Shown: positions 1-64,000 of the stretch, in pieces
How the letters are laid out: every line of letters starts with the position of its first letter
Numbering within the stretch: the stretch's first letter is position 1
IMG/VR virus record: IMGVR_UViG_3300029931_000011
DNA: 64,000 nucleotides
Reading direction: 5' to 3' (one strand)
DNA from: a virus
Notes under the pieces: model-generated
The model's input: only the letters and a program-made list of their open reading frames with translations
What the model was told of the DNA's origin: nothing
Database searches by the model: none
Position numbers and translations under genes: made by a program

Positions 1-218
1 TTCCAGAAGCCACGCTCGTCTCCGAACCGCTCCCCATACCGTGCACCGAGGTCGAACGACGCGGTCAGCGCCCCAGCCATGGCGAGGTTGCGGCCGAGGC
101 AGGCCATCGAATCCATGAACCGCACAGCGATGGCGCGAGCGTGGGTCGGGTACTGCCGCTCGTACTCATCAGGCACGAACATGAACGCCACATTCCACCA
201 GTTGACGAGACCGCTCAC
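1..218 (-). CDS. hypothetical protein, partial (3' part leaves window)
   Basis: Own translation from GTG 218 (1 nt after upstream stop 220-222) stays open to position 1: VSGLVNWWNVAFMFVPDEYERQYPTHARAIAVRFMDSMACLGRNLAMAGALTASFDLGARYGERFGDERGFW. It is not in the ORF track because it runs off the window. Confidence 0.5.
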   Translation of the reverse strand, partial: MSGLVNWWNVAFMFVPDEYERQYPTHARAIAVRFMDSMACLGRNLAMAGALTASFDLGARYGERFGDERGFW

Positions 219-219
219 G

Positions 220-960
220 TCACCCCTCCCCCGGCAGGCTCTCGGCCTTGCCCTCTGGTGGGGTGGCATCCCCTGGTCTCACCTCGATCACGGTGACGCC
301 CGCAGCACGGATCGCGTGCATCACGTGGCGCAGGCGCTCGCGCAGCCCACGCATGATGTCGGCATCGGCGTGGCCGAACCGAAGGCATGAGCATCCCATC
401 GGGACGAACGGGTGGCCGCTGTGGTAGCCGTGCCCCTCGCCACGCTCGCCGCACCCGCACGTGTCCGGGTCGATCTCCTTACCGCAGCCGTCGCAGAACG
501 ATGTCAGTTCCACCGCCATCACCCGGTCCCCTGCGGGTGGGGTGGCGGGCTCGCTGAGTCGGCGAAGCGTGTCGATGGCCAATCGGCAGTCGGCCACGGT
601 GACTTCGCAGCGCGCCCCGTGCGACGCGCGCGATACGATGCGCAAGGCCACGCGCAGGGCTCTTTGTTCCTCCTCGGTCAGCCCTACGGCGGGCTGCGCG
701 AGGAGGCGGTCGATAGTGTCGGTCACCCACGGCCAGTCGTGGTGCTGGTACACGCACTCGCGCGCGCGCAGCAGGTTGGCGCGGTCTTCGGCGGTCAGAC
801 CTACGGCGGGAGGTGGGGTGACCAGCATCCGACGGATCGCGGCCTCCTTCTCGCGGCAGTCGCGAGCAGTTGGATGGTCGCCGTCGCCGTCACGCTCGCA
901 AAGCAGCGCCCGGTTGATGAGGTCGTGACAGACCTCCACGATCAGGTCGCGGTCGCTCAT
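220..960 (-). CDS. hypothetical Cys/His-rich (zinc-binding-like) early protein
   Basis: ORF 220..1470 trimmed to ATG 960 (MSDRDLIVEV...), where the translation stops being Arg/Pro/Ser shadow. Cys/His cluster CDGCGKEIDPDTCGCGERGEGHGYHSGHPF. The start abuts the upstream stop at 962. Confidence 0.75.
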   Translation of the reverse strand: MSDRDLIVEVCHDLINRALLCERDGDGDHPTARDCREKEAAIRRMLVTPPPAVGLTAEDRANLLRARECVYQHHDWPWVTDTIDRLLAQPAVGLTEEEQRALRVALRIVSRASHGARCEVTVADCRLAIDTLRRLSEPATPPAGDRVMAVELTSFCDGCGKEIDPDTCGCGERGEGHGYHSGHPFVPMGCSCLRFGHADADIMRGLRERLRHVMHAIRAAGVTVIEVRPGDATPPEGKAESLPGEG

Positions 961-961
961 C

Positions 962-1474
962 TCATCCCTCCCCGCCCGTCGGGGTGCCCGAGCGGTATGC
1001 GTCCACGGCGCGGTCCGTTTCGCAGATGGCGTCTTCGTACTCGCTGAACGTGTAGCGGCTGCCGTCGCTGCGTTCGCGCTGCCGCTCTGCCGCTTCCACC
1101 ACCGCCCGCATCCGCTCACACCTCTCTGCCAGTGCGTCCCGCTCGTCCTTGACTGCTCGGCACTCGTCCGCCATCTCCCGGATGGAAGCGGCGGCCATGT
1201 CCAGTTCGGCGCGGGCGGCGTCGCGCTCGCGATGGACCTCGGCGAAGTCTCGCCCCCACTTCTCGGCGGCTGCTTTCGCCTCATCCCTCTCCCTGGCCAG
1301 GCGCTCGTTGTCGGCCCGGAGGCGGGCGATCTCGGCGGCGCTGCCGTCGTCGTCCTCGGAGGGGAGGGAGAGGATGCCGATGCGCGGAATTGACCGGGGC
1401 GCCTTGCCCATCGTCGCCTCGGCGTGCGCGAGGTACTCGGCTTCGAGGTCAGGCGGTAGCTTGTCGTCACTCAT
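962..1474 (-). CDS. hypothetical coiled-coil protein
   Basis: Full ORF of 170 aa. Glu/Arg/Ala-rich heptad-like sequence (ARLRADNERLARERDEAKAAAEKW...). Overlaps its neighbours by a few nt. Confidence 0.8.
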   Translation of the reverse strand: MSDDKLPPDLEAEYLAHAEATMGKAPRSIPRIGILSLPSEDDDGSAAEIARLRADNERLARERDEAKAAAEKWGRDFAEVHRERDAARAELDMAAASIREMADECRAVKDERDALAERCERMRAVVEAAERQRERSDGSRYTFSEYEDAICETDRAVDAYRSGTPTGGEG

Positions 1475-1793
1475 TGGCTTCCTCCTCTATCGTCATCACC
1501 AGCCGGGTTAGCTGGTCACGCAGCCAGCGAACCTCCACCGTCGTGAGCCAGCCCAGCCCGCGACGCTCCATCACGCGATTGGCCTTCGGGTCGGCGACCT
1601 TCTCCGGCAGAACGCGCTCCAGGGTTATCTGCGTCAGTTCGCCGGGCTCGCGGAAGATGTGCAGCCGCCATCCGGGGTCGGCCTTGGGGTCGGGGTCGGG
1701 TAACACGACGTCGAAAGCGCGGTCCGGCTCCTCCTCGTCGGGGGTGCCCGCGCCCATTGCGCAGTAGCGATCGTAGTCGTCGGACTCGCTCAC
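1467..1793 (-). CDS. hypothetical protein
   Basis: Full ORF of 108 aa with balanced composition. Has a 4-nt overlap with the upstream gene and an 8-nt overlap with the downstream gene. Confidence 0.75.
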   Translation of the reverse strand: MSESDDYDRYCAMGAGTPDEEEPDRAFDVVLPDPDPKADPGWRLHIFREPGELTQITLERVLPEKVADPKANRVMERRGLGWLTTVEVRWLRDQLTRLVMTIEEEANE

Positions 1794-2197
1794 TTCGACC
1801 CCTCACCATCCCTGGGAGCCTCTGGAGCGAGGAGCAGGCGGAGCCTGTCAGCCCGTTCGTTGCTCTCCCACTTGTCGCGGAAGTACGGCGTGGCGTAGCC
1901 CCACCCCTCCTCCGCAAGATCGATCGCCTCCCTCAGCCACGCCTCCAGCTCCTCGAGCCTGGAGAGCAGGGCGTCGGCCGAGTTGCGCAGGGCGACGATG
2001 CCGGCGGCGTCGGGGTCGCCAGTCGTGGGGCCATTCTCGACGGTGCCCATCGTGGCGATGTGCGGCTCCCAGTCGTCACCCTCGTCGTCGGTGGACTGGT
2101 AGATGCTGACGGTCGGCCACGGACCGCAAACCTTCCATGGCCCCGGGCTCATCTTCGCCAGCACCTCGCGCAGTCCCTTCAGGTCTAGGTCACCCAT
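1790..2197 (-). CDS. hypothetical protein
   Basis: Full ORF of 135 aa (MGDLDLKGLREVLAKMSPGPWKV...), coupled to neighbours by short overlaps. Confidence 0.75.
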   Translation of the reverse strand: MGDLDLKGLREVLAKMSPGPWKVCGPWPTVSIYQSTDDEGDDWEPHIATMGTVENGPTTGDPDAAGIVALRNSADALLSRLEELEAWLREAIDLAEEGWGYATPYFRDKWESNERADRLRLLLAPEAPRDGEGSK

Positions 2198-2924
2198 TGC
2201 TCTCCTCCTTGGCCTTGAGTGCGGCGATGCCCGCCATCACCAGGGCAATGCCCAGGTCGATGGCAGCCGCGGGGTCATCTGGCGCTGTCACCCCTTTCCA
2301 GTTGCGACCAGAGATGGCGGCCTCAAGCGTCTGAAGGGGGACACCGAGAACTCGGGCGAGGTAGCTCGTGGATGCGCCGTGTGACTTCATCAAGAGCGCG
2401 TCGCTGACGATCTTCTCGGTGAGCGTGTTGCGTCTCGTGTTTCGGCTTTGCTCGTCGCGCGTCGCCCACCGGCAGTTTCCCGGCTCGTAACCCTTGTCGT
2501 TGTCGATGCGGTCAAGGGAGTGCACCGGGGAGGGCTTCGGCCCCATGTCCGCCAGAAACGACTCAAAGGAACCGGACCACCGGTCACAGACCGCAATTCC
2601 GCGTCCCACATAGTTGTGCGCGCCCCTCCTCGTCGACCGTCCGCATCGATCCTTCATGTTCATCCACGCCTGGTACTCGCTCTTGTGCATGGACCGGAGA
2701 ACGCTCGCTTCCTTGCGAGCGCATCCGCAACTCGGGGCCCCGCCACCGCGCGCGACCTGACGTGGACTGGCATCGTCGCGCTCGACGGCCCTTCCGCAAT
2801 CGCACTGGAACATCCAGAACCACGAGTGGCCGACCTTGCGTGTCCGCTCCCTCGCCACTAGTCGCCCGTATCTCGTACCCGGAGACGTGGGCGCCAGCAC
2901 CGGCTCGTCGCTACGCCGCGTCAT
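2190..2924 (-). CDS. HNH-like (His-Me finger-like) protein with C-terminal HTH, paralog 1 of 4
   Basis: ORF trimmed to ATG 2924, preceded by GGAGG. Motifs: CDCG...CGC zinc ribbon, YVGRGIAVCDRW, HSLDRIDNDKGYEPGNCRWAT, and HTH-like SYLARVLGVPLQTLEAAISG. Paralogs are at 13956, 26239 and 59604. Confidence 0.85.
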   Translation of the reverse strand: MTRRSDEPVLAPTSPGTRYGRLVARERTRKVGHSWFWMFQCDCGRAVERDDASPRQVARGGGAPSCGCARKEASVLRSMHKSEYQAWMNMKDRCGRSTRRGAHNYVGRGIAVCDRWSGSFESFLADMGPKPSPVHSLDRIDNDKGYEPGNCRWATRDEQSRNTRRNTLTEKIVSDALLMKSHGASTSYLARVLGVPLQTLEAAISGRNWKGVTAPDDPAAAIDLGIALVMAGIAALKAKEESNG

Positions 2925-3146
2925 CGCTTGCCTCCATCTCGGGTCTCGGTCTGCATCGCGTCTCCCTCGGTTGCTCTCGTGGTGAGCCGACGACGTGTCA
3001 CCGTCGCCGGCCCGGGCCGCCACGCTCGACATGGGCGGCCTTGTCGCCGTGCCTACGTTGAGGCGCGCGCACCGCGCTGCGGTACTGACGAGTCGGGACC
3101 GAGCCCGACCTCCTCGATTTGGTTCGAGTCGTCCATGGTGGTCACC

Positions 3147-3800
3147 TCAGAAGCGACGAAGCGCGCGAGCGATCGGCGACGGCTCGTGCGCGAGATCGGC
3201 GGTCGCGAACGGGATGTCGTCGTCGGGCCCGCCCCCGCCGTAGCTCGAGCCGGGCGCGTTCGGGTGCGCGTCGCGGCGCGGCGGCGGCGCGGTGCGGTTG
3301 GGCGGCGGCGCCGCCGACCGCTGCTGCTGGCCGCCTCCGTTGCCGCCGATCTTGCTCTTCATCTTGCGCGCGAAGTCGAGCACCTCAGCATCCGTCATCG
3401 CATTGCCCTTGAGGTCGACCTTCACCGCCCCGATGCGATTCACCCACTTCACCTTCGACCGCCACTTGCCGTCGTTGCCGAGCTTGAACTCGCGCACGAG
3501 CGACACCTCGCTGGCGCACGCACCGCCGTCGACGATCGCGGGGAGCTCGGAGAGGTCGTCTCCGGTCCACCCGCACGTGCGGAGACCGTCGATCGTGTAC
3601 TCGTAGAACGAACGGCCCTTGCTGCTGACGTCGTCCGAGAGCGAGGCGAACCACGTCTCGTACTTGCCGGCGTCCTCGCCGTCGAGGATCTTGAAGCGGC
3701 CGACGAGCTGCGGACGACGCACGCCCTCGTACTCGTCCCAGCCGAACTGGACGCCGCGCAGAACGCCGCGGCAGCGGATCTCGTAGGTGTCATTGCTCAT
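3147..3800 (-). CDS. SSB-like single-strand DNA-binding protein (recombination module)
   Basis: Trimmed to ATG 3800 (ATGA overlap with upstream stop 3797). A Gly/Pro-rich linker is followed by DDDIPF, the acidic tip motif of bacterial SSB, here followed by 24 more residues. Adjacent to the Sak4-like ATPase and the exonuclease. Confidence 0.75.
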   Translation of the reverse strand: MSNDTYEIRCRGVLRGVQFGWDEYEGVRRPQLVGRFKILDGEDAGKYETWFASLSDDVSSKGRSFYEYTIDGLRTCGWTGDDLSELPAIVDGGACASEVSLVREFKLGNDGKWRSKVKWVNRIGAVKVDLKGNAMTDAEVLDFARKMKSKIGGNGGGQQQRSAAPPPNRTAPPPRRDAHPNAPGSSYGGGGPDDDIPFATADLAHEPSPIARALRRF

Positions 3801-4966
3801 GGCGCGGTCTCCTCGGTGCTGGTCTCGGTCTCGGGGTTGCTGGTGTCGGTGTTGTTCGCGGTGGTCTCGATCGGCGTCGACTGCTGGAGGCCGACGAGGT
3901 AGCGGTGCAGCGCGCTGGTGTCGTCGCCGGCGCGGGCCACGGCCTTGCGCATGGCCTCGACGTGGACCGGGCGCTCGTCGGCGGACATGAACAGCGTGCC
4001 GAGCCGGTCGAGCTCGGCCTCGATGCTCTTGCGCAGGCCGTCGGGGCTCATCGAGTAGAGCGCCTCGAGTGCGTCTGCGAACGGTGCCCACTGCGCCTCG
4101 CTGGCCAGATCGATCTCCGACGGCATCGGCAGCGAGCACTTCGCCGCCCAGGTCGTCTTGCGCTGGAGGTGGATGATGCGGTTGCCCGAAACGCCGATCG
4201 CCTTACGGCCGATCTTCCGCACCGAGTCGTCGTAGGTGATGAACCCCACGACGTCGCACTTCTCGAGGAGCACGCCGGCGGCCTTCTCGTCGAGGCGCGG
4301 GCGGAAGATGTCGAAATCCTCGGCGAGCACCGACTTGTACTTGGCCACCACGGCGTGACCGAGGAGGATGACGTGCATCCCGGCCTTGAACCGGACGTCG
4401 TCGAGGCGCCGCACGAGGACGCGCCACATCTGGACGGCGATCTTCTGGCCGCTCGAGTAGCCGAAGTCCTCGATGTTCTCGATCTCCTTCCCCTCCTTGT
4501 TGCGGTGCCCGCGGGCCCGAGCGTCCTCGACGATGCGGTCGAAGATGAGCTGCTCGAGCGCGGCCACGCCGTCGAGCACGACGGTCTTGTAGCCGTACTG
4601 CTTCGCGTTCACGACGAGGTCGTCGAGCGCGTCTTCGACCTCGGTGAGCGTGCGCGCCACCGTGCCCTCGTCGCCCTCGGCGGGGCGGAACGGGTAGCGA
4701 GTCACGTGGAGATGGCGGGTGCGGCCCTCGATGTCGAGGAAGATCGGAGACGGCGCGTCGGCAGCGAGGCTCGACTTGCCGATGCCCTCGTCGCCGTAGA
4801 ACCAGAACAGCTTCGGATCGCGTCGGGCGCCGGCCACGACGGCGCCGAGCTTGGACGCCTTCACGGGTGCCGGGGCCGCCGGCTTGGCGGTCTGCGTCGT
4901 GCCGGACGCAGGGCGGGCGCCGTTGGCGGGCGCGGGACGAGGGACGGGTGCGGTGTTGGTCGCCAT
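3797..4966 (-). CDS. Sak4-like RecA-fold ATPase (AAA_24-type)
   Basis: Trimmed to ATG 4966 (GGAGG upstream). Walker A GDEGIGKS and Walker B-like KTVVLDG. Family resemblance is from memory only. Confidence 0.8.
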   Translation of the reverse strand: MATNTAPVPRPAPANGARPASGTTQTAKPAAPAPVKASKLGAVVAGARRDPKLFWFYGDEGIGKSSLAADAPSPIFLDIEGRTRHLHVTRYPFRPAEGDEGTVARTLTEVEDALDDLVVNAKQYGYKTVVLDGVAALEQLIFDRIVEDARARGHRNKEGKEIENIEDFGYSSGQKIAVQMWRVLVRRLDDVRFKAGMHVILLGHAVVAKYKSVLAEDFDIFRPRLDEKAAGVLLEKCDVVGFITYDDSVRKIGRKAIGVSGNRIIHLQRKTTWAAKCSLPMPSEIDLASEAQWAPFADALEALYSMSPDGLRKSIEAELDRLGTLFMSADERPVHVEAMRKAVARAGDDTSALHRYLVGLQQSTPIETTANNTDTSNPETETSTEETAP

Positions 4967-4989
4967 GCGATCGCTCCTCCTTCGAGCGG

Positions 4990-6027
4990 TCAGGGCTGCG
5001 CCGTGCGGCGCGGAAATCGCGTCTCGTCGGTTATGTCCGCCGAGCCGGTGCACAGGGGGATGAAGGCGCACGCGGCGCCGAACGAACGGCAGGCGTGCGT
5101 GTTGCCGCGGGGCCACATGTCGAGCACCTCGCACATGCGGGCCAGGCGGATCGTTTCGAGCAGATCGCTCCGCATCTTGGGGAGCTCGTCGTCGGTGCGC
5201 ACGATCGTCGCGCGCTGGTAGAACTTCTCCGGCGCGGATGCGATGGCGGCGCGCACGCGAGCGTCGAACGCCTCGGGGCTCTCGTCCTCGGCGCGCTGGT
5301 CCTCGTGGAGTCGCGGCTCCTCGAACCAGCCCGTCTGGTTGCAGGTCGCGCAGCCCTCGCCGCGCTTGATGCCACCCTTGCCGCCGTGCGTGCCGCCGCA
5401 GAGCTTGCAGCCCTTGCCCTTCGTGTACTTGCGATTCTCCTCGGGCGTGGCGAGGAGCCGGTCGTGCTTGGGCTTGCCGATCGCGTCGTAGATAACGCCG
5501 GCGATCTCGTAGCCGAGCATCGCGGCCCCGTCGACGTAGATCGAGACCTGTCGATCGATGGTGAGCATGTCCCAGTAGCCGGTCCCGGGCGCGATGTCGC
5601 TCACCGTGTTCTTGTGCTCGATGACGTAGATGCGGCCATCGGTCTCGTCCTGGATGATCCCGTCGATCACGCCCATGAGGACGTGGCCGCCGAGCTCGTA
5701 GCGGAAGCCGATCTCGGCGGCGAGCACGCGCCACGCGACGCCGCCCCAGCGCAGCTCGTAGCCGTCGATCACGGCGTGCGCCTTGATGGCGTCGACGGGC
5801 GACAGGTTCGCTTCGATGATGCGCGCGTGCGCGATCGCGAGCCGCGCTTCGGGGCCCTGGTCGTGGGCGAGCAGCCACGCCTCGAGCCCGGCGTGTACGC
5901 CCTTGCCGTACGCCTGCGCGTCGGTACCGGGCTCGATGAGCCGGTCGACGTACTTGTACTTGTACTTGCGCAAGCACGTGTGCAGCGTCGCAAGGCGCGA
6001 CGAGCTGTACTCGGTGAGGTCCTGCAT
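4990..6027 (-). CDS. PD-(D/E)XK exonuclease, Cas4/RecB-like with Fe-S-type Cys set
   Basis: Full ORF with AGGAG upstream. Motifs: GVIDGII..D, YVIEHK (ExK) and QVSIYVDG (QxxxY). One N-terminal Cys plus CRSFGAACAFIPLC. Carries an inserted CKLCGG...CATC zinc ribbon. Confidence 0.85.
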   Translation of the reverse strand: MQDLTEYSSSRLATLHTCLRKYKYKYVDRLIEPGTDAQAYGKGVHAGLEAWLLAHDQGPEARLAIAHARIIEANLSPVDAIKAHAVIDGYELRWGGVAWRVLAAEIGFRYELGGHVLMGVIDGIIQDETDGRIYVIEHKNTVSDIAPGTGYWDMLTIDRQVSIYVDGAAMLGYEIAGVIYDAIGKPKHDRLLATPEENRKYTKGKGCKLCGGTHGGKGGIKRGEGCATCNQTGWFEEPRLHEDQRAEDESPEAFDARVRAAIASAPEKFYQRATIVRTDDELPKMRSDLLETIRLARMCEVLDMWPRGNTHACRSFGAACAFIPLCTGSADITDETRFPRRTAQP

Positions 6028-6063
6028 GGAGTCTCCTGCGCACCCTCGGGCGCGCGGCTGGGG

Positions 6064-6270
6064 TCAGTGGGTGGCGAACGGCTCGCTCGTGAGCAGCTGG
6101 GCGGCCGCGTCGCTGGACAGGGTCAGGCACAGGTCCACGCGGTAGCCCTGCTCCGTGCTCGCCACGGCGAGCGTGCCGACGATCGGCGCCTGCGACTTGG
6201 CGAGGAGGGCGTCGAGCTCGCGCTGGAACGAGCGGATGAGGAGCGCGACGGTGTGGGCATTGCCGGTCAC
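6064..6270 (-). CDS. hypothetical small protein
   Basis: GTG 6270 forms a GTGA overlap with upstream stop 6267-6269. Translation: VTGNAHTVALLIRSFQRELDALLAKSQAPIVGTLAVASTEQGYRVDLCLTLSSDAAAQLLTSEPFATH. Confidence 0.5.
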   Translation of the reverse strand: MTGNAHTVALLIRSFQRELDALLAKSQAPIVGTLAVASTEQGYRVDLCLTLSSDAAAQLLTSEPFATH

Positions 6271-6629
6271 GGCAACCGCCTGGCAGCGGCCAGCCCGCGC
6301 TCCAGCTTGGCGATGCGCACGGCCTGCGCGAGCGGCACGGTCCCGGCGACACCCACGAGGAGCCGCGCCTGCATCCGGGCGTCGCCGAGGCGGCGCTCGT
6401 AGTGGGCGACGAGGACCTCGCGCATCTCGCGCCTGGTCTCGGGATCGAGGTCGCGCCACTCGGTGTGGCCGGCGCACGCGGCGAGGTCGCGGCCGAGATC
6501 GGCGGTGGCGCGGCGGATGACGGCGGGCGTCTCGAGGTCCTCCGGCGTCAGCGCCGACGTCTCGCGGGCGAAACGCGGGCGCTCGATGGCGCCGAAGGGC
6601 GGGGCGAGGGCTTCGCTGCGGGCGCGCAT
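6267..6629 (-). CDS. hypothetical protein
   Basis: ORF 6267..6674 trimmed to ATG 6629 (ATGA overlap with the upstream stop). Translation starts MRARSEALAPPFGAIERPRFARETSALTPEDLE... Confidence 0.7.
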   Translation of the reverse strand: MRARSEALAPPFGAIERPRFARETSALTPEDLETPAVIRRATADLGRDLAACAGHTEWRDLDPETRREMREVLVAHYERRLGDARMQARLLVGVAGTVPLAQAVRIAKLERGLAAARRLP

Positions 6630-6835
6630 CACGCAGCCGCCTTGATCGTCGAGACGCCCTTGCCGCGGAGCCACTCTCGCGCGGCCTGCACGAGCATCTC
6701 GCGTGACGGCGGCATCAGGCTCGCCTCGGCGTTCGGCGTCAGCGCCAGCGAGCGCGCGTACGAGCGCAGCGGGGTCTTCGGGCAGTCGCGGCGGTGCGCC
6801 GACTTGAGGCGCTTGCGCGGGCGGAACTTCTCCAT
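6629..6835 (-). CDS. hypothetical small basic protein
   Basis: ORF 6629..7075 trimmed to ATG 6835. Translation: MEKFRPRKRLKSAHRRDCPKTPLRSYARSLALTPNAEASLMPPSREMLVQAAREWLRGKGVSTIKAAA. Confidence 0.6.
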   Translation of the reverse strand: MEKFRPRKRLKSAHRRDCPKTPLRSYARSLALTPNAEASLMPPSREMLVQAAREWLRGKGVSTIKAAA

Positions 6836-6837
6836 GG

Positions 6838-7692
6838 TCAGGCCCCCTCCGTCGAAGCCGTCTGCTCGGCCGCGCACCTCTCGATGTCCTCCATCGCGCG
6901 CTCGTCGGTGGCGAAGAAGTGCGGCACGCGACCGGTGCTCGCGCGGTAGATCATCGCGCCCGCTTGCTGCGATCCGCACTCGCGCTCCAGCGCGGCGCCG
7001 GCCGGGCCGGCGAAGTGGATCGCCCAGCCAGCGCGGCAGTGCGTCGTACCGCACACGCCGCCCGAACCGTGCCACTGCGACATGTCGAGCACGCCGCCCT
7101 TGACGGTGACGGCGTCGAGGATACGAGCGTCGAGATTCTCGACGACGGGAACGTTCGGGTGGCGCTCACGGTACCGCCGCGCACGCTCGGCGAGCACTTC
7201 GCGCGTCGGCTCCTGGCGCACGTACGGCTCGGGCGGATCCGTCTTGTCGACGCCGCCTGGCAAGTTGATCGCGTCCGCGAGGTTGGCGTCCGCGAGGTTG
7301 GCGCCCGCGAGGTTGGCGCCCGCGAGGTCGGCGCGCGCGAGGTTGGCGTCCGCGAGGTCGGCGCCCGCGAGGTTGGCGCGCGCGAGGTTGGCGCCCGCGA
7401 GGTCGGCGCGCGCGAGGTTGGCGTCCGCGAGGTCGGCGCCCGCGAGGTTGGCGCCCGCGAGGTCGGCGCGCGCGAGGTTGGCGCCCGCGAGGTCGGCGCC
7501 CGCGAGGTTGGCGCCCGCGAGGTCGGCGCCCGCGAGGTCGGCGCCCGCGAGGTTGGCGCGCGATCCATCACCCTCGCCGTAGCGCCACGCTCGGTGCCTG
7601 GCTAGCACCTCGCTCAGCGCCTCGGCGAGTGAGGTGGCCGTATCGCTAGTGTAGAGCGCGACGTTCGTGAATCGGTTGCGGATGACGTACAT
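6838..7692 (-). CDS. pentapeptide-repeat protein with C-terminal Cys-containing domain
   Basis: Trimmed to ATG 7692 (MYVIRNRF). About 20 tandem A(D/N)LxG/A pentapeptides (ANLAGADLAGADLAGANLAGADL...). C-terminal domain contains CGTTHCRAGWAIHF. Confidence 0.9.
   Translation of the reverse strand: MYVIRNRFTNVALYTSDTATSLAEALSEVLARHRAWRYGEGDGSRANLAGADLAGADLAGANLAGADLAGANLARADLAGANLAGADLADANLARADLAGANLARANLAGADLADANLARADLAGANLAGANLADANLADAINLPGGVDKTDPPEPYVRQEPTREVLAERARRYRERHPNVPVVENLDARILDAVTVKGGVLDMSQWHGSGGVCGTTHCRAGWAIHFAGPAGAALERECGSQQAGAMIYRASTGRVPHFFATDERAMEDIERCAAEQTASTEGA
7271..7560. repeat. 15-bp tandem DNA repeat (cgcgaggtYggcgYc) encoding the pentapeptide repeats
   Basis: About 19 near-identical 15-bp units are visible directly in lines 7261-7560. 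They lie entirely inside CDS 6838..7692. Confidence 0.9.
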
Positions 7693-7694
7693 GA

Positions 7695-8237
7695 CTAGGC
7701 TGCCCCCTTCGGCGGAATCGGTCGGTCGTCGGCGCGCATCTCGTCGGCGATCTCGCCCAGGACGTTGCGCGCGTCGTTCACGTTGATCGATCGCTGGATG
7801 TGGTCGGCGAGCGCCTCGGGCGTCTCGCAGGTCGAGGCGGCTGCGGCGCGCTTGGCGTCGCGGGCGGCCATCGACTCGGCGATGTGGCGCCGCTGGCGAG
7901 CGAGTCGCGTGTCCAGCGGGATGACGTCGGCGCCGGCGGCCGTGACGCACGGGCACCTCGCCCCCGCCTCACCGTCCCCGACCGACCGCTGCCGCGTGTA
8001 CGGCCGCCCGTTGTCGTGCCACGTGATGAGCCCACGGTCCTCGAGCGCCGCCCACGTCTCGAACACCGTGAGCACGCCGAGGTTGCAGCCGGCGGGGTCG
8101 TAGATGGCACCATCGACACGACGCCAGCCGAGGCGGGTGAGCACGTCGGGGAGGAGGTCGACGCTGGCGTTGACGGCGAGCGGGATCGTGGGGACGCCGC
8201 GGGGCGGCGCCGTCTTGCGCGTGCGGGTGCGGGTCAC
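7695..8237 (-). CDS. hypothetical protein
   Basis: ORF 7695..8369 trimmed to GTG 8237 (GTGA overlap with upstream stop 8234). The protein-like part starts VTRTRTRKTAPPRGVPTIPLAVNASVDLLPDVLTRLGW... Confidence 0.65.
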   Translation of the reverse strand: MTRTRTRKTAPPRGVPTIPLAVNASVDLLPDVLTRLGWRRVDGAIYDPAGCNLGVLTVFETWAALEDRGLITWHDNGRPYTRQRSVGDGEAGARCPCVTAAGADVIPLDTRLARQRRHIAESMAARDAKRAAAASTCETPEALADHIQRSINVNDARNVLGEIADEMRADDRPIPPKGAA

Positions 8238-8770
8238 GACGCCTTCGCCTCGCGCTCGACGACCGCATCCGGCAGCCGCGTGATCCGTCGCTGGTAGTGG
8301 TCGCGGTCGTGGACCGTCTCGCTCTCGCCGACCTCCAGGCCGCTCACGTCGTCGTACCCGATCCCCCACCGAGCGCCGTCGCCGCGGAGGAACTGGCCGA
8401 GCGTCGTTTCGTACGTCTCGATCGACTCGTTCGCCTTGGGGTCGCCGGTCATGAGGGCGACCTCGATGCGAACGGCCAGATCGCGATCGATCTCGTCAGC
8501 CCTGCGCTCGTACCGCTCGATGTCGGCGCGGTCATCGTCCTTGAGCCGCTCGATCACCTCGGCGTCGGGCTGCGTGATGCACGCCAGCGCGCGATCGACG
8601 TGCGCACGGAGGTCGGACTCGCTCACCGCGTACCTGGACGAGCGGAGGATCTCGGTGGTGCCGCCGATACGGCGCGACATCACGAGCGACGACGGGTACT
8701 GGCCCGACGCCACGCGGTCGCGCAGGCGCGCCGCCATGCGGCGGTAGGTGTCGGCGTCGATCGCCGCCAT
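8234..8770 (-). CDS. hypothetical protein
   Basis: ORF 8234..8809 trimmed to ATG 8770 (ATGA overlap). Translation starts MAAIDADTYRRMAARLRDRVASGQYPSS... Confidence 0.75.
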   Translation of the reverse strand: MAAIDADTYRRMAARLRDRVASGQYPSSLVMSRRIGGTTEILRSSRYAVSESDLRAHVDRALACITQPDAEVIERLKDDDRADIERYERRADEIDRDLAVRIEVALMTGDPKANESIETYETTLGQFLRGDGARWGIGYDDVSGLEVGESETVHDRDHYQRRITRLPDAVVEREAKAS

Positions 8771-9378
8771 CACACGCCTCCCTGCCGCATCGACTGCTCG
8801 CGGAGCCACTCGTCAGCGACCTCGCGGAGCGAGAGCACCGGGATCTTGATCGTCGTCGGCTCCGTCGCGCCCTCGCGGAACGCCAGCCACTCGCGGGCCC
8901 TCGTCAGGTTCTCGGCGGCGACCGTGGCGACATCGCGCCCCTCGACCTCCTCCGTGATGATCTCGGCGAGCTCGCCGAACGCGAAGTGTGACTCGGCGAG
9001 CTCCTGCCCGCCGACCACCGACCAGTCGTCGTGGCGTCCCTGGCGGGCGAACTCGGTGACGCGCACCGTGGCGCCGTCGAGCGAGTAGGCGACGCGGTAG
9101 CTGTGGCCGTAGGTGTCGCAGTAGTCCGGCTCGATCGAGAGGATGTGGAGGCCCTCGGCCTCGTCGGCGTCCTCGATCTCGCCGCAGCCATCTTTGTGGA
9201 ACGCGACGCCGCCGCACTCACTGCACGCCGGCCCCCAATGCGAGGCGCCGCAGGTGGTGCAGCAGCAGTAGCAGGGGAAGGGTGAGACGGACTGCCCGAC
9301 GCCGCCCGGCGAAGGCTCGGAGGGGGTTGCCGTTGACCCGGCCGAGACCGGGGAACCTGCGAGCGGGGCGTCGAGCAT
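8770..9378 (-). CDS. hypothetical Cys-rich protein, first gene of the early-left operon
   Basis: Full ORF of 202 aa with N-terminal CYCCCTTCGASHWGPACSECGG. The ATG lies 6 nt after the -10 box of a TTGACA-17-TACTGT promoter. Confidence 0.75.
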   Translation of the reverse strand: MLDAPLAGSPVSAGSTATPSEPSPGGVGQSVSPFPCYCCCTTCGASHWGPACSECGGVAFHKDGCGEIEDADEAEGLHILSIEPDYCDTYGHSYRVAYSLDGATVRVTEFARQGRHDDWSVVGGQELAESHFAFGELAEIITEEVEGRDVATVAAENLTRAREWLAFREGATEPTTIKIPVLSLREVADEWLREQSMRQGGV

Positions 9379-9397
9379 GTCCGCACAGTATGCGGAC
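9379..9397. promoter_or_regulatory. operator O1, perfect 19-bp palindrome GTCCGCA-CAGTA-TGCGGAC
   Basis: Read directly from the sequence. Overlaps the -10 box of the leftward promoter. Same half-sites as the sites at 9420, 10167 and 10211. Confidence 0.75.
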
Positions 9398-9413
9398 TCG
9401 ACTCGTATGTCAA
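9385..9413 (-). promoter_or_regulatory. early-left promoter (TTGACA - 17 nt - TACTGT), predicted leaderless
   Basis: The minus strand reads TTGACAtacgagtcgagtccgcaTACTGTgcggacATG. The -35 box is at 9413-9408 and the -10 box at 9390-9385. The ATG at 9378 falls where a transcription start is expected. Confidence 0.65.
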
Positions 9414-9419
9414 CTCGAA

Positions 9420-9438
9420 ATCCGCACAGAGTGCGGAT
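9420..9438. promoter_or_regulatory. operator O2, perfect 19-bp palindrome ATCCGCA-CAGAG-TGCGGAT
   Basis: Read directly from the sequence. Lies just upstream of the -35 box of the leftward promoter. Confidence 0.75.
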
Positions 9439-9447
9439 TGCCGAATG

Positions 9448-9693
9448 CTAGGCTGACCCCCTGGTGACGCGGCGGCTGAAGAGTGCCTTGAGGGCCGGCA
9501 CCTTGCGCGGGGCTGTCCGTCGCACGCTCTCCGCCATCCTCCTCACCACCGCCAACGCCTCATCGTGAAGCTCAGGGTTTGCGTCGCGAATCTCGCGGGC
9601 GAGCTCGCGCCATTCGACGCTGTCTCCGCTACCGCCGAGACTGAGAGTGTCGCTGCTTTCCTCTGGGGGTGGTGGCTGGTCCGGGCTGTTCAT
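9448..9693 (-). CDS. hypothetical small protein downstream of the CI-like gene
   Basis: Full ORF of 81 aa (MNSPDQPPPPEESSDTLSLGGSGDSVEWRELAREIRDANPELHDEALAVVRRMAES...). Its first 65 nt overlap the end of ORF 9629..10141 in another frame, so the start or the neighbour's end is uncertain. Confidence 0.45.
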   Translation of the reverse strand: MNSPDQPPPPEESSDTLSLGGSGDSVEWRELAREIRDANPELHDEALAVVRRMAESVRRTAPRKVPALKALFSRRVTRGSA

Positions 9694-10141
9694 CGTCTGC
9701 CGATGTTACCGGCGCGGACTGACTGAGATGCGCTCGAAGCAGGGCTGTGAGATCTCGCAGTTCGGCCACTCCCGGCGAGGTTTCGGCAGCTTCGAGCCGA
9801 CGACGAAAGACAGAGGCGTCTTCGGGGCCATCGAACACCACGTAGAAGCCCGGCGGCTCGATCTCCAGGGCTTCCGAGACGGCTAGTGCAACATCCCACA
9901 CGACGTTCTTCCCATCGAGGCACCTCTGGATCCGCTCATCATTCACGAGCGGCCACTGCTGATGGTCGACAAGGGAGTCGAGGTAGCGCCAGCCCGGCTT
10001 GCGGGCGCCGGCCTTCTGTCGCTTCTCCTCTAGGCGTTCGCGGGCGAGCTTCACCCACCAGTGGCTGAGAAGATCCTCGGCGCCCTCCGGTTTTTTTATC
10101 GGCACGGCGGCCTCGCGCGAACCGTCGGATCTCGCTGGCAT
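9629..10141 (-). CDS. CI-like repressor candidate (HTH)
   Basis: ORF 9629..10600 trimmed to ATG 10141 (MPARSDGSREAAVPIKKPEG). Divergent from the Cro-like gene across a 98-bp operator region. The segment NDERIQRCLDGKNVVWDVALAVSEALEIE resembles the Cro-like HTH segment. Confidence 0.65.
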   Translation of the reverse strand: MPARSDGSREAAVPIKKPEGAEDLLSHWWVKLARERLEEKRQKAGARKPGWRYLDSLVDHQQWPLVNDERIQRCLDGKNVVWDVALAVSEALEIEPPGFYVVFDGPEDASVFRRRLEAAETSPGVAELRDLTALLRAHLSQSAPVTSADDEQPGPATTPRGKQRHSQSRR

Positions 10142-10166
10142 TCGCAGCCACGGTAGCAGTGACGAC

Positions 10167-10185
10167 GTCCGCACTGGATGCGGAT
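10167..10185. promoter_or_regulatory. operator O3, GTCCGCA-CTGGA-TGCGGAT
   Basis: Read directly from the sequence in the divergent CI-like/Cro-like intergenic region. Confidence 0.7.
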
Positions 10186-10201
10186 TCGAGGCTCGTGCGA
10201 C

Positions 10202-10230
10202 TTGACGCGAATCCGCACATAGTGCAGAGT
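10202..10230 (+). promoter_or_regulatory. early-right promoter candidate (TTGACG - 17 nt - CAGAGT), near-leaderless
   Basis: TTGACG is at 10202-10207 and CAGAGT at 10225-10230. The ATG of the Cro-like gene lies 9 nt after the -10 box. The -10 box is weak. Confidence 0.5.
10211..10229. promoter_or_regulatory. operator O4, ATCCGCA-CATAG-TGCAGAG (right half degenerate)
   Basis: The left half is identical to O2 and the right half matches 4 of 7 positions. Fills the spacer and -10 box of the rightward promoter. Confidence 0.55.
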
Positions 10231-10239
10231 CGTCACGCC

Positions 10240-10449
10240 ATGTCCAAGCCGATTCATCGTCAGCTCCTAGAGGCGGTCGAAGCGCAGGGGTTGACCTGGG
10301 ATCAGGTGATTCGCCTGGCTGCGCTGAAGTGCTCGGCGGACTCCATCTCGCGAAAGCTGCGCGGGAAGCAGTCGCTCCGAGCGAAGGAGATCGAGTCGCT
10401 CGCGAAGGCATTGAGGATCCAGGTCGTCGCCGGCCGCGAGGCGGCCTGA
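10240..10449 (+). CDS. Cro-like small HTH regulator
   Basis: ORF 10159..10449 trimmed to ATG 10240. 69 aa: MSKPIHRQLLEAVEAQGLTWDQVIRLAALKCSADSISRKLRGKQSLRAKEIESLAKALRIQ... Confidence 0.75.
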   Translation: MSKPIHRQLLEAVEAQGLTWDQVIRLAALKCSADSISRKLRGKQSLRAKEIESLAKALRIQVVAGREAA

Positions 10450-10454
10450 TGCGC

Positions 10455-11042
10455 TCACCTTCGCTCGCACTTCCCGATCCCCTCGTACCCGAGGTCTGCC
10501 CGCATTTTCTCGCACCGCTCCAGGGTGGAAAAGCAGTTGGGCGCCCCATCCTCGATGCGGAAGCAGAACTCTTCGAGGGGTTCGGGGGACGGCGGTGCAA
10601 CGGACGGGGCGGGATCGGGCGTGCGAGTGCCCGCCGCTACCTCGGCCGCGATGGCCTCGGCCGTTGCGCTGAGACCGGCCTCTTGCTGTTCGCAGCGTCG
10701 GATGGTCGGCTGGCCGGGCTTCGTCGAGGCGCCGTACTTCGGCACGACAACCTCGCGGCACACGCTGTCAACGACGACGTCGCCATTGACGTAGAACACG
10801 GCCCATCGGACGGCCTGCCCGTTCCACTGGCGCCACGCCGTGATGATCGGCGCGGTCGCGCCGTACGCGGCGCCAGCGCCGGGATCGATGACGGGCTCGA
10901 GCCCCTGCTCGACCATGGCCTGGTAGGCGCGTCGCATCCCGTCGGGGTCGGCGGATCGCCGGGCTGGCGTGAACGGCTCCGTCTTCGGTGGCGTCGCGCA
11001 GGCGCACGTCGCTACCACGATCAGCATCGCGGTCTTCCCCAT
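10455..11042 (-). CDS. lipoprotein (signal peptide + Cys), candidate lysogeny-expressed exclusion factor
   Basis: ORF 10455..11255 trimmed to ATG 11042 (GGAG upstream). N-terminus MGKTAMLIVVATCACATPP. Four Cys near the C-terminus. Convergent with the Cro-like gene. Confidence 0.7.
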   Translation of the reverse strand: MGKTAMLIVVATCACATPPKTEPFTPARRSADPDGMRRAYQAMVEQGLEPVIDPGAGAAYGATAPIITAWRQWNGQAVRWAVFYVNGDVVVDSVCREVVVPKYGASTKPGQPTIRRCEQQEAGLSATAEAIAAEVAAGTRTPDPAPSVAPPSPEPLEEFCFRIEDGAPNCFSTLERCEKMRADLGYEGIGKCERR

Positions 11043-11275
11043 GTCTCCATCCTCGCCGACCTCGGCGCCGTCGTCGAGGCTCACACCGGGCGGGTGAACC
11101 AGCTCGCGCTCCTCTCTCCAGTCGAGGCAGCCCCAGATATCGCTGCCCACGAGGGCATCGAAACTCTCGGCGCTGATTCGTTCGCTGCTCACGAATCCAC
11201 AGTCTGTCCTCAGGCCGCCGGTGTCACCGAACATCGCGGAACGGTCGCTTATCACCTCTGTTCGGCGGTGCGCGC

Positions 11276-11683
11276 ATGACCCGAGAGTTGTTCGAGAAGA
11301 ACACGGATCCGGTCGTCCGCCGTCACAACCACGACGAGGCCGAGCGGAAGTGTCTCCGCGTCCTGTCGGACATCGCCGATCAGCAGGGGCTCGACGTCTG
11401 CGCGGCAGCAGCGGGGATGGCCGGGCCGAACTTGCGCCAGGCGCTCGACGCCAAGCCCGGCCGCCACCTCGGCCAGCGCCAGCGCGTCGCGATCCTCGAC
11501 CTCGGCAGCGACGAGCAGCGCACCGCGTACGCCAACCTGATGCTGCGCGCGTGGGCGAAGAAGACCGCGCCGCTTCGTGAGCGGACGGTCGAGGAGCGGC
11601 TGCGGGATTTGGAGTTCGCCGTCGCCGCCCGCTTCGGCGAGGCCGGCGTCGAGCTCGTCGAGCAGGAGAGGAGCCGGCCGTGA
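11276..11683 (+). CDS. hypothetical protein
   Basis: Full ORF of 135 aa, protein-like, with a 4-nt overlap with the next gene. Confidence 0.75.
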   Translation: MTRELFEKNTDPVVRRHNHDEAERKCLRVLSDIADQQGLDVCAAAAGMAGPNLRQALDAKPGRHLGQRQRVAILDLGSDEQRTAYANLMLRAWAKKTAPLRERTVEERLRDLEFAVAARFGEAGVELVEQERSRP

Positions 11684-12318
11684 CCCGGCCCTTCTTCTTC
11701 GTCCCCGGCGCCTACGCACGGTCGGCGCCGTTCGCTGACGAACCGTACAGCGACGGGCTGCTAGCGATCGACGCGGACATCGCTGACGTTGCGCTCGCGT
11801 GCGATGCGGCCCCTGTCGGGGTTGAGCCGGCCGAGCCTCCCGAGGTCCCCGACGTGACGGCGTACGCGGCGATCACCGTCGCCGTGCGCGAGTGCCTCAA
11901 ACCGCGCGCCCGAGCGATACTGCTTCTCTACTTCGTCCACGGCGTCGGCGCAGTCGAGATCGCCAAGCGGTTCGGCATCTCCCATCAAGCGGTGCGCATG
12001 TCACTCGACGCCTCCATCGCGAAGCTGCGCCGTCACCGTGCCGTGGCAGCCGTACGTCGCGGTCATCCGCTGTCGCGTGTGCGCCCATGTCGCCCGAGCG
12101 CGATGACTCGCGAGCAGGTGCGATCCATCAACGAGCGGATCGCGCGCGTCCTCGGCCCGACGCCGCGATACGCGATGTCGGCATACCAGCACTACGTCTC
12201 GGACGAGGCCCGCACAGATCGCCCGCGCTGGAAGTTTCAGCGCGAGAAGGCACGCCAGCGGAAGCAGGATCGCGTGCGGCAGGTCATCGAGCGGCATCTC
12301 GCGCAGAGGGCCGTTTGA
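11680..12318 (+). CDS. sigma-70 region-4/LuxR-type HTH protein
   Basis: Full ORF of 212 aa. Motif LKPRARAILLLYFVHGVGAVEIAKRFGISHQAVRMSLDASIAKLRR. Confidence 0.8.
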   Translation: MTRPFFFVPGAYARSAPFADEPYSDGLLAIDADIADVALACDAAPVGVEPAEPPEVPDVTAYAAITVAVRECLKPRARAILLLYFVHGVGAVEIAKRFGISHQAVRMSLDASIAKLRRHRAVAAVRRGHPLSRVRPCRPSAMTREQVRSINERIARVLGPTPRYAMSAYQHYVSDEARTDRPRWKFQREKARQRKQDRVRQVIERHLAQRAV

Positions 12319-12716
12319 TGTCCAAGCTCTCGCGCCACTCCTCGCGGAACGTGCCGCTGGCGAAGCCGCGCGCGTGCGCCAAGTGCGGCAGCCCGTTCCA
12401 CAGCCTGTGCCCGCGCGACCGCACGCCGATCGAGCGAACCACCCGCGTGAACCCTCGGCGTGAGGAGCCCCGACGCTCCGAGCGCGAGCGCAACGCCAAC
12501 TACCTCGCGTGGGTCCACACGCAGCCGTGCTGCGCCGTCGGCCTACCGGGCCACGTCTGCGGCGGCCGCATCGAGGCCGACCACGCGGGCGAGCGTCCGC
12601 TCGGGCGCAAGGCCGACGACGACACGTGCATCGCGATTTGCAGCCAGGGGCACCGCGAGCGCACCGACTTCTCGGGACCGTTCAAGACGTGGAGCCGCGA
12701 CGAGATGCGCGCGTGA
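12318..12716 (+). CDS. Cys/His zinc-nuclease-like protein (HNH/DUF968-like)
   Basis: ORF 11892..12716 trimmed to ATG 12318 (TGATG junction). Motifs CAKCG, HTQPCCAVG, CGGRIEADHAG and DDDTCIAICSQGH. Family assignment is from memory only. Confidence 0.65.
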   Translation: MSKLSRHSSRNVPLAKPRACAKCGSPFHSLCPRDRTPIERTTRVNPRREEPRRSERERNANYLAWVHTQPCCAVGLPGHVCGGRIEADHAGERPLGRKADDDTCIAICSQGHRERTDFSGPFKTWSRDEMRA

Positions 12717-12862
12717 TCGTCCTCGCCGTCTCGCTCCTCATCGCCGTCATGAGCTCGCCCCACAGCCGCGAGCAGACGCCCTGGCCGTGGTTCGCGTGGG
12801 CGCTCGCCATCACGGCGGTCGTCACGGGGATCGTGATGCTCGAGAGGGGTGCGCCGTGGTGA
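12713..12862 (+). CDS. small membrane protein
   Basis: GTG 12713 in a GTGA overlap. Translation VIVLAVSLLIAVMSSPHSREQTPWPWFAWALAITAVVTGIVMLERGAPW has two hydrophobic spans. Confidence 0.5.
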   Translation: MIVLAVSLLIAVMSSPHSREQTPWPWFAWALAITAVVTGIVMLERGAPW

Positions 12863-13044
12863 CCGCCGCCCTTCTCGTCATCCTCTTCGCCGCCGTCTGG
12901 CGCGTCCCGCGTCTCACGGTGCAGCGTGGAGTCGAGCTGCGCGCACCTGGCGCCGTCGCCGCCCTCGCGCTGTTTCTCGGGTGGGCGCTCGTCTGCGCGT
13001 CGATCGCCGGCGCCGCCGTCGTCTGCGCGGAGGGATGGCCATGA
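12859..13044 (+). CDS. small membrane protein
   Basis: GTG 12859 in a GTGA overlap. Translation: VVTAALLVILFAAVWRVPRLTVQRGVELRAPGAVAALALFLGWALVCASIAGAAVVCAEGWP. Confidence 0.5.
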   Translation: MTAALLVILFAAVWRVPRLTVQRGVELRAPGAVAALALFLGWALVCASIAGAAVVCAEGWP

Positions 13045-13355
13045 CCGCGCTCGTCGTCACCTTCGCCATCCTCATCGCGATCGCCATGAGCGGGTACGCG
13101 CTCTGGTGCATGGTCCGCCATCATCGGACGAGGACCGACTGGAATCCGCTCGGGCGCGACCGCGCCGCGCGCATGTCGCTCCTCGGCACGATGCCGTGCG
13201 TCGACTGCCTCGGCGACCTCGGCCAGTGCCGGCCGTGGTGCGTGCGCGCCGGCGGACGCGGCGACAACCTGCAGGGCGACCGCGACTCGAGGCGCGTTGA
13301 CGACCAGGATCGCCAGGTCGCGCGCCGCACGCGGCGCAGGGCGGTGGCGGCGTGA
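13041..13355 (+). CDS. membrane-anchored Cys-containing protein
   Basis: ATG 13041 in an ATGA overlap. Starts MTALVVTFAILIAIAMSGYALWCMV, followed by CVDCLGDLGQCRPWC. Confidence 0.6.
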   Translation: MTALVVTFAILIAIAMSGYALWCMVRHHRTRTDWNPLGRDRAARMSLLGTMPCVDCLGDLGQCRPWCVRAGGRGDNLQGDRDSRRVDDQDRQVARRTRRRAVAA

Positions 13356-13963
13356 CCCGCCCCATCGTCCTCCTCGATGTCGACGGCCCGCTCGCGCTGT
13401 TCGTCGAGGCGTGCCAGGCCGAGCTCGCCGGCCACGGCGTCTACCGCGAGGCTGCCGCCGTCAAAACGTTCCGTCTCGAGGAGGCGTGGAGCCTGTCGCC
13501 CGACCAGAAGCAGATCCTCGCGCGCGCCTACAAGCGTCCAGGGTTCTGCGCTGGCATCGCGCCGCGCGAGAAAGCGCGAGAAGCCGTCGAGCGCCTGCGC
13601 GGCATCGCCGACGTCTACGCGGTCACCGCGCCGATGTGGAGCGGGCCGACGTGGCAGCACGAGCGCACCGAGTGGCTCGTCGATCACTTCGGGTTCCAGC
13701 GCGACCACGTCGTTTCGACGTCGGCAAAGTACCTCGTCGGCGGCGACGTGCTCGTCGACGATCGCGCCGAGACGCTGGTGATGTGGGAGCGACACGGGCG
13801 GGCGTCTGGTGTCGGCGTGCTGTGGGCGATGCCGCACAACTTCAACGCGTGGGCCAACGGCGAGTGGGACGGCGACCGGACTAGCGACTGGCAGGTCGTG
13901 ATCAACCTGGCCGAGCGACTGGCAGGCGCGCGCGATCCGCAGGAGGCGACGCGTCGTGCGTGA
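13352..13963 (+). CDS. HAD-family 5'(3')-deoxyribonucleotidase-like (NT5C-type)
   Basis: GTG start in a GTGA overlap. HAD motif I is LLDVDGPLA. Overall resemblance to the NT5C family is from memory. Confidence 0.8.
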   Translation: MTRPIVLLDVDGPLALFVEACQAELAGHGVYREAAAVKTFRLEEAWSLSPDQKQILARAYKRPGFCAGIAPREKAREAVERLRGIADVYAVTAPMWSGPTWQHERTEWLVDHFGFQRDHVVSTSAKYLVGGDVLVDDRAETLVMWERHGRASGVGVLWAMPHNFNAWANGEWDGDRTSDWQVVINLAERLAGARDPQEATRRA

Positions 13964-14468
13964 TCGCCCCGGCGTCATGGTGGTCAACGTCGCCACCGGC
14001 GAGACCCGTCCGCGCGCGCGGAAGGGTCCGCTCAAGCACGGTCTCTCGCGGACGCCCGAGTACCGCGCGTGGCAGACGATGCGGCACCGGTGCACCCGGC
14101 CGACAAGCCCAAGCTGGCCCGACTACGGCGGACGCGGCATCACCGTCGCCGCCGAGTGGCTCAATGACCCACGAGCCTTCATCGCCCACATCGGGCCGCG
14201 CCCATCTCCGAAGCATGAGGTCGACCGCATCGACAACGAGCGGGGCTACGAACCAGGCAATGTTCGATGGGTCACGCGCCCGGTCAACGACCGCAACCGA
14301 CGGAGCAACAACCTCCAGACGTTCAACGGCGAGACCCTGACGATCGCCGAGTGGGCGGAACGCACCGGCATCAGCGCCGACACGCTCTACGACCGCATCA
14401 CCCGGCGAGGTTGGTCAATCGAGAGGGCACTGACGACTCCGGTGCGCGCAAAGGCGAGGGCGGCGTAG
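13956..14468 (+). CDS. HNH-like protein with C-terminal HTH, paralog 2 of 4 (lacks N-terminal zinc ribbon)
   Basis: Full ORF. Motifs PEYRAWQTMRHRC, YGGRGITVAAEW, HEVDRIDNERGYEPGNVRWVT and HTH-like LTIAEWAERTGISADTLYDRITRRGW. Confidence 0.85.
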   Translation: MRDRPGVMVVNVATGETRPRARKGPLKHGLSRTPEYRAWQTMRHRCTRPTSPSWPDYGGRGITVAAEWLNDPRAFIAHIGPRPSPKHEVDRIDNERGYEPGNVRWVTRPVNDRNRRSNNLQTFNGETLTIAEWAERTGISADTLYDRITRRGWSIERALTTPVRAKARAA

Positions 14469-14532
14469 CCGCCGCGCAAGTTCCCCGCGCGCTCGGCGCG
14501 CTGACGTTTCCAACCCCAGCACACAGGAACCC

Positions 14533-14901
14533 ATGTCCAACAAGTATTTCAGTGAGATCGTGGCGGGCCTCGCCGAGGGCGACCTCGACGAGCGCGTCAC
14601 CAAGCGGCTCTCCGAGCTGGCGCAGAAGGTCGAAGAGACCGGCGGCACCGGGAAGCTCACCCTGACGCTGACGGTCAAGAAACAGAACCGTCAGGTCGTC
14701 TTCAAGCCGACTTTCAAGGCGCAACTGCCCGAGCCGGCGCTCGACGACACGATGTTCTTCGTCGACGCGAACGGTCAGCTCACGCGCGACGACCCGAAGC
14801 AGCTCCGGCTGCCGCGGGTCGCGAAGGAGGCGCGCGTCGTCTCCCTCGACGGCGGGAAGGCGAAGGACCCCAAGGACTCCAACGACAAGGACGGTGACTG
14901 A
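14533..14901 (+). CDS. hypothetical protein
   Basis: Full ORF of 122 aa with AGGA upstream. Has a Lys/Asp-rich tail. Confidence 0.8.
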   Translation: MSNKYFSEIVAGLAEGDLDERVTKRLSELAQKVEETGGTGKLTLTLTVKKQNRQVVFKPTFKAQLPEPALDDTMFFVDANGQLTRDDPKQLRLPRVAKEARVVSLDGGKAKDPKDSNDKDGD

Positions 14902-14903
14902 CC

Positions 14904-15830
14904 ATGCGTGACGACGAGAACAGCGAAAACGGCCCCATCCTCTCCAACAACGAGTCGATCCACGCGCTGCGCCAAGGCGTCAGCGTCGAGATGCGCACCT
15001 GCGACATCGAGATGGCGAGCAACGAGGGCAAGGACGTCTCCGTGCCCGTGCGCCTGGTCGAGCGCGGCCCCGGGCAGATCACGGTCGAGGTCATGCGCGA
15101 CGTGATCGACGAGGCCGAGCGCCAGTCGGCCGGGCCGCGCCGCCGCGCCGGGACCGTCGAGATCGGCGCACTCGACTCGCTCATCGACTACGTCAACCGC
15201 TTCAAGGCGACAGCGGACGACGAGACGGTCGCCTTCGCGCCGATCAACCCGCCCGGCGTCACCGTGATCTTCGACTACCACGCGCACGGCGGCGGCGCGC
15301 CGGGCTGGTGCGGTGACCGCGCGGTGTACCGCTGCCCGCTCTCGCGCCAGTGGCAGCTCTGGTGCAAGGCCGAGGGCGTCGGGTACTCGCAACTCCATTT
15401 CGGCGAGCTCATCGAGACCAACGAGGTCGACCTCTACGGCGACGACGAGATCGGCCTCGCGAGCGCCAGCCGGATGCTCGAGACGGCGCGCAACCTCATC
15501 ATCCGCCAGGCCGGGAAGTACGAGCGGAAGATCAACCCGACCACGGGCGAGGGAACGCTCGTATCGGTCGAGGAGCACGGCAGCGAGTCGACGAAGATCC
15601 CGAAGGCCTTCGGCCTCGCCATCCCGGTCTTCGAGGGCTCGGACGTGAAGTACCCGGTCGAGTGCCGTCTGCGGTTCTCGATGGTCGAGGGCAAGGTCCC
15701 GCAGTTCTCGTTCGTCATGCAGAACCGGCAGGACGTGTTCGACAAGGCGCTCACCGAGCTGCGCCAGACCGTCGCCGAGAAGTGCGGCATCCCGGTCTTC
15801 GTCGGCAACCCGCCGGCCGCCGCCAAGTAG
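14904..15830 (+). CDS. DUF2303 (YfdQ)-like prophage protein
   Basis: Full ORF of 308 aa. The block FDYHAHGGGAPGWCGDRAVYRCPLSRQWQLWCKAEG...QLHFGELIETN recalls the DUF2303 family (from memory). Confidence 0.75.
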   Translation: MRDDENSENGPILSNNESIHALRQGVSVEMRTCDIEMASNEGKDVSVPVRLVERGPGQITVEVMRDVIDEAERQSAGPRRRAGTVEIGALDSLIDYVNRFKATADDETVAFAPINPPGVTVIFDYHAHGGGAPGWCGDRAVYRCPLSRQWQLWCKAEGVGYSQLHFGELIETNEVDLYGDDEIGLASASRMLETARNLIIRQAGKYERKINPTTGEGTLVSVEEHGSESTKIPKAFGLAIPVFEGSDVKYPVECRLRFSMVEGKVPQFSFVMQNRQDVFDKALTELRQTVAEKCGIPVFVGNPPAAAK

Positions 15831-15970
15831 CTCGAGCTCGACCACGGCGCCCGGAGAGAGCACGCGACATGCCGCCCAGCCTCTACGCGATCTCGAACCG
15901 TTACCTCAGGGGAACCCGTGCGAACGGGCACCTTGGGCGAAGCCGCACGTGCGTGGAGGCGCGGTAGCGC

Positions 15971-16951
15971 ATGGCGGCAGCGGTCACCCTCTCGGCCGAG
16001 TTCTTCGACGACCCATCGTTCGATCACCTCGGCGTGCTGCTCGGCATCGACCCCGATCTCGCTCGCATGAAGGTCGCGCGGCTGTGGTCGTGGCAGACCG
16101 AGCACTACAGCGAGGAGCGGCCGACGTACGTGATCCCGGAGGGGTTCGTGATCGGCAAGCTCGGGGCGAAGGGGCCGGCGGCCATGATCGAAGCCGGTCT
16201 CGCCGAGCGCCGCGATGGCGGCCTCTTCCTGCGCGGCACCGACAAGCTCACGAGCACCGGCGACACGCGCATCGGGTGGCTCGGGTCACGGCGAGCCGAC
16301 AAGGTCGCCGGCGGCAAGGCGCGGGCGGCACAGGCAGAGAAGATCGGAAGGGTCGGCGGCCGATTCACCAGCGGCGCACCAGCGGCGCACCAGCATGGCG
16401 CTGCTGGTCCAGCGGCGCACCAGCAGGCACCAGCAGGCACCAGCGGAACACCAGCGGCGACCACCAGCAGCGGCCAGCGGCCACCAGCTATCAGGGATCA
16501 GGGATCAGGATCTTCTTCTGGTTCTACGCGCGATCCTGGCGTGTACGCCTCCATCGCCGAGCTCGTGACGCTCGCCTATGCGCGCATGGGCGCGGCCAGG
16601 GAATCCATCGAGCCCGGCGCGCCTGCACTCCCACGCCTCAGCGAGCGCCCGCTCGTGGACCGCTTGCGCGCCACGCCGCCGGAACGCCGCGAGCGCGACC
16701 TCGTGCACTGCCTCGACGTTCTGATCGCCGAGGCGGAGCGCGACCGCTCGGTCAACAACCTCCGCATGGGCTACCTGGGCGGCGACCTCGCCTGGCCCGG
16801 ACTGCTCTCGAAGACCGTCGCCAGCGTTCGCGGACGCGACGGCCCCGGCGGTGACCGCTCATCGCGCTCATCACGCCAGCCCACGGGTGCCGCAGCCGGC
16901 GCCGACGCCCTCGAGATCCTCCGACGCCGCAAACAAGGCCAACCGCCATGA
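15971..16951 (+). CDS. putative replication initiator (O-like) with low-complexity linker
   Basis: Full ORF of 326 aa with GGAGG upstream. N- and C-terminal domains flank the linker APAAHQHGAAGPAAHQQAPAGTSGTPAATTSSG, whose DNA is an iteron-like array. Followed by a loader-like gene. The function is inferred. Confidence 0.6.
   Translation: MAAAVTLSAEFFDDPSFDHLGVLLGIDPDLARMKVARLWSWQTEHYSEERPTYVIPEGFVIGKLGAKGPAAMIEAGLAERRDGGLFLRGTDKLTSTGDTRIGWLGSRRADKVAGGKARAAQAEKIGRVGGRFTSGAPAAHQHGAAGPAAHQQAPAGTSGTPAATTSSGQRPPAIRDQGSGSSSGSTRDPGVYASIAELVTLAYARMGAARESIEPGAPALPRLSERPLVDRLRATPPERRERDLVHCLDVLIAEAERDRSVNNLRMGYLGGDLAWPGLLSKTVASVRGRDGPGGDRSSRSSRQPTGAAAGADALEILRRRKQGQPP
16366..16488. repeat. iteron-like array: 9 direct CACCAGC cores, mostly 10-11 bp apart
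   Basis: Cores start at 16366, 16377, 16388, 16418, 16428, 16438, 16449, 16462 and 16482. One inverted copy (GCTGGT) lies near 16404. Confidence 0.7.
16496..16512. other. three GATC sites within 17 bp, next to a relatively AT-rich stretch
   Basis: The sequence ggGATCagggGATCagGATCttcttctggttc was read directly. It lies immediately right of the iteron-like array. Confidence 0.6.
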
Positions 16952-17526
16952 CCGACGAAGAAGCCGTCAAGATCATCACGCTCGCGCTCGCTGCCCTGCC
17001 GCAGCAGTCCGCGCGCATGACCGCGGACAACATCGCCAACGCAGCGCAGGTCTGGGCCGAGCTGATGCCGGACCACGACCGCGAGGAGGTGTGGTCGGCG
17101 GTGAAGCGGCTGCTGGTCACGAGCAAGTGGCTGCCGACGCCGGCCGAGATCCTCGCCGTGATCGACGCCGCCCGTCATGGCCGCCGCCCCGGCGGCGCCG
17201 AGCAGTGGTCGCGGGTGTGCGACGCGATCGGCGCCGTGGGTCGCTTCCGCCCGGCGCCGGCGTTCCGTGACCCGGTGACAGCGCGCGTGGTCGACGCGCT
17301 CGGGTGGCGCGAGTTGTGCGAGTCCGAGAACCAGGTCGCCGACCGCGCGCGCTTCATCGAGCTCTACGACCGGCTCGCCACCGAGGCCGTCGAGGATCGC
17401 GCGGTCGCTGAGGTGCCTGGCATCGCGCGCCCGGCGCTCACCGGCCCGCGCGGCCGCGTCGGCGAGATGCACCGGCTTGACGTGTCCGCGTTTCCCGGTC
17501 TGCCGCCGGCGAAGGAGGGCAACTGA
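16948..17526 (+). CDS. hypothetical protein, possible helicase-loader-like (G39P-like N-terminus)
   Basis: Full ORF of 192 aa with an ATGA overlap with the putative initiator. The loader assignment is weak and rests on position plus vague N-terminal resemblance. Confidence 0.6.
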   Translation: MTDEEAVKIITLALAALPQQSARMTADNIANAAQVWAELMPDHDREEVWSAVKRLLVTSKWLPTPAEILAVIDAARHGRRPGGAEQWSRVCDAIGAVGRFRPAPAFRDPVTARVVDALGWRELCESENQVADRARFIELYDRLATEAVEDRAVAEVPGIARPALTGPRGRVGEMHRLDVSAFPGLPPAKEGN

Positions 17527-17858
17527 TGGGCGACGACGACGACATCGACGACTCGATGGGCGCCAACCCCGAGCCCGTTCGCGAGGACGCGCGCGCCGAC
17601 CTCGGCTACCAGGAGACGCTGGCCCCGCGCTCGAGGAAGCCGCGCGGCGACCGCGCCGGCCGGTGGGTGGTCGAGTTCCGTGAGGGGGCCGAGGAGCCGG
17701 CGGCGCCGGCGGCAACGCCGACGTGCCGCGTGTGCGGTCCGGTGCCGGCGGGGACGATCCTGCACTCGCACGGCGACGACTGCAGGCGGAACGTGTGCGG
17801 TCCGTGCCAGGGGAAGCTGAACCGGCAGCGGATGGGCGGCACTGGAGGTAGCTGGTGA
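17526..17858 (+). CDS. hypothetical acidic/Cys protein
   Basis: Full ORF of 110 aa. Contains CRVCGP...CRRNVCGPC. Confidence 0.7.
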   Translation: MGDDDDIDDSMGANPEPVREDARADLGYQETLAPRSRKPRGDRAGRWVVEFREGAEEPAAPAATPTCRVCGPVPAGTILHSHGDDCRRNVCGPCQGKLNRQRMGGTGGSW

Positions 17859-18689
17859 GCGCCGCGCACGTCGAACGCGGCGACGGCTGGGAGTTGCATC
17901 TCGGCGACTGTCTGAACGGTCTCTCGCTCCTCAACGACAGGAGCGTGACCGTGACGATCACGGATCCGCCGTACGAGGCTGAGGCGCACACCGAGGGCCG
18001 GCGCCAACTCGGCAAGGATCGCGCCGGCACGCACAAGGGAAGCGGCGGTCGATATCGCAAGGTGCTAGAGACGCCGCTGGCCTTCGCGCCGATCGCGAAC
18101 GTCGATCGCGTGGCTGTTGCTGCACAGATCGCGCGCGTCACGCAGCATCGTGCGCTCGCGTTCTGTCAGGCCGAGGCCGTCGCGGACTGGCGCGATGCCT
18201 TCAACGCAGGCGGCATCCCGTATCGACGGGCGATGCCGTGGGTGAAGCCCGACGCGATGCCGTCGCTCCATGGACGGTGGCCGGGACAGTCGTACGAGTC
18301 GATCGTGCTCGCGATGCACCCGTCGGCGCCGCCGTGCCCGGTGGGGGGGCGCCTCGCGACGCTACGAGTTCACGCGCGACGCGGCGCTCTACCGCCGGCA
18401 CGGCGAGAAGAAGACCGGCGAGGCCGCGCCGCACCCGACGATGAAGCCGCTCGACCTGATGCTACAGCTGGTCCTGGACTTCACCGAGCCCGGTGATCTC
18501 GTGCTCGACCCGTTCGCGGGCAGCGGAACCACCGGCGTGGCGTGTCTCTCGCTTGGTCGCCGTTTCGTCGGCTGGGAGATCGACGAGGCGTTCTTCGAGG
18601 TCGCGTGTCGTCGGCTCCGTGGCGAGCGCGCTGTGCCGCGGCCCGAGCAGCCAGACCTGTTCGCATCCACGCCAACGGAGGCCGCATGA
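17855..18689 (+). pseudogene. beta-class N6A/N4C DNA methyltransferase interrupted by a +1 frame change at a G7 run
   Basis: ORF 17855..18496 carries TDPPY (motif IV). ORF 18270..18689 carries HPTMKP and DPFAGSGTT (motif I). Removing one G of 18343-18349 joins ...PPCPVGG to ASRRYEFTRD... into a single 277-aa ORF. Confidence 0.8.
18343..18349 (+). repeat. G7 homopolymer at the methyltransferase frame break
   Basis: gtgggggggc read directly from the sequence. Confidence 0.95.
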
Positions 18690-19036
18690 ACCCGTACGCC
18701 GACGTCGACGACCTCTTCGCCTGGGCGGATGCGAACGGCAGCCCGGCGGCCGCCGAGGAGCAGGCGACGAGCGACAAGCGCGACCACGAGGCCCGCTGGC
18801 GCCAGTTCCGCGCCGATCACCCCGAGGCGTGGCCCGCAATCCTCGAGTACCTCCGTGGCGAGCGCGAGCGGGGCGAGCGGCGGCTGTCGATGGCCCGCTG
18901 TTGGGAGGTGCTGCGCGGCCGGTTCGGCAAGGGCGTGAGGTTCGATAATTCGTGGCGCGCCATCGCAGCGCGGGATGTGGCCGCGGCGGACCCTGATCTC
19001 GGCGCGCTGATCGAGACGCGCAGGAGGAAGGCGTGA
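18686..19036 (+). CDS. hypothetical protein
   Basis: ORF 18542..19036 trimmed to ATG 18686 (ATGA overlap). Translation starts MNPYADVDDLFAWADANGSPAAAEEQ... Confidence 0.7.
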   Translation: MNPYADVDDLFAWADANGSPAAAEEQATSDKRDHEARWRQFRADHPEAWPAILEYLRGERERGERRLSMARCWEVLRGRFGKGVRFDNSWRAIAARDVAAADPDLGALIETRRRKA

Positions 19037-19710
19037 GCGCCGAGCATTGCACCCGATGCCGCGGCGCGATGCTGCCAGAGTGGGGCGGGTATCGCTGGTG
19101 CCCGACGTGCCGCGAGGAGGGAGCGAAGCGCCAGCGCGCCCGCACCAAGACGGCGAAGGGGCGCGCGCTCCACGCGAAGCACTGCGCGACGTGGAGGGGC
19201 AAGAACCGCGAGGACTACAACGCCGGCCGGATGGACGACTACTACGCGCGCCGCGAGCGGAAGCAGTGCATTGCCTGCAGCGAGCCGGCGCTGCCAACGG
19301 GGCCGCGGTGTCAGAAGCATCGCGACGCGCACGTGCAAGCGCAGCGCGAGTATCGCGCTCGGCGCGCCGGGGGCCAGCAGCGGCTGATCAAGCCGCTGAT
19401 CAAGCCGCTGCCACGAAAGCGGCCAGCGAAGATGCCCGCACCGGTTCGGCGCGCGGCCGCGACCGAGCCCGCCCCGCACGAGCAGCTCGAGCTTCCGCTC
19501 CGCGTCCGCATCCTGCGCGTCGTCCGCTTCTATGACGCCGCCACCGGCGAGGACATCCGCGAGCACCTCGGGCTCGGCGATGACGCGCGCGACGCCGTGT
19601 CGGCGCACCTCTCGCGCCTGACGAAGCGCGGGCTCCTCGCCCGCCTCCCCGACCGCAGCCGCGCCGAGGCCGCGTACCGCCTCACCGACGAAGGAAGGAG
19701 GGCCGCCTGA
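19033..19710 (+). CDS. zinc-ribbon + winged-helix-like DNA-binding protein
   Basis: Full ORF of 225 aa. Motifs CTRCRG...CPTC and CIAC...CQKH. C-terminal EDIREHLGLGDDARDAVSAHLSRLTKRGLLARL. Confidence 0.75.
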   Translation: MSAEHCTRCRGAMLPEWGGYRWCPTCREEGAKRQRARTKTAKGRALHAKHCATWRGKNREDYNAGRMDDYYARRERKQCIACSEPALPTGPRCQKHRDAHVQAQREYRARRAGGQQRLIKPLIKPLPRKRPAKMPAPVRRAAATEPAPHEQLELPLRVRILRVVRFYDAATGEDIREHLGLGDDARDAVSAHLSRLTKRGLLARLPDRSRAEAAYRLTDEGRRAA

Positions 19711-20012
19711 TGCGCACGTACAAGCCGACGGGTCGACCGGTGGGACGACCGAAGGCCCCGCGGAGCTCGACGACGACACCGATCGCCGACTGGCGCCTGG
19801 GTGAGCTTTCGCTCCGCGAGGCCGCCGTGCGCTTCGTCGAGCTGTGCAACGGCGTCGACGCGGCGACCGTCTGCGAGGAGTTCGGCGCCGACACAAGGGA
19901 AGGCCAGACGATCCGCGCCGCCCTAAATGGGGCTGCGAAGAGCGGAGAGCGCATCGTCAAGCACGATGGCGCGTTCTACCCGGCGCGCCGCGCTTCCCGG
20001 AGAGCCGCATGA
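19710..20012 (+). CDS. hypothetical protein
   Basis: Full ORF of 100 aa with a TGATG junction. Confidence 0.7.
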   Translation: MRTYKPTGRPVGRPKAPRSSTTTPIADWRLGELSLREAAVRFVELCNGVDAATVCEEFGADTREGQTIRAALNGAAKSGERIVKHDGAFYPARRASRRAA

Positions 20013-20215
20013 CGCGAACGCTGTCGATCAACGGCTCGGTGCACATCGAGACCGATGCCGGCCACACCCTGCAGCACGCGGGGAAGGGGAAGCCGCGGCA
20101 GCTCATCTGCCATCGCTGCGACGAGCGGCTCTTCATCGAGGGCGAGACGTTCGACGATCGAGTCGAGCACCTCAGGCAGATCATCGCGGAGCACGGAGGT
20201 GCGTCGTGCCCGTGA
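20009..20215 (+). CDS. hypothetical small protein
   Basis: ORF 19844..20215 trimmed to ATG 20009 (ATGA overlap). Translation starts MTRTLSINGSVHIETDAGHTLQHAGKGKPRQLICHRCDERLF... Confidence 0.65.
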   Translation: MTRTLSINGSVHIETDAGHTLQHAGKGKPRQLICHRCDERLFIEGETFDDRVEHLRQIIAEHGGASCP

Positions 20216-20520
20216 GGCGAGCTGCGCGACGAGATGCGAACGAGGACGAGATCGTCCGCGCACTGCGCGCCGCCGGCGCGTCGGTGTGTCTCCTCAGCAT
20301 GAAGGACGTGCCCGATCTTCTCGTCGGGTTCCGTGGCGCGAACTTTCTGCTCGAGGTGAAGCAGGAAGGGCGCCGCGGGGCATCCATCAAGAGCATCCAC
20401 GCCGAGCTCAGTGACGACCAGGCGGCGTGGCACGAGACCTGGCGCGGTCTCACGCCGGTCGTTGTTCGTAACACAGCCGAGGCGCTCGCCGCCATCGGCG
20501 CGACCACAGGAGCACCGTGA
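20206..20520 (+). CDS. VRR-NUC-type PD-(D/E)xK nuclease
   Basis: Motif IVRALRAAGASVCLLSMKDVPDLLVGFRGANFLLEVKQE...LSDDQAAWHETWRG. GTG 20206 was chosen because GGAGG lies 6 nt upstream. GTG 20212 (GTGA overlap) is equally possible. Confidence 0.8.
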   Translation: MPVRRAARRDANEDEIVRALRAAGASVCLLSMKDVPDLLVGFRGANFLLEVKQEGRRGASIKSIHAELSDDQAAWHETWRGLTPVVVRNTAEALAAIGATTGAP

Positions 20521-20813
20521 GCACCGAAGACCGCGACGTGTACCCCGCCGTCGTCCTCAACCCCGAGGCGATCGGCGAACCCAACCAGACGCCGGAGGTG
20601 CAACTCTCGCCGGCGCTGGTCGCCCTCGCGCGGGGCGAGTCCGCGGAGTCGGGCCCGTGCCGGAAGTGCAAGCGCGACGCACCGCCGAGCGCCGACGCCC
20701 TGGCCGCCAAGCTCGCGCGCGAGGACACGGGCGGCCCGATCGAATGGCTGTCGTACGAGGAGCAGGAGCGGTGGCGCCGGATCGCGCGGCACGCGCTCGA
20801 GGTGATCGGGTGA
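20517..20813 (+). CDS. hypothetical protein
   Basis: Full ORF of 98 aa with a GTGA overlap. Confidence 0.7.
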   Translation: MSTEDRDVYPAVVLNPEAIGEPNQTPEVQLSPALVALARGESAESGPCRKCKRDAPPSADALAAKLAREDTGGPIEWLSYEEQERWRRIARHALEVIG

Positions 20814-21364
20814 GCGCCTCCGACGACACCACGCCGACCGTTGAGGTCGTCGACTACTCCGACCTGCGGCCCTGCCCGCCGCTCCCCGGGCCGTTGTACG
20901 TCGACGACGAGCGCCTACCGCCGAACTTCTGGTCCAAGGTGACGCCCGAGCCGAATACTGGCTGCTGGCTGTGGTTTGCCTGTGGTTCTGCTGATGGGTA
21001 CGGGCAGTCGTTCGTGACGGGGAGGCAAGTGTACGCGCACAGGCTGGCGTACATCGTTCTTACCGGTCACGACCCGGGCGCGCTCCAGTTGGACCACCTG
21101 TGCCGCACGCGCTGCTGCGTAAACCCGGCACACCTCGAGCCGGTGACGAACGCCGAAAACTCGCGCCGGGGGCGCATTCGCCAGGTCACGAAGGAACGAC
21201 ACGCGGCCAAGACGCATTGCGTGAACGGGCACCCGTTCACCGACGAGAACACCCTCGTCCGCACAGAGCAGGGGCGCTCTGGCGTCTACGGCATCCGACG
21301 TTGCCGAGCGTGCAACCGGGAACGGATGCGGAAGCTTCGTAAGCTACGAAGGGAGTCGGCATGA
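20810..21364 (+). CDS. HNH endonuclease (HNH_3-type) with a 30-aa N-terminal extension
   Basis: ORF 20411..21364 trimmed to GTG 20810 (GTGA overlap). Motif CWLWFACGSADGYGQ...AHRLAYIV...LDHLCRTRCCVNPAHLEPVTNAENS. The N-terminal VVDYSDLRPCPPLPGP repeats the start of the next gene. Confidence 0.9.
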   Translation: MSASDDTTPTVEVVDYSDLRPCPPLPGPLYVDDERLPPNFWSKVTPEPNTGCWLWFACGSADGYGQSFVTGRQVYAHRLAYIVLTGHDPGALQLDHLCRTRCCVNPAHLEPVTNAENSRRGRIRQVTKERHAAKTHCVNGHPFTDENTLVRTEQGRSGVYGIRRCRACNRERMRKLRKLRRESA

Positions 21365-21810
21365 GGGACGAATTTCAAGACGAGGGGCTCGTTGTCGACA
21401 TTTCCGATCTTCGACCATGCCCATTCCTGCCTGGACCCTTCCCGGAACGCTGCACCGCTCGCTGCGTGTGCTGTGACGACCGCATGGAGGTGTTCATCGA
21501 CCAGCGTGTGAGCCTGGATGCCGACAGCACCGGCGACACCGCCCGGCTCGTGCCCGCGATCCCCGTCGACCAGCACGCTCGGTTGCTCGCGATGTCGGCG
21601 AGCGCGGTGGGCCGCGATGGCGTCGGCGGGTGGCTGCTCATCCCGGATCCGAAGCGGGGCATCGAATGGGTGTGCCGCGAGTGCGCGAAGGTGGCGATCG
21701 ACTTCACTGCCGACGAGGTGCAGAAGGCCGTCGCGATGTGGCTGCGGTGGTCGCGGATCGAGGTGGAGGACAGGACGGCGGGCGCGCCGAGGCGTTGGGG
21801 GCGGCGATGA
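21361..21810 (+). CDS. hypothetical Cys-containing protein
   Basis: Full ORF of 149 aa. The first ~30 codons are A/T3-rich and encode VVDISDLRPCPFLPGP. Confidence 0.7.
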   Translation: MRDEFQDEGLVVDISDLRPCPFLPGPFPERCTARCVCCDDRMEVFIDQRVSLDADSTGDTARLVPAIPVDQHARLLAMSASAVGRDGVGGWLLIPDPKRGIEWVCRECAKVAIDFTADEVQKAVAMWLRWSRIEVEDRTAGAPRRWGRR

Positions 21811-22061
21811 AGTACAGCGAGCGCGACCGCGACCTCGCAGCGAAGGTGTGCTCGATCGCGGCCTGCGGCGAGGCCGGTGGCGAGCACCAGTGCTACCAGT
21901 TCATCGCCGAGGAGATCTGCGACACAGCCCGCCACTCGAAGCGCGTGGCGACCTTGGCGCTCAAAGCATGGGCCGAGGTCCCGGACAACGTCGTCGAGTT
22001 GAACATGGCCGAACACGACGCGTGGGCTGAGGCGATGCTGCGAACGGGATGGGAGCCATGA
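21807..22061 (+). CDS. hypothetical protein
   Basis: ORF 21630..22061 trimmed to ATG 21807 (ATGA overlap). Translation starts MKYSERDRDLAAKVCSIAACGEAGGEHQCYQF... Confidence 0.65.
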   Translation: MKYSERDRDLAAKVCSIAACGEAGGEHQCYQFIAEEICDTARHSKRVATLALKAWAEVPDNVVELNMAEHDAWAEAMLRTGWEP

Positions 22062-22459
22062 ACCCGATCCCTCTCACCGGTCCCGACGGCACGGTCTACT
22101 GCTTCGCCTGCTCGACGTGCGGCAAGCCGTGGTCGTCCATCGATCTGGTCTACGTGCCGTCGCCGGTCGAGCGCGCGGAGCACATCGCCCGCTATCGCGA
22201 CGAATCGCGCTGGCGCGCCGAGAGGTGCTGCCACTGCATGGACTGCGGCGACCCGCTCGTTCCGACGGAGGCGGATGCCGACGGGATGGTCTCGCTCTGG
22301 TCGAAGTCGATGTGCAGGCGCTGCATCGCGAAGGCCGAGGAGAAGCGTCGCTGGAATCGGTTCGGGTGGGCATGGGGTCAGATCGCCGACGCCATCGCGC
22401 GCGGCATCACGACGGAAGCCGAGTGGAATGCTCAGTTCCCAGAGGAGGAGGACGAATGA
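22058..22459 (+). CDS. hypothetical zinc-ribbon protein
   Basis: ORF 22049..22459 with ATG 22058 in an ATGA overlap. Motifs CFACSTCG...CCHCMDCG...CRRC. Confidence 0.7.
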   Translation: MNPIPLTGPDGTVYCFACSTCGKPWSSIDLVYVPSPVERAEHIARYRDESRWRAERCCHCMDCGDPLVPTEADADGMVSLWSKSMCRRCIAKAEEKRRWNRFGWAWGQIADAIARGITTEAEWNAQFPEEEDE

Positions 22460-22605
22460 CCGCCAACGACGTCGCCGCCCTCGCTGTCGCGGTCGCGCTC
22501 ATCCTCATCGGCCCACGCCTCGATCCCGGCCGACGCGGCAACGTGCAGCTCGTCGTCTGGCTCGCCTGCATCGCGGCCCTGTTCATCGATTGGAACCGCC
22601 TATGA
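22456..22605 (+). CDS. small membrane protein
   Basis: ATG 22456 in an ATGA overlap. Translation: MTANDVAALAVAVALILIGPRLDPGRRGNVQLVVWLACIAALFIDWNRL. Confidence 0.5.
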   Translation: MTANDVAALAVAVALILIGPRLDPGRRGNVQLVVWLACIAALFIDWNRL

Positions 22606-22886
22606 CCGCCCGCCACACCCCCGACGGACAGATCGCCCCGCCCGAGCGCACCGCTGACGGCACCGGCGCCCGCCGCTACGCCCCGATCCCCGGTGACCTC
22701 GTCGAGGTCCGTGCGGGCGCTCTCGTCGCGTACTTCAAGGCGCACGGTGTCCGCCTCGGATCCATCGATCGAGAGGCTGGCCCCGGCGCCGTCTACGTCG
22801 CACTGCCGGGCTACCGGGCATCGATCCGCCTGGAGGTGGAGGACCTGACGCTGGTGTGGCGCCGGCCGCAGGAGTCGACGCCATGA
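22602..22886 (+). CDS. hypothetical protein
   Basis: ATG 22602 in an ATGA overlap. 94 aa. Confidence 0.65.
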   Translation: MTARHTPDGQIAPPERTADGTGARRYAPIPGDLVEVRAGALVAYFKAHGVRLGSIDREAGPGAVYVALPGYRASIRLEVEDLTLVWRRPQESTP

Positions 22887-23119
22887 CGCGCGAGGAGTGG
22901 CTGGCGCTCGAGGTCGGCGACGTGATCATCGACCACAAGTGCGGCGGCGCGCGGCGGGTAGTTCGCGAGATCAGGCGCGTGACCAGCACGCGCGGCCAGC
23001 GCACCGGCGCCACCCGCACGGTGATCCGCGTCGACAACCTCAAGAGCCCGGGCGCGCTGACGGTGATCTTCTCGACCGACGACTCGCCGGCCTACACGCG
23101 GTTCTCGAGGGCTCCATGA
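22883..23119 (+). CDS. hypothetical protein
   Basis: ATG 22883 in an ATGA overlap. Translation starts MTREEWLALEVGDVIIDHKCGGARRVVREI... Confidence 0.65.
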   Translation: MTREEWLALEVGDVIIDHKCGGARRVVREIRRVTSTRGQRTGATRTVIRVDNLKSPGALTVIFSTDDSPAYTRFSRAP

Positions 23120-23385
23120 GGCAGGCGCTCAACCGCATCGACGTGCACAACCCGCTCGTCGAGCCCGAGCGCCCGGGCTACGCCGTCCGCCACAAGCTCC
23201 ACGGCTGGTGGTGGACCGACAAGGGCTGGCAGTCGAAGCACGAGCACGTGAAGGTCTACGGCTCCCTTTCCGCCGCCGCCTACGCCGCCGGGATGCTCGC
23301 GGGCGCGCAGGTGACCAGCGTGCCGCGGGTGATCGGCGAGATGAGCGTCGGCCCGCTCGTGGTGTGGACGGAGGTGTCGACGTGA
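23116..23385 (+). CDS. hypothetical protein
   Basis: ATG 23116 in an ATGA overlap. Translation starts MRQALNRIDVHNPLVEPERPGYAVRHKLHGWWWTDKGW... Confidence 0.65.
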   Translation: MRQALNRIDVHNPLVEPERPGYAVRHKLHGWWWTDKGWQSKHEHVKVYGSLSAAAYAAGMLAGAQVTSVPRVIGEMSVGPLVVWTEVST

Positions 23386-23513
23386 GCCGCATGACGCCCG
23401 AGATGCTGGCGCTCTGCTACGGCTCGCTCATCGCGTACCTCGCCGACTTCGCGTTCGCGTTCACGAGGCGCGTCGCGTGGTCGCCGAGGATGGCACCGGA
23501 GGGATGGGAATGA
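23382..23513 (+). CDS. hypothetical small hydrophobic protein
   Basis: GTG 23382 in a GTGA overlap. 43 aa. Supported mainly by the unbroken coupling pattern. Confidence 0.4.
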   Translation: MSRMTPEMLALCYGSLIAYLADFAFAFTRRVAWSPRMAPEGWE

Positions 23514-23938
23514 ACCCCGCGATGCAGCACATCGGCCTGCCCGACATCGACTTCTGGCACACCGACGAGTCGGACTGGCGCCGCGAGGCCGCGTGGCACC
23601 TCTGCGCGCAGATGGGCGCGCACAGCGAGGACGTCTACTGCGCCTCGTGGCTGCTCGATCTCGAGTACGAGCTGTGGGCAATCGGCGCGGGCGAGGCTTC
23701 GCCCGGGCTGTTCGACGAGCGCCTGTGTCGCGACCTCGTGGCGCTCGCGCGGCTCGTCGACTGCTGGTGGTTCTGCCCGCACTTCGCGCGCGACCGGCCG
23801 AACTTCACCCCGCACGACCGCCACATCGGCCAGCGACGGCCCGTCGACCTCGCGACGTGGGAGCGGATGCGGCAGTGCCGCCGCGCGCTCGACAAGGCGT
23901 CCCGCTGCCCTGGATGCGGACGGAGGTGGCTGGCATGA
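23510..23938 (+). CDS. hypothetical Trp/Cys-rich protein
   Basis: ATG 23510 in an ATGA overlap. Translation starts MNPAMQHIGLPDIDFWHTDESDWRREAAWHLCAQ... Confidence 0.7.
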   Translation: MNPAMQHIGLPDIDFWHTDESDWRREAAWHLCAQMGAHSEDVYCASWLLDLEYELWAIGAGEASPGLFDERLCRDLVALARLVDCWWFCPHFARDRPNFTPHDRHIGQRRPVDLATWERMRQCRRALDKASRCPGCGRRWLA

Positions 23939-24474
23939 CCCGTCTCATCCCCGGCGAGAAGCTCGACGAGGCGACGCGGAAGCGGATCCGCGATCTCATC
24001 AAGGCGGTGAGCGGGGACGGCGACCGCGGAAACGCGTCGCGCATCGCGGCCGAGCGCCTGCTTGTACTCGCGCCGAACAACGCCGTCACTGCTGAACTGG
24101 TCGTGTTCGTCGAGAGGGTGCTGGCGATCGCGGTGTCTCACTGCCCTCGATGCCTTGACCCGAGCGTGGGTCTCTGTACGCCGTGTCGCGCAGCGCACGC
24201 GATCGAGTTCTCGGAGGCGACGCGGGTGCGACAAGGGCGCGTGACGCTGGCGCCCGTTCCCCAGGTGGCTCGGTCGCGCGGTGCGCTCGCCGACCGCGAC
24301 CTCGACGAACTGATCGCCGAGTGCACGCGGAAGAAGCGGTACGTCAGCCAGATCGACGCTGACCGCGTGGCGGCGAAGCGGGGTGCGTTGAGCGGCGTGG
24401 CGCTGCGGTCGTACTCATGCACCGCTGGCTGCGGTGGCTGGCACATCACCCACAAGCCCCAAAGGGCATCATGA
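23935..24474 (+). CDS. hypothetical protein with Cys motifs
   Basis: ATG 23935 in an ATGA overlap. Motifs CPRCLDPSVGLCTPC and CTAGCGGWH. Confidence 0.7.
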   Translation: MTRLIPGEKLDEATRKRIRDLIKAVSGDGDRGNASRIAAERLLVLAPNNAVTAELVVFVERVLAIAVSHCPRCLDPSVGLCTPCRAAHAIEFSEATRVRQGRVTLAPVPQVARSRGALADRDLDELIAECTRKKRYVSQIDADRVAAKRGALSGVALRSYSCTAGCGGWHITHKPQRAS

Positions 24475-25274
24475 CCGGCGCCGCGCAGATCGCGCTCCTC
24501 GCCGACTGCCCGCCGGTGCCGGCGGCCCGGTCCGACGACGAGGAGATCGCCCGGGGCGTGGTGGCGTTCGTGACGTGGCTCGTGTCGCTCGTCGATCACG
24601 AGGAGCAGCGTGAGCGCGCCGCCGCCGCCCGCCGGCAACGTATCGCCGCGAAGGCCAGTCAGCGCAGCCTCGACGGCAGAACCGGATCGTCGTGGTGGTT
24701 GCCGGGCGACGACCGGGTTCATCTTCCCGTGCTCGTCCCGAATTCGGACCACTGCGGCGAGGATATCGACTGCGAGAGGTACACGTGCCCGTGGCACACG
24801 TCGCTTGAGCTTGGCGAGCCCGAGGTGGTCGACGGCTCGGTCTGGCGGCGAGCAACGATCAACACGGGGTGGCGCGAGGAAGGCGACCCGGTCCGTGGAC
24901 GCCGGCCGTCATTCAACGTCGAGGACCAGGCGGACGAGCGAAACTGGCCGCCCTTCGAGGCCGCGCTCCGCGAGGAACGGCGGGCGATGCGCGAGGCCGG
25001 TCACGATCCATGTGGCGACCGCTTCAGCAAGAGGGTGCGCGCGGCGCGCGAAGAAGCCGAGGACAGCGTCAACCCGCTCGCACCGCAGGAGATCGACGAC
25101 ATCACGGTGGTCGCCGTTGGGCGCATGATCGGCACCAGCGACGAATCGATCCGGCTCACCACCAACGACGCGTTCGCCAAGCTGCGGAACATGGCTCGCG
25201 ACGGGGGCTACGGAGAGACTGGCGACGTGGACGACCTGATCGAAGCTCTCGCGTTCGGCGCCGGGGTCGAGTAG
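24471..25274 (+). CDS. protein with C-terminal sigma region-4-like HTH
   Basis: ATG 24471 in an ATGA overlap. C-terminal EIDDITVVAVGRMIGTSDESIRLTTNDAFAKLRNMA. Confidence 0.7.
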   Translation: MTGAAQIALLADCPPVPAARSDDEEIARGVVAFVTWLVSLVDHEEQRERAAAARRQRIAAKASQRSLDGRTGSSWWLPGDDRVHLPVLVPNSDHCGEDIDCERYTCPWHTSLELGEPEVVDGSVWRRATINTGWREEGDPVRGRRPSFNVEDQADERNWPPFEAALREERRAMREAGHDPCGDRFSKRVRAAREEAEDSVNPLAPQEIDDITVVAVGRMIGTSDESIRLTTNDAFAKLRNMARDGGYGETGDVDDLIEALAFGAGVE

Positions 25275-25280
25275 GCCGCG

Positions 25281-25772
25281 ATGCTCATGGTCGAGCGCCG
25301 GCTCGCGCGCGAGCTCCGGGCAAAGAGCCGCAACCGGCACCGGAAGCGCAAGGAGCTCGGCGCGCGCGCCACCACAGAGCGGTCGAGGAAGCTCACCGAC
25401 GAGGAGCGGCGCTACGGCGAGATGCTCGACGAGCTACCGCCGACGCCGCGCCCGCGCACGCGCGGCGAGTGCCGGGACATGGAGCGGCCGTGCCCGTACG
25501 TCGGCTGCCGGCACCACCTGTATCTCGAGGTCCTGCCGAGCGGCTCGATCAAGTTCAACCACCCTGGGCTGGAGCTCCACCAGATGCGCGAAACGTGCTC
25601 CCTGGACGCCGCCGAGCGCGAGCCGTCGTCGCAGGAGTGGACCGGCGTGCTGCTCAACCTGACGCACACCCGCGTCGAGCAGATCGAGATCGAGGCGTTG
25701 GCGAAGCTGCGAGGACGGTCGAACGAGCCCGAGCAGATCGGCGCGGCGCTGATCAGGAAGCCGCGTGAATGA
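25281..25772 (+). CDS. sigma-70 region-4-like DNA-binding protein, last gene of the early-right operon (candidate late activator)
   Basis: Full ORF of 163 aa. Motifs RPCPYVGCRHHLYLEV and LLNLTHTRVEQIEIEALAKLR. The late-activator role is inferred from position only. Confidence 0.75.
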   Translation: MLMVERRLARELRAKSRNRHRKRKELGARATTERSRKLTDEERRYGEMLDELPPTPRPRTRGECRDMERPCPYVGCRHHLYLEVLPSGSIKFNHPGLELHQMRETCSLDAAEREPSSQEWTGVLLNLTHTRVEQIEIEALAKLRGRSNEPEQIGAALIRKPRE

Positions 25773-26113
25773 CGAGGGAATCGCGCCCTTGGGAGTTTTT
25801 TCTTGCGTGGGGCCGCCAGACCCCTGACTCTCCTCTCGCGCGCCCGGTCAGAGCGAAGGATCTCTGCTCCCACTTCTTCCGCCGAAGGCGCTCTCCCAAA
25901 AAAGAAGCGTGTCGGCGGCGAAGCCGCCTCTCAGCGGGGCTGGCGCTCCAAACGAGGAGCGGTGCCGGGCAAAGGCCGGCGAGACAAGATCTTTTGGTGA
26001 GAGGCCTGTCCGCGCGTCGGACCTCGCGAGCCCGCTGTCGCCTCACCCTCCCCGGGCGATGTGGCGCCAGCGCGACACTTGCGCCCTGGCCGGACCGTGG
26101 GCACGATCCCTCC

Positions 26114-26239
26114 ATGACCCCGATCCGCGCCCTCGCCGCCATCCTGACCGCCATGCTCGTCCTGGGGGCGTGCGGGGACTCAGGCCCCGGGGAGGACGGC
26201 GAGCTGCCGGCGGCGTTCACCGTGATGGAGGTACACTGA
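26114..26239 (+). pseudogene. orphan 5' stub of a lipoprotein gene (41 codons)
   Basis: MTPIRALAAILTAMLVLGACGDSGPGEDGELPAAFTVMEVH*. G/C3-rich. Shares the lipobox and the GEDGELPA.F.V block with the lipoprotein at 26883. Its TGA overlaps the ATG of the HNH-like gene. Confidence 0.55.
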
Positions 26240-26883
26240 TGCCCCCGTTCGTCGACTACACCGGGAAGCGATTCGGAGCCCTGGTCGTTGAAGGGAAGGC
26301 GGCGCAGACTGCCCACGGCAAGTTCCGCTGGTCGTGCCTGTGCGACTGCGGCGCCCGGACCATCGTGGAGGGGCGGTGCCTGAAGAGCGGCGGCGTGAGC
26401 TCCTGTGGATGCCAGCGGCGTGCGCGAATCAGCGCGAAGGCACGGGCGCGCTGGGGTGACCCGCTTGCGCTCAAGGAGAACAACCCGGTCGAATACAATG
26501 CGTGGGCGAACATGATCAATCGCTGCGAGAACCCACGTAACAAGTTCTTCTCGAACTACGGCGGTCGAGGCATCAAGGTCTGCGCCGAGTGGCGTGAGAG
26601 CTTCGCGCGCTTTCTTTCCGACATGGGCAAGCGCCCATCGCCGGGGCACTCCCTCGATCGCATCAAGGGCGACGGGAACTACACGCCGCTCAACTGCCGA
26701 TGGGCGACCCGAGTTGAGCAGAACCGAAACCGACGCAACTGCCTCGAGCCCCACGAGCCTGACCAGATCCGGTGGCTTCGCGCCAGTGGGTACACGAATC
26801 GTGAGATCGCCTGCTTCTTCGATGTGCACTATTCCTCGGTCGCCCGCATTGCCCAGGGGCGTACATGGACGGAGGCTGCGTGA
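26239..26883 (+). CDS. HNH-like protein with zinc ribbon and C-terminal HTH, paralog 3 of 4
   Basis: ORF 25909..26883 trimmed to ATG 26239. Motifs CLCDCG...CGC, YGGRGIKVCAEW, HSLDRIKGDGNYTPLNCRWAT and HTH-like YTNREIACFFDVHYSSVARIAQGRTW. Confidence 0.85.
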   Translation: MPPFVDYTGKRFGALVVEGKAAQTAHGKFRWSCLCDCGARTIVEGRCLKSGGVSSCGCQRRARISAKARARWGDPLALKENNPVEYNAWANMINRCENPRNKFFSNYGGRGIKVCAEWRESFARFLSDMGKRPSPGHSLDRIKGDGNYTPLNCRWATRVEQNRNRRNCLEPHEPDQIRWLRASGYTNREIACFFDVHYSSVARIAQGRTWTEAA

Positions 26884-27326
26884 TGCGTACATGGTTGGCT
26901 GCGGTCGCGGTCGCGGTGATCGCCGCGTGTGGTGGTGGCGGCGGGGGCGAGGATGGGGAGCTGCCGGCGGGCTTTGAGGTCAACGCGACACGAACGGATG
27001 GCGGTGGACCCGTCGTGAGCTGTCCGTCCACGCCGTCTTGGCGTGCGTGGTTCGAGGATGTGTCCTCCACCGGCGCGACCCTCACGCCGAATGGCGCCAG
27101 TGGGCCTGGGGCATGGGTGTGCGGGGCGCCGATGCGCGTCGACGGCGCGTGGGTCGTAGGCTGCGAGGCGAATACCGGAAGCGTCACGGTTTCGTCGGTG
27201 TTCACCTTCGCCGACGCTGGCGGAGGAGTGATCGATCACGTCGGAACCTTCAACGCTGACGGGAGCGCCGCCTGCGCCTCGTCGTACCGCATCGACTCCA
27301 TCGTCGAGGACCTCGACGGCCCGTGA
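26883..27326 (+). CDS. lipoprotein
   Basis: ORF 26865..27326 trimmed to ATG 26883 (TGATG junction). N-terminus MRTWLAAVAVAVIAACGGGGGGEDGELPAGFEV. Many A/T-ending codons. Confidence 0.75.
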   Translation: MRTWLAAVAVAVIAACGGGGGGEDGELPAGFEVNATRTDGGGPVVSCPSTPSWRAWFEDVSSTGATLTPNGASGPGAWVCGAPMRVDGAWVVGCEANTGSVTVSSVFTFADAGGGVIDHVGTFNADGSAACASSYRIDSIVEDLDGP

Positions 27327-27364
27327 ATGTGGGGACATGTCACGCGCACGCCTAGCGTGCTGCG

Positions 27365-28189
27365 GTGGCGTTCGCTGACGACGAAATCTCGCCCCATGAC
27401 GGCGACACGGTAGAGCTCTACGAGTTCATCGGCCCGCAGATCGCGTATCGCTACACGAGCTGCGAGCGCCAGATCGTCCTGAACGGGAACGTGTACACGC
27501 CCGTGGCGGGGCTCGTGCGCACGGCTATCGGGGCCAACTCGACAGGTGACACGGCCGCCTTGGCGGTGTCGCTGCCCGTGACCACGCAGGTTATCCGGGA
27601 CTACGGGCTCGACGACGTCCCTCCTCGGTCACTGTTGCTCCGAGTCTACCGACGACAGGAGCGTAGCGCCGAGTACGTCGAGATCTGGATCGGAAGCGTC
27701 AACAGCATCCAGCCCATGGGGCGCATGGCCGAAGTCCGGTCGATCTCGCAGCTCGGCGAGCGGCTCGACATGGTCCTGCCGTCGGTGTCGGTGCAGAGGC
27801 TCTGCAACCATTTCCTCTTTGATCGACGGTGCAGAGTCGACCGCCTGACCTACGACTTCGAGACAGTCGTGACGAATGTGAGCGGAGCGACGGTCACGCT
27901 GGCGTCGATCGGCATCGCCCCGGACCAGTGGTTCCGCGCCGGCGAGATCGTGCGCAACGTTGACGGGGAGCGGCGTGCGATCGTCGACCAGGCCGGCGCC
28001 GTTCTCACGCTCGCACACCCGTTCCGAACGCTCTTGAACGGCAACGGGGTGACGCTCTACGCGGGGTGTGACCACACGCTCGCGACCTGCTCCGACAAGT
28101 TCAACAACGCGGTGAACTTCGGCGGGCACCCGACGGTGCCATCGAGCAACCCGTTCCTGACCCCGATCCGCCTCACGAGGGGGAGCTGA
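27365..28189 (+). CDS. tail hub protein, DUF2163 / phage BR0599-like (RcGTA g13-type)
   Basis: Full ORF of 274 aa. The C-terminal CDHTLATCSDKFNNAVNFGGHPTVPS matches my memory of the BR0599 family signature. Confidence 0.8.
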   Translation: MAFADDEISPHDGDTVELYEFIGPQIAYRYTSCERQIVLNGNVYTPVAGLVRTAIGANSTGDTAALAVSLPVTTQVIRDYGLDDVPPRSLLLRVYRRQERSAEYVEIWIGSVNSIQPMGRMAEVRSISQLGERLDMVLPSVSVQRLCNHFLFDRRCRVDRLTYDFETVVTNVSGATVTLASIGIAPDQWFRAGEIVRNVDGERRAIVDQAGAVLTLAHPFRTLLNGNGVTLYAGCDHTLATCSDKFNNAVNFGGHPTVPSSNPFLTPIRLTRGS

Positions 28190-31100
28190 TGGCGTTCTGG
28201 ACCATCGTGCAGCTCGGCTACCTGGCTGGCTACTACGGCTGGCAGATGTACAAGCATCACCAGGCGAAGAAGGAGGTCCCGCGGGCGGCCTCGCTCGATG
28301 AGTTCACCTACCCGCGCGCGACCGAGGGCGATCCCGTCCCGCTGATCTACGGGACCGTTCGCGTCCGCTCCCCGGTGGTCTTGTGGGTCGGCGATCTGGA
28401 GCCGTTCCCGCAGGTGGTCAACGGCGTCACGGTCGGTTACCAGTATCGCATCGGGATGCGGCTGCTACTCGGCCGCGGGAACACGGACGTTGGGGCAACG
28501 TCCGGCTTCGCGACGCTGCAAGGCATGTACATCGGCGACGTGCAGCCGCCGAGCTTCGCGGGCCCCTTCTCTCCGACGGCGCACGCCGGCTACTACCAGG
28601 TCAACGCGGACGATTTCGACCCGGGCAACTTCAACGTCGGGACCAACGGGCGCCTCGTGTTCTACGACGGCTCGTGGGATCTCGAGCGGTACGCGCTCGT
28701 GGCGTCTGCGTCGGAGCCGCTGAACCCGCCGTATCGCGGTCAGATCACCGTGCTCCTCCAGAACTGGTCCGTCGGCACCGCGCCGACGATGCCCTCATAC
28801 AGCTTCATCGTCCACAACCCGGTCTACATCCCAGGCTACGAGTCGGTGTCGGGGCCGATCGCCAACGGCGCGGCCAACCCGGCATCCGTGCTCTACGACC
28901 TGCTGACGAATGAGTGGGGCTGCGTCGCGAACGCCGCGCCGCTCGTGGATGTCGCCAGCTTCGCAGCGTGCGCGGCAACCTTGCAGGACGAGCAGCACGG
29001 CTTCTCGGCGATCATCAACGACTCGCGCGACGCGAGGAGCGTGGTGGAGCAGGTGCTTCGCCAGATCGACGGGGTTCTCTACGAGGACCCGCAAACGCGC
29101 CGCTACGTGCTCAAGCTCATCCGCGAGGACTACGACCCGAACACGTTGCCGGTGTTCGACCCGAGCAACGTCGTCGGCCAGCCGAAGAAGCCGACGAAGC
29201 TGTGGGACGAGGCAGTGAACGAGGTGCGGGTGATCTTCACGAACCCAGTCTCGGGCTACGGGGAGGGTGTCGCCGTCGAGCAGGATCTGTCGATCATCAG
29301 CTACAACGGCGGACGCCGCCGCTCGGCCGAGTTCCGCTTCCTCGGCGTCACGCACGCGCAGCTCGCTCAGGAGTTGGCGGCGCGCGAGCTCAACTTCCTT
29401 TCGCGCCCAATCTCTCGCCTCCGCATGACGGTCAACCGCGAGGCGTTCGACCTCAAGCCGGGCGACGTCTTCCGCTTCAACTGGCCCGAGTGGAACGGGT
29501 ACACCCAGGTCTTCCGCCTCGGCGAGATCGACTACGGCGACCTGGAGGACGGGAAGATCACGATCACGGCCGTACAGGATCGCTTCGCCATCCAGGGCAC
29601 CGTCTTCGACCCGCCCGACGACGAGATCGGGCCGACCCGGCCGGTCGCCGACCCGATCCATGTCAGCCACATCACCGAGGCGCCGCGGTGGATCATGCTC
29701 AAGGCCTACGAGCAGGGTCACATCGCCAACGTCGACGCGCAGCGGGGCTACTTCCTGGCCAAGCCGGAGGGGTCCGACTCGCGCTACCAGGTCCAGTCCG
29801 GCTGGTCGACGGCGCTGCAGGAGGTCGACATGCCCGGCCGGGTCTTCCCGGGCACGTTCACCGTGGAGACGGAGTACGCGAAGACGACCTCGGCCTACGA
29901 CACGTCGACCCATCTGCGGATCGAGAACGTCGTGGGGTGGACGCCGGGCGTCGTGACCACGACGCAGATCCAGGTCGAGGGGCGCAACGTGATCGGTGTG
30001 CTCGATGCCAACGGCGCCCTCGAGATCATGGCCTACGAGGACGTGATCGACCTCGGCGGCGGCGTGTACCGGCTCCTGAACGTCTGGCGCGGCCTGCTGG
30101 ACACGGTTCCGGCCACGCACGCCGTCGGGGCGCAGGGCTTCGTGCTGCCCGGCAGCTACCTCGCCGCCGGCATGGGGCGCCGCGTGTACACGCATGGGAC
30201 GGCGATCACGGCGTACACCCAGGGCGCCGCCGGCTCCTCGGTGGTGCCGGTCGAGGACAGCCCCGAGGACACCTTCACCGCCCGCTCGCGCTCTCTCCTG
30301 CCGTACCCGGGCAGCGACCTGCTCGTGAACGGAACGAAGGCGCCCGTGGCGCTCGAGGAGGGCGGCGTCACCCTTCAGTGGAATACCCGCGACCGCCTCA
30401 AGACGACGATCACCCGGGGCAACGCGAGCGCCGAGACGCCCGAGGCGAACACGACCTACGACGCCGTGGCCGTGAAGGGCGACCCGGTGACGCCGGGCTC
30501 CGAGGTGAGCCTCGCGTCCGGCGTGACGACCTCGAGCACGACGCAGCACCCACTCGGCGCCGCCGGCCACGGCGCGCTCCAGGTCGGCGTCCGCACGAAG
30601 CGCACGGGCGTCGCGCTCTCCGACGGCACGACGCCGATCGGCGGTGTCTTCAACTGGCAGACCCCGCTCCTCGACATCCAGGCGCACCACTGGCGCAACC
30701 TGCTCTTGAACCCGCGCTTCGCTTCGGGCCTTGGGCTCAACCATTGGGACGCGGTCACCGGCGTCGCGACGACCTCGAACAGCGGCGGTCTCGGCAACAA
30801 CAGCTTCTACGTCACGGGGCAGAGCGGCACGACGGTCGAGATCCGCCAGACGCTCGACCTCACCGGGTACAACCCGAAGAACTACAGCGCCGCCCTCGAC
30901 TTCTACGTTCACAACGGCGGCGACTCCGGCGACACGGTGCAGGTCGAGCTCATCTCGCTCGACGCGGCGACCTCCGTGCTCCAGACGCAGACCTACGGCG
31001 CGAGCGACCCTGGCAACGCCTGGGTGAAGCAGACGCTCTCGATCGCAGACCTGCACGACGATACGAAGTACCTACGCGTGCGCATCATCCTCAACGCGGT

Positions 31101-33537
31101 CGGCGAGCTGGACAGCGTCGCCTCGTGCCGCGTCACCGAACTGTGCCTGCGCGTCGGGCAGGTGTCGGCGCAGCTGCTCCTCAACCCGAGCTTCGAGGCC
31201 GGGCTCACGTCATGGACGGCCGGCGGCTCGGGGATGCAGGTCCTCACCACGACGCCCTACGAGCTGACGAACTACGTCCGGCCGCAGGACGGCGCCTCGT
31301 CGACGCTCTCGCAGACGGTCGCGCTGCCGACGGGCTACGAGGATGGAGTCGTTGTGTGCGAGTGCGCGCGGATGAACGACGCGGCCGACGACACCGGCAC
31401 CGTGCTGGTGGAGTGCCTGGACGGTGGCGCCGCGACGGTGGCCTCGGCGACGACCGGGGCCGAGGCGATCTCGCCGACGAACGCGTGGGTGCGGCGCCGG
31501 CTGGTCATCGACCCGATCCCGCCAACCACCGTGAACATCCGCGTCACCTTCACCGGCACGCGGGTCACCGGCACGCCGAACAACTCGTGCGTCGACGACT
31601 TCGACCTCCGCGTCCACAAGCACCTCGATCCCGACGAGGAGACGCACCTCCTCGACGGCATGGACTTCGTCGAGCAGCCCTTGCCGCGCACGCTGACCGA
31701 CTGGAAGCAGCACTTCCCGGCGGTGCCGCCGCCCGACTACGCGATCTACGACGGCGGGCTCGTCGGCCGCCTCGGCATCGAGCCCCTTCTGGAGGCCGGC
31801 GCCGGCTGCTTCGCGGGCGGCAAGGCGGTCGCCGTCGGGCCCGAGGGCGACGCGACGACCTGCTACGAGTCGACGGGGCGCTCCGACGTCGCCGACGAGG
31901 ACATCCACACGGCGCCGGTCGGGGATGCATTCGCGAACTTCGGCACCGCTGACCCGTTCACGGCGATCGCCTTCTGGAAGCTGACGGAAGGGTTCACCGA
32001 CCCCGCCGGGCTCATGGGGCGCGTCGTCGGCTCGCGCGGCTGGGCCTTCGACCTCGACAGCGACTCCATCCCGCGCGTGCGCCTCTTCGGCGCCAGCGCG
32101 ACCATCGCGCAGGGCGGCAACAACCGGACCGACGACGGCTCGCTCCACGGCGCCGCGATGATCTACGACCAGGCCAACAGCCTCTTGCGGTCGGTAGATC
32201 CGTCGGGCAGCTTCTCGGCCTCGACTGCGGGCATGGGGGAGATCCGCGCGACCTCGCCGGGGAAGTTCCGGCTGATGGCGACGGGCGAGGCGGGTGTCGA
32301 CCGGCTCCCAGGGCAGGTGGTGCGCGCGTACCTGTGGCGTCAGGCCCTCACGGTGGCGCAGGCGCAGGAGGTCATCCGGTACGCGGAGTCACCGGTGGCA
32401 GGGCTCGATCCGAACGAGCAGACCCGCGGCGGCACCATCGTGTGCGTCGTCGGCAGCGACAGCGAGGGTGTGCTCGTCGAGAAGTTCGGGCCGCTGCGGC
32501 CGGCGCTCTCCGTCGACCCGGGCTCTGGTCGCGTCGGGCTCGTCGGGATGCCTGCGCTGACGAACCTGGCGCCGGACACGTTCGACCCGGGGAGCGGATG
32601 GGATGCAGCAGGCTCGGGAGGCGCGGCCGCGGTCACGCTCGACGTCGCGGCGGACCCGACCGGACACAGGGTCGCGGCGCGCATCGTCGGCGACGACGTT
32701 CAAGAGTGGACGTTCGGGTACGCCAGCCCGCTCACCTTCGGCAGCGCCGGGACCCGCCACCTGCACTTCTTCGCGCGCGCCGACGACACGCACACGATGG
32801 CGGTCGCGCTGATGAACGCGGGCGATGGCATGGTCGACTCCGACGGCTTCGTGGTCACGCCGCAGTGGCAGCTGTTCACCTTCGCCATGGCCTGGGATGG
32901 CTCCTCGAGCGGAGAAGGCTATCTCTCGTTCCGGGCGTCGAACGACGGCACGGAGCGCACCATCTACCTGTCGCCGGTCATGTTCCTGGGCGGCACCGCG
33001 GCGAGCCCTTGGCCCGGCACGATCCCGATCGGAACCCCCGGCGCGACGTCACCGCTCCTCACGATCGCGCCCTCGGCGCAGTTCAACCGCGAGGGCGAGA
33101 TCGAGGTCGAGCTGGTCAACTACGACGAGGCGGGCGTCATCGCCAACGCGCACAACGACGCGGACGACGACGACCGGCGGCGCATCACCTGGCCGACGAC
33201 CGGGGGCGGGGACGTCGGCAGCGAGCACTACGACGGGTCAGGCTCGGACGACTCGTCGGCGCTGGTCGCGAACACGACCGTCGACATCGCCCAGCCCTGG
33301 AAGGCGCGGCTGCGGTGGAACCGGGCCGGGCTGGTCGACGGCGTGGCGTCGGCGTTCGTCGTGCTGCGGGCCGAGCAGGGCGCCACGGTCGAGCAGGACG
33401 GCGGGCGGGCGTCGGCGTTCTCGGCCTCGACGACGGCGCTGACGCGGCTGGCGCTGCTGCACGAGGCGGGCGCCACGAGCGCCATGGCAGGGCTCGTGTT
33501 CTCGGCGAGGATCAGCGCGAGGGAGCGGAAGGTGTAA
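28189..33537 (+). CDS. host-specificity / central tail fibre protein (lambda J / GTA g15-like), 1782 aa
   Basis: Full ORF. N-terminal PVPLIYGTVRVRSPVVLW. Repeated LLNP(R/S)F..GL..W modules (CBM-like) and a LamG-like block (FTAIAFWKL...VRAYLWRQALT). TGATG junction with the hub gene. Confidence 0.9.
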   Translation: MAFWTIVQLGYLAGYYGWQMYKHHQAKKEVPRAASLDEFTYPRATEGDPVPLIYGTVRVRSPVVLWVGDLEPFPQVVNGVTVGYQYRIGMRLLLGRGNTDVGATSGFATLQGMYIGDVQPPSFAGPFSPTAHAGYYQVNADDFDPGNFNVGTNGRLVFYDGSWDLERYALVASASEPLNPPYRGQITVLLQNWSVGTAPTMPSYSFIVHNPVYIPGYESVSGPIANGAANPASVLYDLLTNEWGCVANAAPLVDVASFAACAATLQDEQHGFSAIINDSRDARSVVEQVLRQIDGVLYEDPQTRRYVLKLIREDYDPNTLPVFDPSNVVGQPKKPTKLWDEAVNEVRVIFTNPVSGYGEGVAVEQDLSIISYNGGRRRSAEFRFLGVTHAQLAQELAARELNFLSRPISRLRMTVNREAFDLKPGDVFRFNWPEWNGYTQVFRLGEIDYGDLEDGKITITAVQDRFAIQGTVFDPPDDEIGPTRPVADPIHVSHITEAPRWIMLKAYEQGHIANVDAQRGYFLAKPEGSDSRYQVQSGWSTALQEVDMPGRVFPGTFTVETEYAKTTSAYDTSTHLRIENVVGWTPGVVTTTQIQVEGRNVIGVLDANGALEIMAYEDVIDLGGGVYRLLNVWRGLLDTVPATHAVGAQGFVLPGSYLAAGMGRRVYTHGTAITAYTQGAAGSSVVPVEDSPEDTFTARSRSLLPYPGSDLLVNGTKAPVALEEGGVTLQWNTRDRLKTTITRGNASAETPEANTTYDAVAVKGDPVTPGSEVSLASGVTTSSTTQHPLGAAGHGALQVGVRTKRTGVALSDGTTPIGGVFNWQTPLLDIQAHHWRNLLLNPRFASGLGLNHWDAVTGVATTSNSGGLGNNSFYVTGQSGTTVEIRQTLDLTGYNPKNYSAALDFYVHNGGDSGDTVQVELISLDAATSVLQTQTYGASDPGNAWVKQTLSIADLHDDTKYLRVRIILNAVGELDSVASCRVTELCLRVGQVSAQLLLNPSFEAGLTSWTAGGSGMQVLTTTPYELTNYVRPQDGASSTLSQTVALPTGYEDGVVVCECARMNDAADDTGTVLVECLDGGAATVASATTGAEAISPTNAWVRRRLVIDPIPPTTVNIRVTFTGTRVTGTPNNSCVDDFDLRVHKHLDPDEETHLLDGMDFVEQPLPRTLTDWKQHFPAVPPPDYAIYDGGLVGRLGIEPLLEAGAGCFAGGKAVAVGPEGDATTCYESTGRSDVADEDIHTAPVGDAFANFGTADPFTAIAFWKLTEGFTDPAGLMGRVVGSRGWAFDLDSDSIPRVRLFGASATIAQGGNNRTDDGSLHGAAMIYDQANSLLRSVDPSGSFSASTAGMGEIRATSPGKFRLMATGEAGVDRLPGQVVRAYLWRQALTVAQAQEVIRYAESPVAGLDPNEQTRGGTIVCVVGSDSEGVLVEKFGPLRPALSVDPGSGRVGLVGMPALTNLAPDTFDPGSGWDAAGSGGAAAVTLDVAADPTGHRVAARIVGDDVQEWTFGYASPLTFGSAGTRHLHFFARADDTHTMAVALMNAGDGMVDSDGFVVTPQWQLFTFAMAWDGSSSGEGYLSFRASNDGTERTIYLSPVMFLGGTAASPWPGTIPIGTPGATSPLLTIAPSAQFNREGEIEVELVNYDEAGVIANAHNDADDDDRRRITWPTTGGGDVGSEHYDGSGSDDSSALVANTTVDIAQPWKARLRWNRAGLVDGVASAFVVLRAEQGATVEQDGGRASAFSASTTALTRLALLHEAGATSAMAGLVFSARISARERKV

Positions 33538-33540
33538 TGC

Positions 33541-35019
33541 TCAAGGCTCCGGCCAGTCAACCCCGCTCGCCGCGGCGGCGATGGTGGATTGCAGCCCCGG
33601 CGATGGCTCGTTCGCGTACCCGCTCGACGGGTCCGCGACGTGCGGGGTGACGCCGATGAATACCGGAAACCGGAACGGATGACCGTTCGTCGCGTGCTTC
33701 TTCCGGTAGTAGAGGATGCGGAGGTACCCGTTGCTGCCGTCGCTCACCTGCGCCGACTGCACGAGCATCGGGTAGCGGAGCACCATGTAGACGCAGTAAG
33801 GGATCGACGGCGAAGCGTTGATCGCAGCGACGGCCCACGGGCCTGTCGTCGGCCGGTACGGGAACAGCGCGTGCTGTGTTGCGCGTACGGTTGCATTGGC
33901 CCAGTACGTCGGCTGATACGTGCCGTCGGGATCGTAGATCCCCATGTTCGCGGCGTGGTCGGCGATGTTCCCAACGGCCGCCTCGGCCGCTGCCCACCGC
34001 GCGTCGGATCCGAACGCGGGATGACGCGCCGTCGCGATCAGTGAACCGGCCACCATGGAGAACGCCACAGCGACGTCGGACCCCGGACCGATCTCGATCT
34101 CCCCGTAGTCCGGCACGTCGTTGTAGCTCGGGACGTGGGAGTTGCCGGGAAGAATGTCGGGATAGAACGAGTAGCCGACGAAGTACCCGGGCACCCCGCG
34201 CTCGACACGGATCGTCTTGACGAACGCGACCACGGTGTCGCTCTTGGCCGTTGAGCTGTTGATCGGGTAGTCGAGCGCCTCGTTGGCATCGTCTCGACGC
34301 CGAACCCCGAGCCCACCGAATGCCGATGAGAGACTATAGGCGTCAACCTGGAACGCCACCTCGATGGCGTCCTGCGTTGCCTGGCGAACGGTGGCACGAT
34401 TGTACGGCACGGTGGCGCCGACCACGGGATACGTCCAGTCTCCGTACTGCGCGCTCATCACACGCGTGTACGCGCCTGACTCGTCAACGGCCCAGAGGTA
34501 GTGGGCGAGCGTCTCGGCTCCTGGGATCGATGGAGTCCCGTGGGTGACTTTTATCTCCCCATTACTAATAACAATGGCGCGGATGTTGGCCTCGCCGGTC
34601 ACCACCTGCCCGGCGGACAGTTCGACGCCTCCGGCTCCCGTGATCGACAAGACACGTGCCCCCGGTCCACCTGCAACCGGTAGCCTCATCTTCACGGTCT
34701 CGGTGGCGCCGTCCGCATCGATCACCGTGATCCATGCCCAATAAGCGGCGTTGCCGGCGAGCGGGACAAGGAGATCCGCTTGCTCCTCGGTGAGAGTGTA
34801 CTCGAAGAGGCCGGCCGACGCGTCGGCGATCGCGCCGCTCACCGCGAACAGATTGGTGGACGCGTCGGCTGGGTTCTCGTTCGGGTCCACTGTTAGCGTT
34901 GACTCGTAGCCGGTTATGTCGATGGCTGCGCCGGTGGCATCGGTGTATGTCAGTCGGATCGGAGCAGTGTCGCCGGTGATCCGCGTTCGCAAGTTGCCGC
35001 CGTCGAGCACCAGCATCAT
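33541..35019 (-). CDS. tail fibre / receptor-binding protein candidate (BppU-like N-terminus)
   Basis: Full ORF of 492 aa with GAGGAG upstream. The N-terminus LRLTYTDATGAAIDITGYESTLTVDP... is Ig-like. Last gene of the minus-strand tail operon. Confidence 0.75.
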   Translation of the reverse strand: MMLVLDGGNLRTRITGDTAPIRLTYTDATGAAIDITGYESTLTVDPNENPADASTNLFAVSGAIADASAGLFEYTLTEEQADLLVPLAGNAAYWAWITVIDADGATETVKMRLPVAGGPGARVLSITGAGGVELSAGQVVTGEANIRAIVISNGEIKVTHGTPSIPGAETLAHYLWAVDESGAYTRVMSAQYGDWTYPVVGATVPYNRATVRQATQDAIEVAFQVDAYSLSSAFGGLGVRRRDDANEALDYPINSSTAKSDTVVAFVKTIRVERGVPGYFVGYSFYPDILPGNSHVPSYNDVPDYGEIEIGPGSDVAVAFSMVAGSLIATARHPAFGSDARWAAAEAAVGNIADHAANMGIYDPDGTYQPTYWANATVRATQHALFPYRPTTGPWAVAAINASPSIPYCVYMVLRYPMLVQSAQVSDGSNGYLRILYYRKKHATNGHPFRFPVFIGVTPHVADPSSGYANEPSPGLQSTIAAAASGVDWPEP

Positions 35020-35171
35020 CTACTCCTCGCGCACGCGACGGATCGCGTTACCGGTAATGAGCCTGGCGGATGCGACCTCGACGAGGCACCGAATCGAACT
35101 CGCGTCTCGGAGAACGTGTCGGATGGCCATGGCGCGACCAGTGTGCGCATCCTCGAATGGTCAACCCACAT

Positions 35172-37211
35172 TCAGGCGCGCCCGGTGAAACGTCGGATGT
35201 TCGCAATGGGCACCGCCGCCGCCGCTCGCAGCTCACCCACCCCCGCATCGGCGACTGCTGCGAACGCGTAGATCGGAGCGTTCGCGGCGACCACTAGCCC
35301 GAAGCGAAATACGCCCGTGCCTGACATGGACAGTGCTGATGCGATGCTCGTCTCCGACGAAACCCCCAGGCTGGTCACAAGCCGCTGCGCACCGCCGTCG
35401 CGATCGACGATCGCGAGCACGTCGACGAAGGAGCCATTCGCATGGTTGACACTGACGGATGACGTCCGAAGTGTCGACCCGTCCCACGTCTCCAGGTGCA
35501 AGAACCCGGACGCATCGAGGCGCACGGCATAGTAGCCACCGGAGCCGCCGTGCTTCCCGATGATGTAGTCGGCCTGCGCTGCTGGGAACTTCACACAGGC
35601 GTAGAAGGCGACCTGTCCGGTGGTCGTGATCAGATAGCTCGACGAAGACAGGGCCAAGAAATCATCCGATGATGTCCCGGCCGTGACGGCGTAGTCGCTC
35701 GCAAGTGCTCCGGTCTGGCGGTAGAGGGGGGAGCCGACGCGCGAAAGCGGGACCCCGCCGATCGAGTCCGACAGGTTGCCCAGTTCCTCGTCGCACAGCC
35801 ACGCGCTCGCCCACGTCCCGAACCCGAATGCGGCACGCAGCGCCGCCGCAGTCGACGGCCACGCGAACGACCGCACGTTGCTCTCCTGCACGACGATCGC
35901 CGGTGGCGACACCTTCGCCTTCCACCCGCCGCCGTACTCGATCGCCACCTCGTCGGTGTCCAGCCGCGCCGTCTCGAGGAACGAGACGCGGGTGACGCCG
36001 CCCGTCGGGATCGGGTTGGCGAGCGTCGGCACGAGCGTGATCTCCTGGTAGCCCGAGCCCTGCGACGTGGAGTGGACGTAGTGGTGCGACACCGAGCGGT
36101 CGGCGTATTCGATCTGCAGGCGGCGATGAGCAAGCGACGGGTACCAGTTGTTGATGTAGTCGGTCGTCACGCGGATCGCCGACGCGCCGGCGGCGGGCTG
36201 CTCGTGCAGCACGAGGTCGGGCCGCCAGGTCGGGAAGAGGAAGGGCTGCCAGCGACCGCGGCGCTCGGTCAGAAAGGCCTTCCACCACTGGCGGTCCGAC
36301 GGCGAGTCGATGCGCCACGTCCCCATCCGTCGATGCTTCGCCCGCCCCCACGCCGTGTCGCTCGTCATGGTCGCCCCGTTGTCGAGGAACTCGACGCCGG
36401 CGCCGAACACCTCGGGCGTCTCCTTCTCCTGGAACGGCCGCCGGTCGAGCACGGTGTACCCGTCGAACGTCGTCAGGGCCGGGGCGCCCGCCCCCCCGAG
36501 CGCACGCGCCCCGGCCCGAGCCGTGAACCGCCACCGGGAAGCGTTCACCGGATAGCGGCCGATCGTCTGCCCGTCCTCGAAGCGCACCGTCTCCACGGGG
36601 AAGATCAGCGTCGTGTGGGCCGGGAAGTAGCCGCCGACCGGCGGCGAGCTGACGACGTTGATGGTGCCGCCCGATGAGCCCGTGATCGTCGTCGTGTACG
36701 CCGATCCCGACGGGCCCCGCACGTAGATCCGCCGCCCGTTCTCGATCCAGTCGGACTTCGACGCGGCGTCCGCGCTGATGTAGATGGTCCCGCCGGTCAG
36801 CTCGACGATCGCCGCGACCGCCTCGTGAGGGAGCGGCAGTTCGTAGGTGCCATCGGCCGAGGCGCTGAGGAGCTGGCGGATAGTGCGCGTGTCGGCGTCG
36901 TCGAGGAGGAACGAGCCGTCGAACTTCTGCCGCGGGTGCGTGAGCGTGGCCCGACGCTGCTCGGTCCCGTCGTAGGCCACAAGCACGTCGGTGCGGTAGG
37001 AGAGCGTCCAGCGGAAGCCGGTGGCGGCGTCGGGGATGCGCGAGGTGCCGAGCTCGGCCGGAGCCGGTTGCTCGTCGAGGCCGAAGAGGTAGTCGCCGAC
37101 GGCGAGAGCGACCTGCTGCGAGTCGCGGCCGGAGCCCGGACGAGGGATCGCCGCGCGGGCGAAGCGTCGCCCACCGAGCAGCGGCCAGCGTCCGAGGGTC
37201 GACGAGGCCAC
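35172..37211 (-). CDS. tail protein with DUF2460-like repeats and C-terminal LamG/ConA-like domain
   Basis: Full ORF of 679 aa. Segments YDGTEQRRATLTHPRQKFDGSFLL and RRGRWQPFLFPTW recall GTA g12-type proteins. The lectin-like tail is ...YYAVRLDASGFLHLETWDG.... Family call is from memory. Confidence 0.7.
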   Translation of the reverse strand: MASSTLGRWPLLGGRRFARAAIPRPGSGRDSQQVALAVGDYLFGLDEQPAPAELGTSRIPDAATGFRWTLSYRTDVLVAYDGTEQRRATLTHPRQKFDGSFLLDDADTRTIRQLLSASADGTYELPLPHEAVAAIVELTGGTIYISADAASKSDWIENGRRIYVRGPSGSAYTTTITGSSGGTINVVSSPPVGGYFPAHTTLIFPVETVRFEDGQTIGRYPVNASRWRFTARAGARALGGAGAPALTTFDGYTVLDRRPFQEKETPEVFGAGVEFLDNGATMTSDTAWGRAKHRRMGTWRIDSPSDRQWWKAFLTERRGRWQPFLFPTWRPDLVLHEQPAAGASAIRVTTDYINNWYPSLAHRRLQIEYADRSVSHHYVHSTSQGSGYQEITLVPTLANPIPTGGVTRVSFLETARLDTDEVAIEYGGGWKAKVSPPAIVVQESNVRSFAWPSTAAALRAAFGFGTWASAWLCDEELGNLSDSIGGVPLSRVGSPLYRQTGALASDYAVTAGTSSDDFLALSSSSYLITTTGQVAFYACVKFPAAQADYIIGKHGGSGGYYAVRLDASGFLHLETWDGSTLRTSSVSVNHANGSFVDVLAIVDRDGGAQRLVTSLGVSSETSIASALSMSGTGVFRFGLVVAANAPIYAFAAVADAGVGELRAAAAVPIANIRRFTGRA

Positions 37212-37215
37212 CGGG

Positions 37216-38052
37216 TCACCGCTCGATGTACTGGACGTTCCCGCCCGACACGTTCACGGCGGTCGTGCCCTGCGGCTGCCAGGCGAGGAAGGGCACGGAG
37301 CCGTCGAACAGCCGCGGGATGCCGAGCTGGTCCCACGCCGCCTCGACACGCCCCGAGGCAACGAACGGCAGCGAGGCGAGGTGGCGAAGGAGGAGGAGGT
37401 GGACGGTGCCCGAGACGAGCGAGGTGCCCAGCGTGATCGACTGGATCGATCGCACGCCCCGGTCGCCGGCCTGGAGCATGAACGGCACGAGGGTCCCGGC
37501 GGCGGCGGTGGCCGGGAAGCTCGGGATCGTGCCGGTGCGGCCGGCGGTGCCGTCGCTGTTCGTGTAGCTGATGGTGCAGTTCGTGATGGCGCCGCCGTTG
37601 CCCGTCGACGACGACACCTCGAGCGCGGCGAAGACGCCTTCGCCGAGGGCCGCGCCGTTCACGTCGCGCGGCGGCGCGGCCGCCGGCGTGATCGCCTGCG
37701 CGCCCGTGGTCGTCGAGACGATGGAGCTGTTGTGCCAGAGGCGATCGAGCAGGAGGAGGGCGCCGGCCTGGTCGCACGCCGCGGCGAACCGGCCCAGCCG
37801 CTTCACGTTGCCGGCCGCCGCCTTCACGAACGGGATCTGACCCGTCACCTGCGTCGGGTCGCTCGAGAGCGCGGCGCCGTTGAGGCCGGGCGAGGGCGCG
37901 GCGCCGGCGCCGGGCATCCCGGCCGAGTACCAGAACGAGTGGAACCAGTGCCCGACGCCCTCCATGGTGCCGCCGACCTTGGAGACGGGCAGAGGGCCGC
38001 CGCCGGCCGCGAGGCCGTATGCGATGTCGTCGACGGTGAGAACGTCAGCCAT
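37216..38052 (-). CDS. tail protein, function unknown
   Basis: Full ORF of 278 aa, directly downstream of the tape measure gene. Confidence 0.75.
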   Translation of the reverse strand: MADVLTVDDIAYGLAAGGGPLPVSKVGGTMEGVGHWFHSFWYSAGMPGAGAAPSPGLNGAALSSDPTQVTGQIPFVKAAAGNVKRLGRFAAACDQAGALLLLDRLWHNSSIVSTTTGAQAITPAAAPPRDVNGAALGEGVFAALEVSSSTGNGGAITNCTISYTNSDGTAGRTGTIPSFPATAAAGTLVPFMLQAGDRGVRSIQSITLGTSLVSGTVHLLLLRHLASLPFVASGRVEAAWDQLGIPRLFDGSVPFLAWQPQGTTAVNVSGGNVQYIER

Positions 38053-38065
38053 GGTGGGTCTCCTG

Positions 38066-40480
38066 TCAGCGGGCGAGGGCGCCGCGCAGCTTGCCGGTGT
38101 GCTTGGCGAAGATGTCGATCACGACCTGCTCGCCCTCGGACGAGCGGAGGAACGTCGCCACGAGCGCGTTCGGGTCGCCGGCGAGCGTGATGGAGAGCGG
38201 CACCGAGACGCCGCCGCTGGGCGCGTTGCTGTTGGCGGCGAGGCCCGGGTTCGTGACGGTCACGATCTCGCCGGGGGTCGCGCGGAAGAAGACGCCCTGC
38301 GAGTCGGGGCCGCCGGTGCCGCCGACCCGGAATTGACCGCCGCCGGCGAAGTTGCCGCCGGTGATCAAGCCGGCCAGTAGCCCGCCCATCGACGTGAGAG
38401 CAGGTTGCCCGCCGGCACCAGTCGTGCCGAACCCGGCCTGCACCGCCTGGAGGAGCAGCATCTTCGCGATCAGGAGGGCGATCTCCTTGAGCAGGTTCTG
38501 CACGATCTGGCTGAAGTTGTTCTCGAAGGCGATGGCCGAGCGCAGCGCCTCATCGAAGGCGCCCGCGAACTCGTTCTTCATCGCGCCCTCGAGCTCCATC
38601 ATCGGACGCTCGAAGTCTTCCTTGGCCTTGGCGGCGACCTCGCGTTCGACCTCGGCCAGCGCACGCATCTTCTCGCGCACGTCCTGCAGGAGCTCGAAGC
38701 GTTCCTGCGCCGCGTTGGCGGCCTTTGCCTCTGCCTCGGCGCGCTGGTCGGCCGCCCTGGCCGCCGCTTCCTCCGCCCGCACAAGCTCGTCGAGCTGGCC
38801 CCACTGCTCGGAGGTCAGCTCGACGCCCTTGCCGCGCAGGTCGTTCTCGATCTCGAGGAGCCGGGTCGTTCGATTCCGAACCTCCTCGCTCTGTCCGAGT
38901 AGGACGATCTCGCGCTCGATCTCGCGCACCACGGCCGCGTAGGGATCCAACTGGTCGCGGAGCATCTCCTCGCGCTGCGCCATCAGCGCGTTCGCCTCCT
39001 CCTGGGTCGTCAGGTGCGCGCGCACGGCGCGGTCGAGGAGCCTCTGGGCCTTCTCTAGCTCCTGCTCCGCGGCGGTGACGTCGGAGAGCGAGCCGAGGAA
39101 CGAGTTGTACTCGTCACGCAGCCGCTTCATCGCGTCGGCTGCGTCCTTGTCGCGCTTCATCTGCGCCTGTCGACTCTTGGCGCCGTCGCCGACGCCCTGG
39201 ATCATGGCGCGCGTGGCGATCGGGATGAGCGCCGCCGCCTGCTGCTCGGCGACGAACTTCGCCACCGCATCCTTCTGCTCGAGCCGCTGCGCCATCCCGG
39301 CGAAGCCGCCGAACTCGGTGTTCTTGGCGACGTCCGCGAGGAGCCCCTTCATGCCCTCGGTGTGGCGCGAAATCTCCTTGAGGGTGTCGACCAGATCGCC
39401 GACCCGCGACCCCTTGCCCGAATCCTGGACGGCGCCGTAGATGTCGCTCGCGGCGTTGTAGCTGCCCGTGATCGGGTTGAGGTAACGACGCGCCGTGCTG
39501 ACCCCGCGCCAGAGCGCACCCCCGTCGAGCTGGTAGCCGCCGATCGAGATGTCGCCCAGCTCTCCGACGGCCTTCGATGCCATCGCGCCGACGCTGGCCA
39601 CCATGCGGAGGCTGTCCGCGAGTCCGGCCAGCGCAGAGCCGAGGAGCTCGACGGCGCGGGTGTTCTGCGCGAACTCCGAGAGCGACTTCGACGCCTCGTT
39701 GCGAAACTTCGTCCACTGCTCGGCGAACGTCGGTAGGCGCTCCGCGTACTGGTCGAGCACCTCCTGACGCTGCGACTTGAGCGCGCTGATGACGACCTGC
39801 GAGGTGAGCTTGCCCTCGTTGGCCATCGCGCGCATCTCGCCGCGAGTCTTCCCGAGGCTCTTCGCGATCAGGTCGATGATGATCGGCGCCTGCTCGAGGA
39901 CGCTGTTGAACTCCTCGCCGCGAAGCGCACCAGCGCCGAGACCCTGAGAGAGCTGGGTGAGCGCAGCGTCGGCGCTGGCACCGGAGGCACCGCTCGCCTT
40001 GATCGCCTTCGTGAGCGTATCGACGGTCTCGATCGCCTGCCGCTGCGAGCCGCCCATGTCGGTGACGGCCTTGCCCACCTGACGGTAAAGGCCGACGACG
40101 GAGCCGAACTCCGACCCGGTCTCCTGCGCCGACTTGAACAGCTCGCGCTGCGCGATGATCTGCGCCTGGGTCGCCCCGTGCATCGCGCGAAGCTGGCTGG
40201 TAGCGTTCGTGTAGGCGTCGGCCATGTCCATGGCCTCGCGCGCGCCGAACGCGGTCGCCAACCCAGCCACAGATCGCCCGACCGCCCCGGCGAGGTCGCT
40301 GCGCCGGGCGTCGCTGGCTGCCTTGCGCATCCCGTCGCCGATCGACTTCGACATCGCCTCCGACGACTTCTTCGCCTGGCGCTCCATGCCGATGAGCTCG
40401 CGATCGATCACGTCCGCCCCACGCTTTCCCTGCGTGGGGTCGATCGTCACGACGATCTCGAAGTCTTCATCGTTCGCCAT
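38066..40480 (-). CDS. tape measure protein
   Basis: Full ORF of 804 aa. Motif LSQGLGAGALRGEEFNSVLEQAPIIIDLIAKSLGKTRGEMRAMANEGKLTS, long coiled coils, and a Gly-rich C-terminus. Lies downstream of the G/G-T chaperone. Confidence 0.9.
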   Translation of the reverse strand: MANDEDFEIVVTIDPTQGKRGADVIDRELIGMERQAKKSSEAMSKSIGDGMRKAASDARRSDLAGAVGRSVAGLATAFGAREAMDMADAYTNATSQLRAMHGATQAQIIAQRELFKSAQETGSEFGSVVGLYRQVGKAVTDMGGSQRQAIETVDTLTKAIKASGASGASADAALTQLSQGLGAGALRGEEFNSVLEQAPIIIDLIAKSLGKTRGEMRAMANEGKLTSQVVISALKSQRQEVLDQYAERLPTFAEQWTKFRNEASKSLSEFAQNTRAVELLGSALAGLADSLRMVASVGAMASKAVGELGDISIGGYQLDGGALWRGVSTARRYLNPITGSYNAASDIYGAVQDSGKGSRVGDLVDTLKEISRHTEGMKGLLADVAKNTEFGGFAGMAQRLEQKDAVAKFVAEQQAAALIPIATRAMIQGVGDGAKSRQAQMKRDKDAADAMKRLRDEYNSFLGSLSDVTAAEQELEKAQRLLDRAVRAHLTTQEEANALMAQREEMLRDQLDPYAAVVREIEREIVLLGQSEEVRNRTTRLLEIENDLRGKGVELTSEQWGQLDELVRAEEAAARAADQRAEAEAKAANAAQERFELLQDVREKMRALAEVEREVAAKAKEDFERPMMELEGAMKNEFAGAFDEALRSAIAFENNFSQIVQNLLKEIALLIAKMLLLQAVQAGFGTTGAGGQPALTSMGGLLAGLITGGNFAGGGQFRVGGTGGPDSQGVFFRATPGEIVTVTNPGLAANSNAPSGGVSVPLSITLAGDPNALVATFLRSSEGEQVVIDIFAKHTGKLRGALAR

Positions 40481-40483
40481 GGC

Positions 40484-41292
40484 TCACTTCTTCCTGGCCG
40501 CCTCGGCGGCTCGCTGCTTTGCTTCCTGCTCCTCGCGCTGCCACTTCAACCACGCCGCGTCCATCGCGCGGATGATGTCGTAGAAGGCGAGGAGTACCCG
40601 CCGAGAGCGCAGGCCCCACCGCTCGCCGTAGGCGAAGATCGTCGACTCCGGGATGGGCCCGATCCCGAAACCGATCGAGCGGTTCGTGCTCAGATCCCAG
40701 AACGCCTTGAGGCAGAAGGACTGCGCCAGCGACGTGACGGGCGGTTCGATGGCCTCGGGTGGTAGCGGCCGACCTTCGAGCGGGTACTGCCTCCACGCAG
40801 CCCCGTCGCGCTGCTCGCGCAGCTGCCAGGTCAGCCGCTCGACGAGTTTCCCGCGGCGGACTCCACATCGGCCGGGGTCACGTCGTCGGGCCCGGGGCGC
40901 GCCATCTTGACGACCTCCTGCTCGATCGCGATGAACAACCCCAGGCCGACCTGCGGGGCCTCGATGAGCTTGACCAGGAAGTCGCGCCCCTTCCTCGGGG
41001 TGTACTCGAGCGCCACCCACTGCCCATCGCGCTCGACCTCCCACCCGACGATCGCCGACGACGCGATGGCGCGGGCGCTGTCGCGAAGCTGCTGCATCCG
41101 GATCTCGTCGGGCGCCGTCTCTTCCTGCCGCTGACTCTCGAGGAAGTGCCGGAAGCCGGCCTCCATCAGGAGCGGGTTGTCGGGCGTCATCGGCACGAGG
41201 CCGAGTCGCCGGCGAGGCCGGATACTCTCGATCACGTGGTGCGCCGTGGCCTCGGGCAGCACGAACTCGAAGTCCTCGAACGATTCGCTCAT
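40484..41292 (-). CDS. tail assembly chaperone, -1 frameshift fusion product (G-T-like)
   Basis: The zero frame 41292..40831 shifts at G GGA AAC into the frame that stays open to 40484 (...ESAAGKLVERLTWQLREQRDG...). The downstream frame has no plausible start of its own. Confidence 0.7.
40831..41292 (-). CDS. tail assembly chaperone (G-like)
   Basis: Full ORF of 153 aa between the major tail and tape measure genes. Confidence 0.85.
   Translation of the reverse strand: MSESFEDFEFVLPEATAHHVIESIRPRRRLGLVPMTPDNPLLMEAGFRHFLESQRQEETAPDEIRMQQLRDSARAIASSAIVGWEVERDGQWVALEYTPRKGRDFLVKLIEAPQVGLGLFIAIEQEVVKMARPGPDDVTPADVESAAGNSSSG
40846..40852 (-). promoter_or_regulatory. -1 programmed frameshift slippery heptamer G GGA AAC
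   Basis: The minus strand reads ...GCC GCG GGA AAC TCG..., 5 codons before the G stop. The plus strand shows gtttccc. Confidence 0.7.
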
Positions 41293-41336
41293 CGTCGAGC
41301 ACCGTGCGCCCGCGTCCGTCGAGGATCCACATTCGG

Positions 41337-41408
41337 TAGCAGGGGCGAGAATCGAACTCGCTTCTGCTCGGGTATGAGCCGAGCGCGCAGCCGGAGCGCC
41401 TCCCTGCA
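41337..41408 (-). tRNA. tRNA with CAU anticodon (Met, or Ile2 if lysidine-modified), 72 nt
   Basis: Hand-folded cloverleaf: TGCAGGG AG GCGC TCCGGCT GCGC G CTCGG CTCATAC CCGAG CAGAA GCGAG TTCGATT CTCGC CCCTGCT A. All stems are Watson-Crick except position 1-72 (T-T). U33, A37 and G53-C61 are present. Position 8 is A, not U. Confidence 0.75.
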
Positions 41409-41416
41409 GGAAGCCG

Positions 41417-42904
41417 TTACGCCGTCGGGCAGTAGGGGAAGAGGCTGACGATCAGCGTCGAGCCGAAGATGTCGTCCTCGTGCGCGTCGGCGCCGAGCGC
41501 GATCCGCACCGTCTGGTTCGTCGGGGTCTCGGGCATCCCGTTCGACAGGCAGCACGACGGCATGTCGAAGCACGCCGCGCCGTCGCCGTTGTTGATGAAC
41601 CAGTCGCAGCCGACCGCGTCACCGGCCTCGAGCGCCGCGATCACCTCGGGCACGGTGAAGTGCGCGCCGACCTCGACACCCACGTTGACGGGGCCGGCGG
41701 TGTTGGTCACCGAGCCCATCACGCCGTGGCCGCCGTTGCGCTGGACGTCGGCCTCGAGGTTGAGCGCGACGCTCGTGATGATGCCGGTGAACGCCGTCCC
41801 GGCGACCTTCGCGCGGATGCGCCCCCGGTAGATGTGCGACGTGGTGTTCACCATCGTCTTCTGGAGCGTCTTGACCGGCGCGTTGAAGTTCGTCGCGCGG
41901 CTCGTCGTCGGGCCCGACGTCGTGGTGCCGCGCATCGCCACCGAGAGCGTGGCCTTCGTCTTCTCCGGCATCGAGATCGTGCCGCGGACGACCTGCATCC
42001 CGTGGGCGTAGAGGTACGAGGCGGCGTCGCCGGCGCCGAGCTTGTTGAACACGCGCTCGGTGCGCCAGTAGGGCAGGAGGAAGTTCGCGTCCGTCAGGTA
42101 GCGGACCCGGACGCGCTGGCCGTAGAAGACGTCGATCAGCTTCGAGGAGCCGTTGTCGACGGTGAACGGCGCGGTGGTGTTCTCGATCCGCATCAGGTTC
42201 GCGGTCGGCGTCGCCGCGATGCGCGCGGGGCCGCGGTTGGCCGCGACCGCGAAGGTCTGCGCCGCCGCGACGCCGCCCACCCAGATGGTGTCGCCAGCCT
42301 CGAGCCCGAGCTGGGTCAGGTTCTTCGTCGTGGTGATCAGGTTGCCGTCGCTGTTGACCTGGAGGTCGCCGGATGCGAACCGGAAGCCGCACACCTCGAC
42401 CGTCGCGCCCTCGGCGGCGGCGAAGGTCTCGGCGACGAGGCCTCCGACGATCGGGATCTGGGTGGTGGTGCCGCCCGAGTCGACGACCTTGAAGCCGTTG
42501 TTCGCGGCGATCTTCGCACCACGCACGAACACCAGCGTGTTCGCCGGAAGCGCCGCGCTCATGGTCGGCACGACGAAGTGCGCCGTGGTGCAGCTCGTCG
42601 GGAAGTTCGGCGCCGGGCCGGTGAACGCCGCATGGAGCAGGCCCTCCGCGAACTCGCGAAAGGTCGACCAGGTCAGGTCGGTCTCGATCGACCCCTCGAC
42701 CATCTTGTCGACCGGCATCCCGCGCTGCCGCTGGTTCGCCGGCGAGACCGGCTCGCGCTCGACGCTCTCGATCTGCGGCGCGAACCCGGTGAGCCCGCCC
42801 GGGTTGTACTCGTAGGCGTGGACGACCGGGGAGCCGGGGAGCGCGCCCTCGCTCGACTCACGCGCGACCTGCAGGAAGGATCGGTTGCTCTCGCTGTAGC
42901 CCAT
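41417..42904 (-). CDS. major tail (tube) protein candidate
   Basis: Full ORF of 495 aa, immediately upstream of the chaperone genes. Assigned by position. Confidence 0.75.
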   Translation of the reverse strand: MGYSESNRSFLQVARESSEGALPGSPVVHAYEYNPGGLTGFAPQIESVEREPVSPANQRQRGMPVDKMVEGSIETDLTWSTFREFAEGLLHAAFTGPAPNFPTSCTTAHFVVPTMSAALPANTLVFVRGAKIAANNGFKVVDSGGTTTQIPIVGGLVAETFAAAEGATVEVCGFRFASGDLQVNSDGNLITTTKNLTQLGLEAGDTIWVGGVAAAQTFAVAANRGPARIAATPTANLMRIENTTAPFTVDNGSSKLIDVFYGQRVRVRYLTDANFLLPYWRTERVFNKLGAGDAASYLYAHGMQVVRGTISMPEKTKATLSVAMRGTTTSGPTTSRATNFNAPVKTLQKTMVNTTSHIYRGRIRAKVAGTAFTGIITSVALNLEADVQRNGGHGVMGSVTNTAGPVNVGVEVGAHFTVPEVIAALEAGDAVGCDWFINNGDGAACFDMPSCCLSNGMPETPTNQTVRIALGADAHEDDIFGSTLIVSLFPYCPTA

Positions 42905-42919
42905 GGTCGTGCTCCTCGG

Positions 42920-43357
42920 TCAGAAGGTCTCGTGGAAGGCGAAGCGCGCGCTGACGTTCACCTGGTAGTAGGTCGATGGCCCGGCGTCGCCGTCGACGCC
43001 GATGCGCCGGATGTCGGCGCCCATGAAGGTGACGGTGTCACCGGCGGTGCCCAGGTCGAGCCCGCGGAACACCTCGCGAACCTGCTGCGCCAGGGTCATC
43101 GCGCCGGCCTGGCCGTCGTCGGGGATGAGCGGGGCGAAGCACTGCGCGATCACGTCGGCGCGCTGGCGCTCGACGCGGTGGCCGACGGGGCCGTGGCCCG
43201 AGGGGTCCGGCGGCAGGTCGCGCACCGAGACGCGCACCCATGCCGTGTCGGCCGGCGGCTCGTACCGCTCGCCGTCGATCGTGAAGGCGACCGGCAGCGA
43301 GTCGAGCCGATCCTTCACGGCGGCGAGCACGAGCTCGGTGGCGGCGAGCGGCGTCAT
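42920..43357 (-). CDS. tail terminator / tail completion-like protein
   Basis: ORF 42920..43849 trimmed to ATG 43357 (ATGA overlap). 145 aa. Assigned by position. Confidence 0.65.
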   Translation of the reverse strand: MTPLAATELVLAAVKDRLDSLPVAFTIDGERYEPPADTAWVRVSVRDLPPDPSGHGPVGHRVERQRADVIAQCFAPLIPDDGQAGAMTLAQQVREVFRGLDLGTAGDTVTFMGADIRRIGVDGDAGPSTYYQVNVSARFAFHETF

Positions 43358-43710
43358 GCGGCCCTCGATTCGGCAACGCCCTTGGCGACCGCGTACTCGA
43401 CGAACGCGGCCGGCGCCTGCTTCGAGTGCCCGGCGTTGAGCCGACGGATGTAGGGCACGTTGTTCGACACGAACGCCTTCCCGTGCTCGAGCCGGAACGC
43501 CACGACCTCGGCGAGCCCGGCCGCCTGCCGCGACGTGCCGGTGCCCCGCGCCGGCTGACCGACCGCGGGGACCCAGTTCGCGCGCGCCCAGCCCGTGTCG
43601 ACCGGCGTGATCGCGACGAGCTCGTGCGTCACGTTGACGGCGATGCGCGCGACCGCCTGCTCGATCCGGCGGTCGAGGGCGGCGCGGATCTTGGCCCGCG
43701 ACGAGGCCAC
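43354..43710 (-). CDS. HK97 gp10-like head-tail protein
   Basis: Full ORF of 118 aa. The motif ITPVDTGWARANW is typical of the gp10 family (from memory). Confidence 0.75.
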   Translation of the reverse strand: MASSRAKIRAALDRRIEQAVARIAVNVTHELVAITPVDTGWARANWVPAVGQPARGTGTSRQAAGLAEVVAFRLEHGKAFVSNNVPYIRRLNAGHSKQAPAAFVEYAVAKGVAESRAA

Positions 43711-43713
43711 GGG

Positions 43714-43995
43714 TCAGCTCCTCGCGGAGCTGCGGCGCTCGGCGCGGGTCGGCTTGATGCGCGCGGCGGTCTCGGCCTGCGGCTGCGCGGGCGAGGACGG
43801 TTCCGGCCCGGGCACCAGCGGCGCACGCTCGTTGTCGATGTACGCGCACTGCCAGAGGTTCAGGACGCGATGGCGCGGCACGCCGAGCGACTGCCAGTCG
43901 AAGGGCGCACCCGCCTCGATCTGCCGCCCGTCGAAGACGAAGGCATGTCGCGCCACGAATGGCGCGTCGAGGTTGAAGGGCGGCCGGTTCGACAT
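43714..43995 (-). CDS. hypothetical head-tail module protein
   Basis: ORF 43714..44925 trimmed to ATG 43995. Translation starts MSNRPPFNLDAPFVARHAFVFDGRQIEAGAPFDWQSLG... Confidence 0.6.
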   Translation of the reverse strand: MSNRPPFNLDAPFVARHAFVFDGRQIEAGAPFDWQSLGVPRHRVLNLWQCAYIDNERAPLVPGPEPSSPAQPQAETAARIKPTRAERRSSARS

Positions 43996-44009
43996 GGTCA
44001 GGGGCTCGA

Positions 44010-45071
44010 TCAGGGCAGCATCGTCTTGAACAGCACGCCCATCTTCGAGTTGACGAGCGTGAAGTCGTGCGCCGAGTCGCAGACGGTCTTCTGCGAGCCG
44101 CCGGGGCCGGCGTCCTCGTCGCGAATCGAGCGGAGGCGGAATCCCTCGGTGTTGCCGACGGCCTCCTCCCACTGCGCGCGCGCCATCGCGCACGGCGCCT
44201 CGGGGTTGAACACGCCGGCGTCGTCGGCCACCGCGCTGGCGGCCTCGCCCTGCATCGCCGGGAAGCGGCGGTAGAGCAGCATCCCGTCGCTGGGGACGAT
44301 GCGCGAGTTGGTCGCCGTCTCGCCCTCGAGCGCCGTGTTGTAGATGGCGCTCGCGACGCCGACCCACTTCACGCCGCAGAGGCGGGCGATCTCCGACTCG
44401 TTGGCCGGGGCGTCCCGGAGGATCGGGTTCGACCCGTTCGTGAGCGTGGCGCGCACGAGAGGGTGCATCGCCACGGCCTCGAAGAGGTCGGCGCCGAAGA
44501 TGATGGCGTCGCCCTTCCAGCCGGTCGCGAGCTCGATGTCGTTGCGCTCCTCGCGGATCGCCTTGATCGGGTCGGTGTTCGCGTCCGAGAAGTGGATGCG
44601 CGTTCCCGTCGCGGTGGTGCGCGCCGGCGCCGCGCCCGACGACACGCCGGTGACGACGCGGAACCAGGTCGTGTCGGCGAACGCGAACGCCGAGAAGAGG
44701 AGCTCGAGGCTCAGGCTCGCCTTGTAGGCGAGGAGCTGCGGGATGATCTGCGACGGATCGATCGCGACGTCGCTGGCCCGCTTGAGCCAGTCGTTCAGGT
44801 TGTACCCGAGCGACCGCGCGTTGATCTCGAACATCGCGGTCTCCTTGCCGAAGGCCGCGATCGGGGTGGGCGAGTTGTAGCCGCGGACGACCATCTCGTT
44901 GCGGTTCAGGTCGCCCTGCTTCCACTTGTAGTAGGTGCCCGAGAGCTTCTTGACCGGCATCCGCGGGGCCGCCTTGCGCGCCACGAAGCCCTCGCCGGAC
45001 TGGAAGAGCTTGATCGCCGCCTGGGTGAGCGGGACGTTGGTGTACACGTCGCCTGGGGTGAACGTCGGCAT
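44010..45071 (-). CDS. major capsid protein (lambda gpE-like family)
   Basis: Full ORF of 353 aa, following the decoration and scaffold genes. Resemblance to the gpE-type family is from memory. Confidence 0.85.
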   Translation of the reverse strand: MPTFTPGDVYTNVPLTQAAIKLFQSGEGFVARKAAPRMPVKKLSGTYYKWKQGDLNRNEMVVRGYNSPTPIAAFGKETAMFEINARSLGYNLNDWLKRASDVAIDPSQIIPQLLAYKASLSLELLFSAFAFADTTWFRVVTGVSSGAAPARTTATGTRIHFSDANTDPIKAIREERNDIELATGWKGDAIIFGADLFEAVAMHPLVRATLTNGSNPILRDAPANESEIARLCGVKWVGVASAIYNTALEGETATNSRIVPSDGMLLYRRFPAMQGEAASAVADDAGVFNPEAPCAMARAQWEEAVGNTEGFRLRSIRDEDAGPGGSQKTVCDSAHDFTLVNSKMGVLFKTMLP

Positions 45072-45108
45072 GGTCGGGCTCCTGCTGGTCGGTGTCGGTC
45101 GAGAGGGC

Positions 45109-45124
45109 GAGCCCCGAAGGGCTC
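45109..45124 (-). other. GC hairpin with UUCG tetraloop between decoration and capsid genes
   Basis: The minus strand reads GAGCCC-TTCG-GGGCTC. There is no U-tract, so it is not a canonical terminator. Confidence 0.5.
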
Positions 45125-45141
45125 AGGGATGAAGCGATGGA

Positions 45142-46134
45142 TCAGGCGAGAGCGAGGCCCGTCGCCGTGACCTGCTGCCACGCGGCCCCGTTCCAGCGGA
45201 GCTGCATGTGGTGCGCGGTCGTGCCGTTGATGTCGTCGATCTTCGTCGCCGCGGCGCCGTCGAGCGTCTCGGCGGTGATGTCGATCTCGCCGTCGGGCGT
45301 GCCGCCGGCGACCGTCACCTGCACGTCGATGAACTCGCCATCGACCTGGCCGTTCGGGATGTTGAACCCGCCGGCCGCGGCGCCCGTGACCGTGCCGGTG
45401 ACCGACAGGTTGTAGCGAGCGACCATGTCGTGGCCGGTGAGGACGTCGGTGCCGACGACCACGGTGCGCGCGCCAGCGCGGCGCTTGCCGACGACCTTCC
45501 AGCCGGTCGCGTGCATCCGCAGGCGCAGCGACTGGCCGGCGGCGGTGAAGACGTGGGTGGCCGACTCGGTGCCGGCCGGGCCGAGCGCGCCGTTGAGGGT
45601 GACCGTGCCGAGCGGCGTGCCGCTGACGGCGACGCAGTCGATCTCGATCTCGTGGCCGAGCTCGCCGTCGTCGAGCGTGTACGCCTTGGTGTCGGCGACG
45701 GTGAGCGCGATGTGGCTCGCGCTCGGCGGGATGGCGCCAGCCGCGGCGACCGCCACCGAGGACGCCGCGGCGTGCGGCTGCACCAGCGGGCGGAGCACCG
45801 ACACGAGACGGCCGGTCGCGCCGGCGCCGAGCGCCACGGCGTTGACGTGTTGGCCGGCGCCCGCGACGATCGCCCGGCCGACGGAGTCGGTCGTGAGATC
45901 GGCGCCCGCGTCGAACGAACCGCCGGCCTCGACCTTCATCACGCGCTCGATGAATGCGTCGACGCCCTTGCCTGCGGCGTCGGGCTCGCTGCCGATGACG
46001 AGGTCCGCTCGCTCTCCGGCGACCGAACACGCGACGACCCGGCCGGTGTTGTCGACCTTGCCGAAGCGGTTCTTGCGCGCGCTGAGGTCCGCGCCGCTGA
46101 CGAGGCTGACCGGGGTGCTGTCGATGGTGGCCAT
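45142..46134 (-). CDS. head decoration protein (DUF2190-like N-terminus) with extended C-terminal domain
   Basis: Full ORF of 330 aa. The Gly/Ala/Val-rich N-terminal ~110 aa resemble DUF2190 (from memory). Lies between the scaffold and capsid genes. Confidence 0.7.
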   Translation of the reverse strand: MATIDSTPVSLVSGADLSARKNRFGKVDNTGRVVACSVAGERADLVIGSEPDAAGKGVDAFIERVMKVEAGGSFDAGADLTTDSVGRAIVAGAGQHVNAVALGAGATGRLVSVLRPLVQPHAAASSVAVAAAGAIPPSASHIALTVADTKAYTLDDGELGHEIEIDCVAVSGTPLGTVTLNGALGPAGTESATHVFTAAGQSLRLRMHATGWKVVGKRRAGARTVVVGTDVLTGHDMVARYNLSVTGTVTGAAAGGFNIPNGQVDGEFIDVQVTVAGGTPDGEIDITAETLDGAAATKIDDINGTTAHHMQLRWNGAAWQQVTATGLALA

Positions 46135-46183
46135 GGTGTGTCTCCGTGGTTCGGTTCGTCGGTGGCGAAGGGGTGGTCAGCGG

Positions 46184-47740
46184 TCAGTTGCGCGGACCGC
46201 CGGGGAGCTCGCGCTCGTAGGCGGCGTACCGGGCCTTGCCGTCGTCGGTGGTGAGGTACTCGAGCGCGACGTCGTCGGGCTTCGCGTTCCGCGACTTCGC
46301 GAACTCGGCGAGGCCGGCGTTGTAGTGGGCGAGCGCGCCGGTCTCGGGCACGCCGCCGCCGGCGACGCCGACGCGCTTGGTGACCGACTCGAACGCGGTG
46401 TTGGCCGCGCGCAGGGTCTCGAGCGCCTCCTTGCGGAGCTCCTCGGGCAGCGCCTCGACGGCGCGCATGATGGCGACCTTGACGGCGTCCGAGCCCTTCA
46501 CGAAGGGGATGACCTCGCGCGCCGACTTCTCGATGCGGGCGGTCTCGTTCGCCTCGCGCGCCTTCGCGAGCTCGACGGCGTTGGAGTCGAGCTCCTTGGC
46601 CATCTCGACCAGCGACTCCTCGCCGGCGTAGTAGCAGCGCCCGGTGCGCTCGCTCTTGTGGATCGGCTTCGCGAGCGCGGCGCGGTCCGCCTCGGGCTTG
46701 CCGAGGAACTGCTCGAGCTCGTCGCCCTTGAGGCGCTTCGCGAACGCCGCCTGGTCGGCGGGCAGGTTGCGGAGCGTGTCGAGCGCCTTCGCGAAGGTCT
46801 CCTTCGCCTTGGCGAAGTCCGCCTTGAGAGCGGTGATGTCGGCCTGGGCCTTGGCGATGTCGGTCGGGTTGCTCATGGCGATGGTCTCCGTGGCGAGGGT
46901 GTGCGTGTGGCCGTCGGCCGCGAGCACGGTGAGGGTTCCGTCGGCGCCGCGAATCCAGTTGTGGGAGTGCCCGTACTGGAATCCGTCGGCGCGGTCGTAG
47001 GACGTGACGCCGTCCTTCTCGTCGGCGTCGTAGATGAGGTGCTGGTGACCCAGCTCGTACGACGTCGCGGCGGGGGTGCGCTTCTCGATCGGCGTGACGA
47101 GCCCTGCGACGAGCGCGGCGTGCTTCACGAGCGAGACGGCGTGCGCGACCTTGGCCTCCGCGCTGACCTCGACCGTCGGCTCGCCGACATCGGCACGCTT
47201 GATGAGCGCGACCTTCGCGCCCTCGTGCGCGCCGAGCTTGACGACGCTGATCTCGTGGATCGAGACCTTGCGAAGCACCCGCTTGCGCTTCTCGACCTTC
47301 GCGGCCTTCGACTTCTCGATGACCTCGGGGTCGTGGCTCACGCCGCCGATCGACAGGCAGAACGCCTCGCCGCTCTCGATGCTCTTGAGCAGCTCCTCGT
47401 CGGGCTTGAACGCGACGAGGATGCCGGCGGTGCCGTGGGTGTCGACATCGCACGCCTTGGCGATGTCCTCGGTCATGCCCCAGCACGACACGATCGAGCC
47501 ACGAGCGCCACCGGAGTGGTTCGCCTTGATCGTGCGGTCCTCGACCGGCAGTGCCGAGAGCTCGAGCGCCGCGAGGAGGATGTCGTCCTCGGGGATGTGG
47601 TCGCCGTGGCTGTCTTCGTAGGCCTCGCCGTCCTTCTTGGCGAAGCACGACCAGCCGAAGCACATGCCGAGCTTCTTGTCGAAGCGCAGCGGCTCGGGCG
47701 AGGTCTTCGCGAAGGCGAGAGGCTTGCTCACGAGCGCCAA
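46184..47740 (-). CDS. prohead protease (XkdF-like) fused to scaffold-like coiled coil
   Basis: ORF of 518 aa. N-terminal FGWSCFAKKDGEAYEDSHGDHIPEDDILLAA. The C-terminal half is Ala/Lys/Glu-rich. The start is uncertain (TTG 47740, GTG 47731 or ATG 47665). Confidence 0.75.
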   Translation of the reverse strand: MALVSKPLAFAKTSPEPLRFDKKLGMCFGWSCFAKKDGEAYEDSHGDHIPEDDILLAALELSALPVEDRTIKANHSGGARGSIVSCWGMTEDIAKACDVDTHGTAGILVAFKPDEELLKSIESGEAFCLSIGGVSHDPEVIEKSKAAKVEKRKRVLRKVSIHEISVVKLGAHEGAKVALIKRADVGEPTVEVSAEAKVAHAVSLVKHAALVAGLVTPIEKRTPAATSYELGHQHLIYDADEKDGVTSYDRADGFQYGHSHNWIRGADGTLTVLAADGHTHTLATETIAMSNPTDIAKAQADITALKADFAKAKETFAKALDTLRNLPADQAAFAKRLKGDELEQFLGKPEADRAALAKPIHKSERTGRCYYAGEESLVEMAKELDSNAVELAKAREANETARIEKSAREVIPFVKGSDAVKVAIMRAVEALPEELRKEALETLRAANTAFESVTKRVGVAGGGVPETGALAHYNAGLAEFAKSRNAKPDDVALEYLTTDDGKARYAAYERELPGGPRN

Positions 47741-47746
47741 CTTGCG

Positions 47747-47760
47747 GCACGCGCGCGTGC
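47747..47760. promoter_or_regulatory. perfect 14-bp palindrome GCACGCGCGCGTGC in the divergent intergenic region
   Basis: Read directly from the sequence. Lies between the protease/scaffold start and the plus-strand cassette. Function unknown. Confidence 0.4.
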
Positions 47761-47824
47761 GAGACCAAGAAACGAATTTGGAACCCGACAGCGAGCGTCG
47801 CTAGCGTCGACGTCGTTGCAGATC

Positions 47825-48049
47825 GTGACACTCAACGACGACGAGCGGCCGAAGAGCGCGCGCCAGATCGAAGAGCACTTCGGCTGGCGGCCGGGAATGA
47901 TCCGCGCGTGGCGACACCGCGGCGTCGGCCCGCCGGTGTTCGCACAGCCCACGCCGCGGGGCTACATGTACCGGATCCGCGACGTGCTCGCGTGGCTGGT
48001 CAGCACAGGACGCGCGGCGAACGCAGCGCCCGAGGAGAAGCAGACATGA
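47825..48049 (+). CDS. excisionase/AlpA-type HTH protein (HTH_17-like)
   Basis: Last 74 codons of shadow ORF 45425..48049, starting at GTG 47825. Translation: VTLNDDERPKSARQIEEHFGWRPGMIRAWRHRGVGPPVFAQPTPRGYMYRIRDVLAWLVSTG. Confidence 0.65.
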   Translation: MTLNDDERPKSARQIEEHFGWRPGMIRAWRHRGVGPPVFAQPTPRGYMYRIRDVLAWLVSTGRAANAAPEEKQT

Positions 48050-48276
48050 CCGAGGACTCCAAACGATGGGCCGACACTGCGACGAGCCCGGTCGCCGACA
48101 TCAAGGCCGAAGCCGAGCGGCTGCTCGGGAAGCCGCTGCGCATCGCGGCCGGGCCGCCCGAGGCTGTGCGCTTCCGCGCGACGCCGTGCGAACGCATCGT
48201 CATCGAGCGTTCGCCTGCCCAGCTCGGCGTCGAAGGCTGCCGGTGCGGGTGCAGCGATGGGAGGCGGGTGCGATGA
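48046..48276 (+). CDS. hypothetical protein
   Basis: ATG 48046 in an ATGA overlap. Translation starts MTEDSKRWADTATSPVADIKAEAERLLGKPLRIAAGPPEAVRFRATPCERIVIERSP... Confidence 0.55.
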   Translation: MTEDSKRWADTATSPVADIKAEAERLLGKPLRIAAGPPEAVRFRATPCERIVIERSPAQLGVEGCRCGCSDGRRVR

Positions 48277-48557
48277 GCGCCGCGATCGTTCGCACGATCG
48301 GCCCGAACGTGAAGCAGCTCATTGCGATGCGCGCCTCGGTGCTCGCCATCCCGAGTGGGACGCAGAACCCGCTGGCTGTCGGCCTCGGCGTGTTGCTCGA
48401 TCCCGCCACGATGAAAGCGCATCTCGCCGCCGCGCAGAGTGAGATCCTGGCTGCAGTCGATGCCGTAAAGGCGGCGCCCGACAACCGCTGGGGCGACGAC
48501 GACGAGGCGATCGCTGGGGAACTGCTGCGCCGGGCAAAGGAGAGACGTCCCCGATGA
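48273..48557 (+). CDS. hypothetical protein
   Basis: ATG 48273 in an ATGA overlap. 94 aa. Confidence 0.6.
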   Translation: MSAAIVRTIGPNVKQLIAMRASVLAIPSGTQNPLAVGLGVLLDPATMKAHLAAAQSEILAAVDAVKAAPDNRWGDDDEAIAGELLRRAKERRPR

Positions 48558-48772
48558 TCGACCTCGGCGCCATCACGATTACGTGCGACCACGAAGGCTG
48601 CGCGGCGCGCCTCAAGACCTCGACGTCGAGCCCGCACGCTGCGCGCGACAGGGCGCGTCGCGAGGGCTGGGCAACGCGCCTGACGCGAGACGCTTTCGCG
48701 CGTGCCCTCGAATACTGCCCCGACCACGCAGCGGCGCACGAGGCTGACACGATCGACGGGCGAGCGTTCTAG
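48554..48772 (+). CDS. hypothetical Cys/His protein
   Basis: Full ORF of 72 aa (CDHEGC...CPDH). Its TAG shares the tetranucleotide CTAG with the stop of the convergent MuF gene. Confidence 0.6.
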   Translation: MIDLGAITITCDHEGCAARLKTSTSSPHAARDRARREGWATRLTRDAFARALEYCPDHAAAHEADTIDGRAF

Positions 48773-49746
48773 GCCGCCGCCGGTGCCGCCGTGCCGTCGA
48801 GGTAGGCCTGCGCGGCCTCCTTCGAGGCGAAGACCTTCACCGAGCGTCCACACCGGCAGTTCGCTAGTTCCTCGACGGGCGCATCGCGGTCGCCGGGGTG
48901 CTTGAGCAGGTTGCCGAGCCCGCTGCGAAACAACTCGCCCCACCGCTTCCGCTGCCCGTTCATCGACGAGTGCCAGTGCCGCGAGCGCGGCGGGCCGCCG
49001 GCGTGCCACGTCTGGATCGCGAGGTCGGCGTCGAGCGTGCCGTCGTCGATCGCCTGCTGATACGCCTCGTGCTGGCCGGCGTGCACGGCCGACATCGTCT
49101 CCGTGCGCGAGATGACCTCCGCTCGGTACCGCAGCGCGCGCTGGTAGTACCGCTCGACGAGCTTGTCGATCTGCTTCGCCGTGAGCGGCTTCGCCTCATC
49201 GATCGCGCGGCGGACCGTGCCGTCGTACCGGGCGTCGCGGAGCTCCATGCCGAGCGCGCCGCGATCGAGCGTCTCCAGCCGGCGGCGGTACGAGCGCACC
49301 CATTCGGCCTGCTTCGGCGTGAGGCCGATCGAGTCGCGTATAGCACGCGCCTGTTCGCGTGGGTTCGTGCCCGACTTGATCCCGTCGGCCATCACCTCCC
49401 ACGCCTCTTCGCGCATCGCGTGAATGACGCGCTGTCGGTTCGATCGGAGCTGCGCGACGGCGCGCTCGTTCGTGCCGTCGTAGGTCACCACGACGTCGAG
49501 CTTCTTCGAGAGCTGCTCGGCGACCTCGTTGGCGACGAGCGCGGTGACGGCCTCGGTCTGGGCGGCGAACAGCGCGGCCCCGCGCTCGACCTCGTCGAGC
49601 ACGGTGGCGATGGTGCCCGATTCGAGCGCGTCCTCGAGCTTGGCGAGGGTGGCACGCGATCGAACGCGCTGCATGGCGGCCAGGTAGCGGCGGCGAACAC
49701 GCGGGGTCTGGCGGTCGAGAAGCTCCTGCAGGCGCTTGCGGGTCAT
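48769..49746 (-). CDS. minor head protein, Mu F / SPP1 gp7-like
   Basis: Full ORF of 325 aa. Motifs RTETMSAVHAG, PRSRHWHSSMNGQ and ELANCRCG. Confidence 0.9.
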   Translation of the reverse strand: MTRKRLQELLDRQTPRVRRRYLAAMQRVRSRATLAKLEDALESGTIATVLDEVERGAALFAAQTEAVTALVANEVAEQLSKKLDVVVTYDGTNERAVAQLRSNRQRVIHAMREEAWEVMADGIKSGTNPREQARAIRDSIGLTPKQAEWVRSYRRRLETLDRGALGMELRDARYDGTVRRAIDEAKPLTAKQIDKLVERYYQRALRYRAEVISRTETMSAVHAGQHEAYQQAIDDGTLDADLAIQTWHAGGPPRSRHWHSSMNGQRKRWGELFRSGLGNLLKHPGDRDAPVEELANCRCGRSVKVFASKEAAQAYLDGTAAPAAA

Positions 49747-50219
49747 CCGGGCCTCGGGACGCCGGGACCCGGCATCGCGGTGGGCGGAGGCCGCCCGTCA
49801 GCGCGCGCAACCTCATCGACTCGATCGCACCATCCCTGGTACGGCGTCTCGTTGCGCACCTCGATGACGCGTTCGAGCAACGCGCGATGAGAGCACCCGC
49901 GCTCGTGCTGACGATGCGCCGGGCAGGTGCACCCGACAGCGGTGGCGCCGAACGAGCACGCCCCGCGACATGACGCGCAACCGCACTCGACGCACACCGG
50001 CGTCGGCGCGCCGCGCCACCACGCAAGGAGTCGCCGCCACCACGGCGCGCGTACGCGAGCGACAGGCAGCGGCGCGCACCAGCACGGCGCACGACCGTCC
50101 CACGCGCAGTGAAACCCGTGCGCCTCGTCGAATGCGTCCGCCTCGTGGCGGGGACAGATCGGCCGGCCGAGCATGGACACGTCAACAGTCTCGTCGTCTG
50201 CCGAGTAGCGCCTGATCAT
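49743..50219 (-). CDS. hypothetical Cys/Trp-rich protein
   Basis: ORF 49743..50642 trimmed to ATG 50219, with ATGA overlaps at both ends. 17 Cys (VCVECGCASCRGACSFGATAVGCTCPAH). Noticeably more A/T-ending codons than its neighbours. Confidence 0.55.
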   Translation of the reverse strand: MIRRYSADDETVDVSMLGRPICPRHEADAFDEAHGFHCAWDGRAPCWCAPLPVARVRAPWWRRLLAWWRGAPTPVCVECGCASCRGACSFGATAVGCTCPAHRQHERGCSHRALLERVIEVRNETPYQGWCDRVDEVARADGRPPPTAMPGPGVPRPG

Positions 50220-50605
50220 GCCGCCGGCTCCTGCACCACGACCACGCCGAGCGCCTGCAACTCGCCGAGGATCTCGTCGAGCACCGTGTCGATGCCGCTC
50301 GCCATCACACGCTGGCCCTCGGTCTGCTCGACCTTCGGCACGATCAGGATCACGAGCCGATCGACCGGCCGCTCCTCGGGGCGGTCTCGCAGCGCCTTGC
50401 GTAGCACCCGCGCCACAGCCACGCCCTCGACCACGCGCGGCGCGCCGTCGGCGAGCATATCGGCGACGTGCTGCGATGCCTGCGACCAGCCCATGCCGAT
50501 GAAGTCGTCGGTCGACACGAGCGGCAGGCCAAGGGCGAGCGCCACGGCGCGCGCCGAGCTCGACTTGCCCGTGCGCGGGCCGCCGACGATCGCGATGCGC
50601 ATCAC
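50216..50605 (-). CDS. small P-loop NTPase/kinase-like protein
   Basis: Full ORF of 129 aa. Walker A IAIVGGPRTGKSS and Walker B-like RLVILIV. Confidence 0.8.
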   Translation of the reverse strand: MMRIAIVGGPRTGKSSSARAVALALGLPLVSTDDFIGMGWSQASQHVADMLADGAPRVVEGVAVARVLRKALRDRPEERPVDRLVILIVPKVEQTEGQRVMASGIDTVLDEILGELQALGVVVVQEPAA

Positions 50606-50979
50606 CGCACCGCCAGCGAAAACGTCGCGGCCGCTGCGTCACGGTCCACGATCGTGACCACCGCCCGCGTCACCCCGCCCGCCACCTGGACGCGGTCACC
50701 AGCGCGTGGCTCTATCGCCCCGCCACTGATCGTGTCGCCCAGGAGCACGACCATCACGTCGGTGCGCTTTACCAACGTGCCGTCGATGTGCCGTTGCTCG
50801 AGTGCCGCCTCGAAGCCCTTGCACGGGTAGGTTGCGGTCACCGGCTGCGTGCCGCCGGCGAGGTTGCCGGGCTCGCGAGTGGTGCCGGTGACGCGGGTGA
50901 GGGTGCAGTCGAGGAGGCCGGGCCCGATCTTCTGCGCGACGATCTTCGCGATGTCGACGCCGAACAGCTTCACGCCCAT
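50602..50979 (-). CDS. head-tail joining/head closure-like protein
   Basis: ORF 50602..51156 trimmed to ATG 50979. 125 aa. Assignment is weak and rests on position and size. Confidence 0.6.
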   Translation of the reverse strand: MGVKLFGVDIAKIVAQKIGPGLLDCTLTRVTGTTREPGNLAGGTQPVTATYPCKGFEAALEQRHIDGTLVKRTDVMVVLLGDTISGGAIEPRAGDRVQVAGGVTRAVVTIVDRDAAAATFSLAVR

Positions 50980-50981
50980 GG

Positions 50982-51518
50982 TCAGCCCCCGCCGTTGATG
51001 CCGAACTCGTCGCACGCATCGAACGCCGACTCGCCGTCGACGCCCGCCGCGTAGCTGCCGGCGCCCACGCCGCTCGACGACGTGCCCGCAAGGTACGGCG
51101 CGAGCAGCTCGGCGACGCGGCCAGGTAGCCGTCCACCGTCGCGCGGGCCGAACCACTCCACGTTGACGCCCTTCGCGTCCACACGCTTGATCTTGTCCTC
51201 GGTGGTGGTCGTCGTGAAGATCGACGAGTCGGCGAGGCCGGCGAGCGCGAGTTCGTAGGCGGCGTCGATGATCGCCTGCGGCAGACCGGCCGTCGTCGGG
51301 TCGGCGTGGGTCTCGTCGGCGAAGTCGAGCCCGGAGATTACGCGCGTCGCGCTGACGAGCGCCTGCTTCTGTCGCTTGCCGCTGCTGGCTGTGTTCTCCG
51401 ACGAGTTGTAGATCGGTTCGCGAGCGAGATCGCCGAGCGCGTACTCCTCGAGCGAATCAGCGCCCGTGTGCGTGCCGTACACCGAGTAGTCGACCGCGGA
51501 GATGGTGACCGTGCCCAT
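50982..51518 (-). CDS. head-tail connector/adaptor-like protein (gp6 / DnaT_2-like)
   Basis: Full ORF of 178 aa. The segment KQALVSATRVISGLDF and the position after the portal gene recall the gp6-like connector family (from memory). Confidence 0.65.
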   Translation of the reverse strand: MGTVTISAVDYSVYGTHTGADSLEEYALGDLAREPIYNSSENTASSGKRQKQALVSATRVISGLDFADETHADPTTAGLPQAIIDAAYELALAGLADSSIFTTTTTEDKIKRVDAKGVNVEWFGPRDGGRLPGRVAELLAPYLAGTSSSGVGAGSYAAGVDGESAFDACDEFGINGGG

Positions 51519-51521
51519 GGC

Positions 51522-53120
51522 TTACTCCTCCTCCTCGGGGTCGTCGTCCTCGTCAGGATCTTCCTTGCCGAGCTTGGCCATCTCGGCCGCGACTGCGCGC
51601 TCCTCCTCACGCCGCAGCACGAGGTCTGCGTCGTCGTGGGCCCTCATCGGCGGCGCGCCGAGGTGCTCGAGGAAGAAGTTGACGATCTCCTCGACGCGGT
51701 CGGGCGAGGCGCCGGCCTTCTGGAGGAAGTCGCCGACGGCCGCCATCGCGCTCGGGATGTCCTGGAGCTCGATCGCGGCCCACGTGAGCGTCGGCGCCGT
51801 CTCCGGGTCCCAGCCGTTCCACGCCCAGAGGGGCATGACGAGGTCGCGGCGGAAGGTCTCCGCGATGCGGTTGAGCACCGACGTCACCGTGCGAATCGCC
51901 GCCGCCATCTTGCTCGCGTGCATCGCGTCGGAGCCGCGACCCTCCTGGCCGAGGAGCAGGTACTCGAAGCCGAGCAGCGCGAGCAGCTGCCACGTGAGCC
52001 GATCGATCCGCCGCTCGAGCGCGTCGAAGCTCGAGGCCTGCGAGGCGAGCACCTCGGCGTGCCACCGCCGCACCGGCGACGGGCTCTGATCGGTCGACGG
52101 GTAGGTGCTCGAGTCGAGGATGAGCCCGCCACCCTTGCGCACCTTGGCGTCGACGAAGTTCTTGACCGGCTGGAACTCGGCGTCGAAGTCGGTCGCCGTG
52201 TAGCCGCTGTCCTTCTGCGCGACCTTCCCCTTCCGCTCCATCACCGGCCCGTACACGATCGGGACGCCGTTCACGTCCTTCTCGAAGGCGCGGTTCTGGT
52301 AGCGGACGAGCTCCTGCATCTGCCGCACCGCCTCGGCGAGCTGGCGCATGACGCCGCAACCCTCCGGGTGGTCCGTGATCGGGATGTCCTTCGTCCACAC
52401 CAGGCGGCCGCGCTCGATCGGGTGCTCGGTGCCGTCGTTCGGATCGCGCTGCACGATCCCGACGACCTGGCCGCGCTCGTGCTCCCACCGCTCGACGGTG
52501 TGCGGCGACAGCTTCATCAAGTCGAGCAGACCAAAGCGGCCGTCGGCGAGCCGCTTGAACGTCCACGCCTGCAGCGCGTAGCCGTCGAGCGTGGACATCG
52601 CCGCCGACATCACGGCGTCGGCCCACTGCGTGTCCATGGAGCCGATCTGCTTCTGCAGCCAGGCCGCGCGCTCCTGATCCTCGGGCGTCGCCTCCTCGGC
52701 GGCGTCGGCCTTGTACGGCTCGACGGTCCACGTCGGCGAGCCCGCGAGCGTCAGGTACGCGCGCACGCCGAGCCCGACCGGGATGACGTTGCGCTTCCAC
52801 TCGTCGAAGTTCCTCCACCTCGACGCGCCCACCATCTCGCCGTTCTTCTCGTTCGACTGCGGATAGCCGCCGTACCACGAGTAGCCCGGCACGCCCGCGC
52901 GCTCGGTCGGGCCGGCCGCCTTCTCGACCGCCGCCGCCTCGGTCGCCGACGAGGCCCGCTGCCCATGCAACGGCTCCTCCGACACGGGGTGGTAGTCGTC
53001 GAGCGCGTTACGCACAGGTTCCGGCGGCGGCATCGACGCGACGCCGAGCCAGGACGTGAAGCGAGAGAGCGCACGCATGGTCGGGGCCATGCTGCGGCCG
53101 CGATGGCGCGCGCCCCACAT
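51522..53120 (-). CDS. portal protein
   Basis: ORF of 532 aa directly downstream of terL, with an acidic C-terminus (EDPDEDDDPEEEE). Assigned by size and position. An alternative start is ATG 53090. Confidence 0.8.
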   Translation of the reverse strand: MWGARHRGRSMAPTMRALSRFTSWLGVASMPPPEPVRNALDDYHPVSEEPLHGQRASSATEAAAVEKAAGPTERAGVPGYSWYGGYPQSNEKNGEMVGASRWRNFDEWKRNVIPVGLGVRAYLTLAGSPTWTVEPYKADAAEEATPEDQERAAWLQKQIGSMDTQWADAVMSAAMSTLDGYALQAWTFKRLADGRFGLLDLMKLSPHTVERWEHERGQVVGIVQRDPNDGTEHPIERGRLVWTKDIPITDHPEGCGVMRQLAEAVRQMQELVRYQNRAFEKDVNGVPIVYGPVMERKGKVAQKDSGYTATDFDAEFQPVKNFVDAKVRKGGGLILDSSTYPSTDQSPSPVRRWHAEVLASQASSFDALERRIDRLTWQLLALLGFEYLLLGQEGRGSDAMHASKMAAAIRTVTSVLNRIAETFRRDLVMPLWAWNGWDPETAPTLTWAAIELQDIPSAMAAVGDFLQKAGASPDRVEEIVNFFLEHLGAPPMRAHDDADLVLRREEERAVAAEMAKLGKEDPDEDDDPEEEE

Positions 53121-54680
53121 TCACTCGTCGTACGTGCCGGCATCCGACGGCGCCCAGGTTCCGACCTGGTTCGTGTCGATCCCGCCGCCGCCGCGGTGGA
53201 GCAGGTTGAAGGCGTGCCGCGCCCAATCGACCTGATCGTCGTGCGGGTCATCGAGGCCGGTGAACTCGCGGTGCTCCTCGATGAAGTCGTGCCAGTCGTC
53301 GAGCGGGTCGTCCGGGTCGGAGAGCGGCACCTCGACGCGCGCCTGGTTCCATGCGTCGGCGTAGGGCGTCGCGCCCTCCATCTTGCCGCCCTTCGTGAAC
53401 GCCGCCGGCAGCGGGAAGACCTGCACCTCGCCATCGAGCGCGCGGATCACGTCGGGCATCGCCGAGAAGCCGCCCACCGCTTCGACGTAGATCGGTAGCC
53501 CGTACTCCTTGGCCATCGGCTTCACGTGCTCGCGAAGGAACGCTGGCACCGAGGCCTGCGCGCGCTTGTTGCGGAGGATGCGCGCGCGCTCGTTCTCGCC
53601 GATGCCGATCATTCCCATGACGCCGGCGGCCTGGTAGTCGCTCGAGGTCTTCTTCGTGCCCGCCGGATCCCACACGAGCGCGAGGCGCCACGCCTGCCCG
53701 TCGAGGCCAAGCCCCTCGAGCTTGTAGCGTTGCGGCTCGTCCTGGAAGAGCTTCGAGTCGCGCGGCCGCGGCTCCTGCTGGTAGAGCGACCACCAGCGAT
53801 AGGCGCCCTTCGCGCGCTGCTTCCGCGCCCACTCGATGTCGTAGCCCGCCTCGGGCCAGAGCGCGATGTGGATGTCGGGGTCGAAGTCCTGCCCCCGCGC
53901 ACCACCGTCGACGGGTTCGCCGGTGCGCGCGTCGACGACCGCGGCGAGCTTGATGTGCTCCCACGTCTCGCCGAGCCCGTCGCGCATGATACGGCCGAGC
54001 GGGTCGTCGAGGTGCCATCGTGTGCCGACGAGGAAGTTGCTCGCGCCGCGCTCCATGCGCGTCATGACGTCGTCGAGCAGGTACTCGAAGGTCTTGTCGC
54101 GGATGAGGCGCGACTCGGCCGCGATGCGGCCCTTGAGCATGTCGTCGTTCACGATCGCGCCGCTGTTGCAGCCGCGCCCGGTGATGTCGCCGCCGACGCT
54201 CGTGGACTTGAGCCCGCCGTCGAAGGTCGTTGCCCAATCGTGCACGTTGGCGCGGTCGTCGGCGATCGGGACGCCGGCCTTGCGCGCGAGCTTGCGCGTC
54301 TTGTACGAGAAGTCGGTCGCGAGCGAGTCGCCGAAGGTGACGTAGAAGTTGAGGCACGCCGGATCGCGAAGAAGTCGCCACGCGAGGTACTGGCGCAGCG
54401 ACGTCGACTTCCCGAAGCGCGGCGGCATCGAGCAAGTGACGTGCACCGGCCGAATGCGGCTCTCCTGGAACAGCGCGTAGAGCCGACGCAGGTGCCGCGG
54501 CACGACGCGTCCGAGCTCGGGCGAGTGCTGGTGCACGAAGTCGACGAAGGACAGCCCGCCGTGCTGCGCTTCGTACAGCGTCCGGTACCGCTCCTGGTCG
54601 GCGGGCGACAGCCGCGCCAGCTCAGCCGGCGTCAGCGCCACCAGTCGGCTCGCTCGGTGCGGACGCCGCCTCGCGCGCAC
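53121..54680 (-). CDS. terL: terminase large subunit
   Basis: ORF of 519 aa. Walker A-like MPPRFGKST, Walker B-like GAIVNDDM and TRWHLDDP. The start is uncertain (GTG 54641 is possible). Overlaps the terS end. Confidence 0.9.
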   Translation of the reverse strand: MRARRRPHRASRLVALTPAELARLSPADQERYRTLYEAQHGGLSFVDFVHQHSPELGRVVPRHLRRLYALFQESRIRPVHVTCSMPPRFGKSTSLRQYLAWRLLRDPACLNFYVTFGDSLATDFSYKTRKLARKAGVPIADDRANVHDWATTFDGGLKSTSVGGDITGRGCNSGAIVNDDMLKGRIAAESRLIRDKTFEYLLDDVMTRMERGASNFLVGTRWHLDDPLGRIMRDGLGETWEHIKLAAVVDARTGEPVDGGARGQDFDPDIHIALWPEAGYDIEWARKQRAKGAYRWWSLYQQEPRPRDSKLFQDEPQRYKLEGLGLDGQAWRLALVWDPAGTKKTSSDYQAAGVMGMIGIGENERARILRNKRAQASVPAFLREHVKPMAKEYGLPIYVEAVGGFSAMPDVIRALDGEVQVFPLPAAFTKGGKMEGATPYADAWNQARVEVPLSDPDDPLDDWHDFIEEHREFTGLDDPHDDQVDWARHAFNLLHRGGGGIDTNQVGTWAPSDAGTYDE

Positions 54681-55209
54681 GGCGCTCGAGCTCGGCCAGC
54701 TCGTCGAGACGCGTCGCCGGCGTCGCCTTGATGGCCGCGATCACCGCGTCGAGGCCTCCGGTGCCCACCTCGACCTTCGTGAGCTTCAAGCCGAGGAGGT
54801 CCATGATCTTCCCGGCCGCGGCGATCGCGTTCTTCCGGTCCTTGGCCTCGCGGCACTCGAGCAGGAGGTCCTCGAGGATGCGGAGCAGCCGCGCGCGCTC
54901 GAAGGGTGCGGCGTCCTTGTCGATCTCGGCCCACCGCTCCGAGATGGCTTGCTTGTAGCGCCAGACGTGTCGCTCGGTCAGGCCAAACTGGCGAGCGATC
55001 TCCTCGACAGCGAGCCCCGGCGACTTCCCGCGCGAGAGCAACTCGGAGAGCGCGCGTCGGACCTCAACCCGCCCGAGTTGCGCGTCCGCCTGCTCCTGCT
55101 CCTCGGGCGTGAACGTGGTGACGGTCGCGCCTTCGGCGTCTCGTCGCTTCCGCGGGCGGCCGAGCGGCTTGCGCGTGGTCCGTGGCTTGGTCTTCGGCTT
55201 CGGGGGCAT
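54622..55209 (-). CDS. terS: terminase small subunit
   Basis: ORF 54622..55485 trimmed to ATG 55209. Basic N-terminus and HTH-like LAVEEIARQFGLTERHVWRYKQ. Lies immediately upstream of terL. Confidence 0.75.
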   Translation of the reverse strand: MPPKPKTKPRTTRKPLGRPRKRRDAEGATVTTFTPEEQEQADAQLGRVEVRRALSELLSRGKSPGLAVEEIARQFGLTERHVWRYKQAISERWAEIDKDAAPFERARLLRILEDLLLECREAKDRKNAIAAAGKIMDLLGLKLTKVEVGTGGLDAVIAAIKATPATRLDELAELERRAREAASAPSEPTGGADAG

Positions 55210-55257
55210 GGCGTGCGCCTGTCCACGATTGACACCAACTGACGCGACTTCCCCAAT

Positions 55258-55953
55258 TTGGGTTCGCGCTCGCACCTCGGTGACGGTGCCGTGGTGCCCG
55301 ACGACCGCGACCGGCGCCGAGAGGCGGACCCGCTCCACGACACGGTGGACGAGTCGACGGGCGTGGTGCGCGACGCGGTCGACCCGGACAACACGCCGAT
55401 CGACAAGCTGATCGCGCTCATCCGCGAGGACGTGGGCCTCCTGTCGGCGCGGGACGAGCGCCTCATCCGTGCCGTGGAGGCGCACCGGGAACGGGCGCAG
55501 GAGCGCAGCGAGAAGCGCCGCCCGCAGCCCGCGTCACCCGAGGTCGATCGCGCCCAGCTCGTGTCGCTGCTCGCCGAGGACATGGCGCAGTGGGAGCCGT
55601 TCCAGCACCTCCACGCGAAGGCCGAAGCCGCGCACAAGCTCGCCGAGAAGGCGGAGGCGCGGTGGAAGTGGCCGATGCGGATCGCCTCGATGCTCGCCGC
55701 CGGCGCGCTCGGCGTGGTGGGCTGGGTGCTCTCGGAGACGCGCTCGAGCGGCTACGAGGCGCGCACGACCGAGGTGTACCGAGCGCAGGTCGACGCGAAC
55801 GCCAAGGCGATCTTGGTGCTCGACGACGCGCTCGACGATGTTCTGCGAGAGCTGGCCGAGATCCGTGGGCGGATGTCCCGCGGCGGCTACCCGATTCGCA
55901 TGGTGCCGGTCACCGGCCCACGCACCGAACCCGATGACGACGATGGAGAGTGA
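55258..55953 (+). CDS. membrane-anchored coiled-coil protein, first gene of the lysis-side operon
   Basis: ORF of 231 aa with one TM segment (MRIASMLAAGALGVVGWVL). The TTG start from the track is doubtful. An internal GTG at 55291/55294 is possible. Confidence 0.65.
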   Translation: MGSRSHLGDGAVVPDDRDRRREADPLHDTVDESTGVVRDAVDPDNTPIDKLIALIREDVGLLSARDERLIRAVEAHRERAQERSEKRRPQPASPEVDRAQLVSLLAEDMAQWEPFQHLHAKAEAAHKLAEKAEARWKWPMRIASMLAAGALGVVGWVLSETRSSGYEARTTEVYRAQVDANAKAILVLDDALDDVLRELAEIRGRMSRGGYPIRMVPVTGPRTEPDDDDGE

Positions 55954-55956
55954 CCG

Positions 55957-56529
55957 ATGAAGAAGATCCTGTTCCCGCTCATGATCGTGTGTGCCGTGGC
56001 CCTCGGCTACGGCTCGATGTTCGCCGCCAACGCGATCGGCGAGGCCGAGGCGCCGGCGCCGGTGGCGCTGATGGTCGATGCCGGACCGGCGGCGGAGCCG
56101 GGCCCGGGGCCCGCGGCGGCAGCCGTGGGGGTCGAGCCGACGCAGCCGAGCATCGTCGCGCCCTCGGGGCCCTGCATCGATCGAGACGGGCCGGGGCCGG
56201 CGCCGTGCATCGCGACGCCTCTCGACGCCCACGGCGAGTCGCTGGATACCGCGCGCGCAGCGCAGAAGGTCGGATGGCCGCTGCTCGTGCTCGTGCTGGC
56301 GTTCGGCCTGCTGACGGCGCTCGCCGGGCGGATCAAGTGGCTCGGCGAGGGGTATCGAGCCCTGGCGTCCGCCGGGCTGATCGCCGGGTTGGCGGCGGCG
56401 GCGAACGCGAGCTTCGCCGGCGGCTCCTACTACGCGATGGCCACGGCGGCGGCGGGTGCCGTGCTGCTCGCCCTGCAAGGCAACCGGACCGTCGCCGAGC
56501 TGGTGAAGTCGGCGAAGGGCGGGGCGTGA
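55957..56529 (+). CDS. secreted/multi-pass membrane protein
   Basis: Full ORF of 190 aa. Signal-like MKKILFPLMIVCAVALGYGSMFA and later hydrophobic spans. Confidence 0.75.
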   Translation: MKKILFPLMIVCAVALGYGSMFAANAIGEAEAPAPVALMVDAGPAAEPGPGPAAAAVGVEPTQPSIVAPSGPCIDRDGPGPAPCIATPLDAHGESLDTARAAQKVGWPLLVLVLAFGLLTALAGRIKWLGEGYRALASAGLIAGLAAAANASFAGGSYYAMATAAAGAVLLALQGNRTVAELVKSAKGGA

Positions 56530-56765
56530 TGGAGCCCCGCGAGCTGACGGTCCTGCGCGAGAGCGGCGAGCACATCGCGCAGTTCTTCTCCTACGCCCAC
56601 CTACCCGAGAAGATGCAGGCGGTCTCGCGGCCGTTCGCCGAGCTGGCGGCCACGGTCATCGAGACGTGCCCGCGGAACCCGGAGCGCACGGTGGCGCTGC
56701 GGAAGCTCCTCGAGGCCAAGGACGCAGCGGTGCGGGCGTTCATCGCGAAGGACGTGCCGCGGTGA
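56529..56765 (+). CDS. hypothetical protein
   Basis: ATG 56529 at a TGATG junction. Translation: MEPRELTVLRESGEHIAQFFSYAHLPEKMQAVSRPFAELAATVIETCPRNPERTVALRKLLEAKDAAVRAF. Confidence 0.7.
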   Translation: MEPRELTVLRESGEHIAQFFSYAHLPEKMQAVSRPFAELAATVIETCPRNPERTVALRKLLEAKDAAVRAFIAKDVPR

Positions 56766-57250
56766 GCGACCTGCCCGAGTACAAGCTCGAGGGCTACGCG
56801 TCCGCCGGTGACGTGCTGCAGCTGCACCCGGATGGCGTGCTGCGCCGCAAGCCGCCGACCCCTCCGCCTGTGCGCGAGGACCTCGGCACGCACACGTGCG
56901 GGCGCCGCACCGAGGACGGTGTGCCGCCAGACGGGCGGCCGGGGCCCGACACGTGGCGCGAGCGCCCGGGTGAGCTGCCGTCCTGCTCGTACTGCGGCTC
57001 GATGCACCCGAACGAATTCATGCGCATCGCCGAGGGCGGCGTGCATGAGCTCGGCCCCACCGACAAGAGCTACAAGGTCTACGTCGATAGCCACCGGCCG
57101 TCGAAGTTCTACTTCCAGCACCTCACGCTCGAGCAGCGGCACCGGTTCATCGAGCTGCTGAACGCGGGCACGATGAAGATCGGCTTCCCGGGCCGGTTCT
57201 ACTCGCGACCGTTCTTCGTGCAGTACTCGAAGCCGGCCGAGGGCGCCTAA
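56762..57250 (+). CDS. hypothetical protein
   Basis: GTG 56762 in a GTGA overlap. 162 aa. Contains CSYCGSMHPNEF. Confidence 0.7.
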   Translation: MSDLPEYKLEGYASAGDVLQLHPDGVLRRKPPTPPPVREDLGTHTCGRRTEDGVPPDGRPGPDTWRERPGELPSCSYCGSMHPNEFMRIAEGGVHELGPTDKSYKVYVDSHRPSKFYFQHLTLEQRHRFIELLNAGTMKIGFPGRFYSRPFFVQYSKPAEGA

Positions 57251-57352
57251 CGTGCTGACCGCGGCCATCATGCTCGGTGCGGCAGCAGGTGACCGCGGCT
57301 GCGCGGTGGCGCTGGTGATGGCCGTCGTGATGGTCATGGCGCTGGAGGTGCG

Positions 57353-57748
57353 GTGATGGAGGCGGTCGCCGGTCTCGTCGTCCTCGCGGTCATCCTCGGC
57401 GGCACCGTCACCGCGGTGGTGCTCGCGTACCGCCAGGCGCTCGCCGACCGGGACGCGCGCCGGGTGGCCGAGGTCGAGCGCGCAGAGATCGCTGGCGAGT
57501 TGCGCCTCACCGAAGCCGCCCTGGAGACGAGCGAACGCTTCCGCCTCGCGGAGAAGTCCCGAGGCGACGCACTGGAGGAGGAGCTTGCCGATGCTGACCG
57601 TGCTGCGATTGCCGATCCTGACCCTGGTGCTCGTCGTCGCGTGCTCGCGCGGTGGAGGGCGTCCCTCGACACCGCAGCCGCCTCGGCCCGTGCTGGTCGA
57701 GACGCCGGGCCTGTGTCTGACCCAGCAGCCGCCGATGCCGACCCCTGA
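57353..57748 (+). CDS. i-spanin (Rz-like)
   Basis: Full ORF of 131 aa. N-terminal TM segment EAVAGLVVLAVILGGTVTAVVLAY, then a charged coiled coil. Contains the o-spanin gene start in another frame. Confidence 0.75.
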   Translation: MMEAVAGLVVLAVILGGTVTAVVLAYRQALADRDARRVAEVERAEIAGELRLTEAALETSERFRLAEKSRGDALEEELADADRAAIADPDPGARRRVLARWRASLDTAAASARAGRDAGPVSDPAAADADP

Positions 57749-57881
57749 GCTACTTGCCATCGCCGACGAAGGGACGCCGACCCCGGACCAGGAGGCGCTC
57801 TTGTGGACGTACCTGGAGGCGGTGGAGTCGTACGCATGGCGGGCGTGGAAGCTCTGCGGGCGAAGGGCGGTGGAGAGGTGA
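57591..57881 (+). CDS. o-spanin (Rz1-like lipoprotein), overlapping the i-spanin gene
   Basis: ATG 57591 with GGAGGAGGAG upstream. MLTVLRLPILTLVLVVAC lipobox, Pro-rich mature part. Confidence 0.75.
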   Translation: MLTVLRLPILTLVLVVACSRGGGRPSTPQPPRPVLVETPGLCLTQQPPMPTPELLAIADEGTPTPDQEALLWTYLEAVESYAWRAWKLCGRRAVER

Positions 57882-58228
57882 GAGACGCCGTCGAGGCCAT
57901 GGTGGGCACGGTACTCGTCATCCTGCTCCTGCTCGAGATGATCGCGGTCGCGTCGTGGCTGGGCGCCTGCAACCGCACCGTCGAGTACCCGGAGCCGCAA
58001 CCGTGCCCCGCGCTCGCCAAGCTACCGACCGGCGAATTGGTTCGGGTCCCCGCTGAACCGTCATGCCCGCTGCCGGGTCCGAGACCGGAGCCCACGCTGG
58101 CGGCATCAGTCGAGCCGGCGGACGTGATCTACGCGGCGACGATGACCGTGCTGGACCTCTCGCGATGGGGAGACGAGGTCGAGCTCTACGCCGGGTGTGT
58201 GGCGGCGCTGCCGGAGGGTGAGCCGTGA
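57878..58228 (+). CDS. second proline-rich lipoprotein
   Basis: GTG 57878 (GTGA overlap) or ATG 57899. Lipobox in MVGTVLVILLLLEMIAVASWLGAC, then PEPQPCPALAKLPTG... Confidence 0.6.
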   Translation: MRDAVEAMVGTVLVILLLLEMIAVASWLGACNRTVEYPEPQPCPALAKLPTGELVRVPAEPSCPLPGPRPEPTLAASVEPADVIYAATMTVLDLSRWGDEVELYAGCVAALPEGEP

Positions 58229-58362
58229 CGATCGGGCTTTTCATCGTCGGCGCTATCGCCTTCGTCGTGATGCTCGGCGCTGGCGGCTACTGGCTCGTGC
58301 GCACGATCGCCGGCCCGAACGATGTGATGGACCGCGATCGGGATGGGGACATCTACGAATGA
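58225..58362 (+). CDS. small single-TM protein (holin/antiholin-class candidate)
   Basis: Own translation from GTG 58225 (GTGA overlap): VTIGLFIVGAIAFVVMLGAGGYWLVRTIAGPNDVMDRDRDGDIYE*. Confidence 0.45.
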   Translation: MTIGLFIVGAIAFVVMLGAGGYWLVRTIAGPNDVMDRDRDGDIYE

Positions 58363-58583
58363 TGGCCCCGCGCGCGACCGCCCGCTTCCTCCTCGCGCTG
58401 ACCGCGTCCTCGGTCGTGTGGACCGCGCTGCTCGCGTGCCTCGGGTGGACCGCCGCCGCCGGGCTCTGCGCGGCCGGCGGCGTCTGCTCGCTCGTGGCCG
58501 CTCTCGTCCTGTGGCGCTGGGTGATGCCCTGGTGGTGGGGGATCGCCGCGGCGGGCGCGCTGTTCGACCGGAGGCGCAAGTGA
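58359..58583 (+). CDS. small multi-TM protein (holin candidate)
   Basis: ORF 58197..58583 trimmed to ATG 58359. Translation: MMAPRATARFLLALTASSVVWTALLACLGWTAAAGLCAAGGVCSLVAALVLWRWVMPWWWGIAAAGALF. Confidence 0.6.
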   Translation: MMAPRATARFLLALTASSVVWTALLACLGWTAAAGLCAAGGVCSLVAALVLWRWVMPWWWGIAAAGALFDRRRK

Positions 58584-58840
58584 CCGCCATCAAGCCCCGC
58601 AGCCACGCCGTCAACCCCACCGCCGAGGTGCAGTCGTTCCGCGTGCAGCAGAGCGCGCTGGCGACGCAGATCGCGATCGTCGAGGGGCGCGCGATGATCT
58701 GCGGCCACGACCCGATCGCCGGCCGCGACTTCACGATCACCATGACGCGGTTCTACGTGGATCGTCGCCCCGTCGAGGACGGCTTCGCGCCGGCCGACGA
58801 CGACCCGTTCACGTTCGACCTCAGCGACACGAAGGAGTAG
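58580..58840 (+). CDS. hypothetical protein
   Basis: GTG 58580 in a GTGA overlap. 86 aa. Confidence 0.6.
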   Translation: MTAIKPRSHAVNPTAEVQSFRVQQSALATQIAIVEGRAMICGHDPIAGRDFTITMTRFYVDRRPVEDGFAPADDDPFTFDLSDTKE

Positions 58841-58843
58841 CCC

Positions 58844-59638
58844 ATGCCCTCGTTCCTCTCCCGCCTTCTCGCGCCCTTCCTCGCGACGTGGCGCCAGCTC
58901 CTCACGCCGCCCGCCATCCCGTCCACCGACGTGCTGATGAGCGAGACGGAGTCCGAGATCGATGCCGACGTGATCGAGGCATGCGGCAAGCTGGCGATGG
59001 CACGCCTGACCGAACTGTGGCGGCAGGATATCTACGACCCTCGCCACACCGAGACGAGCGAGAACGCCGAGCGGTGCCGCGCTGCGATCCTCGACATCAT
59101 CCACAACGGCGGCGGGTGGCGGTGGATCAAGCGATACGGCGGCGACGGCGCACCCGCGGCAGAGCACGCCGAGTGGTGCGGCTTCACGCAGGCGTGGGCG
59201 TGGGCGCCGTGGATCCCCGAGGAGACGCGGAAGACGTGGTGGGCGTCGACGTACCGGCTCGATGCGTGGGCGCGCTATGCGGCGCTCGACATGAGCGGGA
59301 AGACCACGCCGAACCCGAAGCCGGCGCGCGGGCCCTTCCGCCTCTACGTCAAGCTCGACGAGCACTCGACGAAGCTTCCATTCCAGCCGCAGGCCGGTGA
59401 CATCCTGCTCGTGGGCGACGGGAAGCCTGACTACGGCGACCACGTCTGCGGCGTGCTCGGGTACGACGAGAAGCGGCGGATGTTTTCTACGTTAGAAGGA
59501 AACGGCGGCGGCCTAGGGCCAGATGGAAAGAAGCAGCACGGTCTAGTGAAGGCCGAACGCCCCCTTGGGGCGACGTCCGGTCACTCGTACCACGCGCGGC
59601 GCCTCATCCGGCTTTCGCCGTCGGACCTGATTCCGTAG
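58844..59638 (+). CDS. endolysin, CHAP/NlpC-P60-like cysteine peptidase/amidase
   Basis: Full ORF of 264 aa. Candidate catalytic residues are Cys (EHAEWCGFTQAW) and His (GDHVCGVLGY), then STLEGNGGG. The last ~50 codons are A/T3-rich. Confidence 0.75.
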   Translation: MPSFLSRLLAPFLATWRQLLTPPAIPSTDVLMSETESEIDADVIEACGKLAMARLTELWRQDIYDPRHTETSENAERCRAAILDIIHNGGGWRWIKRYGGDGAPAAEHAEWCGFTQAWAWAPWIPEETRKTWWASTYRLDAWARYAALDMSGKTTPNPKPARGPFRLYVKLDEHSTKLPFQPQAGDILLVGDGKPDYGDHVCGVLGYDEKRRMFSTLEGNGGGLGPDGKKQHGLVKAERPLGATSGHSYHARRLIRLSPSDLIP

Positions 59639-60310
59639 CCCACGCGCCGTCGTTGAGTACGTGGCTGACGGCTGACTCCGAGCAGCCGACCGCGTCGGAG
59701 ATGGCCTTGTAGCTGTTGCCTTCTGACCGCAGCGCGCGAATGCGTTCCGCCTTCTCCGGGGTGAGAACGACACCGCGACGATTCCTCGCCTGTGTCGTCG
59801 GCAGCGCCCACCGGCAGTTGCCCGGCTCGTAACCCTTGGTGCCGTCGACGCGATCGATGGAGTGACGCTTCGACGGGCGCGGGCCCATGTCGGCGAGGAA
59901 CGCCGCGAAGCTCTCGCGCCAGCGGTCGCACACGGTGATTCCGCGGCCGCCATAGTCCGCGTAGTCGCCGCAGTTCGTGTCGGCGCACCGCTGGCGCATC
60001 CGCTTCCACAGGCCGAAGTCCGGGTGGCGTCGCTCGTCAGCGCGAGCGAGCCCATGCCTGAACTTGACCCTCGAGATACGCTCAGCCGCGCCCTCGCGCT
60101 GAAAGCATCCGCACGAGCGGGTCTTGCCGTTGCGAAGGGTTCCTGCGCGGACCACTAGTTCGCCGCCGCAGTCGCAGCGGCAGTGCCATGCAGCGTCTTT
60201 CCACTCGGGCTTGGCGACGCGCTCGATGACGAGAAGCCGCCCGAACCGCTGACCGCGCAAGTCAATGAATGCCGGCATGTGACATCGATAGTCACGAATA
60301 CCGGCGGCGC
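59480..60310. mobile_element. putative homing cassette: recoded endolysin 3' end plus HNH-like gene
   Basis: Compositionally atypical (A/T-ending codons). Bounded on the right by the orphan native endolysin tail at 60311-60400. Boundaries are approximate. Confidence 0.5.
59604..60278 (-). CDS. HNH-like protein with zinc ribbon and C-terminal HTH, paralog 4 of 4
   Basis: Full ORF of 224 aa. Motifs CRCDCG...CGC, YGGRGITVCDRW, HSIDRVDGTKGYEPGNCRWAL and HTH-like SYKAISDAVGCSESAVSHVLNDGAW. Confidence 0.85.
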   Translation of the reverse strand: MPAFIDLRGQRFGRLLVIERVAKPEWKDAAWHCRCDCGGELVVRAGTLRNGKTRSCGCFQREGAAERISRVKFRHGLARADERRHPDFGLWKRMRQRCADTNCGDYADYGGRGITVCDRWRESFAAFLADMGPRPSKRHSIDRVDGTKGYEPGNCRWALPTTQARNRRGVVLTPEKAERIRALRSEGNSYKAISDAVGCSESAVSHVLNDGAWATESGPTAKAG

Positions 60311-60400
60311 AAGGCCGAGCGACCGCTGGGCGCGCGCTCGGGCCACGGCTACCACGCGCGACGGCTGATCCGCGTGGCCCCGCACGACCTTATCGGGTAG
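60311..60400 (+). pseudogene. orphan 3' end of the endolysin gene (29 codons + TAG)
   Basis: Translates KAERPLGARSGHGYHARRLIRVAPHDLIG*, against the endolysin C-terminus KAERPLGATSGHSYHARRLIRLSPSDLIP*. No start codon or upstream coding context. Confidence 0.7.
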
Positions 60401-60646
60401 CTAGCGCGCGTCGAAACAGCCGCGCGGGCACTCGTAGCCATCCTCGTACACCGTGCCGCAGCGGCCACACGTGACCATGCCGTGGTCGCGGCAGCGCGCG
60501 CAGAGGCGCGGCTCGGAGCCGAGGTGGACAGCCAGGAACTGCGGCCCTTCGATGCTGGGATCGGGCGCGGCCGCCGGGTTGTCGCGCCGCTCGCCGCAGG
60601 ACGGGCAGTGGAAGGAAACGGGGACGATCACGTTTCGCGCTCCCAT
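60401..60646 (-). CDS. hypothetical zinc-ribbon protein
   Basis: Full ORF of 81 aa. Motifs CPSCG...CARC...CGRCG...CPRGC. Confidence 0.65.
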   Translation of the reverse strand: MGARNVIVPVSFHCPSCGERRDNPAAAPDPSIEGPQFLAVHLGSEPRLCARCRDHGMVTCGRCGTVYEDGYECPRGCFDAR

Positions 60647-60987
60647 GATGCTGGCTGCGGTCGCGCGGCTGTGTCGAGGTCGATGTTCTCGAATGCCGTG
60701 TGCTCCTCGGGACGGATGAGTACCTGCACGAAGTCATCGTCGACGTCCTCGGGCTCGATCGCGGCGCGCACTACAGCGACAAGGTTCTCGACGTCGAGGT
60801 GATTGACGGCACCGACGAGAACGCGCCCGTTCATGATCTTCGACCCGTCGTGTGCATGGTCGGCGACGGCGAAGAGGCGAACGCTTTGGCTCTCCCACAG
60901 CGCGGTGTTGATGCGATCGATCATCCGCTGCTCGACCTCGGGGTCGCCGGACGGGATCGCGACGATGACGTCGGTGACGCGGCTCAT
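60628..60987 (-). CDS. hypothetical protein
   Basis: ORF 60628..61197 trimmed to ATG 60987 (ATGA overlap). 119 aa. Confidence 0.7.
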   Translation of the reverse strand: MSRVTDVIVAIPSGDPEVEQRMIDRINTALWESQSVRLFAVADHAHDGSKIMNGRVLVGAVNHLDVENLVAVVRAAIEPEDVDDDFVQVLIRPEEHTAFENIDLDTAARPQPASWERET

Positions 60988-61535
60988 CGCTCCCTCGGTG
61001 GTAGCACGGCGCCCTGGCGTACGACGGCGCGCGGCCGCTGCCATGTCCACGGCACGTGAGCGTGCCGCTCCACGAGACCCATGATCTCGAGCTGGGACAG
61101 GGCATCCATGAGGGCGTCCGTGGACGGCCGCTCGGATTCGACGAAGCGGTCGGCGATCTCGTCGAGACCGAAGGCGAAGTCGCCGAGAATGAACCACACC
61201 TCGAAGACGATGCCGCCCTTCGCCTTCAGGCGTTCCGCGATCTCGCGATCCCGGCTGCGGTCCGGGCGGTTGCCGCGCACGAGCCTCGGCGGCCCTGGCG
61301 GCTCCACCTCATCGACCGCCGCCTGCAGCGCCGCGATCACCTCGCGGGCCTTGGCGGGGGAGAGCCACACGCCAGCGGCCTCGTAGTCCTCGTGCACGCT
61401 CAGCATGATCGGAGACGACGGCCCAGGGCAGTCGCGCGCGCGAGGCTCGCCAGCCGCGAAGTCGGCGAGCGTCTCGACCGTCACCTCATGCTCGTGGTCG
61501 GCGGGGCGGCCGTCGGGGATCTTGATGGTGGTCAT
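60984..61535 (-). CDS. hypothetical protein with winged-helix-like C-terminus
   Basis: Full ORF of 183 aa. C-terminal STDALMDALSQLEIMGLVERH. Confidence 0.75.
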   Translation of the reverse strand: MTTIKIPDGRPADHEHEVTVETLADFAAGEPRARDCPGPSSPIMLSVHEDYEAAGVWLSPAKAREVIAALQAAVDEVEPPGPPRLVRGNRPDRSRDREIAERLKAKGGIVFEVWFILGDFAFGLDEIADRFVESERPSTDALMDALSQLEIMGLVERHAHVPWTWQRPRAVVRQGAVLPPRER

Positions 61536-61897
61536 GCTGGCGCTCCTCGGTACGTGTCGAATCCCTCGAACCCTCGATCACGCAGCCTGTTCACGACGAG
61601 CTTCTCGATCGCGGCCTCGTGCGCAGCTCGGCTGTCGGTGAGCTGCCCGAGCAGCGTGGGCACGGTGTCGAGGTTGATCGTCTCGGCGGCCCGCTGGCCT
61701 GCGAAGCAGCCGTGCGCCTCGACGGTGAGCACGGAGGTGCGGCGCGCGATCTCGCCCCGCTCGGGGTCGCCGGGCTCGGAGTAGATAACGCCGCTCACCT
61801 CGCAGTACGCGCCGCACGCGCGGCACCGGGTGTAGGCGGTCGGGCCTTGGACCTCGATGGTGTCGGGGATCTGGATCGCGTCGTCGGGCATGGTCAT
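61532..61897 (-). CDS. hypothetical protein
   Basis: Full ORF of 121 aa with an ATGA overlap with the next gene. Confidence 0.75.
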   Translation of the reverse strand: MTMPDDAIQIPDTIEVQGPTAYTRCRACGAYCEVSGVIYSEPGDPERGEIARRTSVLTVEAHGCFAGQRAAETINLDTVPTLLGQLTDSRAAHEAAIEKLVVNRLRDRGFEGFDTYRGAPA

Positions 61898-61902
61898 CCT
61901 CC

Positions 61903-62127
61903 TCAGTCAAGCGTCAGCGTCTTCAGGTCGAGTCGCACCGCTTCCCGCGCGACGGCGTAGCGTTCGGCATGGAACGGCGGCTCGGTTGGCGACGGCATGT
62001 TCTTCACGAACCACGTGCAGCGTACCGCTACGGCGGCAGAGCACGTCGGGCACTCGACACCGAGCGCCGCCATCGGCGTCAGAATCTCGGTGAGGCGCGC
62101 GAGGGCGCGGTCTTTTGCATCTGCCAT
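61903..62127 (-). CDS. hypothetical small Cys protein
   Basis: ORF 61903..62244 trimmed to ATG 62127 (AGGAG 5 nt upstream). Translation starts MADAKDRALARLTEILTPMAALGVECPTCSAAVAVRCTW... Confidence 0.6.
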   Translation of the reverse strand: MADAKDRALARLTEILTPMAALGVECPTCSAAVAVRCTWFVKNMPSPTEPPFHAERYAVAREAVRLDLKTLTLD

Positions 62128-62153
62128 GAGGGCTCCTGTTGTAGCGTGTCGGG

Positions 62154-62567
62154 GTGAGAACGTGCTCGACCTGCGGCTGCCGCGCGCCGCTCTGCCGTGA
62201 GTGCTGCGATGCCGCGCTCGACCAGTTCCGAGGCGTCGCGGCACTGCGCGGGCTGCTCCTCGGCGAGTCCGCGCGTACGCGTCGCCCGAGCAGCCCGCCG
62301 ACGGAGGCCGAAGCCCGCGAGAAGGTCCGCGACCTCGCCGCCGGCGACGAGCGCCTGGTCGAGCTGCTCGCGCGCGTCTGCGCCGACGCGGCCGCGCTCG
62401 AGTACGCCGAGCCGACGCAGCGGCCGGGCGGGGTGGCGTTCACCGTCGGGTGCGAGGCGTCGCATCAGCTGACCAGCGGCAGGAAGGTGCGCGCGGATCT
62501 GTCGCCGAGTTGGCGCGGCGAGAAGCGAGCGCCCGCCCACTCCGCCCATGGGATGCGCTTGTCGTAG
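62154..62567 (+). CDS. hypothetical Cys-rich protein on the opposite strand
   Basis: ORF of 137 aa from GTG 62154 (CSTCGCRAPLCRECC...). More protein-like than the two minus-strand shadow frames. No clear RBS. The last ~100 nt overlap the radical SAM gene end. Confidence 0.5.
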   Translation: MRTCSTCGCRAPLCRECCDAALDQFRGVAALRGLLLGESARTRRPSSPPTEAEAREKVRDLAAGDERLVELLARVCADAAALEYAEPTQRPGGVAFTVGCEASHQLTSGRKVRADLSPSWRGEKRAPAHSAHGMRLS

Positions 62568-63454
62568 GCGCCCACCACCCACCGTTGGAAGCCGACGAGC
62601 TCGGGCGTCCGAACAAATGGCATCGGGTAGGGTCGAGCTCCGAACTCGCGAAGCCTCGCCCGACGGTGATCGCGATCCTCGTGCGTCTCGCCCGGCCAGT
62701 AGCCGACGAGCATGTAGACCATGATGTGGTCAGGCTTCACGCCGTGCTTCACTAGCGCCTCGAGGCCGGCGAAGAGCCGCGCCTCGTCCTTGCGGTTGTC
62801 CCAGGCGGTGTAGATGCGGCGCACCTTCATCGAATCGTCGCGGTAGTCGACGCTCGCGATCGCGGCCGCCGCCTCGTCGTTGAGGACGCGCGCGTTGATG
62901 CCCTGCGAGAAGCACACCTTGAAGCGCCCGGCGCGGAGCTCGTCGATGCGCGCGGGCCAGTCGGGGTTGCCGAAGAAGTCGTTGTCGAGGAGCACGACCT
63001 CGCGCGGCGCGTCTCCGCCGCGCCAGATGTCGGCGATGCTGGCGGCGGACCGGATCGCGCCTTCCTTGCGAGGTACGACGCAGAACGGGCACCGCAGGCG
63101 GCAACCACGCTGCGTGAAGCCGATCGACTGCCGGTACTTCGGGTACACGCTGTAGTCGGGCGCAGCCGCGACGCCGAGCTGCTCGACCGTGGTGGTGAAG
63201 TCCCAGCCGGTTCCGCCAAGAACCGCGCCGGGGTAGATGCACGCGACGCGCTCGCCCAGCGCCCGCGTGCGTTCGAAGATCAGGGAGCCGTAGACACGGT
63301 CCCACTTCGGGTCGCCGAGCTCGGGCTCGACCGCGGCGGCGTTGCCGGCGTGCCGGAGCACGACGTCATCCCCGGCGGCGCGGTGGTGCGCGGCGAGCCG
63401 CATCAGGGCGAGGTTCGGAAGCCGCCCGTCGAGGTGGAGGAGCAGGACCTTCAC
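62465..63454 (-). CDS. radical SAM enzyme with N-terminal B12-binding-like domain
   Basis: Full ORF of 329 aa. CX3CX2C cluster in TQRGCRLRCPFCVVPRKEG. N-terminus MKVLLLHLDGRLPNLALMRLAAHHRAAGDDVVL. The GTG start forms a GTGA overlap with the int stop. Confidence 0.85.
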   Translation of the reverse strand: MKVLLLHLDGRLPNLALMRLAAHHRAAGDDVVLRHAGNAAAVEPELGDPKWDRVYGSLIFERTRALGERVACIYPGAVLGGTGWDFTTTVEQLGVAAAPDYSVYPKYRQSIGFTQRGCRLRCPFCVVPRKEGAIRSAASIADIWRGGDAPREVVLLDNDFFGNPDWPARIDELRAGRFKVCFSQGINARVLNDEAAAAIASVDYRDDSMKVRRIYTAWDNRKDEARLFAGLEALVKHGVKPDHIMVYMLVGYWPGETHEDRDHRRARLREFGARPYPMPFVRTPELVGFQRWVVGAYDKRIPWAEWAGARFSPRQLGDRSARTFLPLVS

Positions 63455-64000
63455 GATTCCTCGGCGGCGCGCATGACGGCGAGCCCGAGATCGCAGGCCG
63501 ATCGGACTGCACCAAGTCTTGGTGCAGCACCGCCGTCGTCGGCGGATGTCCCTGGATCCGGTGCGCCGTGACCACGTGGGGTTGCGGTCGGCGATGAGCC
63601 GCCGAGAACCGAGGGTCGTTCCTTCGAACCCCTCCTCCGGAGCCCATCACCACCAGTCATTGCGGGCGCTTCCGACGACTGCACCATGACTGCACCAAAC
63701 CGCGCCGCCGCGACGGCCGGCAGCGGGATGATCTCGCCGCCGCTCGACCGGTGCAGGCGCAGCTTCGCGAGCTCGCGGCAGACGATCTCCCACTGCCGCC
63801 CGCGGTTGTAACCGTCGAAGGCCGAGCGCGACTTCTTCGTGTGCGTCACGCGCGTCTCGAGGATGTGCTCGTCGGCGCCGTCCTCGAGCGCCAGGGTGAT
63901 GAACGTCGCCCGCATGTCGTAGTGCCGCCGCGGCCGGAAGCCGAGCGCCGGCAGGTCCTCGTCGCGCCAGCGGCGCGCCGAGTAGTAGGTCGGCCGGAAC
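63451..64000 (-). CDS. int: tyrosine integrase, C-terminal part (5' end beyond window)
   Basis: The frame is open to position 64000. Motifs ...RRHYDMRATFITLALEDGA... and VTHTKKSRSAFDGY (catalytic Tyr region). A ~119-codon low-complexity extension follows before the stop at 63451. Confidence 0.85.
   Translation of the reverse strand, partial: FRPTYYSARRWRDEDLPALGFRPRRHYDMRATFITLALEDGADEHILETRVTHTKKSRSAFDGYNRGRQWEIVCRELAKLRLHRSSGGEIIPLPAVAAARFGAVMVQSSEAPAMTGGDGLRRRGSKERPSVLGGSSPTATPRGHGAPDPGTSADDGGAAPRLGAVRSACDLGLAVMRAAEES
63507..63527. repeat. palindrome CTGCACCAAG-T-CTTGGTGCAG (two inverted ACTGCACCA-type sites)
   Basis: Read directly from the sequence. The same motif recurs as a tandem at 63677-63698. 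Confidence 0.7.
63611..63646 (+). other. tRNA 3'-end-like segment, candidate attP core
   Basis: GAGGGtcgttccTTCGAACCCCTCCTCCGGAGccca. TTCGAAC resembles a T-loop, CCCTC a 3' T-stem, CTCCGGA a 3' acceptor strand, and G a discriminator. No complete cloverleaf can be drawn. Confidence 0.4.
63677..63698. repeat. tandem direct repeat GACTGCACCA x2 (arm-type site candidates)
   Basis: gactgcaccatgactgcaccaa read directly from the sequence. Confidence 0.65.

Follow-up and report, generated by a model that had tools for sequence, protein, structure and literature searches.

According to textbooks, a nuclease gene enters coding sequence by one of two routes, as part of an intron or of an intein. In fungal mitochondria, mobile endonuclease ORFs that bring an inserted C-terminus with them have been described in atp6 of Allomyces macrogynus, in atp6, atp9, cox2 and nad3 of Glomus sp., in atp9 of Rhizopus and in cox2 of Mortierella (PMC3630166). 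An endonuclease ORF of this type lies in a conserved gene, towards its 3' end, and supplies a C-terminus that replaces the original in frame; the native C-terminus stays behind downstream and resembles relatives more closely than its replacement does. The two copies of the Glomus atp6 end are 63.5% identical in nucleotides and 91% in amino acids (PMC3630166). The fungal nucleases are GIY-YIG or LAGLIDADG enzymes encoded on the same strand as the host gene, often in phase with it.

Phages offer further parallels. The free-standing homing endonuclease genes of T4-like phages are the seg and mob genes (PMC2988022, PMC2790892). They spread by cutting naive alleles and co-converting the flanking DNA, and carrier alleles are presumed to escape cutting through sequence differences. 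We know of no description of a seg or mob gene carrying a duplicate of a gene end. Among mycobacteriophages, HNH genes have been inserted at the lysis cassettes of Omega (gene 51) and Courthouse (gene 46), and the Omega insertion removed 35 bp and made a new 3' end for lysin A (PMC3706429). Group I introns with HNH genes also occur in lysin genes, whose function is then kept by RNA splicing.

Here we describe a lysin locus in a 64,000-nt stretch of viral DNA (IMG/VR record IMGVR_UViG_3300029931_000011; hereafter the window), in which, on present evidence, a cassette of 831 nt with a free-standing homing-type HNH nuclease gene and a substitute tail probably entered the 3' end of the lysin gene. 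Like the fungal elements, the locus pairs an endonuclease ORF towards the 3' end of a conserved gene with a substitute C-terminus that keeps the frame, and it retains downstream a native C-terminus that is nearer to relatives; the copies are 69% identical in nucleotides and 79% in amino acids. Unlike them, its nuclease is of HNH type and antisense, it has 35 nt in common with the substitute tail, and the host gene is the lysin of a dsDNA phage. The insert thus works like the Allomyces atp6 type but is not a member of it in the narrow sense. With seg and mob genes it shares a position outside any intron or intein and a sporadic distribution, although those genes are usually sited between genes. 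As in Omega and Courthouse, a free-standing HNH gene adjoins a lysin gene, but no substitute end with a stranded native tail is described for those phages, and same-strand intergenic insertions are typical there. As with the group I introns, an HNH-type mobile element targets a lysin whose function is kept, in this case by a substitute gene end at the DNA level. We found no phage description of a layout that combines a nuclease gene, a substitute tail and a stranded tail.

Architecture of the Lysin Locus

The lysin ORF occupies 58844-59638 on the plus strand and encodes a putative 264-aa CHAP-like peptidoglycan hydrolase whose C-terminal end reads KAERPLGATSGHSYHARRLIRLSPSDLIP before the stop codon. 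Codons 1-212 (58844..59479) form its native body, and an insert of 831 nt (59480-60310) follows, with three components: a substitute end for the lysin, an HNH-type nuclease gene in antisense orientation, and the leader of that gene. The substitute end, 159 nt long, replaces the last 52 lysin codons in frame: it opens with a patch of low third-position GC (GC3) at 59480..59548 (plus strand), the left end of the insert, which encodes MFSTLEGNGGGLGPDGKKQHGLV and includes a conserved E-G-N motif, and continues as the working lysin tail, copy A (59549..59638, plus strand), of 29 codons and a stop in frame with the body. The nuclease gene (59604..60278, minus strand, 224 aa) overlaps this tail 3' to 3' by 35 nt (59604..59638), a stretch that holds the last 11 lysin codons and stop on one strand and, on the other, the last 10 full codons of the nuclease gene, part of an eleventh and its stop. 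A 32-nt leader on the minus strand (60279..60310) forms the right end of the insert; its first ~24 nt, with a ATAGTCACGAAT core, are common to the related metagenomic phage L029, and the orphan-side part differs.

Beyond the leader, 672 nt from copy A, the 90 nt from 60311 to 60400 read on the plus strand in a single frame as KAERPLGARSGHGYHARRLIRVAPHDLIG and a stop. This is the stranded, native-like lysin tail, copy B, again of 29 codons, whose TAG (60398-60400) adjoins the CTA at 60401-60403 that is the stop of a convergent, Cys-rich gene of 81 aa (60401..60646, minus strand); that gene marks the original lysin end. Copy B falls within a 43-aa ORF only and is part of no longer gene. The initial annotation had reported this duplicated lysin end, the TAG against the convergent stop, the 35-nt overlap and a nuclease gene as the only gene between the copies, and in each respect the ORF listing and alignments bear it out: the nuclease ORF is the sole long ORF that separates the two. 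The stretch from 58000 to 62000 is 100% identical in three metagenome contigs fetched from Logan, ENA and JGI, and the arrangement is therefore not an assembly artefact. The identical nuclease protein is listed for at least 24 contigs. Samples with this phage include SRR2082602, ERZ761604 and JGI 3300005689.

The Lysin and Its Gene Context

The window lysin itself has no Pfam, PHROG or NCBIfam match, and the name endolysin is inferred for it at the level of its family. Among 158 homologues, some of the more distant ones carry PF05257 (CHAP) or PF01471 (PG_binding_1) in precomputed annotations, and only 1 of 13 close relatives matches CHAP (E 0.0014). Among the close relatives, residues C112, H200 and N220 do not vary, and E218 hardly does. 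A lysin profile search against the PDB returned repeat-protein matches, which we judged spurious. Upstream, on the plus strand at 57591..58583, lie four small membrane- or lipoprotein-like genes, spanin-like and holin-like in character: the first (57591-57881) has an LVVAC lipobox-like signal, the second (57836-58228) an N-terminal transmembrane segment, the third (58225-58362) one such segment and the fourth (58359-58583) two to three. By inference, this neighbourhood supports reading the region as a lysis cassette.

The Nuclease and Its Family

The predicted nuclease comprises an N-terminal, Cys-rich, zinc-finger-like region, a beta-beta-alpha core and a C-terminal helix-turn-helix, the last matched by HTH_38/HTH_23 at residues 172-209. 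Its best profile match is phrog_374, annotated as HNH endonuclease (E 6e-62), and phrog_3377, phrog_2081 and phrog_953, which it also matches, carry the same annotation. A model of the nuclease domain (pLDDT 92.8) contains the beta-beta-alpha element, with strands at HSIDR and CRWA and a helix at TTQARN; within the family N153 is invariant, N165 nearly so, and H138 belongs to the consensus. Fold comparison against BFVD gave 89 matches at E <= 1e-3 (best 6e-12), several of them named HNH or homing endonucleases, and a Courthouse protein is among the best. Pfam HNH models matched neither the nuclease nor 42 of its relatives at E <= 0.1, and a PDB sequence search gave no match. The best PDB fold match of the domain-only model is the HNH enzyme PacI at a level that is not significant (E 0.25, TM 0.50), and the full-length model gave no meaningful match in the PDB fold search. 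The HNH designation of this predicted nuclease is accordingly a family-level one. In line with mobility of the family, databases hold 7701 relatives, and viral contigs contain at least 599 stretches that match, in settings unrelated to one another.

The gene has the traits of a free-standing homing gene as far as these can be read from sequence: endonuclease homology, no intron or intein, presence in some alleles and absence from others, and apparent co-conversion of flanking DNA, the last judged from an abrupt break in lysin identity at 59479/59480 and from a foreign-type lysin end of 159 nt linked to the nuclease gene. The lysin is colinear with its relatives in alignment, and an insert of intein size is absent. 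In some cos phages, HNH proteins assist terminases, and the window protein might likewise be a resident phage function, such as a packaging-associated HNH protein, instead of a mobile element. We consider this very improbable, since the gene lies antisense at the lysin end, away from the packaging genes, is missing from the near-identical or close relatives L001, L030 and L007 and is truncated in another, L028.

A different objection is that 59549-60310 could be a self-splicing intron with a nuclease gene inside it and 60311-60400 the true last exon. PMC3706429 cites phage lysin genes that harbour group I introns with HNH genes, and copy B is intact with a usable frame. A scan of both strands of 58800-60700 at E <= 1 nevertheless found no Rfam intron match; copy A continues the lysin frame, keeps every family-conserved residue and shows purifying selection; and the end of the nuclease gene falls within copy A coding sequence. 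We therefore give the intron reading next to no weight.

Two Copies of the Lysin End

Aligned over 59549-59638 and 60311-60400, the copies are identical at 62 of 90 nt and in 24 of 30 codons, the stop included, and a translated comparison of the two flanks of the nuclease gene detects the duplicate at E = 3.7e-13. Differences fall 6, 4 and 18 on the first, second and third codon positions, the third-position excess that the initial annotation had noted. Nei-Gojobori estimates (pS 0.69, pN 0.17) imply that the divergence mostly accumulated under constraint at the protein level. The longest run of identity between the tails is 11 nt.

Codon usage divides the substitute end in two. According to the initial annotation, A/T-ending codons run through the last ~160 nt of the working lysin; they are in fact limited to 59480-59548, where 11 of 23 codons end in A or T (GC3 0.52), and do not extend through copy A (59549-59638), whose GC3 is 0.83. 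The profile is nonetheless far from flat across the junction, dropping from 0.92 in the lysin body to 0.52 in the patch, and copy B, at 0.90, has the usual G/C bias of the genes in the window (0.90), as had been noted. The patch ranks in the lowest 0.8% of 23-codon windows and carries one of the four TTA codons and two of the 26 CTA codons in the window. At synonymous sites it differs from six nuclease-free alleles by 0.76 on average, and those alleles differ from one another by 0.53. The low GC3 is not common to the corresponding end in L028, and no donor was found among the sampled alleles. A regulatory reading of this A/T-rich patch was dropped: the minus-strand RNA fold gave z = -0.93 and no structure. 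A promoter and terminator scan of 58600-60900 found none.

Such a patch raises the question of whether the phage duplicated its own tail in place when the nuclease gene arrived, copy A then undergoing rapid synonymous change, for example through selection to escape cutting. Low GC3 in the patch would fit many recent changes from a starting value of ~0.9, and the working tail of L029 is low as well (19 of 34 codons G/C-ending), with 12 of its 16 listed synonymous differences from the nuclease-free sister L001 running G/C to A/T (both hand counts). Moreover, in amino acids copy A matches copy B better than any other tail, and vice versa (23/29), which a purely foreign origin of copy A does not readily explain. 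Against this stand the synonymous sites, at which copy A is nearest to the nuclease-linked tail of L028 (pS 0.27) and not to copy B (0.69), and its CTT and CGC codons, which are common to the other nuclease-linked alleles. The orphan, furthermore, has no native copy of the patch, and the working tail of L029 is closer in amino acids to window copy A and L031 (0.78-0.81) than to its own orphan (0.68). In-place duplication is on balance improbable, and the working end seems to move together with the nuclease gene and not to be a recoded version of the phage's own tail. We also considered whether copy A is lineage-matched to copy B, on the strength of a shared YH signature and of a shared 2-codon gap in L029; this was rejected, as the motif YHARRLIR is widespread in the lysin family and nucleotide and synonymous distances disagree with such a match.

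Lysin Alleles With and Without the Nuclease Gene

Comparison with relatives locates the left breakpoint. Nucleotide identity of the window lysin to L030, L001 and L007 is 0.85-0.92 over 59153-59473 and falls to 0.57-0.70 from 59480 on; the break at 59479/59480 is sharp, and codon alignment puts the switch between 59479 and 59485. The two tails then part company. Copy B resembles native-type sequence, with identities of 0.80 to L007, 0.79 to the L029 orphan and 0.75 to L001, whereas copy A reaches only 0.57-0.62 against native-type tails (0.62 for L007, 0.57 for L001) and groups loosely with other nuclease-linked tails. At a conserved R-P-L-G, copy A and both other nuclease-linked alleles read CGC CCN CTT GG[GA], and five of six nuclease-free alleles read CG[AG]/AGA CCG CT[CG] GG[CT], the exception being L003 with CGC CCG ATC GGG; CTT for this Leu is confined to nuclease-linked alleles.

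Relatives in which the lysin runs uninterrupted to a convergent gene, as the initial annotation had anticipated, do exist: the L001 lysin stop overlaps its convergent gene, and that of L030 lies one base from the convergent stop. The nuclease gene is absent at the same site in L001, L007, L030, L002 and L031. The most direct comparison is between two metagenomic phages, L001 and L029, the latter known from one 1.8-kb contig of JGI sample 3300063058, whose flanking DNA is 98.6% identical over 573 nt: L029 has a working tail, the nuclease gene and an orphan, and L001 is without all three. The L001 tail is 94% identical to the L029 orphan and only 74% to the L029 working tail. Being B-like throughout, it could not have been derived from L029 by deletion between the repeats. 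That phages so nearly identical differ by the insert shows a recent gain in this sister pair, which is not a demonstration of the same for the window genome. A substitution of 118 nt sits between the orphan and the convergent gene in L029 and has no match among the sequences compared in this analysis. In L028 the lysin spans 838-1623 and the nuclease gene 1589-2146, giving the same 35-nt overlap as in the window, and L029 has this arrangement too. The L028 nuclease gene is without its N-terminal ~70 codons, apparently through decay.

A nuclease-free version of the window phage was not found, the best lysin match being 74% identical. By tblastn, isolated-phage records gave no lysin match, and in DNA they matched the nuclease gene alone, at ~70%; viral and genome collections held distant lysin relatives only. 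A metagenome scan yielded one further close lysin allele, L007.

The convergent gene of the window is not homologous to those of L001 or L030, and each relative examined has other genes 3' of the lysin, which makes the lysin end a module boundary. Illegitimate recombination between two related phages could have produced such a mosaic junction, with the nuclease gene as a passenger and the orphan as a by-product. The ever-changing downstream genes do mark a recombination boundary, nuclease genes are reported at exchange boundaries in general (PMC10448857), and the protein is assigned as a nuclease by homology. Yet the window, L028 and L029 represent three lysin lineages and share the nuclease gene, its position and its 3'-3' overlap; the limits of the insert are tight around the nuclease gene (831 nt); and other family members have a similar flank duplication at different genes. 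We consider this explanation unlikely, although it deserves some weight.

A Proposed Route of Invasion

Invasion by a cassette is the reading we prefer. The initial annotation had proposed a cassette of a nuclease gene and a recoded replacement end; the invasion and the stranded native tail are upheld by the break, by the incongruence of the two tails and by the L029/L001 pair, but recoding is seen only at 59480-59548, and the replacement does not appear to be the phage's own tail recoded. During a mixed infection, the nuclease would cut a naive lysin allele, probably in the conserved stretch around the V-K-A-E-R-P-L-G codons, where the orphans of two lineages start within ~12 nt of each other. 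At the left end of the break, the lysin body of the donor would serve as the homologous partner for recombinational repair. As downstream genes differ between lineages, the right end would be without a homologous partner and would be joined beyond the nuclease gene, stranding the leftover tail of the recipient. The only surviving products would be those that restore a complete lysin, so that the nuclease gene would always travel with a tail. The divergence between the two tails and the heavily synonymous-substituted patch would plausibly keep the nuclease from cutting the allele that carries it, and they would also suppress deletion through recombination between the repeats; both are offered as hypotheses.

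Wider Occurrence and Implications

Diverged duplicates of the end of a neighbouring gene also flank relatives of the nuclease gene in L048, L169 and L123. The sole relative of the L048 host gene, in L114, has a different C-terminus and gives no confirmation of the L048 case. In a first screen, translated flank repeats were mostly low-complexity artefacts of GC-rich DNA and were set aside. It is possible, and we put it forward tentatively as a proposition that we would not yet favour, that insertion into the coding ends of essential genes is routine for phage HNH homing genes of this family, which would bring along a synonymously diverged duplicate of the displaced end and need no intron or intein. 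With the duplicate in place, the host gene would stay functional and the carrier allele could not be cut, and the divergence from the stranded native copy would be too great for the element to be deleted. The stranded copy would be the sole right-hand homology for the next homing event, the downstream genes being different, and because of the 3'-3' overlap, losing the nuclease gene would mean damaging the lysin.

For those who use lysin sequences, the locus is a caution in phylogenies and in enzyme engineering, as lysin 3' ends may be chimeric. A probable cut site and candidate immunity changes can be read from the insert, and homing sites in metagenomic phages may prove mappable through short diverged duplicates next to nuclease genes, a signature that this case suggests. 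More broadly, a substitute gene end at the DNA level would be a third route into coding sequence besides introns and inteins, and the locus would offer a clean, dated natural case in which a selfish nuclease gene has made its way into an essential phage gene, within the coding sequence, with no splicing involved.

The duplicated end of the lysin gene

The lysin ORF of the window (58844-59638, 264 aa) ends in KAERPLGATSGHSYHARRLIRLSPSDLIP before its stop, and 672 nt beyond it a second copy of this end (60311-60400) encodes KAERPLGARSGHGYHARRLIRVAPHDLIG, likewise followed by a stop. Alignment of the working tail (59549-59638) with this orphan copy bore out the duplication proposed in the initial annotation: 62 of 90 nt and 24 of 30 codons are identical, and the 28 nucleotide differences fall at codon positions 1, 2 and 3 in the ratio 6/4/18. 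Divergence by the Nei-Gojobori method is 0.69 for pS and 0.17 for pN, so that most of it arose while the copies functioned as coding sequence. As had also been noticed, the TAG of the orphan directly adjoins the stop of a minus-strand 81-aa ORF (60401-60646), and the sole substantial ORF separating the copies is that of the nuclease (59604-60278, minus strand), with 35 nt in common with the lysin end. An intron reading fails, with no Rfam match and with the working copy being conserved coding sequence. The region 58000-62000 is identical in three contigs from independent assemblies (Logan, ENA and JGI), and at least 24 contigs are listed as encoding the nuclease protein. The duplicated-tail arrangement is real, and is fixed in the window phage as sampled.

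Predicted identity of the lysin and the nuclease

Searches of Pfam, PHROG and NCBIfam gave no model match for the 264-aa protein. Some of its 158 metagenomic homologues carry CHAP (PF05257) or peptidoglycan-binding (PF01471) domains, residues C112, H200 and N220 are invariant in its close relatives, and it can reasonably be inferred to be a putative endolysin. The four small membrane- or lipoprotein-like genes just before it (57591-58583) resemble a Gram-negative lysis cassette, in which a lipoprotein-like gene overlaps one whose product has a membrane helix at its N-terminus (spanin-like) and is followed by genes for membrane proteins of 45 and 74 aa (holin-like).

The 224-aa product of the antisense gene matches PHROG families annotated as HNH endonuclease (E 6e-62), matches no Pfam HNH model, and has a helix-turn-helix at its C-terminus. 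Residues 80-172, modelled at a pLDDT of 92.8, form a beta-beta-alpha element over HSIDR, CRWA and TTQARN with conserved His and Asn residues. At E <= 1e-3 this domain model finds 89 counterparts among predicted viral structures; several of these bear the name HNH or homing endonuclease, and one comes from Mycobacterium phage Courthouse. The solved structure closest to the model, the HNH enzyme PacI, is not a significant match. The family is very large and scattered: 7701 database relatives were counted, and viral contigs contain at least 599 stretches that match it.

Comparison of lysin alleles

Sliding identity of the window lysin to its three closest alleles, all nuclease-free (L030, L001 and L007), is 0.85-0.92 over 59153-59473 and 0.57-0.70 from 59474 on, and codon alignment places the switch between 59479 and 59485. 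The orphan is 0.80 identical to the L007 tail, 0.79 to the orphan of the nuclease-linked allele L029 and 0.75 to the L001 tail, while the working tail reaches just 0.57-0.62 with the same three; at synonymous sites its nearest counterpart is the tail of L028 (pS 0.27), which is also nuclease-linked. The R-P-L-G codons read CGC CCN CTT GG[GA] in all three nuclease-linked alleles and CG[AG]/AGA CCG CT[CG] GG[CT] in five of the six nuclease-free alleles, the exception being L003 (CGC CCG ATC GGG), so that among the alleles compared CTT at the Leu codon is unique to the nuclease-linked ones. Duplication of the tail in place, followed by fast divergence, would suit the fact that the two copies are each other's best amino-acid match (23 of 29), but these synonymous-site affinities weaken it, and we consider it highly improbable.

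Uninterrupted relatives of the kind that had been anticipated do exist: the lysins of L001 and L030 run into convergent genes, the stop overlapping the convergent gene in the former and lying one base from the convergent stop in the latter, and neither convergent gene is homologous to that of the window. Over 573 nt of flank, L029 matches L001 at 98.6%. Of the two tails in L029, the working one is 74% and the orphan 94% identical to the tail of L001, and between them lies a 67% identical nuclease gene; L001 has neither second tail nor nuclease gene. The L001 tail is orphan-like throughout, and L001 is thus not a deletion product of an L029-like genome: the nuclease element was gained. The nuclease gene is missing from close relatives, which contradicts a resident, non-mobile function. 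Between the orphan stop and the convergent gene, L029 also has 118 nt (876-993), matching none of the sequences compared, that replace 27 nt of L001 and thereby alter the C-terminus of the convergent protein.

L028 has the same lysin-nuclease junction and the same 35-nt overlap as the window. In its nuclease gene an adjoining recombinase module has taken the place of the first ~70 codons, the sort of decay that a selfish nuclease gene is expected to undergo at a late stage. Plain illegitimate recombination, with the nuclease gene as a passenger, would leave the identical junction in three lineages unexplained, and we regard it as unlikely. The evidence best supports a cassette of 831 nt (59480-60310) in which a substitute lysin end is joined to the antisense nuclease gene with its leader. 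The identity break, the native-like orphan and the uninterrupted alleles uphold the original proposal that a nuclease gene was inserted with a replacement lysin end, stranding the native tail.

The low-GC3 patch

The initial annotation had described A/T-ending codons over the last ~160 nt of the lysin gene; this holds for 59480-59548, to which the excess is limited (GC3 0.52, 11 of 23 codons A/T-ending), and not for the duplicated 90 nt (GC3 0.83). The usual G/C bias ascribed to the orphan was confirmed, its GC3 being 0.90, as in the window's genes (0.90). The patch contains one of the four TTA and two of the 26 CTA codons of the whole window and ranks within the lowest 0.8% of 23-codon windows, and the body-to-tail drop in GC3 is greatest in the window lysin among 20 alleles examined. 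Its mean pS against the six nuclease-free alleles is 0.76, compared with 0.53 among those alleles themselves. The working tail of L029 is also low in GC3 (19 of 34 codons G/C-ending by hand count), and L028 does not share the patch. Promoter and terminator scans and RNA folding gave no promoter, terminator or RNA structure accounting for it. Because nearly every new synonymous change at a GC3 of ~0.9 creates an A/T-ending codon, low GC3 fits a recent burst of change, as expected from selection to escape cutting. It fits past residence in a lower-GC genome as well, the nuclease genes themselves having a GC3 of 0.76-0.81. The recoding may, as the initial annotation suggested, also give self-immunity.

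Other unusually low-GC3 stretches (23-codon windows) lie at 6838-7956 (minus strand; minimum 6/23), 15971-16951 (plus) and 56666-57250 (plus), and could be foreign insertions, miscalled ORFs or further mobile-element scars.

Proposed mechanism and precedents

We propose that the nuclease would cut naive lysin alleles in a conserved coding stretch near V-K-A-E-R-P-L-G, where the orphans of the window and L029 start within ~12 nt of each other and adjoin differing leaders. In repair of the break, the lysin body would provide homology on the left; on the right, where lineages have different downstream genes, the end would have been joined without homology, stranding the remainder of the recipient tail. 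Since survivors would need a complete lysin, the nuclease gene would stay linked to a tail, and the 35-nt overlap would reinforce this linkage. The longest identical run between the two copies is 11 nt, so deletion through repeat recombination should be suppressed.

This kind of arrangement is already known outside phages. Mobile endonuclease ORFs of fungal mitochondria have the same layout of inserted C-terminus, endonuclease ORF and native C-terminus downstream, as in Allomyces macrogynus atp6 and Glomus atp6, atp9, cox2 and nad3, the Glomus atp6 copies being 63.5% identical in nucleotides and 91% in amino acids (PMC3630166). The window differs from them in its HNH-type nuclease, antisense orientation, 35 shared nt and phage setting. 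Co-conversion by free-standing phage nuclease genes is classical (PMC2988022, PMC2790892), such genes mark exchange boundaries (PMC10448857), and in mycobacteriophage Omega an HNH insertion deleted 35 bp and created a new lysin A 3' end (PMC3706429). No account of a phage with both a substitute tail and a stranded native tail came up in full-text literature searching, which does not prove absence.

Integration genes and tRNA

Contigs that match the window at 100% over 58000-62000 differ in their integration genes, L026 having a serine recombinase and L025 and L027 a tyrosine integrase (regions compared: L026:1-1162 and L025/L027:71-1549; window side beyond 63454); the integrase module has been swapped within a single phage. 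Near integrase genes, 63 nt of the window (62387-62449) are 92% identical to L028:2072-2134 and 90% to L002:11121-11182, in phages that elsewhere share only ~70-75%, and may be a candidate attachment-site core. ARAGORN found no tRNA there; the sole tRNA within the window is a tRNA-Met (anticodon CAT, 41335-41408, minus strand).

The wider nuclease family

Upstream and downstream flanks were compared at 124 distinct viral-contig loci with relatives of the nuclease gene. The window scored 22, L123 18 and L169 16; among 600 permuted flank pairs the highest score was 18 and the 99th percentile 12.5. At L169 (IMGVR_UViG_2927808043_000001, 1468-2140), the nuclease ORF begins with MFKKAERKQA, the first ten codons of the downstream P-loop gene (2105-2971), with seven synonymous differences in 30 nt; the locus is a 5'-end mirror image of the window arrangement. 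At L123 (IMGVR_UViG_3300045106_000019), the upstream gene ends in EMPPAFEGFF and the nuclease ORF in DMPPAFEGFM, with MPPAFEGF common to both, and a ~28-nt gene-end/ribosome-site junction is duplicated (1452-1479 and 2126-2153), with the overlapping stop/start of the following gene after each copy. A translated screen added L048 (IMGVR_UViG_3300031576_000035), where the antisense nuclease gene (2983-3603) and a Cys-rich gene (3533-4021) share 71 nt at the 3' end of the latter. On the other flank of the nuclease gene (2823-2984), the C-terminus of the Cys-rich gene recurs as a diverged 26-aa duplicate; this locus is unsupported by an uninterrupted relative, the sole relative found (L114) having a different C-terminus. 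To judge from the sequences of L169, L123 and L048, members of this nuclease family may repeatedly carry along a diverged copy of whichever gene end they displace.

Follow-up and report, generated by a model that had tools for sequence, protein, structure and literature searches.

In the myxophage Mx8 intP/attP and lambda int/attP/sib systems, the phage attachment site lies inside or just past the integrase reading frame, and integration alters the 3' end of int and parts the gene from the sequence downstream. Among radical SAM (rSAM) enzymes, MiaB, RimO and MtaB have an N-terminal flavodoxin/Rossmann-like domain followed by the rSAM barrel, and the class B enzymes MgmA (9CCB), Mmp10 (7QBU) and TsrM (6WTE) also combine Rossmann-like and rSAM domains. 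The window examined here (the whole stretch of DNA that was analysed, ~64 kb) came from a temperate phage genome of roughly 65.5 kb (permuted contigs of 65.4 to 65.7 kb) that had a GC content of 70% and carried a tRNA-Met gene; a megablast search of a phage collection with 24 kb of the window gave no match. The int locus of this phage differed from those of Mx8 and lambda in that the tail of the int frame seemed to be an unconserved read-through and in that the gene parted from int encoded an rSAM enzyme. The features of the locus are listed in Table 1.

Table 1. Features at the int end of the window.
Feature	Position	Strand	Remarks
Tyrosine integrase ORF, 3' part	63451..64000	-	498 aa in full; runs past the window end
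attP, whole	roughly 63505-63698		core at 63623-63646
attP core	63623..63646	+	TTCGAACCCCTCCTCCGGAGCCCA, 24 nt, same sequence as the host tRNA-Asn(GTT) 3' end
Direct repeats	63677..63697	-	two copies of TGGTGCAGTC; candidate integrase arm-type sites, int-proximal to the core
Inverted repeat	63505..63527	-	CTGCACCAAG-A-CTTGGTGCAG, from the same motif as TGGTGCAGTC; candidate arm sites or operator
Radical SAM gene	62465..63454	-	329 aa; GTG start at 63454
Probable small gene	62154..62567	+	convergent with the rSAM gene, overlapping its 3' end
Small zinc-finger protein	61903..62127	-	74 aa, or 56 aa from an alternative start
121-aa ORF	61532..61897	-	no family match; GC3 0.89
183-aa ORF	60984..61535	-	no significant family match; GC3 0.88
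119-aa ORF	60628..60987	-	no family match; GC3 0.82
Cys-rich ORF, 76-81 aa	60401..60646	-	GC3 0.89-0.91
HNH endonuclease, C-terminal HTH	59604..60278	-	phrog_374, E = 6e-62; HTH matches

The original prediction held that the rSAM gene was coupled to int and would be co-expressed with it. The GTGA overlap behind this claim was present, with the TGA of the int frame at 63451-63453 and the GTG of the rSAM gene starting at 63454, and it was also kept in the closest relative (L047). The position of attP was established from metagenome sequences. In 8 of 15 metagenome loci, a 22-mer of the core exactly matched the 3' end of a tRNA-Asn gene. One contig (L005) ran from host DNA through the core into the rSAM gene: its positions 1-3167 were 99.84% identical to a host contig (L128), its positions 3144-4394 were 99.5% identical to positions 63646-62396 of the window, and the two stretches overlapped by 24 nt, which formed the common core at the junction. 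L005 is an attR prophage-host junction and L128 is the empty site. The serine recombinase gene neighbouring the rSAM gene in L005 was in host-side DNA at this junction, and the idea that L005 came from a variant phage encoding a serine integrase was rejected. An attP or attB site inside the rSAM gene, as for Streptomyces phages whose integration target is a host rSAM gene, was also rejected. A core consisting of a tRNA 3' end, together with an observed host-prophage junction, is what characterizes the attP of a tRNA-targeting tyrosine integrase. These results showed that the window belongs to a temperate phage integrating into a tRNA-Asn gene and that attP is flanked by the rSAM gene on one side and by conserved int sequence on the other.

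Exact copies of TGGTGCAGTC occurred only three times in 64 kb, all within 63505-63697, and the observed match count was reached in none of 100 shuffles. All copies of the motif co-varied to GGTGCC in L047. The inverted repeat was situated 50 to 70 nt upstream of the rSAM start and was retained in this relative as GGCACCAA-AGC-TTGGTGCC.

After integration, int lies beside attL and the rSAM gene beside attR, with the whole prophage between them. As the two genes are at opposite ends, coupling is possible on the circular genome only, and the GTGA overlap exists solely on this form, after infection or excision. The location of attP within the overlapping arrangement removes the reading that the enzyme is co-expressed with the integrase in the lysogen.

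The tail of the int frame did not look like conserved coding sequence. The full int gene, present in L001, matched Phage_int_M, and a match to the phrog_1 integrase family was also obtained; the conserved integrase stopped near 63750, leaving a tail of about 63451-63750 that comprised the last ~100 codons. GC3 fell from ~1.0 to 0.4-0.7 in this tail, which would lose 51 codons in the attL context. A related integrase (L142) could be aligned to the window protein only up to residue 398; its ORF also ran through the 22-nt core, in another frame, and was followed by a different gene. Substitutions in the tail between the window and L047 were distributed over codon positions as 0.27/0.37/0.52, and this third-position excess suggests that the tail may be translated and weakly constrained. 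Overall, the int ORF reads through attP to the rSAM GTG because no in-frame stop intervenes in this genome of 70% GC, and the GTGA overlap is hence a by-product of the gene layout.

The rSAM gene had its own conserved GAGGA ribosome-binding sequence, and the N terminus MxVLLL was conserved in 120 homologs, which supports the GTG start. The GCRLRCPFC motif (CX3CX2C) noted earlier was confirmed as C118/C122/C125, and these residues did not vary among 120 close or 45 diverse homologs. An AlphaFold2 model (pLDDT 94.1) contained the N-terminal Rossmann-like domain that had been proposed (beta-alpha-beta, residues 1-85), followed by CX3CX2C, a partial TIM barrel with beta and alpha elements alternating over residues 110 to 280, and C-terminal helices. 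The match to the Pfam Radical_SAM profile PF04055 had an E value of 1.6e-6 and a score of 28.8 bits, just below the cutoff of 29.5, and this profile was matched by 34 of 45 family members (E <= 0.01). The motif, profile and barrel fold together indicated a genuine radical SAM protein.

Profile searches placed this protein in PHROG 9298, a family labelled 'radical SAM domain protein' (E = 7.3e-45, residues 1-282 on profile positions 1-259 of 305), whose members include phiCT453B gp19 of a Clostridium phage, QVQ57207 of the Bacteroides LoVEphage and vir215_00033 of an archaeal virus. The window protein shared with this family its length, its domain order, its carriage by phages and the invariant motifs PNLALM, DYSxY, RGCxxxCxFCxVxxKEG, LLDN, QGxxxR and AWD, although it was only 27 to 34% identical to members from isolated phages. 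It fell in a high-GC clade with members that were 63 to 88% identical to it. In a profile search with an 8-sequence alignment, 583 or more viral contigs of IMG/VR carried PHROG 9298, and the enzyme was strongly phage linked and not a housekeeping rSAM protein. More than 5154 homolog matches were obtained, the best 120 of them at 66 to 88% identity, and the homologs formed 1749 clusters at 50% identity. They occurred in Clostridium, Bacteroides, Marinitoga and archaeal viruses, and copies with 63 to 71% identity were present in MAGs of Acidobacteriota, Actinomycetota and Betaproteobacteria. As a phage family, PHROG 9298 is strongly conserved and very widespread; no characterisation of it was found in the literature.

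Comparison with known enzymes yielded distant relationships. The cluster loop GCxxxCxFCxVPxxxG and the LLGQN/LLDNN of the next strand resembled those of MiaB and RimO, which were also the best PDB profile matches (E around 1e-3, marginal), and the best named BFVD structural match was a tRNA methylthiotransferase (TMq 0.57, the BFVD matches being weak). Unlike methylthiotransferases, the window protein lacked the N-terminal auxiliary [4Fe-4S] Cys triad of the UPF0004 domain: its N-terminal domain had a single nonconserved Cys (C72), and invariant or near-invariant Cys residues were confined to CX3CX2C. A Pfam search detected no TRAM domain, and scores were 15.8 bits against TIGR00089 (cutoff, 251) and 21 bits against methylthiotransferase families (cutoffs, >250). 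The class B enzymes gave weak profile and Foldseek matches, with partial Foldseek matches to Mmp10 at E > 0.01. The beta1-loop-helix pattern of the protein resembles the N termini of B12 domains, but its N-terminal domain, in contrast to those of class B enzymes, was only ~85 residues long with four strands, and the B12-binding profile PF02310 did not match it and matched 1 of 45 family members (E = 0.0048). In a Foldseek search of the PDB, no match had an E value below 1e-3 and TIM barrels ranked above rSAM enzymes. NCBIfam, PADLOC and PDB phmmer searches gave no usable subfamily assignment and no similarity to viperin or QueE. Together with the Foldseek and PDB profile results, this agreed with the earlier view that a subfamily could not be assigned. 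The fold is distantly like those of MiaB and the B12-dependent rSAM enzymes, without their defining extras.

The genomic neighbourhoods of homologs were surveyed in 38 and then 112 loci, and no conserved partner gene was detected; the commonest neighbour family was present at just 11 of 112 loci. A tyrosine integrase gene lay within 700 nt of the rSAM gene at 8 of 112 loci, and the linkage to int was kept only in L047 and was absent at nearly all others. In most phages, the rSAM gene was located among replication or modification genes or close to terminase. Recurrent neighbours encoded DNA methyltransferases, Mom-like proteins, PP-loop proteins and terminase. A DNA methyltransferase gene was in the flank at 30 of 112 loci (27%, a raw count without a background rate), and a methyltransferase, Mom-like or PP-loop gene was in the flank at 41. 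One locus (L020) had the order C5-MTase, rSAM, D12-MTase, one ORF and Mom; in phage NatCom_21982, a methyltransferase gene overlapped the rSAM start; LoVEphage had Dam and PAPS reductase genes near the rSAM gene; and one protein (P0238) was a continuous fusion of rSAM and Dam methyltransferase. In the window phage, an N6/N4 methyltransferase gene was about 20 to 45 kb from the rSAM gene. Clusters of methyltransferase, HNH and terminase genes are common among phages in any case.

The small ORFs downstream of the rSAM gene had been described as a chain of five coupled ORFs in an accessory operon at 60401-63454. The ORFs were present and tightly spaced, with ATGA overlaps at the 121/183 and 183/119 junctions and a GTGA overlap at 119/76, but the chain was probably interrupted by the opposite-strand ORF. 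The latter had the best coding signature of the interval (GC by codon position, 0.77/0.62/0.92) and was called as a gene in L002 and L003; its residues 32-98 were 55% identical in L047, where they corresponded to a called opposite-strand gene of 67 aa. The same-strand block did not end where supposed and ran on to the HNH endonuclease gene, the last gene. The zinc-finger product matched Pfam PF24623 (Phage_zn_bind_8) above the curated cutoff (E = 1.6e-7), and the Cys-rich ORF gave weak zinc-ribbon-like matches and contained three CxxC and one CxxxC rather than four CxxC. The winged-helix-like character assigned to the 183-aa product amounted to a nonsignificant match to DprA_WH (E = 0.069). 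A promoter and terminator scan and an Rfam search of 59400-64000 found nothing. The small ORFs were absent in L047 and never recurred beside rSAM homologs, and those next to the window rSAM gene are a separate mosaic insert; an accessory operon was not supported.

The function of the rSAM enzyme was considered in the light of these results. As a whole, the data were best explained by an attP read-through layout in combination with a stand-alone, nucleic-acid-modifying rSAM enzyme of phages, to which we assign a probability of about 0.55. Nucleic-acid modification, one of the roles originally suggested, was retained as the best guess, with DNA as the probable target. The protein would bind one [4Fe-4S] cluster via C118/C122/C125 and cleave SAM to a 5'-deoxyadenosyl radical. 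It would act without a partner in the lytic phase, on a universal substrate that is most likely the DNA of the phage or a precursor nucleotide, and the modification would aid escape from host restriction alongside the often-adjacent DNA methyltransferases. A more specific proposal is that PHROG 9298 is a new class of stand-alone rSAM enzymes performing an undescribed modification of phage DNA or its precursors, such as radical C-methylation or C-alkylation, with an anti-restriction function together with or atop DNA methylation in phages whose hosts span many phyla of bacteria and archaea; this is less likely than not. Set against a DNA substrate is the fact that the nearest relatives in sequence and structure (MiaB, RimO, MgmA and Mmp10) modify tRNA or proteins. 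An action on tRNA or other RNA by a stripped-down methylthiotransferase-like scaffold, for example in escape from anticodon nucleases or in tuning of translation, would fit the MiaB/RimO profile matches through RGCxxxCxFCxVPxxxG and LLxxN, the BFVD match, the tRNA-Met gene of the window phage, the RtcB tRNA ligase gene ~1 kb downstream of the rSAM gene in LoVEphage and the high conservation across host phyla, which suits a universal RNA substrate. We nevertheless consider it unlikely, as TRAM or other RNA-binding domains and the auxiliary-cluster triad were missing, the matches to known enzymes were all marginal, and the fusion partner and recurrent neighbours act on DNA.

The remaining readings were less probable still. 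For the proposal that the rSAM gene is coupled to int, heads an accessory operon and is expressed at establishment or in the lysogen for modification-based defence or counter-defence, the GTGA overlap was real and conserved in L047, and xis, int, the rSAM gene and the small ORFs ran in one direction on the circular genome. The rSAM gene also adjoined attR in the prophage, a typical place for accessory cargo, and the attR flank of the related int/attP module in L142 held a different gene. Separation by attP in the lysogen, an int tail without a coding signature, the rarity of nearby integrase genes, the location of the gene in most phages and the failure of the downstream ORFs to travel with it make this proposal improbable, and none of the eight proteins scanned (rSAM and neighbours) matched any PADLOC defence model at E <= 0.1. 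There is likewise only a slight chance of a substrate among small molecules or in the nucleotide pool, with the enzyme making or destroying a modified nucleotide or signal or consuming SAM. Its gene stands alone without a partner and is sometimes adjoined by nucleoside deoxyribosyltransferase-like and PP-loop genes, and no nucleic-acid-binding domain was detectable by Pfam; however, it was unlike viperins and QueE, and its co-occurrence with, and in one case fusion to, SAM-dependent methyltransferases argues against SAM depletion. A RiPP-like maturase for the small Cys-rich ORFs nearby (60401-60646, 61903-62127 and 62154-62567) was judged very improbable. The closest B12-dependent matches, MgmA and Mmp10, do modify proteins, but these ORFs accompanied the rSAM gene in none of the 112 other loci, nor in the closest relative, and Pfam detected no SPASM/twitch domain or RiPP recognition element in the enzyme.

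The claim of an int-wired rSAM enzyme thus probably falls, because the overlap arises from read-through of attP and the genes are parted by integration. This case is a caution for high-GC phage genomes, in which open frames can cross noncoding sites. What is left standing is a very abundant rSAM family, spread with 63 to 71% identity across phages and prophages of the three bacterial phyla. Inteins in the catalytic motif (just before the third cluster Cys in two homologs), the one Dam fusion and the strong conservation make PHROG 9298 a reasonable target in the search for new nucleic-acid chemistry or anti-restriction functions, and a practical starting point is offered by the window phage, whose attP and host attB have been defined. 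Apparent instances of split rSAM genes were rejected: the copy in L015 was interrupted by a 4.8-kb insertion with a transposon-like look, that in L013 was truncated at the N terminus beside a methyltransferase fragment, and those in L014 and L016 were frameshifted.

The junction between the integrase gene (int) and the radical SAM (rSAM) gene is the phage attachment site (attP), a conclusion on which several independent observations agree. The third-position GC content of the int frame was ~1.0 down to roughly position 63760 of the window and 0.4 to 0.7 from there until the start of the rSAM gene. Contig L047, the closest relative (88% identity in rSAM), aligned well with the window over the rSAM gene and the int core, while the ~280 nt in between were poorly conserved save for a few islands. 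One of these islands, TTCGAACCCCTCCTCCGGAGCC in the plus-strand reading, resembled the T-loop, T-stem and acceptor end of a tRNA. Scanning of metagenomes detected 15 exact matches to this sequence, 8 of which formed the 3' end of a tRNA-Asn(GTT) gene. A direct view of the junction was provided by contig L005, of which positions 1 to 3167 matched contig L128 at 99.84% and positions 3144 to 4394 matched window 63646-62396 at 99.5%, with an overlap of 24 nt. On L128, the tRNA-Asn gene is intact, and a serine recombinase gene follows it. These matches indicated that L128 represents the empty attB site, that L005 carries attR and that the 24-nt overlap is the attP core.

Further features of a recombination site were present around the core. 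Only three exact copies of the decamer TGGTGCAGTC were detected in the 64-kb window, all inside 63505-63697, and together with an inverted partner these flank the core in the manner of arm-type sites. In L047, all four motif copies read GGTGCC instead, and this concerted change of sequence suggests candidate sites co-evolving with a protein that binds them, perhaps Int through its arm-binding domain or Xis.

Features of the window
Feature	Position	Strand	Remarks
int, 3' part	63451-64000	-	ORF runs off the window end
attP	63505-63698		within the int ORF
attP core (24 nt)	63623-63646		within the int ORF; identical to the 3' end of tRNA-Asn(GTT)
TGGTGCAGTC copies	63677-63697 and 63505-63527
Inverted partner of TGGTGCAGTC	63518-63527
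rSAM gene	62465-63454	-	329 aa
Opposite-strand ORF	62154-62567	+	codon-position GC 0.77/0.62/0.92, the best of its interval; overlaps the rSAM 3' end
HNH-type endonuclease gene	59604-60278		224 aa
tRNA-Met (CAT) gene	41335-41408	-	phage-encoded
N6/N4-type DNA methyltransferase	~18340-18640	+	tblastn with ParB-methyltransferase seeds, E down to 1e-14

The same tRNA locus appeared in other contexts. On the host side, a large serine recombinase gene lies directly downstream of the tRNA-Asn and reads towards it (L128 3876-5177; L005 1648-2952); it may belong to another element integrated at this locus. At this core, contig L132 contains the junction of yet another element and a related recombinase.

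The conserved part of the integrase ends near residue 398 to 400, and a 50% identical integrase on contig L142 aligned only up to this point. In L142 (4796-6984), the integrase ORF also runs through this tRNA-Asn core, though in another frame, and the ORF after it is papain-like rather than an rSAM gene. The conserved end and the L142 arrangement indicated that the last ~100 codons of the int ORF are a read-through across attP; by our calculation, 90 stop-free codons have a chance of roughly 18% at the GC content of the window. Substitutions in this tail between the window and L047 exhibited some third-position excess (0.27/0.37/0.52 by codon position), and on these frequencies the tail may be translated under weak constraint. 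The position adjoining attP appears to hold variable cargo, the papain-like ORF in L142 and the rSAM gene in the window.

Integration is predicted to shorten the int ORF by 51 codons, from 498 to 447 aa, which is reminiscent of the Mx8 intP/attP arrangement. Once the phage is integrated, int and the rSAM gene occupy opposite ends, and no more than 168 nt of phage DNA plus the core divide the latter from host sequence, so that any translational coupling of the two genes is possible only on the circular genome. Co-expression of the rSAM gene with the integrase in the lysogen, as proposed in the original prediction, does not hold, because integration at attP separates the two genes.

The sequence features on which the coupling had been based are real. 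The int stop codon (TGA, 63451-63453) and the rSAM start codon (GTG, 63454) form the GTGA overlap that had been described; the start is backed by 120 homologs beginning at the same MxVLLL position, and L047 retains the Shine-Dalgarno-like GAGGA that precedes it by 3 nt. The five small ORFs downstream (74, 121, 183, 119 and 81 aa), which had been reported as coupled, are closely packed and show ATGA or GTGA overlaps, but they do not support an accessory operon headed by an integrase-coupled rSAM gene: L047 has neither the HNH gene nor the ORFs of 121, 183, 119 and 81 aa, and none of the small ORFs recurred as a neighbour across 112 non-redundant homolog loci drawn from IMG/VR, GTDB MAGs, metagenomes and phage isolates. 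The opposite-strand ORF probably interrupts the supposed operon. Residues 32 to 98 of its product were 55% identical in L047, where the counterpart was called as a 67-aa opposite-strand gene, and its Cys-rich N terminus was unconserved. Gene callers differed, choosing either this ORF or one of 128 aa on the minus strand.

Conservation of the int-rSAM linkage, examined in the same survey, was confined to few loci: the 4-nt overlap was kept in L047, but a tyrosine recombinase was found within 700 nt of the homolog in only 8 of the 112 loci and within the flanks examined in 15. The sole "serine recombinase" neighbour was that of L005, a contig with the identical rSAM gene; this pairing was rejected, L005 being a prophage-host junction. 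Even the most frequent neighbour family occurred in only 11 loci. The lack of a recurring partner and the rarity of recombinases indicated that the enzyme is a stand-alone module, for which the attP-side position is one of many contexts.

The rSAM gene adds a member to a phage family that is already known but uncharacterised. Its product matched PHROG 9298, a phage "radical SAM domain protein" family, over the full length (E = 7e-45), and scored just under the gathering cutoff of Pfam Radical_SAM, which matched 34 of 45 diverse family members. The family comprises more than 5,154 proteins at E <= 1e-5 (the top 120 at 66 to 88% identity), or 1,749 clusters at 50% identity, and occurs on at least 583 IMG/VR contigs. 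Copies of 63 to 71% identity were found in MAGs of Acidobacteriota, a Galbitalea (Actinomycetota) and a Sideroxydans (Betaproteobacteria), and distant members (27 to 34%) in Clostridium, Bacteroides, Oscillospiraceae and Marinitoga phages and in Methanomassiliicoccales viruses.

The CX3CX2C motif was borne out, as was the Rossmann-like N terminus: an AlphaFold2 model of high confidence (pLDDT 94.1, pTM 0.88) placed a four-stranded Rossmann-like domain at residues 1 to 85, then a beta/alpha barrel of the rSAM type, and helices at the C terminus. No meaningful sequence match was detected in NCBIfam, PADLOC or the PDB. The family profile reached only MiaB, MgmA (9CCB), RimO, TM_1862 and TsrM, at E values of ~1e-3 upward and over no more than the cluster loop and the strand after it. 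Foldseek gave no PDB match below E = 1e-3, Mmp10 being the only rSAM enzyme among the matches listed, and the named BFVD entry that matched best was a tRNA methylthiotransferase of a giant virus (TMq 0.57). In its scaffold the enzyme thus resembles methylthiotransferases and B12-dependent enzymes, the group that combines a Rossmann domain with rSAM, but it lacks the auxiliary-cluster cysteines and TRAM domain of the former and a recognisable B12-binding domain of the latter.

Circumstantial evidence favours nucleic-acid modification, most likely of DNA, as the function of the enzyme. Strong conservation across hosts of different phyla argues for a universal substrate (DNA, RNA, nucleotides or SAM). 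Protein P0238 is an uninterrupted fusion of an rSAM domain (residues 3 to 307) with a phage-type Dam N6-adenine methyltransferase (residues 309 to 448; PF05869, E = 4e-30). In the 112 loci, recurring neighbour families included ParB-N6/N4 DNA methyltransferases (18 loci, 6 adjacent), C5 methyltransferases (12), PP-loop/PAPS-reductase-like proteins (12), Mom-like proteins (6) and large terminase subunits (26, 13 adjacent); a methyltransferase was present in only 27% of loci, a figure that stands without a background rate, and the N6/N4 methyltransferase gene of the window phage itself is far from the rSAM gene. Locus L020 has the order C5 methyltransferase, rSAM, D12 methyltransferase, one ORF and Mom. 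A methyltransferase gene overlaps the rSAM start in Oscillospiraceae phage NatCom_21982, and PAPS reductase and Dam genes lie nearby in LoVEphage. Homologs P0126 and P0141 contain a Hint plus LAGLIDADG intein immediately before the third Cys of CX3CX2C, which would be the intein +1 nucleophile; such insertions are typical of conserved catalytic sites in proteins for replication and nucleotide metabolism. Of interest is the family as a whole, which may represent a new nucleic-acid-modifying enzyme, rather than the arrangement at this locus.

The phage DNA has a GC content of ~70%, and no close relative was found among sequenced phage isolates. The exact rSAM protein was present on 19 metagenome contigs, 15 of them 50 to 200 kb long. 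The four long contigs among the matches listed were 65.4 to 65.7 kb each with widely differing positions of the rSAM gene, as expected of circularly permuted assemblies of one ~65.5-kb genome. On one strand, early genes (PDDEXK_1 nuclease, AAA_24 ATPase) are followed by an HTH_17 Xis-like gene, int, the rSAM gene, several small ORFs and an HNH endonuclease gene, beyond which lie convergent genes and then terminase and portal genes.

Several minor observations were made. A second HNH-type endonuclease gene lies upstream (L001 5217-5717, 166 aa); both HNH-type proteins matched a single region of L010 (4905-5189) by tblastn, suggesting a common domain. In L006 (300-750), a short contig of the same phage, int has a frameshift before the catalytic Tyr and an N run lies just upstream of the rSAM gene, probably an assembly artefact. 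Damaged rSAM copies were detected in MAG prophages: one has a 4.8-kb insertion after residue ~85 that looks transposon-like (L015 2960-9065), and another is truncated N-terminally and fused to a methyltransferase fragment (L013 8019-8744). In a third MAG prophage, a stray 60-nt duplicate of codons 267 to 286 lies ~700 nt upstream of the rSAM gene (L012 3089-3148).
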